The notes under the pieces are model-generated. The model did not search any database. It was not told the DNA's origin and saw only the letters and a program-made list of their open reading frames with translations. Both the position numbers and the translations under genes were made by a program. From assembly GCF_006345805.1 (NCBI RefSeq), contig NC_043006.1, forward strand, positions 101,990,001 through 102,054,000: 64,000 nucleotides of DNA, read 5' to 3'. The stretch is from Octopus sinensis. Its lineage: Eukaryota. Position 1 is the stretch's first letter. The number at the start of each line of letters is the position of its first letter. Shown piece after piece: positions 1 through 64,000 of this stretch.

Positions 1-708
1 TCAAAAGTGCTGAGCCTCCGGTTGGTTTGTTGATAGGGAATTGGAATTGTGAACATAAGATTGTTGCTTTTGCTCAAGTAATTTCATGCAAAGACATTGC
101 AAAATGTAAACATTCTTATGCAAGCAAGCACACTCATAAATTTTGTGCCGTACAATTCCATTTACAAGGCATCGGCCTGCCAAAGGCTCTAGAAGAAGAT
201 ACTTGCCAATGGACTTCACTTGTGGGACTGAATCTGAAATCACAGACTTGCAAAGTAGACTTCAAAACCACACAGTTTTGAAGGGTTACTCTAACATAAA
301 ACACATGCAATGGTTACAGTTCACTTCTTTATTAATTAATGACTTTAATCAAAATCTTTCACTATAGCCCATGTAGGTGTGTTAATATGTTCACTGGCAA
401 GTCTCCAGAGGTGTAATAAAAGATGTTAGGAAACCATCACATTTATATGTCTTCAGGGATGTAATAAAGGGCATTGACAAATCAACAAGTGACTAATGAA
501 GTGAATTACAGCCGTGTATTTTTATTGACAAAATGACATTCCCAAAAACAAAATCTGTTTCCACTTGTGGTTTGAAAACAAGAAACAACATACACAGATG
601 CACCTGTGTATGCACACACAGGTACACACACATTTGAAGCTGAGAATTCACTCTATTGCTGCTCTGAATTTTGCATTTCTGTCTTTTACAGCTACTTCTC
701 TCTCTCTC

Positions 709-748
<40 letters not shown>

Positions 749-1799
749 CTCCACACACACACATGTGTGTGTATGCACTCTTTCATCTTACCTCTAAATT
801 TTCTCTTTTATTTCTGCCTTGTCTTTTTCTATGTATCTCTTATGTTCCTTCTCATACACACTCTTTTCTGCATACCAAATATTCTCTCTCTTTTTTTTTG
901 ATTCCTCTTTTTATGTCACTACACACATTTTCTCTCATTTTCTTCTATTACTTCTTCTCTCTCTATCTCTATCTCTCTTTCTCTCTCTAATTTCCTGCCA
1001 TAAATTATACAGTCGACATTATTCTGTCAATGAACTCCATTGTATTTATCGGATATCTTATCATTGCCTGCCCCTGGGAGAAAGACTTATCTATTTTCAA
1101 CTATTACTACATCTAAACTGAACTTCTCTCACTACAGAATGTTTGTTCCTCCTTCATTCAGTTGTCCATTCAAACAAGCCGGATCTGATGTGTTTATTTA
1201 AATAAAAAGCCATAAATGTTCCAACACTCTAGAACTATTGAATATTTCGAGAAAGAATATTTATTTTACCATTCATCTTTTCTGTGGATTCCACTTTCTT
1301 AAAATAGCAGCAATTTAGGTTGCCAAGAATCTGCTGGCTTCTTTCCAGTAGAAGTCACACGCCTGCTTTCTCAGCCCTCATCTTCCTCCTCCTTCTCTAC
1401 CAATTGCAACACCAACACTATCTACTGCTGTAGCCATTAAATAACTCCCCAAGTTCCATAAGAAAGAACTTCACCACTCTTAACAATATTTAACTGTTTC
1501 ATTTCACAGTAATATACAGTATTTATTTCTTCAAAATTGTGTAAGTGTTGTTATTGACTTTCACTCAGTGTTCTTGTGACAAATATAAAAAAGGTGTTTA
1601 TACCCATAACTCTCCTCAACACAGAGTTAAAGATTTTAGCAAAGGAGCCTGCTAAGAGGTCAATGCTGTTTGTAGACTATAATTTAGTCAGAAATGCACA
1701 AATTCGTACAATTAACAGCCAATATGTCTACAGTAATCTCCATTTCATATGTTACATTCAAGAATAAGTCATTACTAGGTCTAACTTCAGTGCAGTCTG

Positions 1800-3300
1800 A
1801 TCAGTTTTGATTAGTCTCAAACATATGACCTTTTTAGCCAGTGCTATCTGGCAGCTATCCTAAGCATAGCCAGTCTCAATCTAATCATCTGACATTGGAT
1901 TCCTACAAAGCACTGCAGCCTCTGTTTGGCCACCCATCAAAATCATTTCATATCATATGCTTTATCTACCAAAGGTACTCCATGGATTTATGTTGGAACT
2001 TTGCTGGAGAGATTTGAGACGTTGAGGAGTGTTCTGATTGAAATAGGACACCTTTCAAGACATTTATTGGAGAGCAGTACATCCATTTCTTCCCTTATTT
2101 TTCTGGTTGTTACTTGAAGTTGATAAAGGTTTGGCCTGAGAAGAAAAACTCTCTCTTCAAGTATTTCAACAGAATCCACCACACAACTTGCATTAACCAG
2201 TATTAGTAGGCTTTCAGCTTAGCACTTGGGAAGGCAAGTCCATGCAGTATAGAAGTTTCTGTCACTGGACCAAGGGCGACTTAAGGTGCTTAATATTCAT
2301 TCTGGACCAGACGTTCAGGTGGATAAAAATTGGAAGTAGGTTACAAGCAGGGTTGCTAGTTCCACTTAGAAATAGTCTGAGAGGAAGCTGTCTTTTAAAA
2401 CAGAAGTAGTTAGCCAGTGGTATCCTACTGCATTGTCCCAGGAAAAATTTGAATGGATTAGAACAAATGTTTGTTCAGCTTTAATGGAATGAACAGTTTC
2501 TATTGATCTAGTTGTCCTTCGACTGCCAACACTCTCTTCAAGCTTCTCTGAGTGCCCTGGCTAATGATGCATAGACATTGTGCTGAGGCTGATACATTGC
2601 AGTGATTCCTGAACTAAAATAAGAGGAGAACAGGTGTAGTCATATAACATACCTTTCCACAATTTATCTTTTTGACCAATCTACATTTCTGGATGAAGTG
2701 CAGACCAAGGTAGGACCATAGGCATTTAGAATTTTGTCAAGCTTTCACTACTCTCTGTCAGGTGACCCATTGGCAACAAGTTAACCCTTGCATTCCATTG
2801 ATAGTTAGTGGAGAATATGAACAACAAAAGCCTAAGTGCAATTCAGGACATTAAAACATACAGTTTTCGCAGTCTATTTCAGTCTCTTCCAGATGAAGGT
2901 TTGTGGACAACTTCCAAAAGTCCTTAGTCTGGCAATGTTAGGGAGAAGTTTTGTCTGTTCAGGATAAACTGTCCAGATATGTCTGCCTTGTTGGAATCAC
3001 CAGCTACTGAATTATTCTGTGATACACCCGGTGTGATGAGAATGCAAAATCATCTAGTGTACACTCACTTAGTGATTATGCATTGCCAGTGTGTGGGTTT
3101 ATGTCAAACAATTATTACTTCATGCAGGATAGATCTGGTCATCAACTAAGTCTGGTGAAAGGCAACCTAGCATCTTCTTTCAGCTGCCTTCCTCATCTAG
3201 TTGCTATGGTAAAAAAAAGTTGTGTGGTGGACTTTGTTGAAAAGAGAGAGCTTTTTTTTTTTCTCAGCTAAGAAATGGATGAGCTGCTCTCATCCATTCA
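1800..3300 (-). mobile_element. Heavily degraded retroelement pol-like region (DIRS/LTR-type RT?)
   Basis: In-frame RLPF...TLDDFAF at about 3020-3165 with LTR/DIRS-like spacing, but many stops; other motifs not secure. Confidence 0.25.
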
Positions 3301-4021
3301 AGAAATTGCTTCTGGTATACCAGGGTAATCTGAGGCAATGCATGGGACACCCTAAATTGCCTGGTGGGATTTCTCCACCTTTATTTTATTTTATTTATTA
3401 TCTGTTTCTCGAAGGTGCCAGATTGCTTGAATCATTCGGGCATTGAAAAAAAAAAACATTATAATGTTTGTCGTAACCTTTTACTGATTTCAAATCTCAC
3501 TAAGGTTTACTTTGCTTTCAACCTTCCAGATTCAATAAGGTAAAGTATCAGTTAAATATTGGAATCAATGTAATCAAATTGCCTCTTACTCTTCAAAATT
3601 GCTGGCCTTGTGTCTAAAATAGAAACCACAATTATCCATTTATTAATGTGCCTTCAATTTTTCAATGCCCCTTTTTTGTACGAGGTGATGACCCCCTTTT
3701 TTTGTTTATAATTCCCTTTTGTTTTTTTTTTCCTTTGTATCACTCCCAACATCATAGAACTTGCAGCAAATAAAAGAAGACCATTGAATTATGAATCAGT
3801 GGGTCAGAGTGTAGTAAAGTCTTTATTTACTAAGCTATTGGCTCATGTATTAACGAATGTGGTTTAACTGATAAAAGCATAACTATCCTCACATTTGAAA
3901 ATGAAGTTTCCTTAAAATCATCTGAAGCAATGCTCATAGGCTACGTCTTGGTGAAAGATTAGGGTAAAGTAGAATTTGCATTACTACTACTACTAGAAAA
4001 ATGTAAATATATACACATATA

Positions 4022-4428
4022 GGCGCAGGAGTGGCTGTGTGGTAAGTAGCTTGCTAACCAACCACATGGTTGCGGGTTCAGTCCCACTGCGTGGCATCTT
4101 GGGCAAGTGTCTTCTGCTATAGCCCCGGGCCGACCAATGTCTTGTGAGTGGATTTGGTAGACGGAAACTGAAAGAAGCCTGTTGTATATATGTATATATA
4201 TGTATATGTGTGTGTGTTTGTGTGTCTGTGTTTGTCCCCCTAGCATTGCTTGACAACCGATGCTGGTGTGTTTACGTCCCTGTCACTTAGCGGTTTGGCA
4301 AAAGAGACCGATAGAATAAGTACTGGGCTTACAAAGAATAAGTCCCGGGGTCGATTTGATCGACTAAAGGCGGTGCTCCAGCATGGCCGCAGTCAAATGA
4401 CTGAAACAAGTAAAAGAGTAAAAGAGAA
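4022..4428 (+). mobile_element. SINE family S1: tRNA-like head, CORE-like CTTGGGCAAGTG segment, internal (TA)/(TG)n, (GTAAAAGA)n tail
   Basis: A-box-like TGGCTGTGTGGT, B-box-like GGTTCAGTCCC; more than 12 homologous copies in the window. Confidence 0.9.
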
Positions 4429-4629
4429 TATATTTAAGAAGCAAATAAAAGATAGCAATAAAAAATTTTAATGAATGAGATGATAATAAAAGAACTGATA
4501 AAAAAAACTGACAGCTATAAAATGGGGGTAAATGAAATCACAATAAAGGAGCTGATAAAATTAAATTAAAAGGGAGAGTAATAAAACAATCAATAGAAAT
4601 CTTAAAGTGAAGGAAATGGCCAGCATTAG

Positions 4630-4880
4630 GAAAGAAACTTGTTAACACAAATTTGATTGTTATTCTGCAGGAAAACAATGAGAAGAGAATTTATTCCACA
4701 AATCAGCTGTTTGGGAAAGGAAAAAGGTATGGAACTTGCAGCATGTCCATGAGATATCCAGGAGACATGGATGTAGTTTGTTAATTTTAGTAAACTGAGT
4801 TCTGATGGTAAAATTTCTGACTGGTAAGATCAAGGAATTCTTCTGGAGTTTGATGAATTAAAGTACTGGTCAAGTACTAA
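4630..4880 (-). mobile_element. CR1/Jockey-group LINE C-terminal remnant; similar debris at 26400-26700 (LNLYSLEYQRER)
   Basis: TFFLSQTADLWNKFSSHCFP resembles SFFxRTxxLWNxLPxxxFP. Confidence 0.45.
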
Positions 4881-5009
4881 TGTCAGCTTAACTGACTAAA
4901 TCCATTGTCCAGAATTTCAGGCCTTGAATCAGCAGAGCACTGGAAAAAATGGTTTTTTTGTATCTCTTCTGGTTCTTTTGTTCTAAGTTCAAGTTTCACC
5001 ACAGTCCAG

Positions 5010-5560
5010 AATGCCTTTCATCCTTCATCGATTAATAAAATAAAGTACCAGTTATATACTGCAGGTCACTAAATGACTGAACCCCACTTCCTCTCAAAAT
5101 TGCTGCCCTAAATCAGATACCATTATTATTATTATTAAGGTGGCAAACTGGCAGAATTGTTAGTTTACCAATTTTAATTGCTTAGTGGTATTTCGTCTGC
5201 TGCCACTTTCCGAGTTCAAATTCTGGTTGATTAAATAAATACCAGTTACATACTGGGGTCGATGTAATCAACTTAATCCCCTCCAACATGCTGTGCTTGT
5301 AGCAAAAATTTGAGACCATTATTATTGTTATTGGGGCAGTGAGCTGGCAGAATTGTTAACACACTGAGCAAAATGCTTAGCATTTCACCTGTTTACATTC
5401 TGAGTTCAAACTCCATTGAGGTCAACTTTGCCTTCCATCATTTAGGGGCCAATAAAATAAGTACCAGTAAAGTACAGGAATCGATGACATAATCGATTTA
5501 CCCCCATCCCTGAACTTGCTGGCTCTGTGCCAAAATTTGAAACCATTATTATTATTATTG
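5010..5560 (+). mobile_element. Three head-to-tail copies of SINE family S2 separated by (ATT)n
   Basis: GGCAGTGAGCTGGCAGAAT..GAGTTCAAA..AATAAGTACCAG..GGGGTCGATGTAATC..GCCTTGTGCC..GAAACCATTATT. Confidence 0.85.
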
Positions 5561-6130
5561 ATGATGATAATAATAAGTCAATGTTATATCAAGACAAATT
5601 TATTATCATTTCTCTAAATTTTATCATTTCATTTTTTTTTTTCCTTTTTTCATATTTGCTTATTGGCTACAAATTTATTGTGATTGTTTTTGAACTGGCT
5701 GATAAAATAAATGAATATAAAATATTATTTGTTCTTGATGTTATTTTTAATGGTAGTGGTGGGCATCAGAGGAGATATTGTTTTTGAGTTTCTGCAAACA
5801 ACACTCCAGTCTACTCCAAAAGAGCTGTCTTACAGGGTGATGCAATTGTAGAAAAATCAAATGATCACTGGTGCCTAATCCAATATCAGATATGGTTGCC
5901 TCTTCTTATCTCGGCAAGGTGTGGGGGTGATTTTGTTTTTATCATTCCTCGAGAGATGACTCAAAAATCTAAGGTCACCTTTGCATTTATATATATTCAT
6001 ATATTTTTTATTCAAATGTTTTATAAGATTACAAATTAAAACATGATTACGTAGACCACCAGACTAGTTTGTCTTACAATCAGTCTGCACTACCCTTACA
6101 GTCTCTGACTTCCTCTTTCACTATCAGTTC

Positions 6131-6186
<56 letters not shown>

Positions 6187-6539
6187 TTCTCTTTCTCACA
6201 TTGTATCTTCTAAATATGCGAATGCTTGAGTTATATATGCAATGTAATGATTAGCATACAAATAAAATCTTAGCCTTTGAATCACTTTGTAACTTCTGTC
6301 AATTAAAAATTATCTATTTATGTGTGTGTGTACAGGAGCAGACTGGGGGAGGGGTGCCTGAGGGGCACATGCCCCCCTCAAGAAAAGAAGTGTGCCCTTC
6401 TAAATAATGTTACTACACCCTTTTCTCATGGAATTGTATTTCCTTCTGAGCTTGTGCTCTTACTTTGAAAACTTCCTGGGACTGCACCTTGTGTGTGTGT
6501 GTAAATATATATATGTGTGTGTTTATAAATATATATCAG

Positions 6540-6740
6540 TGTCATGCAAGTGGCACCCATACCAATGGCATGTAAAAGCACCCATTACACACTCTGAGGG
6601 GTTGGCATTAGGAAGGGCATCCAGTTGTAGAAAACCATGCCAAATCAGACTGGAGTCTGGTGCAGCCTTCCAGCATGTCAGCCCAGTCAAACTGTCCAAC
6701 CCATGCCAGCATGGACAATGGATTTTAAATGGTGATGATG

Positions 6741-6742
<2 letters not shown>
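6540..6742 (+). mobile_element. RTE tail-only copy
   Basis: GGCATTAGGAAGGGCATCCAGTTGTAG..CCATGCCAGCATGG..GATGATGAT then (TA)n. Confidence 0.8.
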
Positions 6743-6771
<29 letters not shown>

Positions 6772-6807
6772 CTGTAAATGTAATATGTGACAATTATTCG
6801 GTAGCCA

Positions 6808-6870
6808 AGATAAAACTCTGAGTTTTGGATGCCGAGGTGGAAATCCACACCACCATCTCTTCAGTTATCC
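6808..6870 (-). ncRNA. Same hammerhead-like motif on the opposite arm; duplicate at 7892-7954
   Basis: Reverse complement GGAUAA CUGAAGA GAUG..CAUC CAAAA CUCAGAG UU UUAUCU. Confidence 0.55.
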
Positions 6871-7038
6871 GGCCATTGGAAAAACATTATTAAAAATGAC
6901 CATTATACAATGAACTTTTTACCTCCTTACCTTAATTAGCGGTCAGTCGAATAGCACTTTTGTCTAAATGGCGGTCAATAACACAGTAGTTTCCCTTTGT
7001 ATAACGGTCATTTTTCATAGCGTTTTTTTCCGATGGCC

Positions 7039-7101
7039 GGATAACTGAAGAGATGATGGTGTGGATTTCCACCTCAGCATCCAAAACTCAGAGTTTTATC
7101 T
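7039..7101 (+). ncRNA. Minimal type I hammerhead ribozyme-like motif (G12 position is A); duplicate at 8123-8185
   Basis: GGAUAA-CUGAAGA-GAUG..CAUC-C-AAAA-CUC A GAG-U-U-UUAUCU: stems I, II and palindromic III all pair. Confidence 0.55.
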
Positions 7102-7204
7102 TGGTTACCGAATAATTGTTACATATTACATTTACAGATAAATTCCTCTATTTACATAATATTGAGGTCTCTTTCTTTCTTTTGTTATCTTACCGTTTTT
7201 ACCA

Positions 7205-7592
7205 ATACTCTTTACTCTTTTACTTGTTTCAGTCATTTGACTGCGGCCATGCTGGAGCACCGCCTTTAGTCGAGCAAATCGACCCTGGGACTTATTCTTT
7301 GTAAGCCCATTACTTATTCTATCGGTCTCTTTTGCCGAACCGCTAAGTGACGGGGACATAAACACACCAGCATCGGTTGTCAAGCAATGCTAGGGGGACA
7401 AACACACACACATACATATATATATACATATATATGACGGGTTTCTTTCAGTTTCTGTCTACCAAATCCACTCACAAGGCATTGGTCGGCCCGGGGCTAT
7501 AGCAGAAGACACTTGCCCAAGATGCCACGCAGTGGGACTGAACCCAGAACCATGTGGTTTGTTAGCAAGCTACTTACCACACAGCCACTCCC
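7205..7592 (-). mobile_element. SINE S1 (duplicate at 8289-8678)
   Basis: Full reverse-complement match to 4022-4428. Confidence 0.9.
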
Positions 7593-9539
7593 ACTATATA
7601 TATATATAGTGCAAATTTATAGAAAAACAAATATGAAGACAGGTGTTGGAACAACGAGTGCATTAGTTTGACACTCAGGAAAATGGAAAAGTCTTTATAT
7701 TTCAAGCCTATGCTCTTTGACAGAAAGGAATAAGAGGGAATAAATAGAGAGAGAGAATGAGAAATACATGTTGAGTTGTAGTCCAGAGAGAGAGAGAGAG
7801 AGAGAGAGATGTATGTATTCGTATATATATATATATATAATATATATATATATATCTGTAAATGTAATATGTGACAATTATTCGGTAGCCAAGATAAAAC
7901 TCTGAGTTTTGGATGCCGAGGTGGAAATCCACACCACCATCTCTTCAGTTATCCGGCCATTGGAAAAACATTATTAAAAATGACCGTTATACAATGAACT
8001 TTTTACCTCCTTACCTTAATTAGCGGTCAGTCGAATAGCGCTTTTGTCTAAATGGCGGTCAATAACACAGTAGTTTCCCTTTGTATAACGGTCATTTTTC
8101 ATAGCGTTTTTTTCCGATGGCCAGATAACTGAAGAGATGATCGTGTGGATTTCCACCTCAGCATCCAAAACTCAGAGTTTTATCTTGGTTACCGAATAAT
8201 TGTTACATATTACATTTACAGATAAATTCCTCTATTTACATAATATTGAGGTCTCTTTCTTTCTTTTGTTATCTTACCGTTTTTACCAATACTCTTTACT
8301 CTTTTACTTGTTTCAGTCATTTGACTGCGGCCATGCTGGAGCACCGCCTTTAGTCGAGCAAATCGACCCTGGGACTTATTCTTTGTAAGCCCATTACTTA
8401 TTCTATCGGTCTCTTTTGCCGAACCGCTAAGTGACGGGGACGTAAACACACCAGCATCGGTTGTCAAGCAATGCTAGGGGGACAAACACACACACATACA
8501 TATATATATACATATATATGACGGGCTTCTTTCAGTTTCTGTCTACCAAATCCACTCACAAGGCATTGGTCGGCCCGGGGCTATAGCAGAAGACACTTGC
8601 CCAAGATGCCACGCAGTGGGACTGAACCCAGAACCATGTGGTTTGTTAGCAAGCTACTTACCACACAGCCACTCCCACTATATATATATATAGTGCAAAT
8701 TTATAGAAAAACAAATATGAAGACAGGTGTTGGAACAACGAGTGCATTAGTTTGACACTCAGGAAAATGGAAAAGTCTTTTATATTTCAAGCCTATGCTC
8801 TTTGACAGAAAGGAATAAGAGGGAATAAATAGAGAGAGAGAATGAGAAATACATGTTGAGTTGTAGTCCAGAGAGAGAGACAGAGAGAGAGAGAGATGTA
8901 TGTATTCGTATATATATATATATATATATATATATGCATGTCTGTGTGTATATGTATATATGATGATTGGATAATCTCAGTTTCAATTGGTCAAACTTGG
9001 GAACCAAGCCAGAAACTCTAATGATGGTTGCTTCTGATAGTACCCTATAGAAAAGGTGCCCGAAGATCCTAAACCTATGATCCTTCCAGGAATAGTGGGC
9101 AGAGGTGTGTGTATACCCTTAGTATGTTTATCCTACACTACTATGTACAGAGTGACCCCTATTAAGTGTAGAGCTGTTTGTGAAGACTCTTCAGTCTTGT
9201 TGAAGGTGTTTAGCTTCTCTAAAGCAGGCACCAAAAAAAGAGGTGCATGCAATGCACTTTATAATGCAATTGGTGTTAGGAAGAGTATCCAGCCATACAA
9301 ACCAAGACCAAAATGAAGTTATGAGCTAGATGTGATCCATCTGATCTATCTATCTAGGAAAGTACAAATGACCTCTACACACTTACCAGCATGGAGGTTC
9401 TTCTTCAACCATCACTCATCATTTCAGCTTTCTCCCTCAGAAAAGATAGCTAAAATTTTGATTTGAGAAGAAAATAAATTGCCTTCTCTGCTATTTCTGC
9501 AAACTGACTAAAGATAATATCAAATGATTATAATAATAA

Positions 9540-9903
9540 TAACAAGAGCATTCAGAGCACAAACCTCTGCCAAGGCAACACCAACGTCCTCTCAACGATT
9601 AACAGAGATGATTTTTAAGATTAGAATTTCTGAAATAAACTTGACTGCTCTCACAAATAAGAATTCTAAAAATTAACCCGACCGCTCTCAGAATTTAATT
9701 AAAAAAACAAGAAAAATAATCCAGAATCCTTGTCCGGTACTGGATTGATCCCAAAATCTAATCAGTTTGTACTAGTCATGAGGCCAAGCATCCCTGAAAG
9801 TTTCATCCAAATCCATCCACTGGTTCTTGAGATATCTTGTCCCCAGACAGACAAACAAACACGACTGAAAACAATACCTCCACCTTTGCTAAGGTGGAGG
9901 TAA
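9540..9903 (+). mobile_element. Helentron/DINE-1-like non-autonomous element
   Basis: AACAAG start, (GACA/AACA)n near the 3' end, perfect 11-bp terminal hairpin ACCTCCACCTT-TGCT-AAGGTGGAGGT. Confidence 0.6.
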
Positions 9904-10122
9904 TAATCCTTTCTCCTACAGGCACAAGGCCTGAAATTTGTGGGAGGGGGATAGTCAATTTCATCGCCCCCAGTGTGCAGTTGGTACTTATTTTATTGAC
10001 CCCTCAGAAAGATGAAAGGCAAAATCAACCTTGGCGGTGTTTAAACTCAGAACATAAAGGCAGAAAAAATGCTGCCAAGCATTTGTCTAGGTATGGTAAC
10101 GAGTCTGCCAGCTCACCACCTT
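9904..10122 (-). mobile_element. SINE S2; further copies at 3470-3640, 10425-10620, 11212-11430, 15090-15290, 15360-15510, 33045-33180 (+) and 27340-27560, 44230-44450, 57040-57230 (-)
   Basis: Same A/B-box-like head and body. Confidence 0.8.
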
Positions 10123-10134
10123 AATAATTACCAT

Positions 10135-10420
10135 TATTATTACACTATGCAAACCAACTTAGTTAGCAGGCATTTTATCTGAATGGTTGGTGACAACACG
10201 TCTCCTCAAATCTCAAGAATCTTTCTTATCATACTCGCAGAATATAGGATAGTACATTTCTGTGGATCAACTATGCAAGTTTCAAATCTAATCTCTTTTC
10301 ATCTTTTAGATAGTATTATCGGTGTTGTGCCAAGTGCAGTAATTACTACAGGAATAATTGTTGTCTTAGTCTTCCACAGTCTCTTCAGCTCTCTAGCTAG
10401 ATCCTAATATTTCTAATTTT
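10135..10420 (-). mobile_element. C-terminal remnant of a restriction-like-endonuclease LINE (R4/Dong-like)
   Basis: KY*DLARELKRLWKTKTTIIPVVITALGT...QKCTILYSASMIRKILEI*, then a (TAA)n end. Confidence 0.7.
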
Positions 10421-10629
10421 ATTACAATGGCAGTGAGATAGCAGAATCATTAGCACACTGAACAAAATGCCTATCAGCATTTCAGTTCCAATTCTTCCAA
10501 GGTCAGCTGATAAAATGGGCACCAATCAAACTACTGGGGTGGAGGTGGGGGTTGAGGAAATTGAATAGCTCTCTTCCCCATAATTTCAGGTATTGTGCCT
10601 ATAGTTGAAAGGATTATTATCATTATCAT

Positions 10630-11185
10630 TATTATTGAGTGAGAGAGCAGTGCATGCCATCAAAGTGACACTGGAGTAAAATATATGAAACCCAGTATAC
10701 CCATCATGACTATCCGTCTGATAAGGGTACACCAGGCACATGCATACAACCATATGTGCACGACATGGTGATCTCATATCAAGATAAACAGCACATGACC
10801 TTGCAGGTGAGGCCCAGTTAGAATTTTCTTCTGATTGAGTAACCAATCCCACTCAAAAGGTCCTTGAATAAGGATTGTTTAAGGATGTTGAACGAAATAT
10901 CCACATTTCCAGAGGTGAATTATTCAAACCCCAAAGAATCCCTCTCAACACATGGCTATGATGCTCCCCCACTACTTCTGCTTGTGATCAGAGGTGCACA
11001 TATCATCACCCACTAAGGGACATACTCAACTGGTTATGGTCGGACAACTGATAAGCAAATGTGTGGTATTGAGCACAATATTTACTGTAGCCCATCTTTT
11101 ATACCAAGACAAAACAATGTACATGATAACAGTTAAGATCAGAAGCCATGAGAGCCACTGCCTGGTACTGCATCAGGGCATTCAT
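10630..11185. repeat. Probable ~550-bp interspersed repeat of unknown class between (ATT)n tracts
   Basis: Sharp compositional block flanked by (ATT)/(CAT)n; single copy in window, no ORF or clear TIR. Confidence 0.3.
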
Positions 11186-12206
11186 TATCATTATTATTAT
11201 TATTATTATTAAGGCAGCAAGCTGGCAGAATCGTTAGCACACCAGACAAATGCTTGGCTGCATTTCATCCATCCTCATGTTCTAAGTTCAATTTCCACCA
11301 AGGTTGACTTTGCCTTTCATTCTCTTTGGGGTCAATGAGATAGGTACTAGTTAAGCTCTGAGGTCAATGTAATCGACTTACTTTTTAAGCCAGACTTACT
11401 GGCCTTGTACATAAATTTGAAACCATTATTATTATCATTTTCATTAGCATCTTCTTTCAATTCTGTTTCCATTTCTTGCCAAGTGTCTTCCTGACACCTA
11501 GGGTAGGCCATTAAAATAAACAAACCAGATTGTTCATTTACAAAGTCATGTGATAGAGAAAAAGGAGAAGATAGAGAGAAAAAGGACAAAATAAAAACAA
11601 AAAAGTAAACAAATAAAATAATAATGATTATTATGAAAATAAAAATAGTGCATCTTAAAATATTGTTTTGTTATCAAGAAATATAAAATATCTGAAACAG
11701 TCCTTTTTGTCATTGATTATGTGGACCTAATGTGCTCTGCAGCTTGTCTGAAATGGCCGATGGAGAAAAGCATTTTAAACTTGTCTGCTACAGACATATT
11801 CGATGTCTTGTTTTTGTTTTTTATTTCCCTAGAACATATTCAGTTGCTCAGAGTTATACGGTGTGTGTGTGTGTGTGTAGAAAGAGATAGATGTAAATGT
11901 TTGTATGTATGCATATATTTACATCTGTGTGTGTGTGCGTGTGTGTGTATTTATATATATGTATATGGGGCGGGAGCAGATGAATGTAAGTACACACACT
12001 TAGACTTGTATATTTACTGGAACCAAAACATAAAATATTGTTATTGAATTTGTGTTTTCTTTTTTATATATCTGATGTATTCTGCTAATAAAAGAAACAG
12101 AAGTTCAGTCAATGACATAGAATCCTGCAAGGGATTTCTCTGCCAAAGTGGTCTTATAACTGTCAGAGCAGGTGCAACGAATGATACCTACTGTTTACAT
12201 AGAAAT

Positions 12207-12309
12207 GTAAGTCTTCATTCAGAAAAATGACAGGCTTATTTAAGAAAAGCTCACAGGATGTTTATTAAAGATATTTTGGTTTTCTTTTTACCTTTTATCT
12301 GCAATACAG
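12207..12309 (+). other. Candidate 103-nt spliceosomal intron
   Basis: AAT|GTAAGT donor and TTTTGGTTTTCTTTTTACCTTTTATCTGCAATACAG acceptor in a repeat-poor block; product not identifiable. Confidence 0.35.
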
Positions 12310-12814
12310 TGATAGAATTTCATTGCTCAATGGCTGTGAGGTTAAAGTGCTAAACTGCTAACCAAACGGTGGTCATAGGTGCTATCTTTGCTATTATAGT
12401 AATTTATTTTGTGTATGTAGCTGCAGCAGGAACCGCAGAAGCACTGTCAGTATTCATTGGCTAAATTTCAGAGATGCAGATTTGTACCACAATGAAAAGA
12501 AAACAAAAACAAAAGTGGCTGTATTTTCATTTCTATTACATATCACAACTTCAGAATAAACTCAAAAATGAACAACCGACTGTATTTTGTATTTTGCCTG
12601 AAGAGTAACCAAACTGACTCTGCTCGTCTCAGTTTGTCGGTTTGCCTGGCAGACAAATACATTAGTCCGTCCTTACAGTTTAGTGGGTAACAATAACAAA
12701 CGACATGTTTCACCAGTGTGCAAATTTACATTAAAAACACATCAATAAAAGGATGCTGATTGTACAAGCATCTTAACCCTTTAGCATCTAGATTATTCTG
12801 CCAAATGTAAGGCT

Positions 12815-13215
12815 TACTCTTTTTTTTACTTGTTTCAGTCATTTGACTGCAGCCATGCTGGAGCACCAACTTTAGTCAAGCAAATTGACCCCAGCACTTA
12901 CTCTTTGTAAGCCTAGTACTTATTCTATCGGTTTCTTTTGCCGAACCGCTAAGTTACAGGGACGTAAACACACCAGCATCGGTTGTCAAGCGATGTTGGG
13001 GGAGACAAACACAGACACACAAACATATACAGACACATACATATATATATACAACGGGCTTCTTTTAGTTTCCATCTACCAAATCCACTCACAAGGCTTT
13101 GGTCAGCCTGAGGCTATAGTAGAAGACACTTGCCCAAGGTGCCACGCAATGGGACTGAACCTGGAACCATGTGGTTGGTAAGCAAGCTACTTACCACACA
13201 GCCACTCCTGTGCCT
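12815..13215 (-). mobile_element. SINE S1 inserted into a piggyBac-like MITE
   Basis: Match to S1; MITE halves on either side. Confidence 0.9.
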
Positions 13216-13469
13216 ATTTATTAATATTGTTTTGAATTAATCATACTTTACCATATAGTTTTAAAATTTCAATGATATGATTGCAGAGTTTATAATGACA
13301 TTGTAGGGTAGGTGTGAGAGGCCAAATCATGGCTGGTTTGAGTTTAAAACAGGTAGAATATATGGGTTGGATATGACTAAATGCTAAAGGGTTAAAATGT
13401 ATATAAATGAAATTTAAAAGTAATGCAATAAAATGTGTGTGTATATAGCCACTACACACATTTTTTTCT

Positions 13470-13632
13470 CTCCTTGTTTCTCTCCTTGCTTTTTTCTGTG
13501 TCCCTTTCTGTAGAAGAGCGTAGGCTCGAAACATAAAAGACTTTTTCTATTCCTGAGCGTTATACTAATACATCTGTTTGTTTTCTACACCACCTGTCTT
13601 CGTCTTTAGTTTTTTTCGTAAACTCTCCCTAT
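13470..13632. mobile_element. Penelope-like terminal fragment, homologous in reverse to 7606-7790 and 8690-8875
   Basis: Shared GAAGACAGGTG..ATTAGT.T.AC.CTCAGGAA..AAAAGTCTTT..TTTC.AGCCTA.GCTCTT; flanked by (TA)/(CA)n. Confidence 0.55.
13504..13539 (+). ncRNA. Second-family minimal hammerhead-like motif with atypical core; relatives on - strand at 7693-7727 and 8777-8812
   Basis: CUUU-CUGUAGA-A-GAGC GUAG GCUC-GAAA-CAU-A-AAAG. Confidence 0.4.
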
Positions 13633-15283
13633 ATATACACACACACACACACAACACACACACACACATATATATATATATCATCATTATCATTTAATGT
13701 TCACCTTCCATGCTAGCATGGGTTGGACACACCACATACACAGTGCTCCAGCATGGACAAAGTCACATGACTGAAACAAGTAAAAGAATAAAAGAATATA
13801 TTTCTTGCTTTTTTTCTTGTGAAGTCTCCTTTTCTTAGTTTTTTAGGCAGAGTCAGTAAATGTATCTTAGTAGGGTTCCTCGTGTATTGTGCAAAAATTC
13901 CCCTCAGCAAAATGTTAGATCTTAAATTAGATGTTGTAAATAATCTAAGACAGCTTCCTATCTTTTCAGTTGCATCTGTAGCAGACTGATAGCATTAATG
14001 TTTCATTAGACAGAGGCAGTATGTAAATTTCAGAAAGCTTATGAGAGTTGTGGTGCTATGGCTAAACGATTAGTTTCCAAACTACTTGGTTTCAGGATCA
14101 ATTTCATTGAACAAATGGCACTTTAGATAAAAGTGTCAACCATAGCCTTGTCAGTGAAATTCATTAGGTGGAAACTGTGTGGAAACCCTGATTCAGAGGT
14201 AGATTTTATTATGTTACCCATGAATGACCAGAAAGCTGCTCCTTCTTTAACACGGATGCTGTTATTGAGAGATGAAGGTAGACTCTTGTTGGATTTTTAC
14301 ATAAAAGGTAGAGAAAGTAAGTTTTTGCATCATTTTCATTCTTCTATACTTCATAAATATTCCAGTATTTTCAAATGTTGTCCTGTTTATATTGAGCTGA
14401 TGATTGATAAATATTGTAGTCTCTTTCACCATACTTACCTAATTATAATCAGTGAGACCAAATTACAGCATTGAAGTTCATATCAGCTCTCTCAACTATC
14501 AATTAATGTATTGTGCTAAGAGTAACACGCTGATCAAGTTGATAGAATATAAATACACCCTTATCACTGCACAGTGGTATTGATGTGTTAATCTTAATTT
14601 TATAAGATTTATTAGCCTAAATGAAGAGGAGGTCAATTGAATATTTCATTCTTAGTTATACATTTACATAAATCTATCTGGCTTTACTATGCAAACTATC
14701 TTCCTTTTCATGTGTTCTCATCAAACCAAACATTAACTGTTAACTTTTCAAGTGTTATATCACCCACAAACAATTATTACTCATCCTTCCACTCTATCCA
14801 CTCCAAAATAGAACCCCCACCCACACACCACACCTAACAGTATGTAAACATTTATCTGCCTATATTATATGTGTACGTGATTGGATTTCAGAAATATTTT
14901 TCACTCTAGATAATATAAATATATATATAAATATGCATATATATTGATTTTGTAGTTGTTTAGCAATATTCTTGATATGAAATTGTGTTGGAACAGATGT
15001 TGTTGTACTCTTGAAGGGTCATTTTACAAATAAAAACACATACATTGAATTATATTTTCACTTTTTGTTGTTGGTAGACTGTAAGCTGTTCAATTAGCAT
15101 ATTGAACAAAGTGCTTAGCAGTATTTCATCCCTTTTATATTCTGAGTTCAAATTCCACCAAGGTCAACTTTGCCTTTCATCCTTTCAGGGTGGATAAAAC
15201 AAATACCAGATGAGCAATGAAGTTGATGTAATTAACTCTCCTACACCCCACAAATTTCAGGCCTTGTGCCTATAGTAGAAAAG

Positions 15284-15314
<31 letters not shown>

Positions 15315-16159
15315 GTTTTATGTTACCATGCCAGGTAAAATGCTGTCTGACTCTACATTCTAAATTTATATTCCACCAAGATTGACTTTGCCTTACATCC
15401 TTGGGGGCAGGTCAATAAAATGAGTACCAGTTGAATACTGAGATCGATGTAATCGACTTATCCCCTCCCCAAAAATTGCCAGCCTTGTGCCAGAATTTGG
15501 AACAATTATTATTATTATGTGGTTGGCTTTTGTTTTGTATTTATACAAACTGACTCTAAGTCTTACACAGAGACCTCAAGAGACAACAATTTAGAAGTTC
15601 AAGTTGGTGTTATGACAAGGGTGCCATATTTTCGGTTTTGTACAGAGTATTGTTTTTTAGAATGTCTGTCAAAACATTATTATTATTATTATTATTATTA
15701 GCAGCAGCAGTTTTTGGATGTAGCAGACTTTGAGTAGATGTGGGTATATTATTGAAGTCACAAATAATGACGAACAGACTCTGGCAAACTGATTGATTGA
15801 TCAAAAGAATGGCCATATAATTAATTGATTAGTTGGATAATTAGTTAACTAGTTGAGTAATAATAATAATTATAGAAGGAATCAAAATATAAGCAGTGTG
15901 TGTGTTTTTAGTGACATTGATTTATACAAACACTAGTAACAAACTAAAATAGTCTTTAAGTGTGTGTGAGTATATGTGCATGCATGTATATGAGTGTTTG
16001 ATGCTATTTTGATGTTGGATACCCATCTCTCTATGCCTGAAATCAGGAGAGGAGAATGTTTCAACATTAAAACATTTGTATTATTGTAAGGGATTTGTTT
16101 ATGTAAAATCTTAATCACGTTACTCTTTCTAAAAACTCATTTTGAATGTAATTTAAATT

Positions 16160-17740
16160 CATCATCATCATCATCATCGTTTTCCATGCTGGCATGGGTT
16201 GGTCAGTTCGACTGGGGACTGGCAAGCCAGGAGGCTGCACCAGGATCCAATCTGATCTGTCAAGGTTTCTACAGCTGGATGCACTTCCTAATGTCAACCA
16301 CTCCGTGAGTGTAGTGGGTGCTTTTTACATGCCACCAGCAAGTCAGCCAGTCAGTCAGTACTGGCATTGGCCATGTTCAGATGATGCTTTTTATGTGGCA
16401 CCAACATGGGGAGCCAGTCAGGCAGCACTGGTAATGACCCACACATGAATAGTACTTATTGCATGCAACCAGCACAGGAGCCAATCAGGTGGCACTAGCA
16501 TCAGCCACAACTACAATTTCCATTTTGATTTCAATTTCATTGAGATTCTGATTGTAATTTTGATATTGATTTTTTATTTTTGATTTTACTTGACTCAATA
16601 GGTTTCCTCAAGCACGGTGTGTTGCCCAATGATTCAAAGGTACTTTTTAAATGGGCTGGTTATACAACACTGGCATTGGCTACGGCTGTGATCTCACTTT
16701 ACTTGCCGGGTCTTCTCAATCACAGCATATCTCCAGAGGTCTTGGTCTCTTGTCATTGCCTCTGTGAGGCCAAACACTCGAAGGTTGTACTTCAACACCT
16801 CATCCCATGTCTTCCTGGATCTCCCCCTTCTATGGGTTCCTTCCCCTGTTAGGGAATGACACATCTTCATACAGCTCTCCTCATCCATATGCAGCACATG
16901 ACCATACCAGCGCAGTTGTCTCCCTTGCACACCACATCTGATGCTTCTTATGTACAACCTGATCCAGCAGTTTGATACCCTTGTAGTTATTTCTATCTAA
17001 AACATCACCTTTACCTTTGTAGCAGTTGACTATGGTGCTGCTACAGCAGTCATTGGTTATGACTCCTTCGTGAACCACCTGATTTACAATACAGGGGACT
17101 AGACCATAACCCACACCACCAGATATTTTAAGCATCTCAACAATGATTCCTGATGGGGTGGGGGCTTTTCCTGATTTCATATCCTTAATTGCTTTATCTA
17201 CCAAGAGGCTATAGATTCAAGTAGCTGGGTCAACACTTGGCAGGCTCTCCTCCTCCCATTCATTATCCACATTCAGCAGCCTTTCATAATAGCATCTCCA
17301 AGCCTCTTTCTTTGCAGAATCATTAAAAAGCAAGTGCACCATCATCCTTGCACACACTTTTCTCTCATACTGTTTTGCAATCTGAAATACTTCAGTACTT
17401 TGGTCCTCACTTCACTGAACATTGGCAAAATTCTTTTCTGTTTCTCCCTTGGATATATATGCCTGTCTCCCAGCCTCCTTTCTGTCTATCTGGTACAGTT
17501 TCCTACTACCCCCACTGTTCCAGGTTTTCCAAGCCTGTTTCTTTGCTCTAATGACCTTGTTTACTGTATTATTCCACCACCACGCTGCCCTAGGTTTGGA
17601 AGGGACTTATCACCAGCTGCAGATTTGGTCTGTGGTGCTCAGTAAGCTGTTACATAGGAATTTCCAGTTACCCTCTATGTCACAAGTCTGTAGCTCTTCC
17701 CCCCTTTCAACAGATATTTGGTATTGGTGGTGGGGGTGGG
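16160..17740 (-). mobile_element. Older RTE LINE copy with internal deletion of the RT core and PHD
   Basis: NWKFLCNSLLSTTDQICSW, VDKAIKDMKSGKAPTPSG and NYKGIKLLDQV joined at about 16957 to SIRCGVQGRQLRWYGHV; (CAT)n tail at 16160. Confidence 0.9.
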
Positions 17741-17763
17741 AATGGGCAGGCACACCACAAACA

Positions 17764-18691
17764 AGCAAGGGTTCTTTAAGAAATAGTACGGAAAAAATAT
17801 GTAGCCAACATAGCAACACAGGAGGAAAGGAGAACTAAGGGTATTAGAAAGATTTCATTTGGAAATTTCATGAAGAATTAAGGAGAAATCTAAGGCTGAG
17901 AGAGAGAGATTAGGAAGTTATATATTGAAGAGTCAATTTAAATAATTAGCTTACAAAAATACATATTAGTAAATAATGTCTATTAATAATGAATGAATGA
18001 AAAGATAAAAGGAAATGAGAGAATATCTTAGCTTAGCGGTGCATGCGTGGGTGCCAATAGACAGCAACACTGGAATGAGTTGCATGAAAATCTGAGAGGG
18101 GGAAACATGTGAGAAAGGTATTCTTATATATATGCTACAACCAGAAGTGGACATTATGAATGGGCATTTTCACTCTGGACAGTAGAGAATAGCAGAGAAT
18201 AGCACAAGAAGTCATAGTGAAAGGAAGGATTAACCCTTTAGTGTTCGCATTATTCTGCCAAAATTAATCCTTTTTTATCCACATTGCCTTGAACTAATCA
18301 GGCATTATCTTGGTGCTATGAGATTTTGATGAGGTAGCTGTTAATTTTTAAAACGACATTGTAGGGCTGGTGTGAGAGACCAGATCTGGCCAGTTTGACC
18401 ATAAAACAGGCAGAATACTTTTGGTCGGATATGGCCGGTTTAAATGCTAAAGGGTTAAGAGATGGTGCGAAAAATATTTAGCCAACATGAAACACGGAAG
18501 AAAAAAAAAGAAAAGTGAAGCAAGGGTTATTTAAGGCATAGTACAAAAAAATATGTTGCCAACTTGGAAACACAGAAGGAATGGAGAATTAAGGGTATTA
18601 GAGAAATTTCATTTGGAAATTACATGAAGAATTAAGGAGAAATCTAAGGCTGAGAGAGAGAAATTGACTCTTCAATATATAACTCCCTAAT
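17764..18691. repeat. Local ~175-bp direct duplication (17764-17939, 18519-18691) with a 31-bp inverted end
   Basis: Direct alignment; 17909-17939 is the reverse complement of 18661-18691 with one mismatch. Confidence 0.85.
18230..18458. mobile_element. piggyBac-like MITE (TTAA-CCCTT...AAGGG-TTAA); same family at 12773-13395 (split by SINE) and 57314-57542
   Basis: Terminal inverted repeats with TTAA flanks; three homologous copies. Confidence 0.85.
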
Positions 18692-19264
18692 GGATCATAT
18701 TTAATGTTCATCTTTATGCGTGAATGTCTGTCTATTTGTGTAAGTGTATAGATAATGTATGTACATATTAATATCTATATATATTTATATATATGTGTGT
18801 ATATATGTATGTGTTGTATATGCATACATATATACAAGGAAGACTTGTTCTTGTCTATCTCCTGTCCAAGCTTGATTTACATGTTCACCACCACAACCTC
18901 GTTTAGGCGTAGCAGCCCTTCCTGTTTGTTTTCACTCTCCTGTCTGTGTTACCAATTTTGACCCTCCACAAAATCCCAAACTTTATTTAATTTGCTTTGC
19001 AGGAGCAACCTTTTTTTTTATCAAAAAGTGTATCTTGTTGTTAAATGCTAGAGATATGAGAGTAGAAAAACAGTCAACAACTGATGAAGGGTCGTTTCTT
19101 TTTGTGTTGTTTGTCTTGTTTTCCATTTTGTGTCTTTTGTTGTTAAAAAAAATAGTTCATATTCCATGTACTCGTACTTTGTAGTTTTTGTTGTACATGT
19201 TTCATGATATCCTATGCTCTCATATGCATATATATACGTATAGATGTAAGTATGTACATGTACG

Positions 19265-19296
<32 letters not shown>

Positions 19297-20150
19297 AATA
19301 AATGAAAGAATGGAGTTGAACGAAGATTTTAACAAAATTCCTTTACTCTCGACACATGTTTCAAAGACGGCATACTTTTAATTCCAAAGGATGCGTGAAT
19401 TTGCTACCCAGGTATCGGTTCAACGAATTCTCCATGCTAGGATAATTCATTCACCTACTTAAATATATATATATATTATTTATATTATTATATGATTGAA
19501 TGCCATGCATCCTCTTCCAAGTAAGTGTATATGTATGTACATATATATATGTGTGTATGTATGTCTATATATATATATATATATGCATGTCTCTGTGCAT
19601 GTGTATATATGTATATATATATGTGTGTACACAAATGTATTTGGTTACCATGGTGCAAGAAGTAGAACTACAGCATTTATGAATCATCATTATAACACAA
19701 ACAAGATAGCACTGAAAATACTTGCAAATTTATCAAAAATTAGAAAAATCAAAACTGATACAATGTGTGAATTGTTCCACCTTTCATGTGAAAAGTCAGC
19801 TAGTATCTACTTTCATCTTTTAATAACAGCCTTCAAGCTAAAACAGGAATATCTATTTGGTCATTCACATTAAACTAAGCAGTAGATAAAGTCCTTTCTC
19901 TAACACAGTGTTTCCATGCAGTTTCATCACACACATGTACACACTCATACAAAATCAAATCTTTTAAGTACATGCATACATAATTCATGTTGTTAGCACA
20001 AGCTCTTATTCCAGTGAGTTTTCTAATTTACGTACAGTAATTGTGTACAATTACAGTACGTAGTACTAATGTTTTTTCATTGTTTTTTTTTAGAATAATT
20101 TTTTTTTTCATTAAAATTTTTAATAAATACTTTGGTATGATACTCTAGAT

Positions 20151-20487
20151 CAGTGGTTCTCAACCAGAGTCCATATGGCCCCTGAAGGTCCATATAAGAT
20201 TTTGGTGGCGTCCATGCAACAAAATAATAAATTGGAGATCCACAATAGTATTTCAAGGGCCCCTGAAAAAATTTAGCTTTAGATGTATGTATCGGTATGT
20301 ATTGCAAGAAACAGGAAGGTTTGTTTCTTTAACATTTTACATAGTTCAACCTACACAAATTAATGTGCAAAAAATCAAAATAGAAATTTTGAAAGAAGTT
20401 TTTATAAAACTACGGGGTCCCACCATAATAAAATAGTAATCAAAGAGGACCATAGATGAAAAAAAACACAATAGTTTAGAACCCCTG
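20151..20487. mobile_element. hAT (Charlie-like) MITE; relatives at 47208-47433, 25123-25370 and a partial end at about 33200-33250
   Basis: CAGTGGTTCTCAACC...GTTTAGAACCCCTG; left flank CTCTAGAT fits the NTCTAGAN target. Confidence 0.75.
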
Positions 20488-20719
20488 CTCCTGACATTTG
20501 AATAACTCCTATGATATTCTAAGCAAACAGAAAAAATTGTATATACACACTGAGTTCTTTGACCCATTTGTACACCACTCATACTTCTACACACTCACAC
20601 ATGTATACACATATATGTAGAGACATTTTTGTGAGTAATGCCTGTGTGTGTGTGCGTGTGTGTGTGCACACATGCATGCATGTGTATGTATCATTACAAG
20701 TATTATCATCATCATATTT

Positions 20720-21510
20720 GTTGTATCCACCTGTTTTTCCATTCTTGCATAGATTGGACAAGTTCTTTCTGACACAGCCTCTCACCATTTGTTGCATTCC
20801 TTTCTCATCCTGAGATCAACTTTTACCATTTCTATCCACATCTCCCTTGGTCTTCATCTTCTACACCTTCCTTTCACTTAGATACTCTGACACTTCTTTA
20901 CCCATCTATTATCTCTCTTCTACTGGTATAGACTTCATTGTTGCACAACTAGGGTGCATGCTTGCTTCATGTTTCTCTAATTTTTGCACAACCTGCACTA
21001 CCATGCAGCACTTTATTTTATATGCAGGCAACATAAAATCTACCTTTCACTCAGAGAGAGAATATCTTTATTACCACCAGAGGTAATAGCTCCGTGATCT
21101 TTTTCCACCTTGCTCTAATACTGGCTATTGTGTTTTTTCTTTTTTTTTTTGAGCACCTTCTTCCACAACTGATTAGGTTGCCCAAGTAACAGTAGCTATC
21201 ACCTACCATTATAGAGCCTTCCCAGCATTTAACATAAATTTATTTAACTAGTGCTCTGGCTGCTGCCTATTCCTATCCATCTGCCACATACAAAATCTTA
21301 TTGCCAATGATCCCAGTGCATCTCTTCTGCACACGTAGTTGACATTGTGTACAATGTATGGCGTTCTTGCTCCTTTTTTGCATATCAAACACTGCCATTC
21401 CCCTGGTGGCAATAGAATCCTGTCTTTCTTTTTAACTAAAACTTTCATCTTTGCCAAGTTTACTTTGAGGCTTATCGATTTCAGGTTTTGCTTCCATAAG
21501 AGTGTGAATG
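20720..21510 (-). mobile_element. Ancient RTE remnant retaining the start of the PHD
   Basis: LKVNLAKMKVLV...GEWQCLICKKGA; DSYCYLGNLISCG; ELLPLVVIKIFSL*VKGRFY. Confidence 0.75.
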
Positions 21511-22924
21511 TATATGTTGGTGTGTACTACAAGTACGCATGTGCTTGTGAGCTTATAATACAGATAGATACATATTTTGTGTGTGCACTTATATTATATA
21601 TGTTTATATATATATTTATGTATAAATATTTTTTTATGTATATGTTTATATATGTATATATAAATTTTTATATATATTATTATATATGTTCATATTTGTT
21701 TCATATATATGATTAGATATTTTTTATATAAATGTTTATATACATATTTTTATATATATATTTACTTATACATATGTATGTTTATATATAATATGTATGT
21801 GTGTATAAATGATAAATGTGCTGCCTATTTTCAACACAAACATAATTTAAACCTAGAAGGTAACTTAATGAACTGAAGTAAGGAAAGTGAGATAGAAAGG
21901 CAAAAGATAATTAAACAAATTCTGATGTTGGCTTAAAGGAAATAATTATTTATGGTTTATAAATCTTAAAGATTTAAATTAATGTTAAAGGTGGGGAGAG
22001 AGAAACCTCATAAACCTCACAAGGTTTCAATAAAATAATGCATCCTTAAGAAGATATTTTCATTCTCAACCATGTTCAGTGACTTCAACGAAATTTATTG
22101 CCAAAGCTAATGTAAGGCGTATAATGTCAGGCTAGTCTGAAACAGATGGATCACGGAATTATAGAAGCCATGTTCGGTTTCTGAGTTTTACTGCCCAACC
22201 TCATTGTGTTATATCTCTTTCTCTTTCTTTCTTTTTTTAATTTTTTAATGAAAGAATGAAATGGAAAGATCTAGAAAGCTTCCAACTCCTATCATAAGTT
22301 ATAGCCATTGTTTGCCATAGTTTGATTTAAACAAGTACCAGAATGTAATATATTCAAAATCATATTTTTAACAAGTATGGTTATGAAATGTAGCTTCACA
22401 AACAAGCTAATATCAACTTACGTTTGTTTTAGTAAAACAGATGAACTTAAACTAGATTATGTTCTTTTTTATATATAATTTGATAATAAAATATCATATG
22501 TGTCTTTCTGTTACCTTGGAAACTATGCTTCTCATTGTTACACATAACACTTACTTATGGAATACATAAAATTTCTAATTTATTTCTCTCTCTTAAGTCT
22601 CGTTAGCAAAAACCATGACTGTATTCAAAACATATACATACTTTTATTTATATATACATTTATGTATATAATATTGCATATGTGTGATAAATACATGTAT
22701 TTGTGTGTCTATATATATATGTCTACAAACAAACTTATAACAGTGTGTTAGTATGTATTTAAAAATACAAATGATATGTAAAAAAATAAAAATCAATATT
22801 TGATTTTGTACTTATATCTTAAGAAAATTATTTTTTCTTCATCTAGATTAGTTACTTCGACAAAAACATTCAACAGACTAGTAACCTGTTAACCTACATG
22901 AAAACCTCTGAAAGAAAATGCCAT

Positions 22925-23147
22925 CTATCTGTTGTGTGTGTATGTGTGGTGGGGTATGGGTGAGTGTATTTATGTATATATGTATCCTGACATATATATT
23001 CATATTTGTGTGCATGTGTTTGTGTGTGTGTGTGTATGTATATATATACAAATATATGTATATGTGTGTGTGTATACATATACATATATGTATATATATA
23101 TACACACACATATATATATATATGTCTGTAAGTATATAAATACATAC

Positions 23148-23207
<60 letters not shown>

Positions 23208-23336
23208 GTATTTGTGTGTGTATACACATGTATATACACATGCACATATGGAATACATTGAGTGCCACCTTCTTTTGTCTGTCTATTCACTTGTGTGCGT
23301 GTGCATATATACACATGTACACACACACACTCACGT

Positions 23337-23375
<39 letters not shown>
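22925..23375. repeat. (TA)n/(TG)n/(CA)n low-complexity field; similar fields at 21590-21810, 34290-34465, 41150-41390, 47650-47895, 48725-48990, 50920-51085
   Basis: Direct inspection. Confidence 0.9.
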
Positions 23376-23377
<2 letters not shown>

Positions 23378-23422
23378 TATGGTGATGCAAACAGGAATAA
23401 TAGAACTCAAAATACAAGAATT

Positions 23423-23624
23423 CTTTTACTTGTTTCAGTCATTTGACTGCGACCTGGAGCACCATCTTCAGTCAAACAAATTGACTCCAGGACTTATTCT
23501 TTGCAAACTTAGTACTTATTTTATCTCTTTTACTGGACTACTAAGTTATGAGGACATAAACACACCAACATCAGTTGTCAAGTGATGGTGGGGGGGGGAC
23601 AAACACAGACACACAAATACATAC

Positions 23625-23686
<62 letters not shown>

Positions 23687-23830
23687 GATAGGCTTCTTTC
23701 AGTTTCTGTCTACCACATCCACTCACAAGGCTTTGATCGACTTGAGGCTATAGTAGAAGACACTTGCCCAAGGTGCCATGCAGTAGGACTAAATTCGGAA
23801 CCATGTGGTTGGGAAGCAAGCATCTTAGCA
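23423..23830 (-). mobile_element. SINE S1
   Basis: Match to S1 with expanded internal (TA)n. Confidence 0.85.
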
Positions 23831-24368
23831 TGCAGCCACTTCTGTGTAATGAGTATTTTATTTTATCTAGTTTCAGCTCACGAGCTGTGGCCATGCTGGG
23901 GCACCGCCATAGTATATGAATATATTTTTATTAATATTTAGCTGAAGCAACAAAGTGACTCGAGGGACTCACTCTGTTGCTCTTACCAAATATCAGTAAA
24001 AATATACACACATATGTGTATACACATACACGTCTGTGTGTATATGTATGTATACTTGTGTATCAGTAAAAAACTGTGTAAAAATCATCTGCAATATTCA
24101 AATCACTTCATTGTTTTAACACATATTTCAGTAATACATTCCTCTTCCTGGCACAGCTACTGTGCTTCAAAAGGTGCAACAGTTCTTCCAGAATATTACC
24201 AAAACAAACATATAGGTTGACATAGCAGTTCAGCAAATTGTACCAAATAAAATCTATACTAGACTTCAAAATATGTACTGAATACATTTCGCTTACTTAA
24301 ACTCTCCACTTCAGTGCTCCTACTTGGCCACAGTCCTATGACTGAAATAAGCACAAGGATATATATAA

Positions 24369-24399
<31 letters not shown>

Positions 24400-24457
24400 C
24401 ACACCAACACATACTCACACATAAATGTATTTACATATTTGTATACACATACACACA

Positions 24458-24508
<51 letters not shown>

Positions 24509-25054
24509 TCTATATATATGTTTAATTATGTCTTGCAACAAAAGATTGTGAAAAGCAGGAAAGTTGAATCAGACAAATATTAATGTAATTGAATATTGAA
24601 ATCAATTATTTACCCAAAACTATTATATTCGACATGATTTGAGCTTTGTTAATTCATGCATTCAAAAGAAAATTCTTGTAAATTTTGCAGAAATATGTCA
24701 TACATTTATTTTTTATATTTAATATATAATGACAAAAATTTAATATATGAAAGTGACAAAACCACAAGAAGAAATGATGGTTGAAGAGGTGTGGAGAATG
24801 GTTGGATGTAATTCTATTTGTTTTTGCTCTAGTAATGGCTATTATCTCTACTTTTTTCTTGTTTTTATCATGTTATTGTCTTGAACTAATGAATAGAAAT
24901 AGGAGACACAGACAGACAAAAAAAAAAAAAAGAAAGAGCATGACATTCAGAATGTAAAAGTAAAACCATCAAGAAATATGCAAATAATTCTTTATTAACA
25001 ATGTATTTCAAAGAGAATTTAACGATAAATAATATTTTGGCAAAAGATCAGAAA

Positions 25055-25122
25055 AATTCTGATGGGACTTGAATCATGCATCTTCTGTGACCTAGACAGA
25101 TATGCTACCACTTACACTAAAG
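25055..25122 (-). pseudogene. tRNA-like remnant (SINE head or tRNA pseudogene)
   Basis: Reverse complement TAGTGTAAGTGGTAGCA...GATTCAAGTCCC; stems degenerate. Confidence 0.3.
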
Positions 25123-27712
25123 CAGTGGTTCCCAAACTTTTTCAGACTGTCACCCCCTTGACACCCAGGCCACATTCTTAGCATCCTACCACCAACACAA
25201 GCCACTTTCAGCATCATATTCAAAGCATTTGTATTTCACAAATAAAACTTAATTATCCATTATTTTATTGTTTTTATATTTATCAACCCCAATTTTCTTC
25301 AGCAACCTCTCAACCCCTGGATTTTTCCACTGCCCCCCAGTGGGCCAGTACTGTCCTTTGGAAACCTCATCAGGAAAGCAACCTTCTAGCTTTCCAACGT
25401 TGAGAAATCTAACTGTTTAACTGTTTGTTAATTCTGATTCAGCAAGTGGGTATACAATAACATTTTATCTATGACTGCTTCATTTTTCCTTCAAGACTAC
25501 ATTATACAGTGTGTCTGATAAGATTTTTCAGAGCAGGAGATATTGCTACTATTTCTAACAGGTCTTACTACAACATAGAAACCTTTTCTTCGACTTGTTG
25601 GCAAGAGGTTTATTTACTTAATTGCTAAGATCTTTGGAAACATTGTGACAGAATAAATTAAGTGCAATCTACTTCTCAACTCATCTATTGGTTGATTTAT
25701 TGATAGAATGATTTTTCTATGGTTTATTCTACTACTAGCAATGTTCATAGAGTAGACAGAGAGATGGGGAAGAGTATTTTTTGCATAGTAAGAGAGGAAA
25801 GATGAAATTCAGCTTGATAATTAAGTACACATGTTTGTATATATGTATGCATACACACACACACACATTTGTGCATGCATGTATGTATCATTGTCATTGG
25901 TGGTGGTGGTGACAGCAGCGAAGAGGAGGAGGAGGAGTAAAAGAATATATATATATATGGTGGTGGGTATATATACACTCATACATATACATGCACACAA
26001 TCATATACATGTATTATATGAAATGTATATGTATATAGATCTGTATCCACACACACATGCCCAGCTTATAGATATTATGTGCAATATTCAAAGGCTTGAA
26101 ACATATGTATACATACCTTATTCAACAAATGCTTTGACCAATTCACACTCTGTTGTTCATTTTTGCAGGGCATCAACTAACTCTTTCTTTATCATATAAG
26201 ACTTGTGCTTGATCTACCTATCAGTGGAATCTGCTGCCTTGAACTGCTCAATGATAGCTGTCATCCACTTGTGGGTTTAGTTGAGGATATGCAACCTCTC
26301 TGTTACTGTTGCCACATTAAATGCCTCTAGGAGACTGTAAAGTCATTGGTATTAGGAAGGGCAAATCAGAAATAGAAGCCAAATCAAAAATAAAATATAT
26401 TAGCAAGACATGGTCCTTTGATCTCAAAGGTGGTATATTTGGAAATTGACAGTATCTACCAGTTCAGGCATTGAAAGTCTTATGTGACTTATCTTACCTC
26501 TCTCTTTGGTATTCAAGAGAGTAGAGATTCAGGAAGTATTTGATGCTTTTCTTTCTTTTCATTTTTTTCAAGAACATTTAAAATTGGCTTCTACCATTTC
26601 TATCATCAATTGGAAGAGTTTGGCAGGTAGTACAAACTTAGACCTTTACGTTTTGTTAAAGATAGTATTTTCATACCTAGATGGCTCCTTCCTCTAACTA
26701 AGCAACTAAGCAATAGAATAAAACTTCTTTAGTGCTAGATAACAATAAATTAACTTCTACACTGGGGTACTCCTTTATATCTGTCTAGGTCTTTCCCCAC
26801 CCACAAAAAACCCCACTAAATGCATGATGCAGATTGCTAGACCAGAATGTTCACTCTCTTTTACCTTCAGCTTTGTTTCTCACGATAAGGTTTTGTTCAT
26901 AATTTGCTGTCGTGCTCCAATGTCTTGAAGAGTTCTTTGTGTCATCATTTTCTCCTTTTCTCTCAACCAACGTACAATCAGAAATTATTGGTAGGCAGGA
27001 AAAAAAAGGTGGAATGACTATGTCTGCATTAAGAACATTAATGCAGTCAGGTAAAATAGTATCAGCCAATCGTTTTCAGTATTCATTTGAGATTCACTTC
27101 TTACTATTAGAAGTCGTCATGGTTGAGTGGTTCAGAAGTTTGCTTTACAATCCTGTGATCCTGCATCTCCACTGTGTGGTATCTTGGGCAAGTGCTGATT
27201 ACTATGGCTGCAGATAGATCAGTTGATTGGTAGAAAATGTGTGGATGCCTGTTGGATTGTATTTGTAATTTAAAGGACTAACTTTGTCTCACAGTGTCAC
27301 AATTAAGAATACACATCTGTGGAATATTCAGCTGCGTGCACGCAATGTAATCCTTTCTACTATGGGCACAAGGCCTAAAAAATTTGGAGGGGAGGGGGCC
27401 AGTCGATTTGATCGACCCAGAATGCAACTGGTACTTAATTTATCAACCCCGAAAGTATGAAAGGCAAAGTCACAGAATTTGAACTCAGAACATAGTGACA
27501 GGTAAAATACCACTAAGCACTTCGTCTGACACACTAACGTTTCTGCCAGCTCACCGCCTTATTGCACATAATAATGAATAGGTAACTCAGTTGATTGAAC
27601 TATTGGAATATTGATTCTCTAGACAGATGGAGATCCATTTACTTTACTTTCGTACTGCACAATAGTCCATGAAACAATCAACTAATGAAATATTTGCTAA
27701 TTCTACAATGCT

Positions 27713-27939
27713 TTAACCCTTACATTACTGTATTTATTTTGAGATGCTCTCTGTTTCTTTCAATTACTTTAAATATAATAAAGAATTTAGTCAAATAACT
27801 TAGTTATCATTCAGCTAGTGTTAGGAACATAAATTGTGACTAAGGTTTGGTGGAAAATTTTAATTCAAAACTTATGAACCAAGACATTTGTACTCAGTAC
27901 CAGAGCTGGTTTCAGCCGAGTTGGTAACGAAAGGGTTAA
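27713..27939. mobile_element. Second piggyBac-like MITE family
   Basis: TTAACCCTTACATTAC...GTAACGAAAGGGTTAA; different interior. Confidence 0.75.
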
Positions 27940-28889
27940 TTACTTCTGGAAGTGACCAGTCCAGCCCCGACAATGTTCATAATGTAATTAGTTAAGTAAG
28001 TGTTAAGTGTCGTTACCAGATGCTGTGTAGCCTCAGTTGTAGAATGCAATGAAATTATTGACATGTCTCTAGCAAGTTGTAAATTTCACACCTCAATATT
28101 TACATTTTATATGGAAATTTAACTTGTTTAACAAGACTAACTTCTTGTTGAACAGTTCCTCCCATCTCTTTATTCCATTCTACAGGAAATCTTGAAGTAA
28201 TTATTAATCTTAGGTGCAAGTGAAGTTTGTGTAAGTTTAATTTTGTTTTATTTTATTTATTTTTTAATGAGAAAAGTAGCTCTTCAGGCAATATTTTATT
28301 TATGTTCCTAAATCAGAGTTCCTTTAGTTATATAGGTAATCAATATGGGAATACACAGAAGTGGGGTGTCTCTTATTTGCTTAAAGATATGGAAATTGAA
28401 GTTATGCTTTCTCTTTATTTATATTTTTAAACACTACCTTCTTACTGCTCAAGTTACCAAAAATATCAAAGAGAATTCTCTTCCCTTAACACAGTAATTT
28501 ATTTTCTGTTTATTCAGCTTTTGTTGTTGTTTATTTTGTTTGATGTCTATGTTATTTATTTTGCTTTATTTCTCTTGTGGGGAGAAACTTTGTTTTCAAT
28601 ATTATCTGTAGCCAATGGTATTTTACATCTTAATCCACCAGGGAAATTTAAAGATCAATGTAACTTTGTAAAATGGATTTCTAAATATTCTCCCTAACAT
28701 GGACACAGGAAACTTGTGAGGACAGAGCAAATTAGCATCAGCTTTAATTTCTTTTAAACTTTTCTAATTCAGTTGCTGCTGATGGGATACATAATTATTT
28801 CCTTATAGCTCTGTTAGCCTCAGTTCCTGCTATTAGAAAGTTAACACTTTCAAGTTTGTAACCTATTATGAATTCTCTTTTAACTCTTT

Positions 28890-29125
28890 TGACCTGTAGT
28901 TGCTGGAAATATTGGATATGATCTATCCACTATAAGTTTTATATTTTCTGAAGGATACAAGCTGAGGCTCAAATTGATCAGGGCATTTATATCAGCTATA
29001 AAACATCTCCAACAAATGACTACATCATGTATATCAAATAAAGAAATGCTAGCATTATCTTCAATAGTTGATCCAAATATTTCTGATGCACCAATTTCCA
29101 TAAGTAGATTCCCATTTAATTCCTT
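28890..29125 (-). mobile_element. Ancient RTE-like remnant (post-RT region); a related downstream piece at 26870-27050 (-)
   Basis: ELNGNLLMEIGASEIFGSTIEDNAS resembles xLNGxxLExVxxFxYLGSxI; WLREKEKMMTQR...IMNKTL resembles WxLxxxEExKLxVTQRxMLR..IxNxxL. Confidence 0.5.
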
Positions 29126-29166
29126 CAAATACAAGAAAGTCATATGTATTTGGTTTTCACTTCAGC

Positions 29167-29169
<3 letters not shown>

Positions 29170-29207
<38 letters not shown>

Positions 29208-29220
29208 CATCATCATTATT

Positions 29221-29288
<68 letters not shown>

Positions 29289-29301
29289 CATCATCATTAT
29301 T

Positions 29302-29339
<38 letters not shown>

Positions 29340-29375
29340 TATTATTATTATTATTATTGTTATTATTATTATTTT
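29170..29375. repeat. Compound (TAT)n/(CAT)n microsatellite with duplicated higher-order block
   Basis: Pattern (TAT)n(CAT)3(TAT)2(CAT)n occurs twice. Confidence 0.95.
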
Positions 29376-31911
29376 AGTATCTTTAAGCTCTTTCATCACA
29401 TATCCTATGACCTCATCATCAACTCTCTATCCCAAGAAAGTTATAATTATCTTATTAACATTATTATCCATCTCCTATATATCAACATCTACCATTCTAT
29501 CTCTCTCTCTCTCTCTCCCCCCCCCCCTCTCATATGTCAGCAGGCATTTCTAAATCTTCTTCAGTGAAGCTTTTTCATCTCTGTATTTTCTTTATAAAGA
29601 ATCTGTTATAATTTTATCATTAATTTTGGGTAATTTTAATGATTCTTGCTACTTTCATCATTATTATCATCATCTTTTAACATCCATTATTCATGCTGGC
29701 ATGGGTTAGATGATTTGACAGGATCTGACAAACCAGAGAGCTACACCAAGCTCTATTGTCTGCTTTGGTGTGGATTCTATGGCTTGATGCTTTCCCTAAC
29801 ACCAACCACTTTGCAGAGTGTTTTGAGTGATTTTTACATGGCACCAGCACCGGCCATCAAGTACCTTGCAAGGAAAAAAAAACCCTGACTAGGAGGGGGA
29901 ATAGTAGTAGAAGGGGGTGACTTTATGGCAATTGAGAGGTTAAATTGTCACAGAAGGATAGAAATAGGTGTCTTACTATAAGAAAAGATACTTGGCTCCC
30001 ACAGATGGAAAAAAAGGAGAAAAAAGAGATAGTCAGAGGGATAGAAAGAAAGAAAGAAAGAAAGGAAGGAAGGAAGGAAGTAAGGAAGCATGGAAGACTT
30101 TGGTTAATGAAATCAGCATAAGTCTCTGGAGTAATCATGATATCAAACTTTACTGCAGACATCATTCTATTCCTGGTCAAGTTACTTGATTCTATTTTAG
30201 TTTGCCTGCCTCACAAAAAAAAAGCTCCACTTTCACTTCACAATTACCTTGTTTGAAGCAGGATGGGCATCCATATAGCCATGCAGTTCCAATGGAAACC
30301 ATATCATTCATTCTTAACCATATAGCCATGCAGTTCCCAATTCTTCCCATACAAACCATACTGCCCTTTGTACCATGAAAAAAAAGAGTCAAATATAAAA
30401 TTGTGATGCATATATATGTGTATCATTCATTTAAAAATTGCTACAAAATAAATTATTTTACCAAAACTTTCTCTGTAACTTTCACTTATTTATCATGATT
30501 CCTTATATGTAGTTAGCAGAGAATGACTGCTTAAATTGTATTTACCTCCTGCCTATTTATGGAAGTGATTGGCAATTTTTTTTCCATACCCAAAAGTACA
30601 CTAAAATGCTTTCAAGCTGTTATTACAAAATTTATTCATTCATTATTTAAGCATTGATTCAGAAATATTTAACTTCCAAACTTTTCTCTATTACTTGCAG
30701 ACTATTATGTTTTTTTGTAAAGAATTTTTTTAACTTATATATATTTTGTTTTTTCACTCCAGATATTTCCCCCTGCATTCACGAGTGAAAAATATATCCA
30801 TTCATCTAGTACAACATTTTACAACCTTCACTTGTGGTTTATTGACTTGACAAGAAATTGAATTCTCAAATAGTAGGTTAGAAAAAAGAGGTGTGGAAGT
30901 AAAACAGAAAACATTATAAAAGAAGGAATTAATGAAAAGAAAGATTCTTGTTTTATTTTGATTTTTATATAAAGAGTAAAATATTGATAAAACCAGTATA
31001 TGAAGAGCTACAGTAAACATAAATACATTAAATATCCAGCTTAAATGTAAAACCAAAATAATTGCTATAAATACATAGCTGTCCCTTTTAACTTGTAGTT
31101 CTGATATAATAAACATCAAATCAAATGAAAATGACAGAGAAGCAAAAGGGTGAAAAAAAATAAAATATATATATATTATGAATTTATTACCCTGGAACTT
31201 GTCCTAGATGAATATACCTTGCCATGCGTTCAGAAAATAATTATTTTCTGAGGAGAAAATATAGCTTATTGGAAAATAATTTAAAGCAGACTTAAAAGAA
31301 GCCTTTGAAGGATATAAGGATAGATTTGCCAAAGTAATGAGAATGTTAAATAAATAATTAAATATAGCTCGTTGCTGATTTATTTTTAAAATATATAATT
31401 TTATGGGTAAATTATGATTGTATGATTAATGTACTATTGTGACAGCATTTTTCCTCTTGGTGTGTCAGTGTTGGACAGAGTTAGATACATAGAGTAAAAC
31501 TCTTCATAGTTGACAGATTACTTCTGGAGAAGTATTTTATTGAGCATTAACACCAGCCACTTGACGTCACAGCTGCTAATGACAGGAATAGTAAGCACTG
31601 AAATCGTATTTATTTACGAGTGCTGCTAGATGGAATTAGGTATTATAAATGAGAACATTGAGACTACTTTGTAACATTTTGTCGATATTTAACCTCTCGT
31701 TTTGTGTATTAATCTTAAGACCTATGACAGCTAAACTGCCAAACTTTTAGATAAATTTTTATCTCCTATATTTAGCAATATTTGCTGAGAGAAGACTAAC
31801 TTTTATCTAATCTGTTTATGAACTTCCATTCACAACAATACATCAGCTTGTATAAAGCCTCCTTAGGTGATTTCTACACCGAGATTGGGTTAGTTATTAA
31901 CCCCCACCTCC

Positions 31912-31943
<32 letters not shown>

Positions 31944-32409
31944 GAAACAGACCGGTGATTGGATAATTTATCTAAAATAGTCTCTAAAGTTCTGTAAATG
32001 GGTTTTATGGCCAGATATAAGTTCCAAGCTTATTATTCATGATTTGAAATAGAACATGTGCTTATTAGCAGACATTTGAATGAATGAATGAATGTATGTA
32101 TATCTGTGTGTATATGTGTGTGTATGTAGAGTAGTATACTCACATATTGTTCTATAACTCCTACAGTGTGTATCCACTGGAAATTGAATGAAGGATACTT
32201 ATATCATGTATTTACACATAAAGGGGTCAGCACTAAAATCTCTTCTGTAATTACATATGTTTTGGTGCAGTTAATATTCTAGTACAAGGTAACGTTACCA
32301 AATGTTTATGCAACTGAAACTAGTATGTAATATGTTGTTAATCACAGGTAACTGGACAAATCTTTCAGAACTTATGAAGCAAACAATTGTAGTCAAGACA
32401 CACCAGAGT

Positions 32410-32415
32410 ATGCAC

Positions 32416-32446
<31 letters not shown>

Positions 32447-32860
32447 TGTATGTATGTATGTATGTATGCATGTATGCATGTATGTATGTATGTATGTATG
32501 TATGTATGTATGTATTCATGTATGTATGTATGTATGCATGCATGCATGCATGCATGCATGTATGTATGTATTTATTTGTTTATGTATGTATGCATGCATG
32601 CATGCATGTATGTATGTATATATGTATGTATGTATTTATGTATGTATGTATGCATGCATGCATGCATGTATGTATGTATATATGTATGTATGTATTTATG
32701 TATGTATGTATGTATGCATGCATGCATGCATGTATGTATGTATGTATGCATGTATGTATGTATGTATGTATGTATGTATGCATGCATGCATGCATGCATG
32801 CATGTATGTATGTATGTATGTATGTATGTGTATGTATGTATGTATGTATGTATGCATGCC
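32410..32860. repeat. Compound (ATGT)n/(ATGC)n tetranucleotide array
   Basis: About 450 bp, internal ~60-bp duplicated blocks; source of many spurious ORFs. Confidence 0.95.
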
Positions 32861-33984
32861 TTTCTCTCTGTGAATATCTGTGCTTCTCCGAAGAGTTTTA
32901 ATAAGACTTAACATGATTGGAATTGTCATCATTATCTGCCAAGAACGCTCTATTTCTCCCTTGCCATATTAACTATTTCCACCAGTAAACGGCTGACTGG
33001 AACTTAAGTGCATCAACCTATCATCATCATCATCATCATCATCATTATTAAGATGGTAAGATGGCAGAATAATTAGCATGCAGGGCAAAATGATTAGCAG
33101 CATTTCATCCATCCTTACATTCTGGGTTCAAATTCTACTGTGGTTGACTTTGTCTTTCATCCTCTGGGGTTGATAAAATAAGTATAGAAAAATATTTTAG
33201 ATCTCAAGGGCCCCCAGCAGTGGGGCATATGCCCCATGTTGGGAATCACTGATCAAGAGCAAGTGATCCTAGAAGATCTTAGCCCTCTCATCTCATCATG
33301 TAGCTATACATGCGTATCACAGGAGTTGAAATCAACATAGCAATCTCTTGAAATACCCCCTACTATTGCTTAAATAGGGAAGCTATAACTCACCAGTAGG
33401 ATTTAATCACATCTAGGCTAATTGTTAATTTAGGCCATGGAGAATTAAACCTCTTGGCCATGGACACACTATAGTCTTGGTGACAAGACACACACCGTTA
33501 GCATTATAACACCATCAACTTAGCCGTTGAAGAACAATATATATAAAATTAAATAGTCTCCTTGCCAACTTATTCAGGCATTCATACATAGCTTTCTGAC
33601 AGATTTTATTCTTTTGTCAGACCACTGATCTATCATAACATTAATTTTGTCAAATTGACTTGAGCTGAAAGAGTCTACTTAACTTCAATTATTCTGCAGT
33701 TTTTATCATTATATACTATATATAAATTGTCTTTTAACACCTGTATACTTCAAACTATGTTTTCTAAGACTAACTAATTTACTACCAATCTATAACTAAT
33801 TCGTTTTATCTCTATTTTCTTCTCACACTCCTCTTCTTTTTATATCTTCATTTGCGCATATGTCTCTGTGCATAAGATTATAAGTGTATCATATCACCAT
33901 CGTCATCGTATGTCCTCCACTTTCTATGTTAGTTTCTCTCTGCCTCTCTCTCCCTTTCTCTATACATATATATGTAGGTGGCAC

Positions 33985-34282
33985 ATAAAAAAAAAACATT
34001 CAAGCAAGGTCGTTGCCAGTGCCGCTGTGCAGGTGGAACATAAAAAACACCATTTGAGTGTGGCTGATGCCAGTACAACCTGACTGGCCCTCATGCGAGT
34101 GGCATGTAAAAAGCACCCACTACACTCTCAGAGTGGTTGGCATTAAGAAAGGCATCCAGCTGTAGAAACTCTGCCAGATTAGATTGGAGTCTGGTGCAGC
34201 CTTCTGGTTCGCCAGACCTCAGTCAAATCGCCCAACCCATGCTAGCATGGAAGGTGGACGTTAAACGATGATGAAGATGATA
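33985..34282 (+). mobile_element. RTE 3' UTR/tail-only copy
   Basis: CACCCACTACACTCTC..GGCATCCAGCTGTAGAAAC..CCATGCTAGCATGG..(GAT)n. Confidence 0.85.
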
Positions 34283-34465
34283 CATATATATAATACACAC
34301 ACACACACACATATATATATACATGTTTATATATATGTATATATATATATGTAGATATATATATGTTTTATATATATATATGTAGATACATATATGTACA
34401 TATATATATGTACATATATATATATGTTCATATGTATATATTTTATATATGTTGATATGTATATA

Positions 34466-35715
34466 TCATCATCATCATTGTTTAACGTCCGTTTTCCATG
34501 CTAGCATGGGTTGGATGGTTTGACCGGGGTCTGGGAAGCCAGGAGGCTGCGCCAGGCTCCAGTCTGATCTGGCAGAGGTTCTACAGCTGGATGCCCTTCC
34601 TAACGCCAACCATTCGAAGAGCCTTAGAATCAACCTAGCTAAAACGAAAGTCCTAATAACTAGGAAGGCAGGCGAACCACAAATCCCTTCAGGTAGATGG
34701 CCCTGCTCGATCTGTAGAAAAGGCGTAGGTAGAAACTCTATAAGATATACCTGGTGTAAACTATGGACATATAAGAGGTGCAGCAATATCAAAGGAAGGC
34801 TAACTGGGAAGATAGTTTTTGTATGTGGCAGATGCTCAGGAGCAATAAACACTGAAAATGTGCAGAGACCAACTTCCGCCACTTTCCAGGGGGAAAAACT
34901 AGAAGTAGTTGATAGCTTCCGTTACCTAGGTGACCAAGTCAGTAGCATGGGCGGGGGGGGGGGGTGCACTGAAAGTGAAGCTGCTAGAATAAGAATAGCC
35001 TGGGCAAAGTTCAGAGATCTCTTACCTCTGCTGATGACATAGGGCCTCTCGTTCAGAGTGAAAGGTAGACTGTATGACGCATGTGTACAAACAGCCATGC
35101 TACATGGCAGTGAAACATGGGCCGTGACTACTGAAGACATGCATAAACTCACAAGGAATGAAGCCAGTATGATCCGATGGATGTGTAATGTCAGTGTGCA
35201 TACTCAACAGAGTGTAAGTGCCTTGAGAGAAAAGTTGGACCTAAGAATCATCAGATGTGGTGTGGAAGAGAGACAACTGCACTGGTATGGTCATTTAGTG
35301 AGAATGGATGTGAAAAAGTGCCACACCCTAGCAGTTGAGGGAATCTGTGGAAGAGGTAGACCCAGGAAGACCTGGGATGAGGTGGTGAAGCACGACCTTT
35401 GAACATTAGGCCTCACCGAGGCAATGATTAGTGACCGAGACTTTTGGAAATATGCTGTGCTTGAGAAGACCCAGCAAGCCAAGTGAGGCCATAACCTTGT
35501 GGCCTATGCCAGGGGTGTAACCAGCCCACTGATGCATACCTTTCGTTCATTGGACATTAAACTCTGCTTGCGAAGACCTGTTCAGGCAAGTGAAATCAAA
35601 TTCGATAACTGGGATCCATTCTAGTGGAGTGCTAAGAGCACCACCCAAGCATGATCATTGCCAGAGCAGCTAACTAGCTTCCGTACCGGTGGCACGTAAG
35701 AGGCACCATTTGATA
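34466..35715. mobile_element. RTE-family LINE copy with 5' inversion: 3' tail on - strand (34466-34617) fused to PHD/C-terminal/3' UTR segment on + strand (34618-35715)
   Basis: Reverse-complement tail with (CAT)n is joined directly to AGAGCCTTAGAATCAACCTAGC (LRINLAKTKVL...WPCSICRKG); degraded frames at 34860-35402. Confidence 0.85.
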
Positions 35716-35772
35716 GTATATAATATGTAATATAATATAATATATAGCATATAATATATAATATTATATATA

Positions 35773-36040
35773 TCACCTTGGCCAACCAATCCGTCGGGCG
35801 TCCATCTGACACCACTGGTCACAGCACGCTGTCCACTCCTCTCTGGATTGCGCCTTTCTTATCTACGTGATCCCAATCGTCCTCCTGAAATCGTAACTTC
35901 ACCATCGTGGAGGCCTTCCGAGTGGTCATTTCCGCTTGCGCAGGTACCACTCGACAACTGCATGGGTCCACCGACTATCAGTGAGCTGGGCGACGTGTCC
36001 AGCCCATCTAAACTTACTGCGTGTATATTCTGTGATGACA
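35773..36040 (-). mobile_element. 3' fragment of a second, distinct RTE-like LINE family
   Basis: Minus-strand translation VITEYTRSKFRWAGHVAQLTDSRWTHAVVEWYLRKRK*PLGRPPRW, a typical RTE-group C-terminus; related to 53713-53880. Confidence 0.8.
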
Positions 36041-36069
36041 TATATAATATTATATATATATATATATAT

Positions 36070-38316
36070 GACAGAATACTTAAGATTAGAATAGTGCTTC
36101 ATAATAGATTAGCAACCATTATATCGGCCTATGCCCCTCAGCCAGGGCTACCCGATGGACAGAAAGACAGTTTCTATGACACCCTACTGCAGACCACCTC
36201 ATTGACGAACGACAGGGACCTTCTCTTTGTGGCTGGTGATTTCAATGGGCATGTTGGACGACATGCTGGGGGCTTCCATGGCGTACATGGAGGCTGCGGT
36301 TATGGTTCCCGCAACGAGGAGGGAACCAGGCTGTTGGAGTTCTGCGATGCAAATGACCTTATGGTCTGCAATACCAACTTCAGGAAACCCACCTCTCACC
36401 TAGTCACCTACCGTTCTGGCAGACACACCAGCCAGATTGACTACATCCTTGCCAGAAAAAGGGAAAGATGGCTGCTTATAAATGCCAAAACCTTCCCAGG
36501 CGAAGAATGCACCCCACAACATAGACTGGTAGTTAGTGACTTTAGGATCAGGACTAAGAGGGCGACTAGAAGACGACCAACATGGAGAAGAAGGGTCTGG
36601 AAGCTAAAAGACCCTGCGAATGGACAGAGATTTAGAGATATGTTACTTGGAGCCTTTGACGAAGTGGAAGGGGGTATAGCTACGCATGGGGTAGAAGACA
36701 ACTGGACGTTTCTGAGGGACAACCTGCTGAAAGCCGCTGACCAGATCTGTGGCTGGTGCAAAGTCCCCTTAAGACCCAAAATAACGTGGTGGTGGAACAA
36801 TATTGTTGACAGGGCTATTAGACAAAAGAAACAGGCTTGGAAGGCCTGGAAGAACGGTGGTAGCAGGGAAGTGTATCAGACTGCCAGAAGGGAAGCTAGG
36901 AGACAGGTCTATCTAGCCAGAGGGGAGGCAGATAAAGAAAAATTTGCCAATGTCCTGCGCCGTGAGGATGAAAGACTTGAGGTATTTCGTGTTGCAAGAC
37001 AGTGTAGAAGAGAGAATCGTGATGTGGTAGGAGAGAAGTGTGTTCACATGGATGATGGTTCACTTGCGCTAAATGAGGATGCAAAGAGAGAGGCTTGGAG
37101 ACGCCACTATGAAAGGTTGCTGAATGAGGAAAATGAATGGGATAAAGAGAGTCTCCCGAATGTCGACCCAACAGAGGGACCAGCAATCCGAGTTAACAAT
37201 TCCTTAGTAGATAAGGCAATTAGAAGCATGAAAACAGGGAAAGCCCCAGGCCCATCAGGAATTACTGCAGAGATGCTCAAAATATCTGGTAGTGTCGGCT
37301 ATAGCTTAGTCACCCGTATAGTAAACCAGGTGATACACGAAGGCGTCATACCCAATGACTGGTGTAGCAGCATAATAGTCAACTGCTACAAAGGTAAAGG
37401 CGACGCCCTAGATACAAATAACTATAGGGGCATCAAGCTGCTGGATCAGGTAATGAAGGTTACGGAGAGGGTTATAGCCCAATTAATTAGAGAGAGAGTT
37501 AGCTTAGATGATATGCAGTTTGGGTTCGTGCCAGGGAAAAGTACTACTGATGCTATATTCCTGGTAAGACAGCTGCAGGAGAAATACCTAGCCAAAGATA
37601 AGCCTTTGTATCTGGCTTTTGTTGACTTGGAGAAAGCCTTTGACAGGGTCCCCCGATCTCTTATCTGGTGGTCAATGAGGAAACTAGGGATAGATGAATG
37701 GTTAGTGAGAGCTGTGCGAGCCATGTACAGAGATGCTGCTAGTAAGGTGAGGGTTGGCAACGAGTACAGTGAAGAATTCCGGGTAGAGGTTGGGGTCCAC
37801 CAAGGTTCAGTCCTCAGTCCCCTCCTATTTATCATAGTCCTCCAGGCAATAACGGAGGAATTCAAGACAGGATGCCCCTGGGAGCTCCTCTATGCTGATG
37901 ACCTTGCTCTAATTGCTGAGTCACTATCAGAACTGGAGGAGAAGTTTCAGGTGTGGAAACAAGGATTAGAATCGAAGGGCCTTAGAATCAACCTAGCCAA
38001 AACCAAAGTCCTAATAAGTAGGAAGGTGGACCAATCACAAACGACTTCAGGTAGATGGCCCTGCTCGATCTGTAAAAAAGGTGTAGGTAGAAACTCTATA
38101 AGGTGCACCAAGTGTAAGCTATGGACACATAAGAGGTGCAGCAATGTCAACGGAAGGCTAACTAAGAAAATAGTTTTTGTCTGTGGCAGATGCTCAGGAG
38201 CAATAAACACTGGAAATGTGCAGAGACCAACTTCTACCACATTCCAGGGAGACAAACTAGAAGTAGTTGATAGCTTCCGCTACCTAGGAGACCAAGTCAG
38301 TAGGTGGGTGTGCTGA
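36070..38316 (+). CDS. LINE ORF, part 1: partial APE endonuclease + reverse transcriptase + PHD finger (no start codon; ends just after a frameshift)
   Basis: Open frame from DRILKIR (36070); YADD at 37891-37902; frame lost at about 38300 in the SSGGGC linker. Confidence 0.9.
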   Translation, partial: DRILKIRIVLHNRLATIISAYAPQPGLPDGQKDSFYDTLLQTTSLTNDRDLLFVAGDFNGHVGRHAGGFHGVHGGCGYGSRNEEGTRLLEFCDANDLMVCNTNFRKPTSHLVTYRSGRHTSQIDYILARKRERWLLINAKTFPGEECTPQHRLVVSDFRIRTKRATRRRPTWRRRVWKLKDPANGQRFRDMLLGAFDEVEGGIATHGVEDNWTFLRDNLLKAADQICGWCKVPLRPKITWWWNNIVDRAIRQKKQAWKAWKNGGSREVYQTARREARRQVYLARGEADKEKFANVLRREDERLEVFRVARQCRRENRDVVGEKCVHMDDGSLALNEDAKREAWRRHYERLLNEENEWDKESLPNVDPTEGPAIRVNNSLVDKAIRSMKTGKAPGPSGITAEMLKISGSVGYSLVTRIVNQVIHEGVIPNDWCSSIIVNCYKGKGDALDTNNYRGIKLLDQVMKVTERVIAQLIRERVSLDDMQFGFVPGKSTTDAIFLVRQLQEKYLAKDKPLYLAFVDLEKAFDRVPRSLIWWSMRKLGIDEWLVRAVRAMYRDAASKVRVGNEYSEEFRVEVGVHQGSVLSPLLFIIVLQAITEEFKTGCPWELLYADDLALIAESLSELEEKFQVWKQGLESKGLRINLAKTKVLISRKVDQSQTTSGRWPCSICKKGVGRNSIRCTKCKLWTHKRCSNVNGRLTKKIVFVCGRCSGAINTGNVQRPTSTTFQGDKLEVVDSFRYLGDQVSRWVC
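38062..38193 (+). other. PHD-type zinc finger (C4HC3) embedded in the LINE ORF
   Basis: CSIC-x10-CTKC-KLWT-H-KR-C-x14-CGRC, the C4HC3 spacing with a W-x-H motif. Confidence 0.85.
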
Positions 38317-38839
38317 AAGTGTAACTGCTAGAGTAAGAATAGCCTGGGCAAAGTTTAGAGAGCTCTTACCCCTGCTGGTGACAAAAGGCCTCTCACTAAG
38401 AGTAAAAGGCAGACTATATGATGCGTGTGTACGTACAGCCATGCTACATGGTAGTGAAACATGGGCCGTGACTGCTGAGGATATGCGTAAGCTCGCAAAA
38501 AATGAAGCCAGTATGCTCCGATGGATGTGTAATGTCAGTGTTCATAATCGTCAGAGTGTAAGTACTTTGAGAGAAAAGTTGAACCTAAGAAGTGTCAGTT
38601 GTGGTGTGCAAGAGAGACGGCTGCGCTGGTATGGTCATGTGACGAGAATGGCTGAAGATAGTTGTGTGCAAAAGTGCTACACCCTTGCAGTTGAGGGAAC
38701 CTGTGGAAGAGGTAGACCCAGGAAAACCTGGGACGAGGTGGTGAAGCACGACCTTCGAACTTTAGGTCTCACCAAGGAAATGACTGAAGACCGAGTCCTA
38801 TGGAAGTGTGCTGTGCATGAGAGGACCCGGCAGGACTAG
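38303..38839 (+). CDS. LINE ORF, part 2: C-terminal region after an apparent 5-nt deletion
   Basis: GGCAESVTARVRIAWAKFRELLPLLVTKGLSLRVKGRLY...ERTRQD*; matches the paralogous copy at 34940-35480. Confidence 0.85.
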   Translation, partial: GGCAESVTARVRIAWAKFRELLPLLVTKGLSLRVKGRLYDACVRTAMLHGSETWAVTAEDMRKLAKNEASMLRWMCNVSVHNRQSVSTLREKLNLRSVSCGVQERRLRWYGHVTRMAEDSCVQKCYTLAVEGTCGRGRPRKTWDEVVKHDLRTLGLTKEMTEDRVLWKCAVHERTRQD

Positions 38840-40848
38840 TCAGGCCATATCCCGTGGCCCCTACCTGGGACGTAGTCGATCCACCTGTGCATACCTTCAT
38901 TCTTGTGACACTTGTGAAGACCTGCTGAGACAAGTGAAAATCAAAACAAATCAAAATAGATGAACATCAATGGAATTTGTATCTTTGTGGTACCAGTGCC
39001 GGTGGCACACAAGAATCCATCCGAACGTGGCCGTAGTCAGTACCGCATCACTGGCCATCGTGCTGTGGGCACATAACAAACACCATCCAATCGTGGCCGT
39101 TCGCCAGCCTCATCTAGCACCTGTGTCGGTGGCACACAAAAACACCATCCGAAGACCCGGCAAGACTAGTCAGGCCATAACCCATGGCCCCTACCTGGGA
39201 CGTAGTCAGTCCACCTGTGCATACCTTCCTCCTTGTGATACTTGTGAAGGCCTGTTGAGGCAAGTGAAAATCAAAATCAAATCAAAACAAATCAAAATAG
39301 ATGAACATCAATGGAATTTGTATCTTTGTGGTACCAGTGCCGGTGGCACACAAGAGAAAACCATCCGAAAGTGGCCGTAGCCAGTACCACATCGACTGGC
39401 CTCCGTGCTGTGGGCACATGACAAACACCATCCGATCGTGGCCGTTCGCCAGCCTCATCTAGCACCTGTGTCGGTGGCACATAAAAACACCATCCGAAGA
39501 CCCGGCAAGACTAGTCAGGCCATAACCCATGGCCCCTACCTGCGGCGTAGTCAGTCCACCTGTGCATACCTTCCTTCTTGTGACACTTGTGAAGACCTGT
39601 TGAGGCAAGTGAAAATCAAAACAAATCAAAATAGATGAACATCAATGGAATCTGTATCTTTGTAGTACCAGTGCCGGTGGCACACACTTTGTGGTACCAG
39701 TGCCGGTGGCACACAAGAAAGCCATCCGAACGTGGCCGTAGCCAGTTCCGCATCGACCGGCCTCCGTGCTGTGGGCACATAACAAACACCATCCGATCAT
39801 GGCCGTTCGCCAGCCTCATCTAGCACCTGTGTCGGTGGCACATAAAAACACCATCCGAAGACCCGGCAAGACTAGTCAGTCCACCTGTGCATACCTTCCT
39901 TCTTGTGACACTTGTGAAGACCTGTTGAGGCAAGTGAAAATCAAAATCAAATCAAAATAGATGAACATCAATGGAATTTGTATCTTTGTGGTACCAGTGC
40001 CTGTGGCACACAAGAATCCATCCGAACGTGGCCGTAGTCAGTACCGCATCGACTGGCCATCGTGCTGTGGGCACATAACAAACACCATCCGATCGTGGCC
40101 GTTCGCCAGCCTCATCTAGCACCTGTGTCGGTGGCACATAAAAACACCATCCGAAGACCCGCAAGACTAGTCAGGCCATATCCCATGGCCCCTACCTGGG
40201 ACGTAGTCAGTCCACCTGTGCATACCTTCCTCCTTGTGATACTTGTGAAGGCCTGTTGAGGCAAGTGAAAATCAAAACAAATCAAATCAAATCAAATCAA
40301 AACAAATCAAAATAGATGAACATTAATGGAATTGTATCTTTGTGGTACCAGTGCCGGTGGCACACAAGAAAAGCATCCGAACGTGGCCGTAGCCAGTACC
40401 GCACCGACTGGCCTCCGTGCTGTGGGCACGTAACAAACACCATCCGATCGTGGCCGTTCGCCAGCCTCATCTGGCACCTGTGTCGGTGGCACATAAAAAC
40501 ACCATCCGAAGACCCGGCAAGACTAGTCAGGCCATAACCTGTGGCCCCTACCTGGGACGTAGTCAGTCCACCTGTGCATACCTTCCTTCTTGTGACACTT
40601 GTGAAGACCTGTTGAGGCAAGTGAAAATCAAAACAAATCAAAATAGATGAACATCAATGGAATTTGTATCTTTGTGGTACCAGTGCCGGTGGCACGTGGC
40701 ACACAAGAAAACCATCCAAACGTGGCCGTAGCCAGTACCAGATCGACTGGCCTCCGTGCTGTGGGCACGTAACAAACACCATCCGATCGTGGCCGTTTGC
40801 CAGCCTCATCTGGCACCTGTGTCGGTGGCACATAAAAACACCATCCGA
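38824..40848 (+). repeat. Six tandem units of about 295-360 bp derived from the LINE ORF end and proximal 3' UTR
   Basis: Units start at GACCCG(G)CA(A/G)GACTAGTCAG near 38824, 39154, 39499, 39860, 40156 and 40511; each has an (AAATC)n tract and GGTGGCAC...CCATCCGA sub-repeats. Confidence 0.95.
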
Positions 40849-41266
40849 GCGTGGCCGTCTGCCAGCCTCGTCTGGCACCTGTGTCGGTGGCACATAGAAA
40901 ACACCATCCGAGCGTGGCCGTTTGCCAGCCTCGTCTGGCACCTGTGTCGGTGGCACATAAAATCACCCACTACACTCTCGGAGTGGTTGGCGTTAGGAAG
41001 GGCATCCAGCTGTAGAAACACTGCCAGATCTGACTGGACTGGTGCAGCTTTCGGGCTCCCCAGACCCCAGTTGAACCGTCCAACCCATGCTAGCATGGAA
41101 AGCGGACGTTAAATGATGATGATGATGATGATGATATATATATAATATTATGCCATTAAACACCTTCCAGAGTATGGCCGGATGGAAGGCATTTAATGGC
41201 ATAATATTATATATATATATATATATATATAATATTTTGTTATATTATATCATATTATATGATATA

Positions 41267-41315
<49 letters not shown>

Positions 41316-41391
41316 ATATAATATTATATATTATATGCTATATATTATATTACATTACATATTATATGCTATATATATATATATATTATCT

Positions 41392-41785
41392 TTTGCTTGT
41401 TTCATTCATTAGACTACAACTGTGCTGGTGCACAACCTTGAAGTGATTTTGTCAAACAAATCGATCCCAGGGTTTAATTTTTTTTTTTTAAGCCTAGTAC
41501 TTATTCTATTAGAATCTTTTGCCAAACCTCTAAGTTATGAGGACATAAACACATCAATACCAGTTGTCAAGCAGTGGCATAGGACAGACAAAGACACACA
41601 TACATAGATATATATTTGTGTATGTGTACAAAAAGCCTCTTTCTGTTTCCAGTTACCAAATCCACTCACAAGGTAACAGTCCAAAGCTATAGTAGAAGAC
41701 ACTTGCTCAAGGTGCTTTGCAGTGAGACTGAGACTTGAACCATGTGATTTGGGAGCAAGCTTCTTAGCACACAGCCATGCCTGTG
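41392..41785 (-). mobile_element. SINE S1 (diverged)
   Basis: Match to S1. Confidence 0.8.
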
Positions 41786-41849
41786 CATACACACACACAC
41801 ACATATATATATATATACATTGTAAGATGATAATATATTTATACATACA

Positions 41850-42160
41850 CATATGGCACGTAAAAAGCACCATCCATTCGTGGCTGTTGCCAGCCTCGCC
41901 TGGCCCCCGTGCCGGTGGCACGTAGCACCATCCGTTCGTGCACGTTTGCCAGCTCCGTCTGGCACCTGTGATGGTTGCACGTAAAAAGCACCCACTATGG
42001 AGTGGTTGGCGTTAGGAAGGGCATCCAGCCGTAGAAACACTGCCAGATCAGACTGGGCCTGATGCAGCCTTCTGGCTTCACAGACCCCAGTTGAACCGTC
42101 CAACCCATGCTAGCATGGAAAGTGGACGCTAAATGATGATGATGATGATGATGATGATGA
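41850..42160 (+). mobile_element. RTE 3' UTR/tail-only copy
   Basis: 66-bp-type sub-repeats plus tail and (GAT)n, flanked by (TA)n. Confidence 0.85.
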
Positions 42161-42836
42161 TATATATATATATAAACAGCACTTAGCTACTAAAAAAGTT
42201 ATCCATCCATCAATATGGTGTTGATCACTCAATTTCTAGTTCATTACTTTGCGTATACACAAACAGATACATATTTATGTGAATGTGTGTGTGTATGTAG
42301 ATGAACATGCACAACCTACACATGCATATGCATTATATTCATCATCTCTATGTGATCAAGATAAAGACACGTTGATTTTTGCCTTAATAATCTCTAGCAT
42401 TTTGAAGATGATTATCTAATGGAAGATAATGTAAAAATAATCAGATCCTCCATCAATCTTCCTTCATATGACAGGCTCTTTTTTTTTCTCCGAATTAGCT
42501 CAGGCTTCTCTTTCTAAGAAAATCATGACCCATTTTTGGATGATGAAGGAAATTATATATTGTCAGTTATTTAAAAATGAAGGATAATGCAAAACAAAAT
42601 CTGTATTTATTCTATGATACTCATTTTTATGATGTTTTTTCATTTTCTTTTTTATTTTACATTCGTTTATATACAGGCAAACACTCATGCACACACACAC
42701 ACACACACACATACTCTCTCTCTCTCTCTCTTTCTCCCTCTTCTCTTCCTCTTGCACATACATTCATCATTCACACATCTCTACAAAAATGCAAACATAC
42801 ATACATGTATTTTTGTGTATATATGCAAAAGTACAA

Positions 42837-42894
<58 letters not shown>

Positions 42895-43320
42895 TGGTAG
42901 ATACATAGATAAATAACAAAACAGGATATTGGAAATCTTTTGGTATTATTTATTCACCATTACATGTGTTTCATTTGCTGATAGGAATTACAAAGTTTTA
43001 CATGTTAGATAAACATGTAAGGAATTTATTAGAAATTCTTCAGATAATGAGGAATAGATGATACCAAACAATTTCCAATTACTTGTTTTGTTATACAATA
43101 ATTCTACAAATAATATTTCCATAATTCTCAATTTTAATATGTATTTTCAACTAACATACAGCAGCAACTGAGACTTGGATTGTAATAATGTGCCTCCAGA
43201 GGAAACAGCTATCTAGCTACACAATAGGTAAATAGATAGGTGTGTGTGTGTGCATGCGTGCGCACATGTATTCATTTGCGTTTCTGTCTATTTTCCATGC
43301 AAATATTGATTAGATGAATA

Positions 43321-44160
43321 TCATCATCATCATCATCATGTAATGTCTGTTATCCATGCTGGCATGGATTGGATGGTTTGCCTAGGTTGGCATGCTGGAA
43401 GGCTGCACCAGGCTCCAGTCTGATTTGACATGGTTTTTTACAGCTGGATGCCCTTCCTAACGCCAACTGCTTCAATTGTGTAATGGGGGCTTTTATGTGC
43501 CATTTGCATGACACTGCAATTTTGTTCAGCTTGATGGGTCTTCTTCTCAAGTATGACATAATGCCAAAGGTCTCAGTCATTGCCTCCATGAGGCCCAACA
43601 CTCGAAAAGAACTCAGCCACTTTCTCTCCATGAGGACCACTTGAAAGGAACTCAGCCATCTTACCTCTATGAAGCCCAACATTCAAAGATTGTTATTTTT
43701 AGGTGCCACCAGCACAGGTTCACTTGGTTTGATGGTTCCTCTTAAGCAGAGCACGTTGCCAAAGATCTTGGTCATTAGTCATTGCTTCTGTGAGGTTCAA
43801 AGTTCAAAGATCATGCTTCACCACCTCGTCCCATGCCTTCTTAGGTCTACTTCTGCCACAGGTTCTCTCAGTTAGAGATTGGCACTTCTTTACACAGCTG
43901 TCATCATCCATACACATCATATGACCATACCAGTGCAGTCTCTCTTGCACACAACATCTGATTCCTCTTATGCCTAACTGTTCTCTCAAGATGCTTACAC
44001 TCTGTCAAACATCCACACTGACATTGCACATCCAGCAAAGCACACTGGCTTCATTTCTCTCAAGCCTATGCATGTCCTCAGCTGTTAGAGCCCATGTTTC
44101 ACTGCCATGCAGCATAGCTGTTCACACACACTGGCATCAAACAATCTGCCTTTCACTCTG
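43321..44160 (-). mobile_element. RTE 3' fragment(s) with duplicated ORF end and a short triplicated motif at about 43580-43685
   Basis: GIRCCVQERLHWYGHM...GRSRPKKAWDEVVKHDL; tail with (CAT)n at 43321. Confidence 0.8.
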
Positions 44161-47100
44161 AGAGAGAAGCCTTTGTTGCCAGCAGGGTAGGAGCAGCAGG
44201 GTGGAAGCCCACCACATGAAGTGTACTTGTAATGGGTTTCAAATCTTGGCACAAGGCCAGAAGTTTTGGGAGCAGGAGTAAGTCAGCTACATCAACCTCA
44301 ATGCTCATCTTGTACTTATTTTATATTAACTCCAAAGGGATGAAACGTAAAGTCAAGCTCAAAAGAGTTTGGACTCAGAGTGTAAAGATAAATGAAATGC
44401 TGCTAATCATTTTGCCCAGTATGATAACGATTCTGCCAATTCACTGCCTTTGTGTGTACGTGTAATTAAAAATCCAACATTATCATATTTTTCATCACAT
44501 TGATTCTGCCCAAGAATTATGTAAGAGGTACATTTGTCAATGGAATGCTCAACCACTTACTGTATAATTAATAAGCAGGCAGTTCAGATAATTGAATAAC
44601 TAGAATCCTCATCAACCAAAGCTGATAGAAGCTCTATTTTACATATAAATGATATAAGACATCATAAGCACTAATTTAATATCTATTTATATATCTATAT
44701 CTATCTATACACATGCATGCATATATGCACACATATACACATGTGCACACATGTATAATCAAATAATGAAAGGCATATATATAAAATTATATGACAATAA
44801 ACAATAAGGATGCTTAAATTGAAATTATAATAATTATGTCATTGATTTGAAGATTTCATCATATGCAGGTCCTTTGACTTCATCATGCTAAAATGGATTA
44901 AGAAACTTAATGTTTGCAGACCTTGTCTGAAAAATTTCTGTTTATATATGTATATGTGTGTATACACACACATATAAAGAAATGTGTGTATATATACATG
45001 TATATGTGTATCTAATTTGTGTGTTTGTGTGTGTAAAATATAGTTAGAGGGAGAGGTGAGATATTAACAATTGAAATATACAATCATATATATATAGATA
45101 GATAGATATATAGATAGATAGATAGAGAGAGAGAGAGATAGAGGTATGTATGTAACACAGCTTGAGAGTGAGGGGAGATATGAACAATTGGAAGTTTTAA
45201 TCATTCTGTTGGTGCATTATTGATCAATAAGTTTATTAACTGATCAATAATTGATCAATCAATTCATTTGAAGTATTCAGTGAACAATACAAACAAAGAG
45301 ATATAAAAATTGAACAAGCCACAAGATATTGTTGAGGTTTAACTGCTGATGTCAGTTGTGTGGCTTCCATCCCAAAGCAGCAATTTGTATGTAGTTGTGT
45401 GTTAGTATAGATACAACTGCAATGATATATGTATACATGTCTGCTTTTATATTTCTGTACACATTTGTATATATGTCAGAGAGTAGTCATGAATACATGC
45501 TGCTTTACTTACACCTGCATCCTGAAAGTGAATAAATACAAGTGCACACATATATATGTGCATATTTTAAATATATTAAATTGAAATTCATACTGTACAG
45601 TGCCATACCTATAGAGACACAATTAGAAGGCTGTTTACATAAGAATTTAGTAGCAATTTCATTCAAACCCTTTATTAATGCATTACTGTGTTTTCAATAT
45701 AGAAACCATGAGGAATTAAAGAAAGAGGTCAACAAATTATTGCCTTTTATTTAAGAGATGAGAGATGTTCTTTTTTATCATATTTAAAAATCAATCATAA
45801 CCATTTATGTTTAAATAAAGTTTAAAAATTGTGTAATGTTAGTGTTCCAAGGGAAAACTGTTATAATATTTTAAGTTGGAGCTGCCTTCTTCCAAAGAAT
45901 TTAATGCTGTCAGAACTGATTATTGCTAACCATTAGTGCTGGATTAACCTGGTAGCAAGAGCAACACATGCATTTCTCATAGAGCCACCCCAATCCCTCA
46001 CCCTTCTGCAGTAATTACTATAACACTATATTAGCTTCAAATTTTATGAAAAACTGGGTGTTTATCGTTGATCCAATACACTTTAAATGATATACTTACA
46101 AGATTTCAATTCTGATTCAGTGATTCTGAACTTGCTTTATTTCTACCTTCAACTTTTATGAATGACTGGATGCTTAATGTTGATCCAACATTCGGAATAC
46201 TTCCGAGATTCATTACACTTAAAATTAAACAAATTACAGTAATCAAATTGAATTTGCCAATGGTAGATGGACACTCTCACTCCGTATTTTTCAGATGTTA
46301 ATTAATAGACTTGCTATTTTCTTCCTCTGTTTCGACAATAATTGAACTTGCTCATAAATAAGATCGGTTGAAAGAATCAGATTATTACTAGCATATTATA
46401 GACACTATAATGCAAACTATTCCCATTAAATTAAATCAGTATTTTTAATTAGGCAAGAAACATTATTGTGTACAATTTCTACTGTTTCACTAATGGAATA
46501 AGACTAAACATATTGCCATTAGCAAAACTGTAACACAAACAATAAGTTTTAATTAATGTAGACACATTTTCAATGTTGAGCACAAAAACAAATCTAAATT
46601 ATATTAGGGTTGTATTTCAGGAGAAACTATTTTTACATTATATTTCTCAGCATCTTAGTTGATTGAGTAACAATACCATATATTAGTGAACTCTCAGAGC
46701 ATTTCAATATTTTAGCTATCTTTAGGGTGGGTTTAAATGAAATCAGCATCCAGGGAGAAAGGGTCTACCCATTTAAATTTTCTGCATAATTTACTATACC
46801 TTATCTGTCATCTTTCCAGGGTCATCTTTCTAAATATCTCAAACACACACTGGCCAACTGGTAAATATCAAGCTTCAGGTGATATAATGAATAGTGGATC
46901 CTTGCGTTTACTTTAGGTTCACCTTCACCACCCCCCCAACCTTGCTGCTAATCTGATCTATATTCATAGGTTCTCCTTAAATTTAGCTGTGTAGGTAAGA
47001 AATTCACTTCCCAACCATGTGGTGTTAGGTTCACTTTGTGGGTCTTCTTCTATATCCACAAGCCAACCAAAGCTTTGTGAGTGGATTTAGTTGTAGGAAA

Positions 47101-47722
47101 CTCAAAGAAGTCCGTTGTGCGTGTGTATGACTTCATATTTCCTTTGTCTTGGCAACAGAATGAACATCCGGCTTGAGAAAGTCTACCTCAATGAATTCTA
47201 TATAGCCCTGTGGTTCTCATCCAGGGTCCATATGAGATTTTGTTGTTAAAATTTATGTGCAATAAACAGATTCGACAATACACAAAATATTTTAACTATT
47301 TTTTTATGCAACTCCTGATATCTAATTATAAAAAAATAATAGGATTTTTTAAAAATTGAATGGCTATGAGGATCCACCTGAGGAAAATAGAAATCACAGA
47401 GTTCCACAAGTAAAAGATCATTGGGAACCACAGATCTAACCCATGCAAGCACAAGAAAGTAGGTGCTAAAATGATGACGATGATGAATCAGCTGGCCACT
47501 GCAAACTTTTCATATAAATCTCAAGCCTGATTTTGACCATCCAATTCAGGAATTTTTATTCCCCTAGAAATCATAGTGCTAATTATTTAAAACTAGAAAA
47601 TATTTTCTCTTTTTCTTTGATAGCTATACAAAACACATTATATTGTTTAGATGGGTATATATATATATATACATATATATTTATACATATATATATATAT
47701 ATATATCTATATATATATATAT

Positions 47723-47771
<49 letters not shown>

Positions 47772-47776
47772 TATAT

Positions 47777-47868
<92 letters not shown>

Positions 47869-48722
47869 GTAAGTATGTGTGTGTGTGTGTGCGTGTTGTT
47901 TTTTAAGAACTACTGACGTCTGCAAACAACATAACCTCCTTCAATTCTAGCTTTAGTCTCTAATCTGGAATATCTTCTTTTTCTTTTTTTTCTTTTGCAT
48001 TATTGATGCTCAAAATGCACCTGCTTATAGCCAAGTCTTTTTATGACTGCATATAATGTAATTATAAATGTATTTGAATGATAATTTTGAAGTATGTACA
48101 ATGGAGCTCTAAATATAAGCACCTCAAGATAATATATAGCTTCATTTATATACCCAGAGTGAGGACCATTTCTTTCATGCCTGATTGACTAATGAGTATG
48201 CCAAAGCTCTATAATTAACACACTGCAAATAATTCATTTTGTCTTTTCCACCCACACACATGCACATACACACACTCTCTCTTTCTTTCTAACTCTCTCT
48301 CTCTCTCTCACTTTCTCTCTCTTTTTCTTTCTAACTCTTTCTCTCACTCTCTCTCTCTCTGTAATAGTTTTTCTAGCTCCAGTTCTCCAAAGCTACAGGA
48401 TTTATGTGTATATACAAAAGGATTGGTTACTTGTTTTTCTAGTATTAATCAAGTGATGCAGACACCTCATGAAACCCTACTAAGAGTCAAAAATTGATAT
48501 GAAGAAATAGGTAAATTTGACAGTTTGACATGTTTGTATGTCTACTATGTGGGTTTTCATCTATCTATTTATCTATCGGTCTATCTATCTTTCTCTTTGT
48601 GTGTGTGTGTAAGATACATATTTGCCAACTATCTGTTTTGGCATGGAATTTATGGATGGATGCCCTACCTTATGCCACCTACTTTACAGAGTGGACTGGA
48701 TGTTTTTTATGCAGTACCATCA

Positions 48723-48833
<111 letters not shown>

Positions 48834-48989
48834 CCTCATGGTCTATCTGTCTATATATATATATATAACAGATAGACATATGCTTGTGTAGATATACGAG
48901 TCCTTGTTTTATTTTGCCGGTATGTGCTAGTATATATATATTTGTGTGTGTGTGTATACACATACACATATATGTATAGTTATATATAT

Positions 48990-49205
48990 ATATATGAGTA
49001 TACAGATACCCACCCACACACACTCACACAGATGCACAGGCATGGTTGTGTAGATAAGACACTTGCTTCCTAACCATGTAGCCTTAGTTTCAAACCGAAG
49101 CCTTGTGAATGGATTTAGCAGACAGGAACTGAAAAAAAAACCTGTCATATATGTATATATATATATGTGTTTGTGTCTACCCTTGTCTTCCATGATGAAA
49201 TATTA
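48990..49205 (+). mobile_element. Partial S1 SINE; other partial heads at 14040-14200, 27110-27250, 46985-47130, 57690-57850, 59620-59720 and (-) 60-260
   Basis: Degenerate head plus GTGAGTGGATTT..GGAAACTGAAAGAAG segment. Confidence 0.6.
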
Positions 49206-50953
49206 CTTTACTTGGAAACATGTAAAGATCAGCAATAGAAAGGGTACCCAGTTATAGAAAGGCTGTTTCAACAAATTCTGTCTGACCCATGAAAGAATAG
49301 AAAAGTAGATTTTGAAGAATGATGATGACATATAGGTGGTGGTGGTGGTTGTGGTGGTGGCAGCAGGGGTGGCGTCAGGTCTTGCTTCATAGGGTTGTTG
49401 GAGAGCCATTATGACCCAGTAACATATAGCACGTCTTGACCCATCCTTTTTCAGGTCTAATTACAGCTGATTTATTTCAGTGAGAAAATGAGAGAAACAA
49501 GAAAACTTTACATGAGTACTTTACTAATACTTATTAGCCTTGAAAAGATGAAAGAAACGTTGACCTCAGTGGAATTTCACCTCAGGGCTCAGAGCCAGAA
49601 CAAATACCATAAAACATTTTATCCAATACCCAAACAAATTTACCAATCAACAGTTCATATATCATCATCATCATCATCATCTTACATCCACTTTCCATGC
49701 TAGCATGATCTGATTCATTTCTTACAAAATGACTTCTGCTCATATGCATCATTTGACTTGGTTTCTACAGCTTGATGCCTTTCCAATCACCAACTACTTT
49801 ATAGTGTGTACTGAGTGCATTTTCCTATGGCACCAGCACTAGGAAGGTAGTGTTACTCATCATCTGCTTGGAGAGGGAGTTCAGCTGGTGCTGTTATTGC
49901 ACCAACACAAGAGATGGAGCATCTTGTATGCCGTAAATGTAGAGAGCACTCAATAGCCCAAGGAGGAGAAGAGGATAGAGAAATGACAGCAGAAAGGCAG
50001 AAACTACCTTTGAGCTGAGTGTTCTGTCTGCAGATGTTGACCCAACCTATTTGCTCAGATAGTGGGTCATTGTCAACAAAAGCTTACTTTTCCATGCTCA
50101 TGTGGTTTGGCTAAGTTGGTTTTAATATACATACTGGTATAAATAGCAATGAAATCTCTCTCAAATCACACATCTTTATTAAGGGAAGGGCACACAGGAT
50201 AATATAGTCTTATACCTCCACCTAAAAAGATTGGGTGCTCATAGGGTGAATACCTTTATTTTCAGTTTGATCAATCAGAAGTGATTTAAGGTATAAACAA
50301 AACAAGCAACAACCAATCATTGTTTTTTGTTAATGAGACATTTCCCAGGCTTTTAGCAAAGTCAGCTTTTGTTCGATCTCCAACTATTTGCGTCTATGAC
50401 TGCAAGAGTTACAAAGAAATACCTTTAACTCTATGCAGAACAAATATCTCACTTATTAAACATGAGCTTAATAATAAATGCTGTTGGTGTCAGTGAATAG
50501 ACCTAGCCACACCTGTCAGAGAATGTCAGCTATTTTTTAGGAATCATTATTTCAAGTCATAAAATAAAGAAATATCTGGCTGTTCTTTTTGATGCTTGAA
50601 TGAACCAAGTTTTATATTTTCAAACTGGTATATTGTAATTAGTCATGCAAGATAAAGTAACTTTAGAAAGTAGTAGTTGAGATTAAGGTACATATTTGTA
50701 AGAGCAGATTCTATAATATAGATAGTAGTTTTTAGTGTGATAATTAGGTAATCCAACTCAACTCAACTCAACTCTAGCTAGTAGACTATGCCAAAGAAAT
50801 ATAAATCACAACTGCTTATTATGTTCTGCAACTGTTTAAAGCTGGGAAATTCTCATATAGAAGTACTTTGAAGATATCAAATTAGAGGAGTTACATGTGT
50901 GCATGTATGTGATTGTATTTGTGTGTGTGTGTGTGTATTTATGTATGTGTAAA

Positions 50954-50995
<42 letters not shown>

Positions 50996-51094
50996 TATAT
51001 ATATATAGACATACATGTAAATATATATAGGAATATTTTCAGTTACTGTTTTTCCTTATATGTGTATGTATATATATATGTACGTGTATATATA

Positions 51095-51480
51095 TCTTTT
51101 ATCTTTTACCTGTTTTGGTCATTAGACTGCGGTGATGCTGGGGCACCACTTTGAATTTTTTTTAGTTGAATGAATCAACCCTAGTACTTATTTTTTAAAC
51201 CTGGTACTTATTCTATCAGTCCCTTTTGTCAAACCACTAAGTTACGGGAACATAAACACACCAACACATGATGATGGGGTGTGGGGACAAACACAGACAC
51301 ACAGACACATAGCTATATTATCATATGTATACAACAGGCTTCTTTCAGTTTCCGTCTACCAAATCCACTCACAAGGCTTTGGTCGGCCTGAGGCTGTAGT
51401 AGAAGACACTTACCCAAGGTGCTGCGCAGTGGGACTGAACCCGGAACCATGTGGTTGCAAGCAAGCTTCTTACCACACAT
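51095..51480 (-). mobile_element. SINE S1
   Basis: Match to S1. Confidence 0.85.
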
Positions 51481-51539
51481 CCACGTCATGAAATTAATTC
51501 TGATGGTAAAGGGATGGAAATCACAAGCTGACAATTAGT

Positions 51540-51945
51540 GTGAGATTTAAAATCAAATAATTAGACAGACATAACTCAACAAGTAAGCTATCTCATCAGT
51601 TGGAGTATGTCTACAGTTTGAAAATGATGTCACCTCCAGTGTAAGCATTGCTTTATTCCTTAATATGAGGCAGGTTGGAAGTAAGAAATAATGCAATGCC
51701 ATGAAGACATATATTATTAATGTGATTTTGAATGATATTCTGATCAATATTAAGCCAGTGAAGTTTTGCATGGCAACCTTCATCAAGCTTGCAGCTACAC
51801 ATATTGAATATTACACATAATTTATTGATGGTTGACCTACTGATGCCAACAAAGAATTTATACATTTCCAGTTTGGAAGTAATCAAGGCATGAATAAGGA
51901 TTTCACAATGAGACGGAGTCAAGAATCTATGAATGATTGTTATTT
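51540..51945 (-). mobile_element. L2-clade LINE remnant
   Basis: EILIHALITSKLE...TINKL...KLHWLNI / RISFKI. Confidence 0.65.
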
Positions 51946-52844
51946 TGCAGAGAAAGAGATAGCAACTGCAGTAATTCTTATTGATACAGACAATTCAGTA
52001 GCGTGTCTAATTAGATACTTAGATATTTTGCCATATTGGTAAAACTCATGATTTTTGCTCGTTGTAGTTAAAATACATTGGTTATGCTGGAAGTCTTGGA
52101 AATTCTTTGTGCTTATAAATATAGAAATTCATACTTTTTTTTTCTTTTTCGTTTTTGTTTTATTCTGCCAATTCTGGAGAGAGGCAGAAATTCATAATGT
52201 GATTATCTACCAAGCTAACAGACCTAAAGCCCAACTGTAAACCAATAAATATTTCTGTCAGTATTTGTTTAAATTCTTGTTGGTTTGAAGTGATGGTCTT
52301 CTTAGGCCTTCCAAGAGCTGAGTATTAGGATAATCAAATAAGTTTAGTGGTGTTGAAATTTAATTTTACTGATTGCATACGTACAAAATGGAAGAAACAG
52401 ATTGACAAGTAATGTGGCAGCTCTGGATATAATTCTGAAGAGGAAGGAATGGATAAAATAAAGTCTGTAATGGGATGGAAAGGTGAGGTACATTATGGCT
52501 GAACAATATTCAAAGAGAAAATATTGGAAATTGTAGTTGAAAAAGCAAGGAGAGGACATAACTCAGAAGCAAACTTGTTTTATGAGTGCTTGTGTGTAAT
52601 CAGAGAATTTTTATGAGGATGTGTGATGCATGTACCATTTCAAATTTGTACATGTTTGTTTTTGGCAGGAGAGGGTGTAGAATACTTCCTTTTTGCTTTA
52701 TTGAAGATGGTCAGTAATTTAGGACTAAAAGGGATTGAGTGGGCAGAATAGTTTGCAGTATTTCATCTCATGACCTTTGCATTCTGAATTCAAATTTAAC
52801 AAAGCCAAAGTGTATAAATAAATAAATATATATTTATGTATGTA

Positions 52845-53218
52845 TGCATGCATGCATTGTTGTGTGGTAAGAGGCTTGCTTCCCAACCACATGGTTTCGG
52901 GTTCAGTCCCACTGCATAGCACTTTGGGAAAGTTTCTTCTACTATAGCCATGGAGTGACTAAAACCTTGTGAATGGATTTGGTAGATGGAAAGTTAAAGA
53001 AATCCATTGTGTATATATATATATATATATCTGTGTATGTGTCTTTGTGTCTGTGTTTATTCCTCATCACCATTTGACAACCAGTGTTGGTGTGTTTATG
53101 TCCCTGTAACCTAGCAGCTCGGCAAAAGAGACCAACAGAATAAGTACCAACCTTAGAAATATAAAATCCTAGGGTCGATTTGTTCAAATAAAAAGCGGTG
53201 CTCCAGCATGGCTGCAGA

Positions 53219-53220
<2 letters not shown>
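52845..53220 (+). mobile_element. SINE S1
   Basis: Match to S1. Confidence 0.85.
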
Positions 53221-53269
<49 letters not shown>

Positions 53270-53401
53270 TATATTATATAGAGGGCATTATTACACATAA
53301 ATGCCTCACACTAAGAGGGACATAAGTCATTACTACCAAAAATTTCACTAATCATACCCAATGCAGTTTTTCAAAGCAAGACATTTAAAAAAATGAATTA
53401 A

Positions 53402-53435
<34 letters not shown>

Positions 53436-53589
53436 TATATACACATATATAAACGAAGTGCATATAAATATGTCTGAATGTATCTGAAGATGTTGCCTGT
53501 GAATTTGGTAACATGTCCAGTCTACAAAACTTGTGTTTTCAGTACTCTGTGATCACAGTGTTCATTTCACACCATTCTTAATTTACTTA

Positions 53590-53880
53590 ATTCCAGATAT
53601 ACTCCTTCAATAATATTCCAAATATAAATCTTAGCTCTTTGTATTGTGGCCAGTAATTGTTCTTCCTCATACACAGTAGCCCACATCTCAATTGTTTATA
53701 AGAGTGCTGGTAGGACAACAGGTGGACCCATGCAGTTGTCAAGTGATATCCAAGAGACCAGAAATGGCCTCTTGGAAAGCTTCCACTTATGATGAGAAGA
53801 AAATTCAGGCCAATATGGAAAAGAAGGGTGCAAAAAAATTGGAATCGCATTGTGACAGTATGTGATGTATAGCATCTGAT
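53590..53880. mobile_element. Second-family RTE-like fragment with 5' inversion
   Basis: 53713-53880 (+) DNRWTHAVVK*YPRDQKWPLGK; 53590-53710 (-) PALL*TIEMWATVYEEEQLLATIQRA / FGILLKEYIWN. Confidence 0.65.
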
Positions 53881-53890
53881 ATATATATAT

Positions 53891-54180
53891 GGCTTAGTGG
53901 TTAAGATGTTGCACTTGCAATTGTGAGTTCATAGGTTTGATTCCGAAACTGGGGGTTGTGTTGTGTTCTTGAGCAAAGCATTTCATTTCACGTTGCTCTG
54001 CGGTCATTTCAACATCTGACATGTGGCACTCATTACACCTGTACAGGTGATGTTGATCTGATGGAGGGAGTGAGCTTATGTCTACACAAACATTTGATCA
54101 CAATAAACAGATCATCTGTGTGGTTGTTCAGTAAGAAATTGCTGAACCCTCATACGTCGTCTAACGATGGGAGAGTCTAT
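53891..54180 (+). mobile_element. Third tRNA-derived SINE type
   Basis: GGCTTAGTGGTTAAG (A box), GGTTTGATTCC (B box), CTTGAGCAAAGCA segment; single copy here; (TA)n on both sides. Confidence 0.55.
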
Positions 54181-54274
54181 CCTATATATATATATGCATA
54201 CACACACATATGCATATATGTATATATGTATATGTTCATAAGTATATATGCTTCTGTGTATGTGTGTGTGTGTA

Positions 54275-54695
54275 TGGCCGATGCCAGCCTCGCCTGGCAC
54301 TAGTGCAGGTGGCACGTAAAAAGCACCCACTACACTCACGGAGTGGTTGGCGTTAGGAAGGGCATCCAGCTGTAGAAACATTGCCAGATAAGACTGGAGC
54401 CTGGTGCAGCCTTCTGGCTTCCAAGATCCCCTGTCGAACCGTCCAACCCATGCTAGCATGGAGAACGGACATTAAACGATGAAGATGATGATGATATATA
54501 TATATATATATATATATATATGGTGATATGCTAAAGGTAGCCATGTTGGCAACATATACAAGATACCCAATACACTCTGCAGTGGTTAGCATTAGGAATG
54601 GCATCCAGCTGTAGAAACCAAGCCAAAACAGACTGGAGCCTGATGCAGCCTTCCGGTTTACCAGTTCCAGTCAAACCATCTTACCATGCCAGCAC
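54275..54695 (+). mobile_element. Two RTE tail-only copies (54275-54495, 54580-54695)
   Basis: Same tail motifs as 40960-41137. Confidence 0.8.
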
Positions 54696-54699
54696 ATAT

Positions 54700-54730
<31 letters not shown>

Positions 54731-54955
54731 GAGGGGCTAGGGGTGGCACTGAAAAGTTCCTGACTTTGGGTAAAAGAAAATATGGGGTGGGTCAGTTGAT
54801 TATGATTTTATTCAACATATTCCTCTCTCAGATTCACACACTTTTTGTAGCAGTCTTTCAATTTTTCTAATCCCTGTAAAAGAACTCAGATGGTTGGGCC
54901 TCCAACCACACTTTTTGCAATACCCTAAAAGCCAGAAACTTTGCAGCACCCCCTC
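54731..54955. mobile_element. mariner-like MITE
   Basis: GAGGGG..GCACTGAAAAGTTCC ... CCAGAAACTTTGCAGCACCCCCTC; TA flank on the left. Confidence 0.65.
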
Positions 54956-55290
54956 AGGTAAATGGGATTTAGGTTAGGTCCAATGAAAATATACTCAGCA
55001 CACTTATTTGTACTTCTAGCTTCTGCTCTATCTTTGAGAGCAGAAGAAATTGTATTTGCATGCACCGGTAGAGATTTTGTAGTGGCTAGTATTGCTGGAG
55101 TGTAGTTAGTAACGGATGTGGAATTAGGCTTGTAGGCAAATAGTTAATACAGACTGATGATGCATTAGTTTACATAAACATCTAAGAATGGTAGTTGGTT
55201 TGAGATAGATCTTCTAAACCAGTGTTACCAGTGTTTTAACTAACAATGTGTGTGTGTGCATATACATATATATATATATATATACATACA

Positions 55291-55690
55291 TCTTTATATA
55301 TAAAAGTGAAGTTGTGTGCTGTCTGTCTCCTACGATTTAGATTCCTAACTACTCCCACATTTTGCGGTGCAGTTTAACCAAAACCGGATATCTTATAGTC
55401 ATGATTCATATCGAGCCCTTCTGGGTATTAGCGCGCATCTACGATGAGTCTACGATATTTTAAAAAATTACCATCATTTTTTACCATTTTAATGCATTTT
55501 TTCGCTATTATATAAGGGAAGTAACTCTCTAAAAATGTCTACGATGAGTCAATGATTTAAAAAAAAAATTACCATCATTTTTTTTCCATTTTTAATGCAT
55601 TTTTTTGCTATTTTTTGGCTATAACTCTCTAAAAAGGCTTATATAGTTATTTCCCTTACAAACCCAAGCAACGCCGGGCGATACTGCTAG
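55291..55690 (+). mobile_element. Non-autonomous Helitron with internal ~100-bp tandem duplication
   Basis: A|TC start, CTAG|T end, subterminal CCCAAGCAACGCCGGG hairpin; repeated CTACGATGAGTC..AATTACCATCATTTTTT..TAACTCTCTAAAAA. Confidence 0.8.
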
Positions 55691-55741
<51 letters not shown>

Positions 55742-56866
55742 ACTCACAATATGTGGATATAACAAATAAAAAGAAATCCTATTACAGGTGGGCTTGGTGG
55801 TAGGAGTGATGGTAATGGTCATAATGATGAGGAGGAGGAGGATGATGACGAGGAGGATGATGACGAGGAAGACAAAGATGGATGATTTGAGGATGAAAAT
55901 TCAATATAATTAAGCTTTTAGTTGTATTTTACTTTCCACTTTCTACTTGTTATCCGATTTAATTTTCCTGTTGAAGGCTTGTGTGTGTGTGTACATGTGT
56001 GTGCATGTATGACTGTGTATACATGTGCTAACAGTATGACCAAAAAACAACAACTTTCTCGGAAAAGGAGAAAAACAATTGTAAATAAAATTAAATGATA
56101 GATTTTTAAGTTAGCATTAAGCTTAAGCATGAAAAGTTATGCTTGTGTTTTTTTTTTGTTTTGTAATTTTTGTCTTTTTTTATGACTGTGTCTTATGCAT
56201 AGAGATTTTTCTACTTAGCCAAATTACTTTCCCCAAAATGTTTTCTTGCTCATTACAATTAGTTCGGCAGTTTTAAATTCTTCTTATCGACAGCAATCAG
56301 ACCAACTGCTAGCACTTTCATTCTTCTATTTTTACATCTTCAATATATTTTCTCACATTCTTAATTTTATTTTCTTAAACGAGTAAAAGAAGTAAAAATT
56401 TATATTTTAACAAATGTCAAAAAAAAAAAAAATTGAAAAGCAAATGATTTTCTCGATTTTGTTTGAAAATTGTATGTTGTTTTTTCTATAAATTCTATAT
56501 ATATTTATATTATTTATACTTCCTTCCACTAATCAGTAAATGCAATTCGATTTAATACATGATATAAAAACAATAATTTGTTCCTAAATTAAAATGTCTA
56601 CCACAAAGTGTCTTATAAGCAAGGTGGGAGGGAGGTAAGATATATGTAAGTCTTTCTGCCATTAAAGTATTATTAACTTCAATCTAGTGCTGTGCTATAA
56701 GCTGTATGGCTGTTTAAACTCTTTTCTCTTTTTCCCTTCTTTTGCTTTGCTTTCAGTTTCTTTTGGACTTTTATTGTCTTTTAATTTGTGGAGTTTGTAA
56801 TTCAATTTCCTTTACAAGATTTGATTACTTAAAACTAAAAGTAATTTTCTATTTATATTGAGACAG

Positions 56867-56923
<57 letters not shown>

Positions 56924-59525
56924 ATAGAGAGAGAGAGAGGAAGACATAAAGAAACCAAACTAAATGAAAATTATCAATGGCACATCAACAGAGAAATAAT
57001 TTATATAGTGCAACAGCAGCAATAATGAAAAATTTGTCCACACTTACACACATAGTTTATTTTTTCATATAAGTATTTGAAGATATCTGGAAAACATAAT
57101 TGTCAAGACAATAAAATCAATTTCCTCAACTCTACCGAGTCTTCTAGCTCAACCTTTTCCTTTCATTCCGCTGAAGTTCCAAATACTAAGCTGTAATTAG
57201 GAAAGTATCTGCACCGAATAGAACAATTTGTAAACTCAAGGGTAAGATCATATCCTAGCTGTTATACCTTGTAATTCTGGGTAGTAAATGCCCCTCAATC
57301 CCTGACAATATGCTTAACCCTTTAGCATTCAGATTATTCTGTCAAATGCAATGCTTGTCTATTCACCTTATTTTGAATTAATCATGTATTATCTTCTAGA
57401 CTTTAGATTTCAATAGTATAACTGCTTATGTTTAAAATGACATTGTAGGGTAGGTGTGTGAGACTGGATCTCACCAGTTTCAATATAAAACAGGTAGAAT
57501 ATTTTCGGCCAGATATAGCTGGTTGAAATACTGAAGGGTTAATGATCTGAGGCAATATACTGCATGACCGCAGATAATAGCCTTACTTACCTAAGCATTA
57601 TTTAGCAAGATATTCCTTAAAATGTTTGGAAGTTTGAATGAAAAACTAAAGCTCTTATGATAATTAATTGAAAACAAATACAGACAAGGTATTATGGTCA
57701 AGAAGCTCATTTTGAAATGGCATAGTTTCAGGTTCAGTCCCACTGATCAGTACCTTGTATATTTGTCTTCTTCTGTAGCCCTAAGCTAACTAAAGTTTTG
57801 GGAATGAATTTAGTTCATGGAAACTGAAAGAAAACTACTGTCATGTGTCTGTGTCTCCTTATCTTGATATTACATGTTGATTGTAAACAAAGTCATTATT
57901 CATACAAAAACGTGTTTCATGAAAATCTGTCACCCATTGTGAAAATTCATATTAATGGGACTAGGCATAATATTAGCTTGCTTAGAAACCGATGGCAACA
58001 GGAAGCACATCTAACCATAGAGAATCTTCTCAACAAATTTTATCTGATCCATGCAATTACGGAAAGTAGATGCTAAAATGTTGCTGCTGATGGCATAATG
58101 TCTCGTCTATGAAACTTAGATATACCCTACGCTGGAAGATTATTTTACTGAGATTAATTTTGATTAATAATGTTGATTATCACCTGCTTTATAGTAACAA
58201 AATTACCTTTCACCAATGAATGAAACAAATTTCTGGGTGGTAAGTATAAAAGAGTGGATTGGTCAGCATTCTTTTAGTTTACTGTTGGAGAGAAAACTAG
58301 ATTTTGATTGCTGAAGCACCTCTAAAACATACTCATTAACACATTCATTAATTGATAGAATGATTGCTTGATAATGATTAAATGAAAATAGAGATGCAGA
58401 TTTGTTTGTTTGTTTTCTTCTCCTTCTTTTTAAATGAACCAAGTTGTTAATTCTACCATGCATTGCGTTTTCACAAATTTATCATTCTTCAATAAATATA
58501 AAGAATATTTCTTGGTGTTATTAACATGGAGATTAATTTAAGATTATTGTTAAAAATAGTATGCTCTTATTGATTACAGTTTTCTATAAAACCTATGCAG
58601 AAAAAGGACAAAATTTCACAAAACATTGTTATTTCTTCATTTATTTTAGCCATGCTACACATTTAAATAGTTTATTGAATATTCTTGAATACTCCATTAA
58701 AAGTGGAAATAAATACATTAATCACCAGAGTTTGACTTTAGAGACAAAGGCCTTGTGGACAGATGCCATTGCTTTCTGTGCATTCCTTTTTATAGAATTG
58801 TGACTACAAGTTCAATCAATGATCAGGGTTAAGATATTGATTAATCACATGGGCATGAGGTCAAAACTGTAGTGGTACGATGTGTAATTAACTGAATTTA
58901 GTCCATTACATACCTAGTGCATATTTTAAATAACTGGATGGACTAAATGCAAAACTGATTTTGGCTGCTACTTTAGGTTTGAATCTTTCTTCAGTGTCTT
59001 AGACTTGCTTTCTGTCATGGTTTGCCATTAATAGACACAACACACAGAACTGAAAGTGCTTTTCTTTTTCTCCTCAGTATTCTTATTTTTATATCCTTTT
59101 AAAATTCATTAGCGTACCATTCAGCTACTTACACTTTCGTAGGTTCTTTACTTTAATTTCTGTTCATCATTATCATCATCACTTAACGTCCTTTTTCCAT
59201 GCTGACATGGGTTGGACTGTTTGAGGAGAACTGGCAAGCCAGAGGCTATGCCAAACTATATTGTTTGCTTCAGCATGCTTCTACAGCTGGATACACAGCC
59301 ACTTTACAGAGTATACTGGGTGCTTTTTCTTTTGTTTCATAGCACCAGCACTGGTGGAGTCACCAAATTAACTTGCAAGACAAAGACACCTTGACTAGTA
59401 GACACCATGGTATTTAGGGAGGCAGCTTTGTGCCAGTTGATTAGAGGTTAAAAATGTAATAGAGGAATAAAGTTAAGTGCCTTGCTGTAGGAGGTACATG
59501 GATGCCCAGAGTTAAGATAAAGAAG

Positions 59526-59556
<31 letters not shown>

Positions 59557-60089
59557 CATTATTTTGTATTTAGGCACAGACATGGCATATTAAATTTCTT
59601 TACCAATCAGATGGTTATAAGTTTAGTTCTAGTGTGTGACATCCAGGGCAAGTGCCTTCTACTTTAACTCCAGGCTAATCAAGGCTTTGTGGGTAGATTT
59701 GGTTGATAGAAACTGAAAGAAGCTCATTGCATGTGTATATGCAAGGGCATATGTTTGTCCCCATGCACAGGAGTTGGCAAAATGATGATGATTCTATAAA
59801 ACCTATGGTTAATTATACCATGAGACACTCTCAGTCCTGTTGATTAGGACAACAGTCCATACATTCAGTGAGAAATGATAAAATAATACCTGTCCCCTGT
59901 GTGGAATCTCTGAGTTAAAAGCTCTAGAATTATGCTACTAACTACTCTTTTCTTGTTGCATGTAATCCAAATACTAAACTGCATTACACCTAAGTTAAGT
60001 AGGGTTCCTATAGCCCTTACAAGCCAAATTATTGTTGGTTTACATACTGTGTCCATGGCTGAAACGCTCATTTCTTTCTAGTTCACTCC

Positions 60090-60545
60090 ATCATCATCAT
60101 CATCATTATCGTTTAACATCCTCCTTCCATGCTGGCATGGGTTAGATGGTTTGACAAGAGCTGGCCAGGCAGGAGCCTGTGCTATGCTTCTCTCTCTGTT
60201 TTGGCATGATTTTTATGGCTGGATACTCTTCCTAACACCAACCACTCTACTGAGTGAGCTGAATGAATTTTATGTGGTACCAGCACAGGTGAGGTCAGTT
60301 TTGGCATGGTTTTTACAGCTGGATGCCCTTCCAAATGCCAACTACATTACAGTGTGGACTGGATGCTTTTTAAATGGCGCCTGCACTGGCAGGGTCACCA
60401 AGTAACTTTGCAAGACAAGGAATCTTTGAGAGGAGAGGGGCATTAGAGGAGGTGATCTTGTGTCAGATGATGAAACGTTAAAGTGTGACAGAGAGACAGA
60501 AACAGGTGTCTTGCTGTAGAGGAGGTACATGGTTATCCAGCCAGA
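60090..60545 (-). mobile_element. Older RTE-tail-bearing family with a different upstream body (relatives at 29660-29995, 49665-49870, 59165-59520)
   Basis: Shared tail plus shared segment CACCAAGTA.CTTGCAAG...GGTGTCTTGCTGTAG in several dispersed copies. Confidence 0.65.
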
Positions 60546-60777
60546 GAGAGAGAGGGAGATAAAAGTTTTAAATTCAGTAAGTATCCTGCAGCTTACTAGT
60601 TAAGGGTCCAAGCGCAAATGAGTGTTGACAATCTCCACTGAATTCTTATCTTATCATTCTCCATATTATGCATCCTTCTGTTTGGCTCATTTGATATATT
60701 TCATTGCACTGCCAACCATCTGTTAGTAATTTATTTCAATTTCTTTGCTTCATGGGTCACCTGCATCAGTTACTTTT

Positions 60778-61390
60778 GTATGATATCTATCTGAGAGGCA
60801 CAGGCATGGCTGTGTTGTTAAGAAATTAGCTTCACAACCACAAGGTTTCATCTTCAGTCCTACTGCATGGCACCTTGGGCAAGTGTCTTCTACTATAGCC
60901 TGGGCCCAATCAAAGCTTTGTGAGTGTATTGGTAGGCAGAAACTGAAAGAAGCCCACCTCATATCTTTTATTTGTTTCAGTCATTTGATTGCAGCCATGC
61001 TGGACACCGGAATTAAGGGTTTTTTTTAGTCAAATAAATCAACCCCAAGACTTATTCTTTTAAAACCTTGTATTTATTCAATTGATCTCTTTTGCCAAAC
61101 TGTTAAGTTACAGGGACATAAGCACACCAACATCAGTTGTCAAATGATGGTTGGGGGACAAACATGGACACACATAGATACGTATATGTGTCTTTGTGTG
61201 TGCATACATATATATATATATATATACACACACACATTGAGCTTCTTTCAGTTTTCATCTACCAAATCCACTCTCAAAACTTTGGCTAGCCTAAGGCTAT
61301 AGTAGAAGACACTAACCCAGTATGCCACACCATGGGACTGAACCCAGAACCTTGTATTTGGAAAGCAAGCTTCTTACCCCACAGCCATGC
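60778..61390. mobile_element. Two S1 SINEs tail to tail: partial + copy (60778-60960) and full - copy (60965-61390)
   Basis: Matches to S1 head/body in opposite orientations. Confidence 0.8.
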
Positions 61391-62008
61391 TTTCCATGTT
61401 TGTGTCTCCTTGTCTTGACATTGTTCAAGAGTTGTAAAGAAACATCACCATCATACAAGCGGTGTCCTTCATTTTGAATCTTCCATGGAAACATATCCAG
61501 CTGTGAGAAACATTTCATGGCCTGGAAACAGTAACAGGAAGGGCCATAGAAAATTCTGCCTCAGTAAATTCATCTCAGAAAAGTGGACATTAAACAAAAA
61601 TGATGATGATGATCTGTTGTGAATTCCCTACCTTAAATCATTGCTCCCTCATCGTAAGAAGGAATTACATTTCTTTATAGTCTATTGTAACTTCTCTATA
61701 CTTTTGGCTAGTCTTTGTTAATGCAAAGGACTTGTACCTCTAAATGTTCTGCTGTGTTCCTCACACCACCACTGGCCAGGCTTTGTCATTCTGTGCATTT
61801 ACATCAGTTCATTTAAAGTCATTGATGAGGCATTTCCGTGAAAGCCGCTACAGCTGCTGTTGTTACGTCCTCTTCTGGGCTCTTAAAACTTAGTGCCTTG
61901 CCAATGGACCAACCAACCCTTTGGCAAGTTACCAACTGAGCAACTTGCATGAGTTTATAACTTCTCTATTCTAACCACAGGCCAGTGAGGGGGTCTTTAC
62001 ACTGTCAC

Positions 62009-62424
62009 TTTTACTCTTTTACTCTTTTACTTGTTTCAGTCATTTGACTGCAGCCATGCTGGAGCACCACCTTTAGTCGAGCAAATCGACCCCAGGACTT
62101 ATTCTTTGTAAGCCCAGTACTTATTCTATCGGTCTCTTTTGCCGAACCGCTAAGTGACGGGGATGGTAAACAAACCAGCATCGGTTGTCAAGCAATGCTA
62201 GGGGGACAAACACAGACACACAAACACATACACACATACATATATATATATACATATATACGACAGACTTCTTTCAGTTTCCGTCTACCAAATCCACTCA
62301 CAAGGCATTGGTCGGCCCAGGGCTATAGCAGAAGACACTTGCCCAAGATGCCATGCAGTGGGACTGAACCCGGAACCATGTGGTTGGTTAGCAAGCTACT
62401 TACCACACAGCCACTCCTGCGCCT
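62009..62424 (-). mobile_element. SINE S1 (young)
   Basis: High identity to 4022-4428 and 7205-7592. Confidence 0.9.
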
Positions 62425-63369
62425 AAGTCTGTTGGAAATAGCAGTTAAAATTTTCAAGTTACACCCTCTTATCTCCAAAATACAAAGATACATTGAATAA
62501 AGTAGGTTTAAATAAGATACACTATGACTGAATGAAAGATTGGACGGTCACAGTTGGAATGTCTTTGTTCATATGTTTGTTCAGTCATGTCTGACCTGTG
62601 GTTGAACAACAACTACTACTACTACTCCTAGTCGTTTGGCCATTATAGTTCCTCAACCTGAACTAAAACCATTCATTGATCTTTTGCTTTTGCTGCATCT
62701 ATTATGACATATCATTATGATTTATCTTTTCTCTCTTCTCTCTCTCTTTGCTATCTAATTCTATCTCTCTGTCTCCCACCCACCCCTCTCTCTCTCTCTC
62801 TCTCTGCTAAATACTTCTTTCTTTTGCTATCTGTTTCTCCAGATCAGAATTTTGTTGTTTGTATTTCTGTCTAATCTCTAAAACACTTTCTGTTTCATTG
62901 AATATTTTTCTCTTAGTTAATTTTATCTGTGATAAAAAAAAAAGAAGAAAATAAAAGGAAACAAACACATACACACTCTCTTCCTTCCCCTCATATACAT
63001 ACACATGCATACACACACACACACACACACACACTTTCGAATATATTTGTGTTTATACATGCTGACATACACATGTATGTATGTGTATGAACTATTTCTT
63101 GTGTGACTAAATTGAATCACCTAGCAAAAGAAATTCTTGCTTTGATCATTTCAGATAATGAAATAGTAATTTTGTGTTATAATTTAAATTTGTCTTATAC
63201 TTAAGAAAAAAAAAATAAATAAATAAAAGACTAAGCAATGCTGTAAAATAAGAGGTTTTAGTTGGAAAAAGACGGTGGGTAAAATTATTGGAAATAAAAG
63301 AAGTAATTGAAAATATATTTGCTTTAATTCTGTTTTACATTGATATTGATTTTGTTCTACAAGATCTGT

Positions 63370-63857
63370 ATTGTTGTTGTTACTACTACTACTACTACTG
63401 CTACTAATACTTTGATTATTACTTCCATTGCTATTCTATGATAAATTATTACTACAACTTCTACAAATAGTACTATTGCTTCTAGTGTTACAAATACTAA
63501 TGCTGTAGCTGTTGCTGTGACTACAACTCAACACAAATACACATTCGCTACTACCATCATCACCATCATCACCATCTGCAACTACCGCTACTACTACCAC
63601 TTCCACCACCAGTACTATCTTTACCTACTACTACTACTACCACCACCAGTACTATCTTTACCTACTACTACTACTACTACTACCACCACCATGGCTATTT
63701 CCAATGCTCTAACTATTGTGATGACTACTACTATTGATGATGATGATGATGATGCTACTACTACCACTCCAATGATACTAATATTACTCATACAAATACA
63801 TAACCAATCTTCACTAACTCACTCTCTCACTCTCACACAAACACAATCATTTATTGT

Positions 63858-63920
<63 letters not shown>

Positions 63921-63925
63921 TGTTG
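63370..63925. repeat. (ACT)n/(CAC)n/(GAT)n low complexity followed by (GT)n
   Basis: Direct inspection. Confidence 0.85.
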
Positions 63926-64000
63926 TGGCAAAGAAAATTGCAGAAAAGGAAATGTTTCATTTCATCTTTGAGACGGTAGTTTTGACTTTTATATAAAATT

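What the first reader, a model, noticed from the sequence alone, without database searches (positions are those of the whole stretch)
38824..40960. LINE 3' UTR amplified into a six-unit array with a duplicated-trimer higher-order structure
Seen: the last codons, stop and ~330 nt of 3' UTR repeat six times between an almost intact ORF and the normal tail, with junction CACCATCCGA|AGACCCGG. Diagnostic variants pair units 1 and 4 (AAGAATCCATCC, GTAGTCAG, GGCCATCG) and units 2 and 5 (CCTTGTGATAC, GAAGGCC). Units 3 and 6 both carry small duplications around GTGGCAC. This gives (ABC)(A'B'C') with a ~1.0-kb period. Unit 4 lacks ~39 bp between two TAGTCAG repeats. Units are themselves built from ~60-66-bp sub-repeats with small hairpins (GCCAG-CCTCGT-CTGGC). 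Inference: a three-level hierarchy, i.e. a nascent satellite born inside a retrotransposon. It could come from iterative RT template jumping followed by DNA-level duplication, or be inherited from a source element whose 3' UTR is a variable tandem repeat.
Basis: partly seen in the sequence, partly recalled or inferred. Interest (0 to 1): 0.75.

Follow-up and report, generated by a model that had tools for sequence, protein, structure and literature searches.

The report
Six-unit tandem array in LINE tail
A dead, truncated octopus-type LINE retrotransposon carries a real six-fold tandem repeat of its last codons plus about 330 nt of 3' UTR, which is an ordinary small example of a transposon-derived tandem repeat, and the proposed duplicated-trimer structure holds for only about one unit's length.

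Summary
Six head-to-tail units of 296-361 bp span 38823-40849. They lie between the end of an RTE-like LINE ORF and the family's normal 3' end. The junction CACCATCCGA|AGACCCG recurs five times.

A close relative (L002, 93% identical at the ORF end) and three more distant copies each carry one unit. The array is therefore an amplification of [last 17 nt of ORF + stop ... first 21-22 nt of the third 63-bp sub-repeat].

The host LINE is not "almost intact". It lacks about 175 N-terminal codons and has a frameshift.

The (ABC)(A'B'C') reading is only partly right:
- Units 1/4 group at 98% bootstrap, but only in their 3' halves.
- Units 2/5 group at 82%, but only in their 5' halves.
- Units 3/6 do not group (0.2%).
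- Two derived sites shared by units 1-4 but not 5-6 contradict a clean trimer duplication.

The lag-3 similarity is one contiguous patch of about 270-400 bp, 1.1% divergent against 4.9% elsewhere. The 63-bp sub-repeats are an old family trait. Their hairpins have no statistical support.

Best reading: one microhomology-mediated founding duplication, then homology-driven expansion, then one later exchange between units. Whether the array arose before or after insertion is unresolved. This is a known kind of feature and of low-to-moderate interest.

The parts
36073..38839 (+). Remnant ORF of an RTE-like LINE: partial AP-endonuclease, reverse transcriptase, PHD-type zinc finger and C-terminal region. 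It is 5'-truncated and has a frameshift between 38316 and 38378.
   Evidence: Pfam RVT_1 E=1.7e-32; Exo_endo_phos_2 and PHD fall just below their cut-offs. It is 53% identical to the 1102-aa protein P0121, starting at P0121 residue 176. The ORF is split into 35848-38316 and 38378-38839.
38823..39152 (+). Unit 1 (330 bp). It is contiguous with the ORF, and its first 17 nt are the last codons plus the stop TAG. Its 5' 115 nt carry 7 private substitutions.
39153..39497 (+). Unit 2 (345 bp). Its 5' half shares 3 derived substitutions and an (AAATC)n expansion with unit 5.
39498..39858 (+). Unit 3 (361 bp). It has a private 29-bp tandem duplication at 39658-39715.
39859..40154 (+). Unit 4 (296 bp). 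It has a 36-bp deletion between TAGTCAG direct repeats. Its 3' half shares 4-5 derived changes with unit 1.
40155..40509 (+). Unit 5 (355 bp). Its 5' half resembles unit 2. Its 3' end keeps the ancestral G at columns 308 and 351, as does unit 6.
40510..40849 (+). Unit 6 (340 bp). It has a private 7-bp GTGGCAC duplication and runs on into the normal 3' end.
40827..40951 (+). Complete 63-bp sub-repeats s3 and s4. The first 22 nt of s3 are the end of unit 6. This is the canonical continuation, as in L002.
40952..41133 (+). Family 3' tail ending in (GAT)n. It is shared with at least 10 other LINE/SINE-like copies in the window.
39011..39290 (+). Minimal stretch (U1 3' part + U2 5' part) that shares derived markers with 40013-40310 (U4 3' part + U5 5' part). 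This is the only real lag-3 similarity.
   Evidence: 3/266 differences inside the patch against 35/708 elsewhere at lag 3, Fisher p=0.005; site patterns

Best explanation
This is a local tandem amplification inside the 3' region of a dead, 5'-truncated RTE-clade LINE copy in an octopus-type genome.

Proposed sequence of events:
1. One illegitimate duplication joined the start of the third 63-bp sub-repeat (...ACACCATCCGA|GCGTGG) to the last 17 nt of the ORF (GAGA|AGACCCGGCAAGACTAG). The two sites share a 2-nt GA microhomology. This created a ~345-bp direct repeat.
2. Homology-driven events (unequal sister-chromatid exchange or replication slippage) raised the count to six.
3. A later non-reciprocal exchange of about one unit's length, between the U1|U2 and U4|U5 boundaries, produced the similarity that looks like a duplicated trimer.
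4. Small slippage events then marked individual units: a 36-bp deletion, 29-bp and 7-bp duplications, and (AAATC)n length changes.

Shown: the anatomy, the single junction type, the one-unit canonical state, and the mosaic relationships between units.

Inferred: the order of events, and that expansion happened at the DNA level at this locus. No function is implied.
For: - The five junctions share one breakpoint, which fits one founding event.
- L002, at 93% identity in the ORF end, has exactly one unit followed by s1-s4 and the tail. Copies B and C in the window and L001 (Octopus vulgaris) also have one unit.
- The host copy cannot be a source element. It is 5'-truncated by ~175 codons and frameshifted.
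- Each unit has private substitutions and indels of the slippage type, so the units are distinct sequences and have diverged from one another.
- Unit relationships are a mosaic. U1+U4 group at 99% only in columns 141-end. U2+U5 group at 91% only in columns 1-140. U3+U6 group at 0.2%. The patch differs at 1.1% against 4.9% elsewhere.
If the hairpin mattered, no constraint has kept it.
Against: - No second individual, orthologous locus or genome-wide census could be examined, so a post-insertion origin is not demonstrated.
- U2-U6 carry none of the 7 private substitutions in U1's 5' 115 nt. Only one change there is shared by all six units.
- The tail has only 3/263 window-private changes.
- Half of the private changes in the ORF end are synonymous.
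- Taken together, these points hint that the founding duplication is as old as, or older than, the insertion.
- The one-unit comparators belong to other subfamilies (83-93% identity) and say little about this copy's own source.
Confidence: 0.5

Rival explanations
1. The array, or at least its first duplication, arose before this copy inserted. It could have formed at the RNA/cDNA stage by reverse-transcriptase template switching. Alternatively, it could have formed in an active source lineage whose 3' UTR carries a variable number of ~345-bp units. This 5'-truncated copy then inherited it.
For: - U1's 5' 115 nt have 7 private derived substitutions that U2-U6 lack. Only 1 derived change there is shared by all six units.
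- Window-private divergence is 4.0% in the ORF end, with a local cluster of 9% at 38786-38930, my tally of the sites, entered in the notebook. It is only 1.1% in the tail. The tail sets an upper bound on post-insertion neutral change.
- ORF-end private changes are 10 synonymous to 10 non-synonymous, against an expected ratio near 1:3. Part of that history therefore ran in an active lineage.
- The family's 3' UTR is already built from variable tandem sub-repeats and an (AAATC)n tract, so its sources tolerate internal duplications.
Against: - Every other copy that could be read has one unit.
- The junction is absent elsewhere in the window, even with up to 3 mismatches.
- Five identical junctions do not fit five independent jumps.
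- The rate argument is weak. The counts are small, the data are not clock-like (U2-U6 5' halves show 0-4 changes and no shared stem change), and divergence from L002 shows no sharp boundary.
Confidence: 0.35
2. This is a true higher-order repeat. A three-unit block ABC was duplicated as a whole to give ABCA'B'C'. Later mutation and gene conversion then blurred the 3/6 pairing and parts of the 1/4 and 2/5 pairings.
For: - U1+U4 group at 98% and U2+U5 at 82% bootstrap.
- Mean identity is highest at lag 3: 96.1%, against 94.9% at lag 1 and 94.5% at lag 2.
- U3 and U6 both have an insertion at the same GTGGCAC site. U6's sequence equals U3's duplication minus 22 bp, so a shared origin of that indel is as parsimonious as two independent events.
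Against: - U3+U6 bootstrap is 0.2%. They differ at 16/339 sites and share no derived substitution.
- U1/U4 differ at 7/79 sites in the 5' half. U2/U5 show no affinity in the 3' half, where the bootstrap is 2%.
- Derived A at columns 308 and 351 is shared by U1-U4, while U5-U6 are ancestral.
- Heterogeneity of lag-3 divergence gives p=0.005.
- One unequal crossover cannot produce 6 units from 3. An offset of three units needs at least 4 units and yields 7.
Confidence: 0.15
3. The array is an assembly artefact. The true locus has fewer units, perhaps one, and the assembler expanded the repeat.
For: No read-level data were available, and tandem repeats are prone to misassembly.
Against: - Every unit has its own private substitutions and indels: the 36-bp deletion, the 29-bp and 7-bp duplications, and different (AAATC)n lengths.
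- Pairwise divergence between units is 3-6%.
- An artefactual expansion would give near-identical copies.
Confidence: 0.04
4. The array formed by repeated head-to-tail insertion of 5'-truncated LINE copies into the same site, the "double insertion" route to TE tandem arrays.
For: The window is a nest of related insertions over 34025-42150.
Against: - Units end inside sub-repeat s3. They lack s3-s4, the ~170-nt tail and the (GAT)n end that every true insertion carries.
- All junctions are identical and have no target-site duplication.
Confidence: 0.01

Closest known systems
Satellite or tandem repeats derived from LINE 3' ends. Examples listed in the review PMC9659126: chicken HinfI/SCR1 from the CR1 3' UTR plus part of ORF2, the common cetacean satellite from the L1 3' UTR, and Drosophila 18HT from the HeT-A 3' non-coding region.
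   Same: The repeated unit is the ORF end plus 3' UTR of a non-LTR retrotransposon. Units lie head to tail. Divergence between units and exchange between them are visible.
   Different: Here there are six units at one locus inside an identifiable element. This is not an abundant or multi-locus satellite. Genome-wide abundance could not be tested.
Tandem repeats in the hypervariable 3' UTR of Ty3/gypsy Ogre elements that seed plant satellites (PMC7004042; PisTR-A, cited in PMC9659126).
   Same: A retroelement 3' UTR that is already internally repetitive gives rise to longer arrays. The hierarchy is short repeats inside longer units.
   Different: Ogre is an LTR element, and its repeats are carried by many active copies and then expand. 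Here the related copies that were read carry one unit, and the host copy is dead.
Tandem TE dimers from double insertion, later expanded by unequal exchange (McGurk and Barbash 2018, PMC5932611).
   Same: A first TE-derived direct repeat acts as substrate for expansion by unequal exchange.
   Different: The founding repeat here is an internal duplication with a 2-nt microhomology junction. It is not two insertions, because the units lack the element's 3' end.
Octopus RTE-clade LINEs such as RTE-2_OV (Petrosino et al. 2022, PMC9115989).
   Same: Both have a single ORF of about 1100 aa with endonuclease, RT and a zinc finger. Both have a repeat-rich 3' UTR of a few hundred nt. The closest named protein hit comes from Octopus vulgaris.
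   Different: RTE-2_OV is described with a microsatellite making up most of its 3' UTR. Identity with that element was not tested, since no sequence was to hand. No ~345-bp unit array is described there.
Alpha-satellite-type higher-order repeats.
   Same: Some units are most similar at a lag of three units.
   Different: The lag-3 similarity covers only about one unit's length, and one of the three expected pairs fails. Lag-3 identity (96.1%) barely exceeds lag-1 identity (94.9%).

Membership tests
RTE-clade non-LTR retrotransposon (LINE) | Reverse transcriptase domain | tested here: met
   Pfam RVT_1 E=1.7e-32, 113 bits against a cut-off of 29.6
RTE-clade non-LTR retrotransposon (LINE) | N-terminal AP-type endonuclease in the same single ORF, with no ORF1 | tested here: inconclusive
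   Exo_endo_phos_2 scores 25.2 bits, just under the 27.4 cut-off. Only the C-terminal half of the domain remains, because the copy is 5'-truncated. Full-length homologues of 1000-1100 aa carry PF03372 + PF00078 (+ PF00628) on ~3.3-4 kb contigs.
RTE-clade non-LTR retrotransposon (LINE) | 3' end made of a conserved tail plus short tandem repeats instead of poly(A) | tested here: met
   The tail ends in (GAT)n at ~41110-41133. The same end is present in L002, copies B and C, and other tails.
RTE-clade non-LTR retrotransposon (LINE) | Phylogenetic placement of the RT within the RTE clade | not tested
   No reference RT set was used. The assignment rests on architecture and on the description of octopus RTE elements in PMC9115989.
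Satellite DNA | Head-to-tail units with a constant junction | tested here: met
   Five junctions with the same breakpoint; TRF period 345/355
Satellite DNA | Long arrays and/or many loci (high genomic abundance) | not testable with these tools
   There are six units at one locus. The junction is absent elsewhere in the 64-kb window. Public collections held almost no DNA of this organism: the control pattern gave only 2 chance hits.
Higher-order repeat (duplicated trimer) | Every monomer is closest to the monomer one period away, over its whole length | tested here: not met
   U1/U4 group only in the 3' half, U2/U5 only in the 5' half, and U3/U6 not at all (0.2% bootstrap). Columns 308 and 351 conflict with the model.
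LINE with an inherited variable tandem-repeat 3' UTR (source-element VNTR) | Independent insertions of the family carry the same repeat unit in varying number | tested here: inconclusive
   At the 63-bp level this is met: different copies have 2-4 sub-repeats. At the 345-bp level, the four other copies read have one unit, but they belong to other subfamilies.
TE tandem array by double insertion | Each unit carries the element's true 3' end at the internal junctions | tested here: not met
   Units stop 22 nt into sub-repeat s3 and lack the tail and (GAT)n.

The most novel reading that the evidence does not exclude
The ~345-bp unit array was made at the cDNA stage by the RTE reverse transcriptase switching template between repeats. 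It would then be carried by an active octopus LINE subfamily as a heritable, variable-number 3' UTR array. That subfamily would scatter satellite seeds (ORF end + 3' UTR units) across the genome. The excess of private changes in the first unit and the clean tail would be traces of that pre-insertion history.
Probability: 0.2. Interest if true: 0.5.

Novelty: new member of a known kind. Interest (0 to 1): 0.25.

Why it matters
If the array grew at this locus, it is a small, well-resolved snapshot of a known process. The steps are an illegitimate internal duplication in a retrotransposon, expansion by unequal exchange, and patchy conversion between units. It is useful as an example, not as a discovery.

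It would matter more if the same junction turned up in independent insertions. Then an active octopus LINE lineage would carry a variable 3' UTR array, and satellite seeding by retrotransposition could be followed in a genome where LINEs and SINEs make up about a quarter of the DNA (PMC13282606).

For the scan, the practical lesson is about method. Shared "diagnostic variants" at a fixed lag can come from one short exchange tract. They do not by themselves show a higher-order repeat.

Tried and rejected
- An exact scan of JGI metagenome contigs for the junction 22-mer found nothing. A control scan with the canonical sub-repeat junction found only two contigs matching ~21 nt, which are chance hits. 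That collection holds essentially no DNA of this organism, so the negative result is uninformative.
- A protein search with a junction-spanning spurious ORF (38970-39380) found nothing. It is uninformative for the same reason.
- An exact look-up of the window's 153-aa ORF end found it not on record.
- The 822-aa ORF search returned only RTE-like proteins at or below 53% identity, mostly from metagenomes and fish. It gave no further octopus copies to count units in.
- RNAalifold on 16 sub-repeats from diverged copies predicted no consensus structure. Single sub-repeats fold no better than shuffled sequence. Rfam found nothing above threshold in 35000-42500. The hairpin idea was dropped.
- I considered a chimeric element, with the ORF + U1 5' part from one subfamily and the array + tail from another. 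Divergence from L002 shows no sharp boundary: unit 3' halves are 7-9%, like the ORF. The idea is not supported.
- I considered tandem double insertion and rejected it, because the units lack the element's 3' end.
- I considered A-to-I editing as the source of U1's private changes. Only 2-3 of the 7 are A>G or T>C, so it is not supported.
Full report
**What is there**

Tandem Repeats Finder reports arrays of period 345/355 across 38824-40848, with scores 1512 and 1391. It also reports a 63-bp repeat at 40764-40967.

The junction CACCATCCGA|AGACCCG occurs five times. As a 22-mer it occurs four times exactly, with none expected in shuffles. The fifth copy differs by a 1-bp deletion.

This defines six units:

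| Unit | Coordinates | Length |
|---|---|---|
| U1 | 38823-39152 | 330 bp |
| U2 | 39153-39497 | 345 bp |
| U3 | 39498-39858 | 361 bp |
| U4 | 39859-40154 | 296 bp |
| U5 | 40155-40509 | 355 bp |
| U6 | 40510-40849 | 340 bp |

Each unit starts with AGACCCGGCAAGACTAG, the last codons and stop of the upstream ORF. In U1 this reads GGACCCGGCAGGACTAG. After U6 the sequence continues with two complete 63-bp sub-repeats, a ~170-nt tail and (GAT)n.

**The host element**

The ORF has RT, a partial AP-endonuclease and a PHD-type finger. It is 53% identical to ~1100-aa single-ORF proteins encoded on ~3.3-4 kb contigs. That is an RTE-like architecture, as described for octopus RTE elements (PMC9115989).

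The nearest named protein comes from Octopus vulgaris, so the window is probably an octopod genome.

Homology to P0121 starts at its residue 176, which is window position ~36073, next to a (TA)n tract. The frame breaks between 38316 and 38378. The copy is therefore 5'-truncated and dead, not "almost intact".

The tail recurs at least 10 times in the window.

**The canonical state**

L002 is an ENA metagenome contig whose ORF end is 93% identical to the window. It shows the normal layout: stop codon, ~190 nt, (AAATC)n, four sub-repeats s1-s4, tail, (GAT)n. It has one unit.

Two diverged copies in the window (B, 17000-16100 minus strand; C, 43900-43280 minus strand) and an O. vulgaris copy (L001) also have one unit.

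The window array is therefore [last 17 nt of ORF ... first 21-22 nt of s3] taken six times. The donor site reads ...CCATCCGA|GCGTGG and the acceptor reads GAGA|AGACCC. The founding junction has 2 nt (GA) of microhomology, read directly from the sequences.

An nhmmer profile finds s1, s2 and a 22-nt stub of s3 in every unit. It also finds sub-repeats in unrelated copies. The 63-bp level is an old family trait.

**The proposed (ABC)(A'B'C') structure**

With L002 as outgroup, the derived-site patterns are as follows:
- U1+U4 share 4-5 derived changes, all in alignment columns 246-293.
- U2+U5 share 3 derived substitutions plus an (AAATC)n expansion, all in columns 79-140.
- U3+U6 share no derived substitution.
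- U1-U4 share derived A at columns 308 and 351, where U5, U6 and the downstream s3/s4 keep G.

Neighbour-joining bootstrap values:

| Pair | Whole unit | Columns 1-140 | Columns 141-end |
|---|---|---|---|
| U1+U4 | 98% | 0% | 99% |
| U2+U5 | 82% | 91% | 2% |
| U3+U6 | 0.2% | 0% | 1.5% |

At lag 3, the stretch U1(3')+U2(5') against U4(3')+U5(5') differs at 3/266 sites. The rest of the lag-3 comparison differs at 35/708 sites (Fisher p=0.005). Mean identity by lag is 94.9% at lag 1, 94.5% at lag 2 and 96.1% at lag 3.

So the lag-3 signal is one contiguous patch of roughly one unit's length. Its minimal extent is ~39011-39290 matched to ~40013-40310. It is not a duplicated trimer.

The U3 and U6 insertions sit at the same GTGGCAC site but differ in size, 29 bp against 7 bp. 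They could be independent events. Alternatively, U6's could be U3's minus 22 bp. The two histories are equally parsimonious, and no substitution supports the shared one.

A single unequal crossover cannot make 6 units from 3.

**Mechanism**

One junction type points to one founding illegitimate duplication followed by homology-driven expansion. It does not point to five independent template jumps.

Private slippage-type indels and 3-6% pairwise divergence show that the units have diverged from one another, and they argue against assembly expansion. The mosaic pattern fits gene conversion or double unequal exchange within the array.

I place the expansion at the DNA level at this locus, with moderate confidence of 0.5.

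**What speaks for an earlier origin**

- U1's first 115 nt carry 7 private derived substitutions that U2-U6 lack. Only one derived change there is shared by all six units.
- Window-private change is 18/445 in the ORF end. It is 13/145 in the stretch 38786-38930, my tally of the sites, entered in the notebook. It is only 3/263 in s3-s4-tail.
- Private changes in the ORF end are 10 synonymous to 10 non-synonymous.

Together these suggest two things. Much of this copy's private history ran in an active lineage. The founding duplication came early in that history, possibly before insertion.

The argument is weak, for three reasons. The counts are small. U2-U6 do not behave in a clock-like way. Divergence from L002 shows no sharp boundary. 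I give the pre-insertion reading 0.35.

**Hairpins**

Single sub-repeats fold no better than shuffled sequence (z -1.4 to +0.4). Sixteen diverged sub-repeats give no consensus structure. In U1-U4 the s2 motif CTGGC has become CTAGC. Rfam finds nothing above threshold.

**Comparison with what is known**

Tandem repeats and satellites derived from retroelement 3' regions are well documented. Examples are CR1-derived HinfI/SCR1 (3' UTR plus part of ORF2), the L1 3' UTR-derived cetacean satellite, HeT-A-derived 18HT and Ogre 3' UTR repeats (PMC9659126, PMC7004042). Expansion from a first TE-derived direct repeat is also documented (PMC5932611).

This locus is a small new member of that kind. It does not meet the abundance criterion for a satellite, which could not be tested here. 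It also does not meet the whole-unit criterion for a higher-order repeat.

**Limits**

The decisive census of the junction in the source genome could not be run.

Noticed in passing
window 41134-41218: A near-perfect palindrome lies immediately 3' of the LINE's (GAT)n end and inside a (TA)n tract. It has 36-nt arms, 94% complementarity and a 13-nt loop...TATGCCATTAAACACCTTCCA / TGGAAGGCATTTAATGGCATA.... It occurs only here in the window. It gives only sub-threshold miRNA-precursor-like Rfam matches.
   Followed up: partly
window 41083-41112; proteins P0002, P0003: In more distant relatives the LINE ORF ends ...[12 protein letters not shown]. The window's ORF ends ...ERTRQD*, and PTHASMESGR* is encoded about 2.3 kb downstream in the terminal tail motif CCAACCCATGCTAGCATGGAAA. 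The whole octopus-type 3' UTR may therefore be an expansion inserted between the ORF end and a formerly coding 3' terminus.
   Followed up: partly
window 34025-35716: A nest of related insertions lies just upstream. It holds a tail copy at 34025-34281 (+), an inverted tail at 34612-34465 (-), and an older LINE copy in the same orientation at 34614-~35716. That copy is 83% identical, has a G-run frameshift near 34950 and is cut off inside its sub-repeats at a (TA)n tract.
   Followed up: partly
window 38786-38930: A cluster of 13 window-private substitutions in 145 nt straddles the 5' boundary of the array. It includes the first base of unit 1 (38823). The rate is about 3-8 times that of the flanking ORF and of the tail. 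The cause is unknown. It could be a fast-evolving ORF C-terminus and linker in the source lineage, or mutagenic repair at the duplication breakpoint.
   Followed up: partly
window 36040-36053 and 41134-41150: The motif ATATATAATATTAT occurs on both sides of the truncated LINE, inside (TA)n tracts. It may be a target-site duplication. It cannot be told apart from microsatellite sequence.
   Followed up: no
window 35775-36040: A GC-rich ~270-bp stretch of unknown origin lies between the (TA)n tract that ends the upstream LINE copy and the (TA)n tract at the 5' truncation point. The mechanical 822-aa ORF starts inside it, but it has no homology to the LINE protein.
   Followed up: no
window 6566-6742, 16159-16336, 41854-42150, 43322-43502, 54275-54493 and others: At least 10 copies of the same ~170-nt tail lie in 64 kb. 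Several carry 1-2 sub-repeats but no ORF. They are either SINE-like partners or heavily 5'-truncated LINE copies that share the LINE's 3' end.
   Followed up: partly
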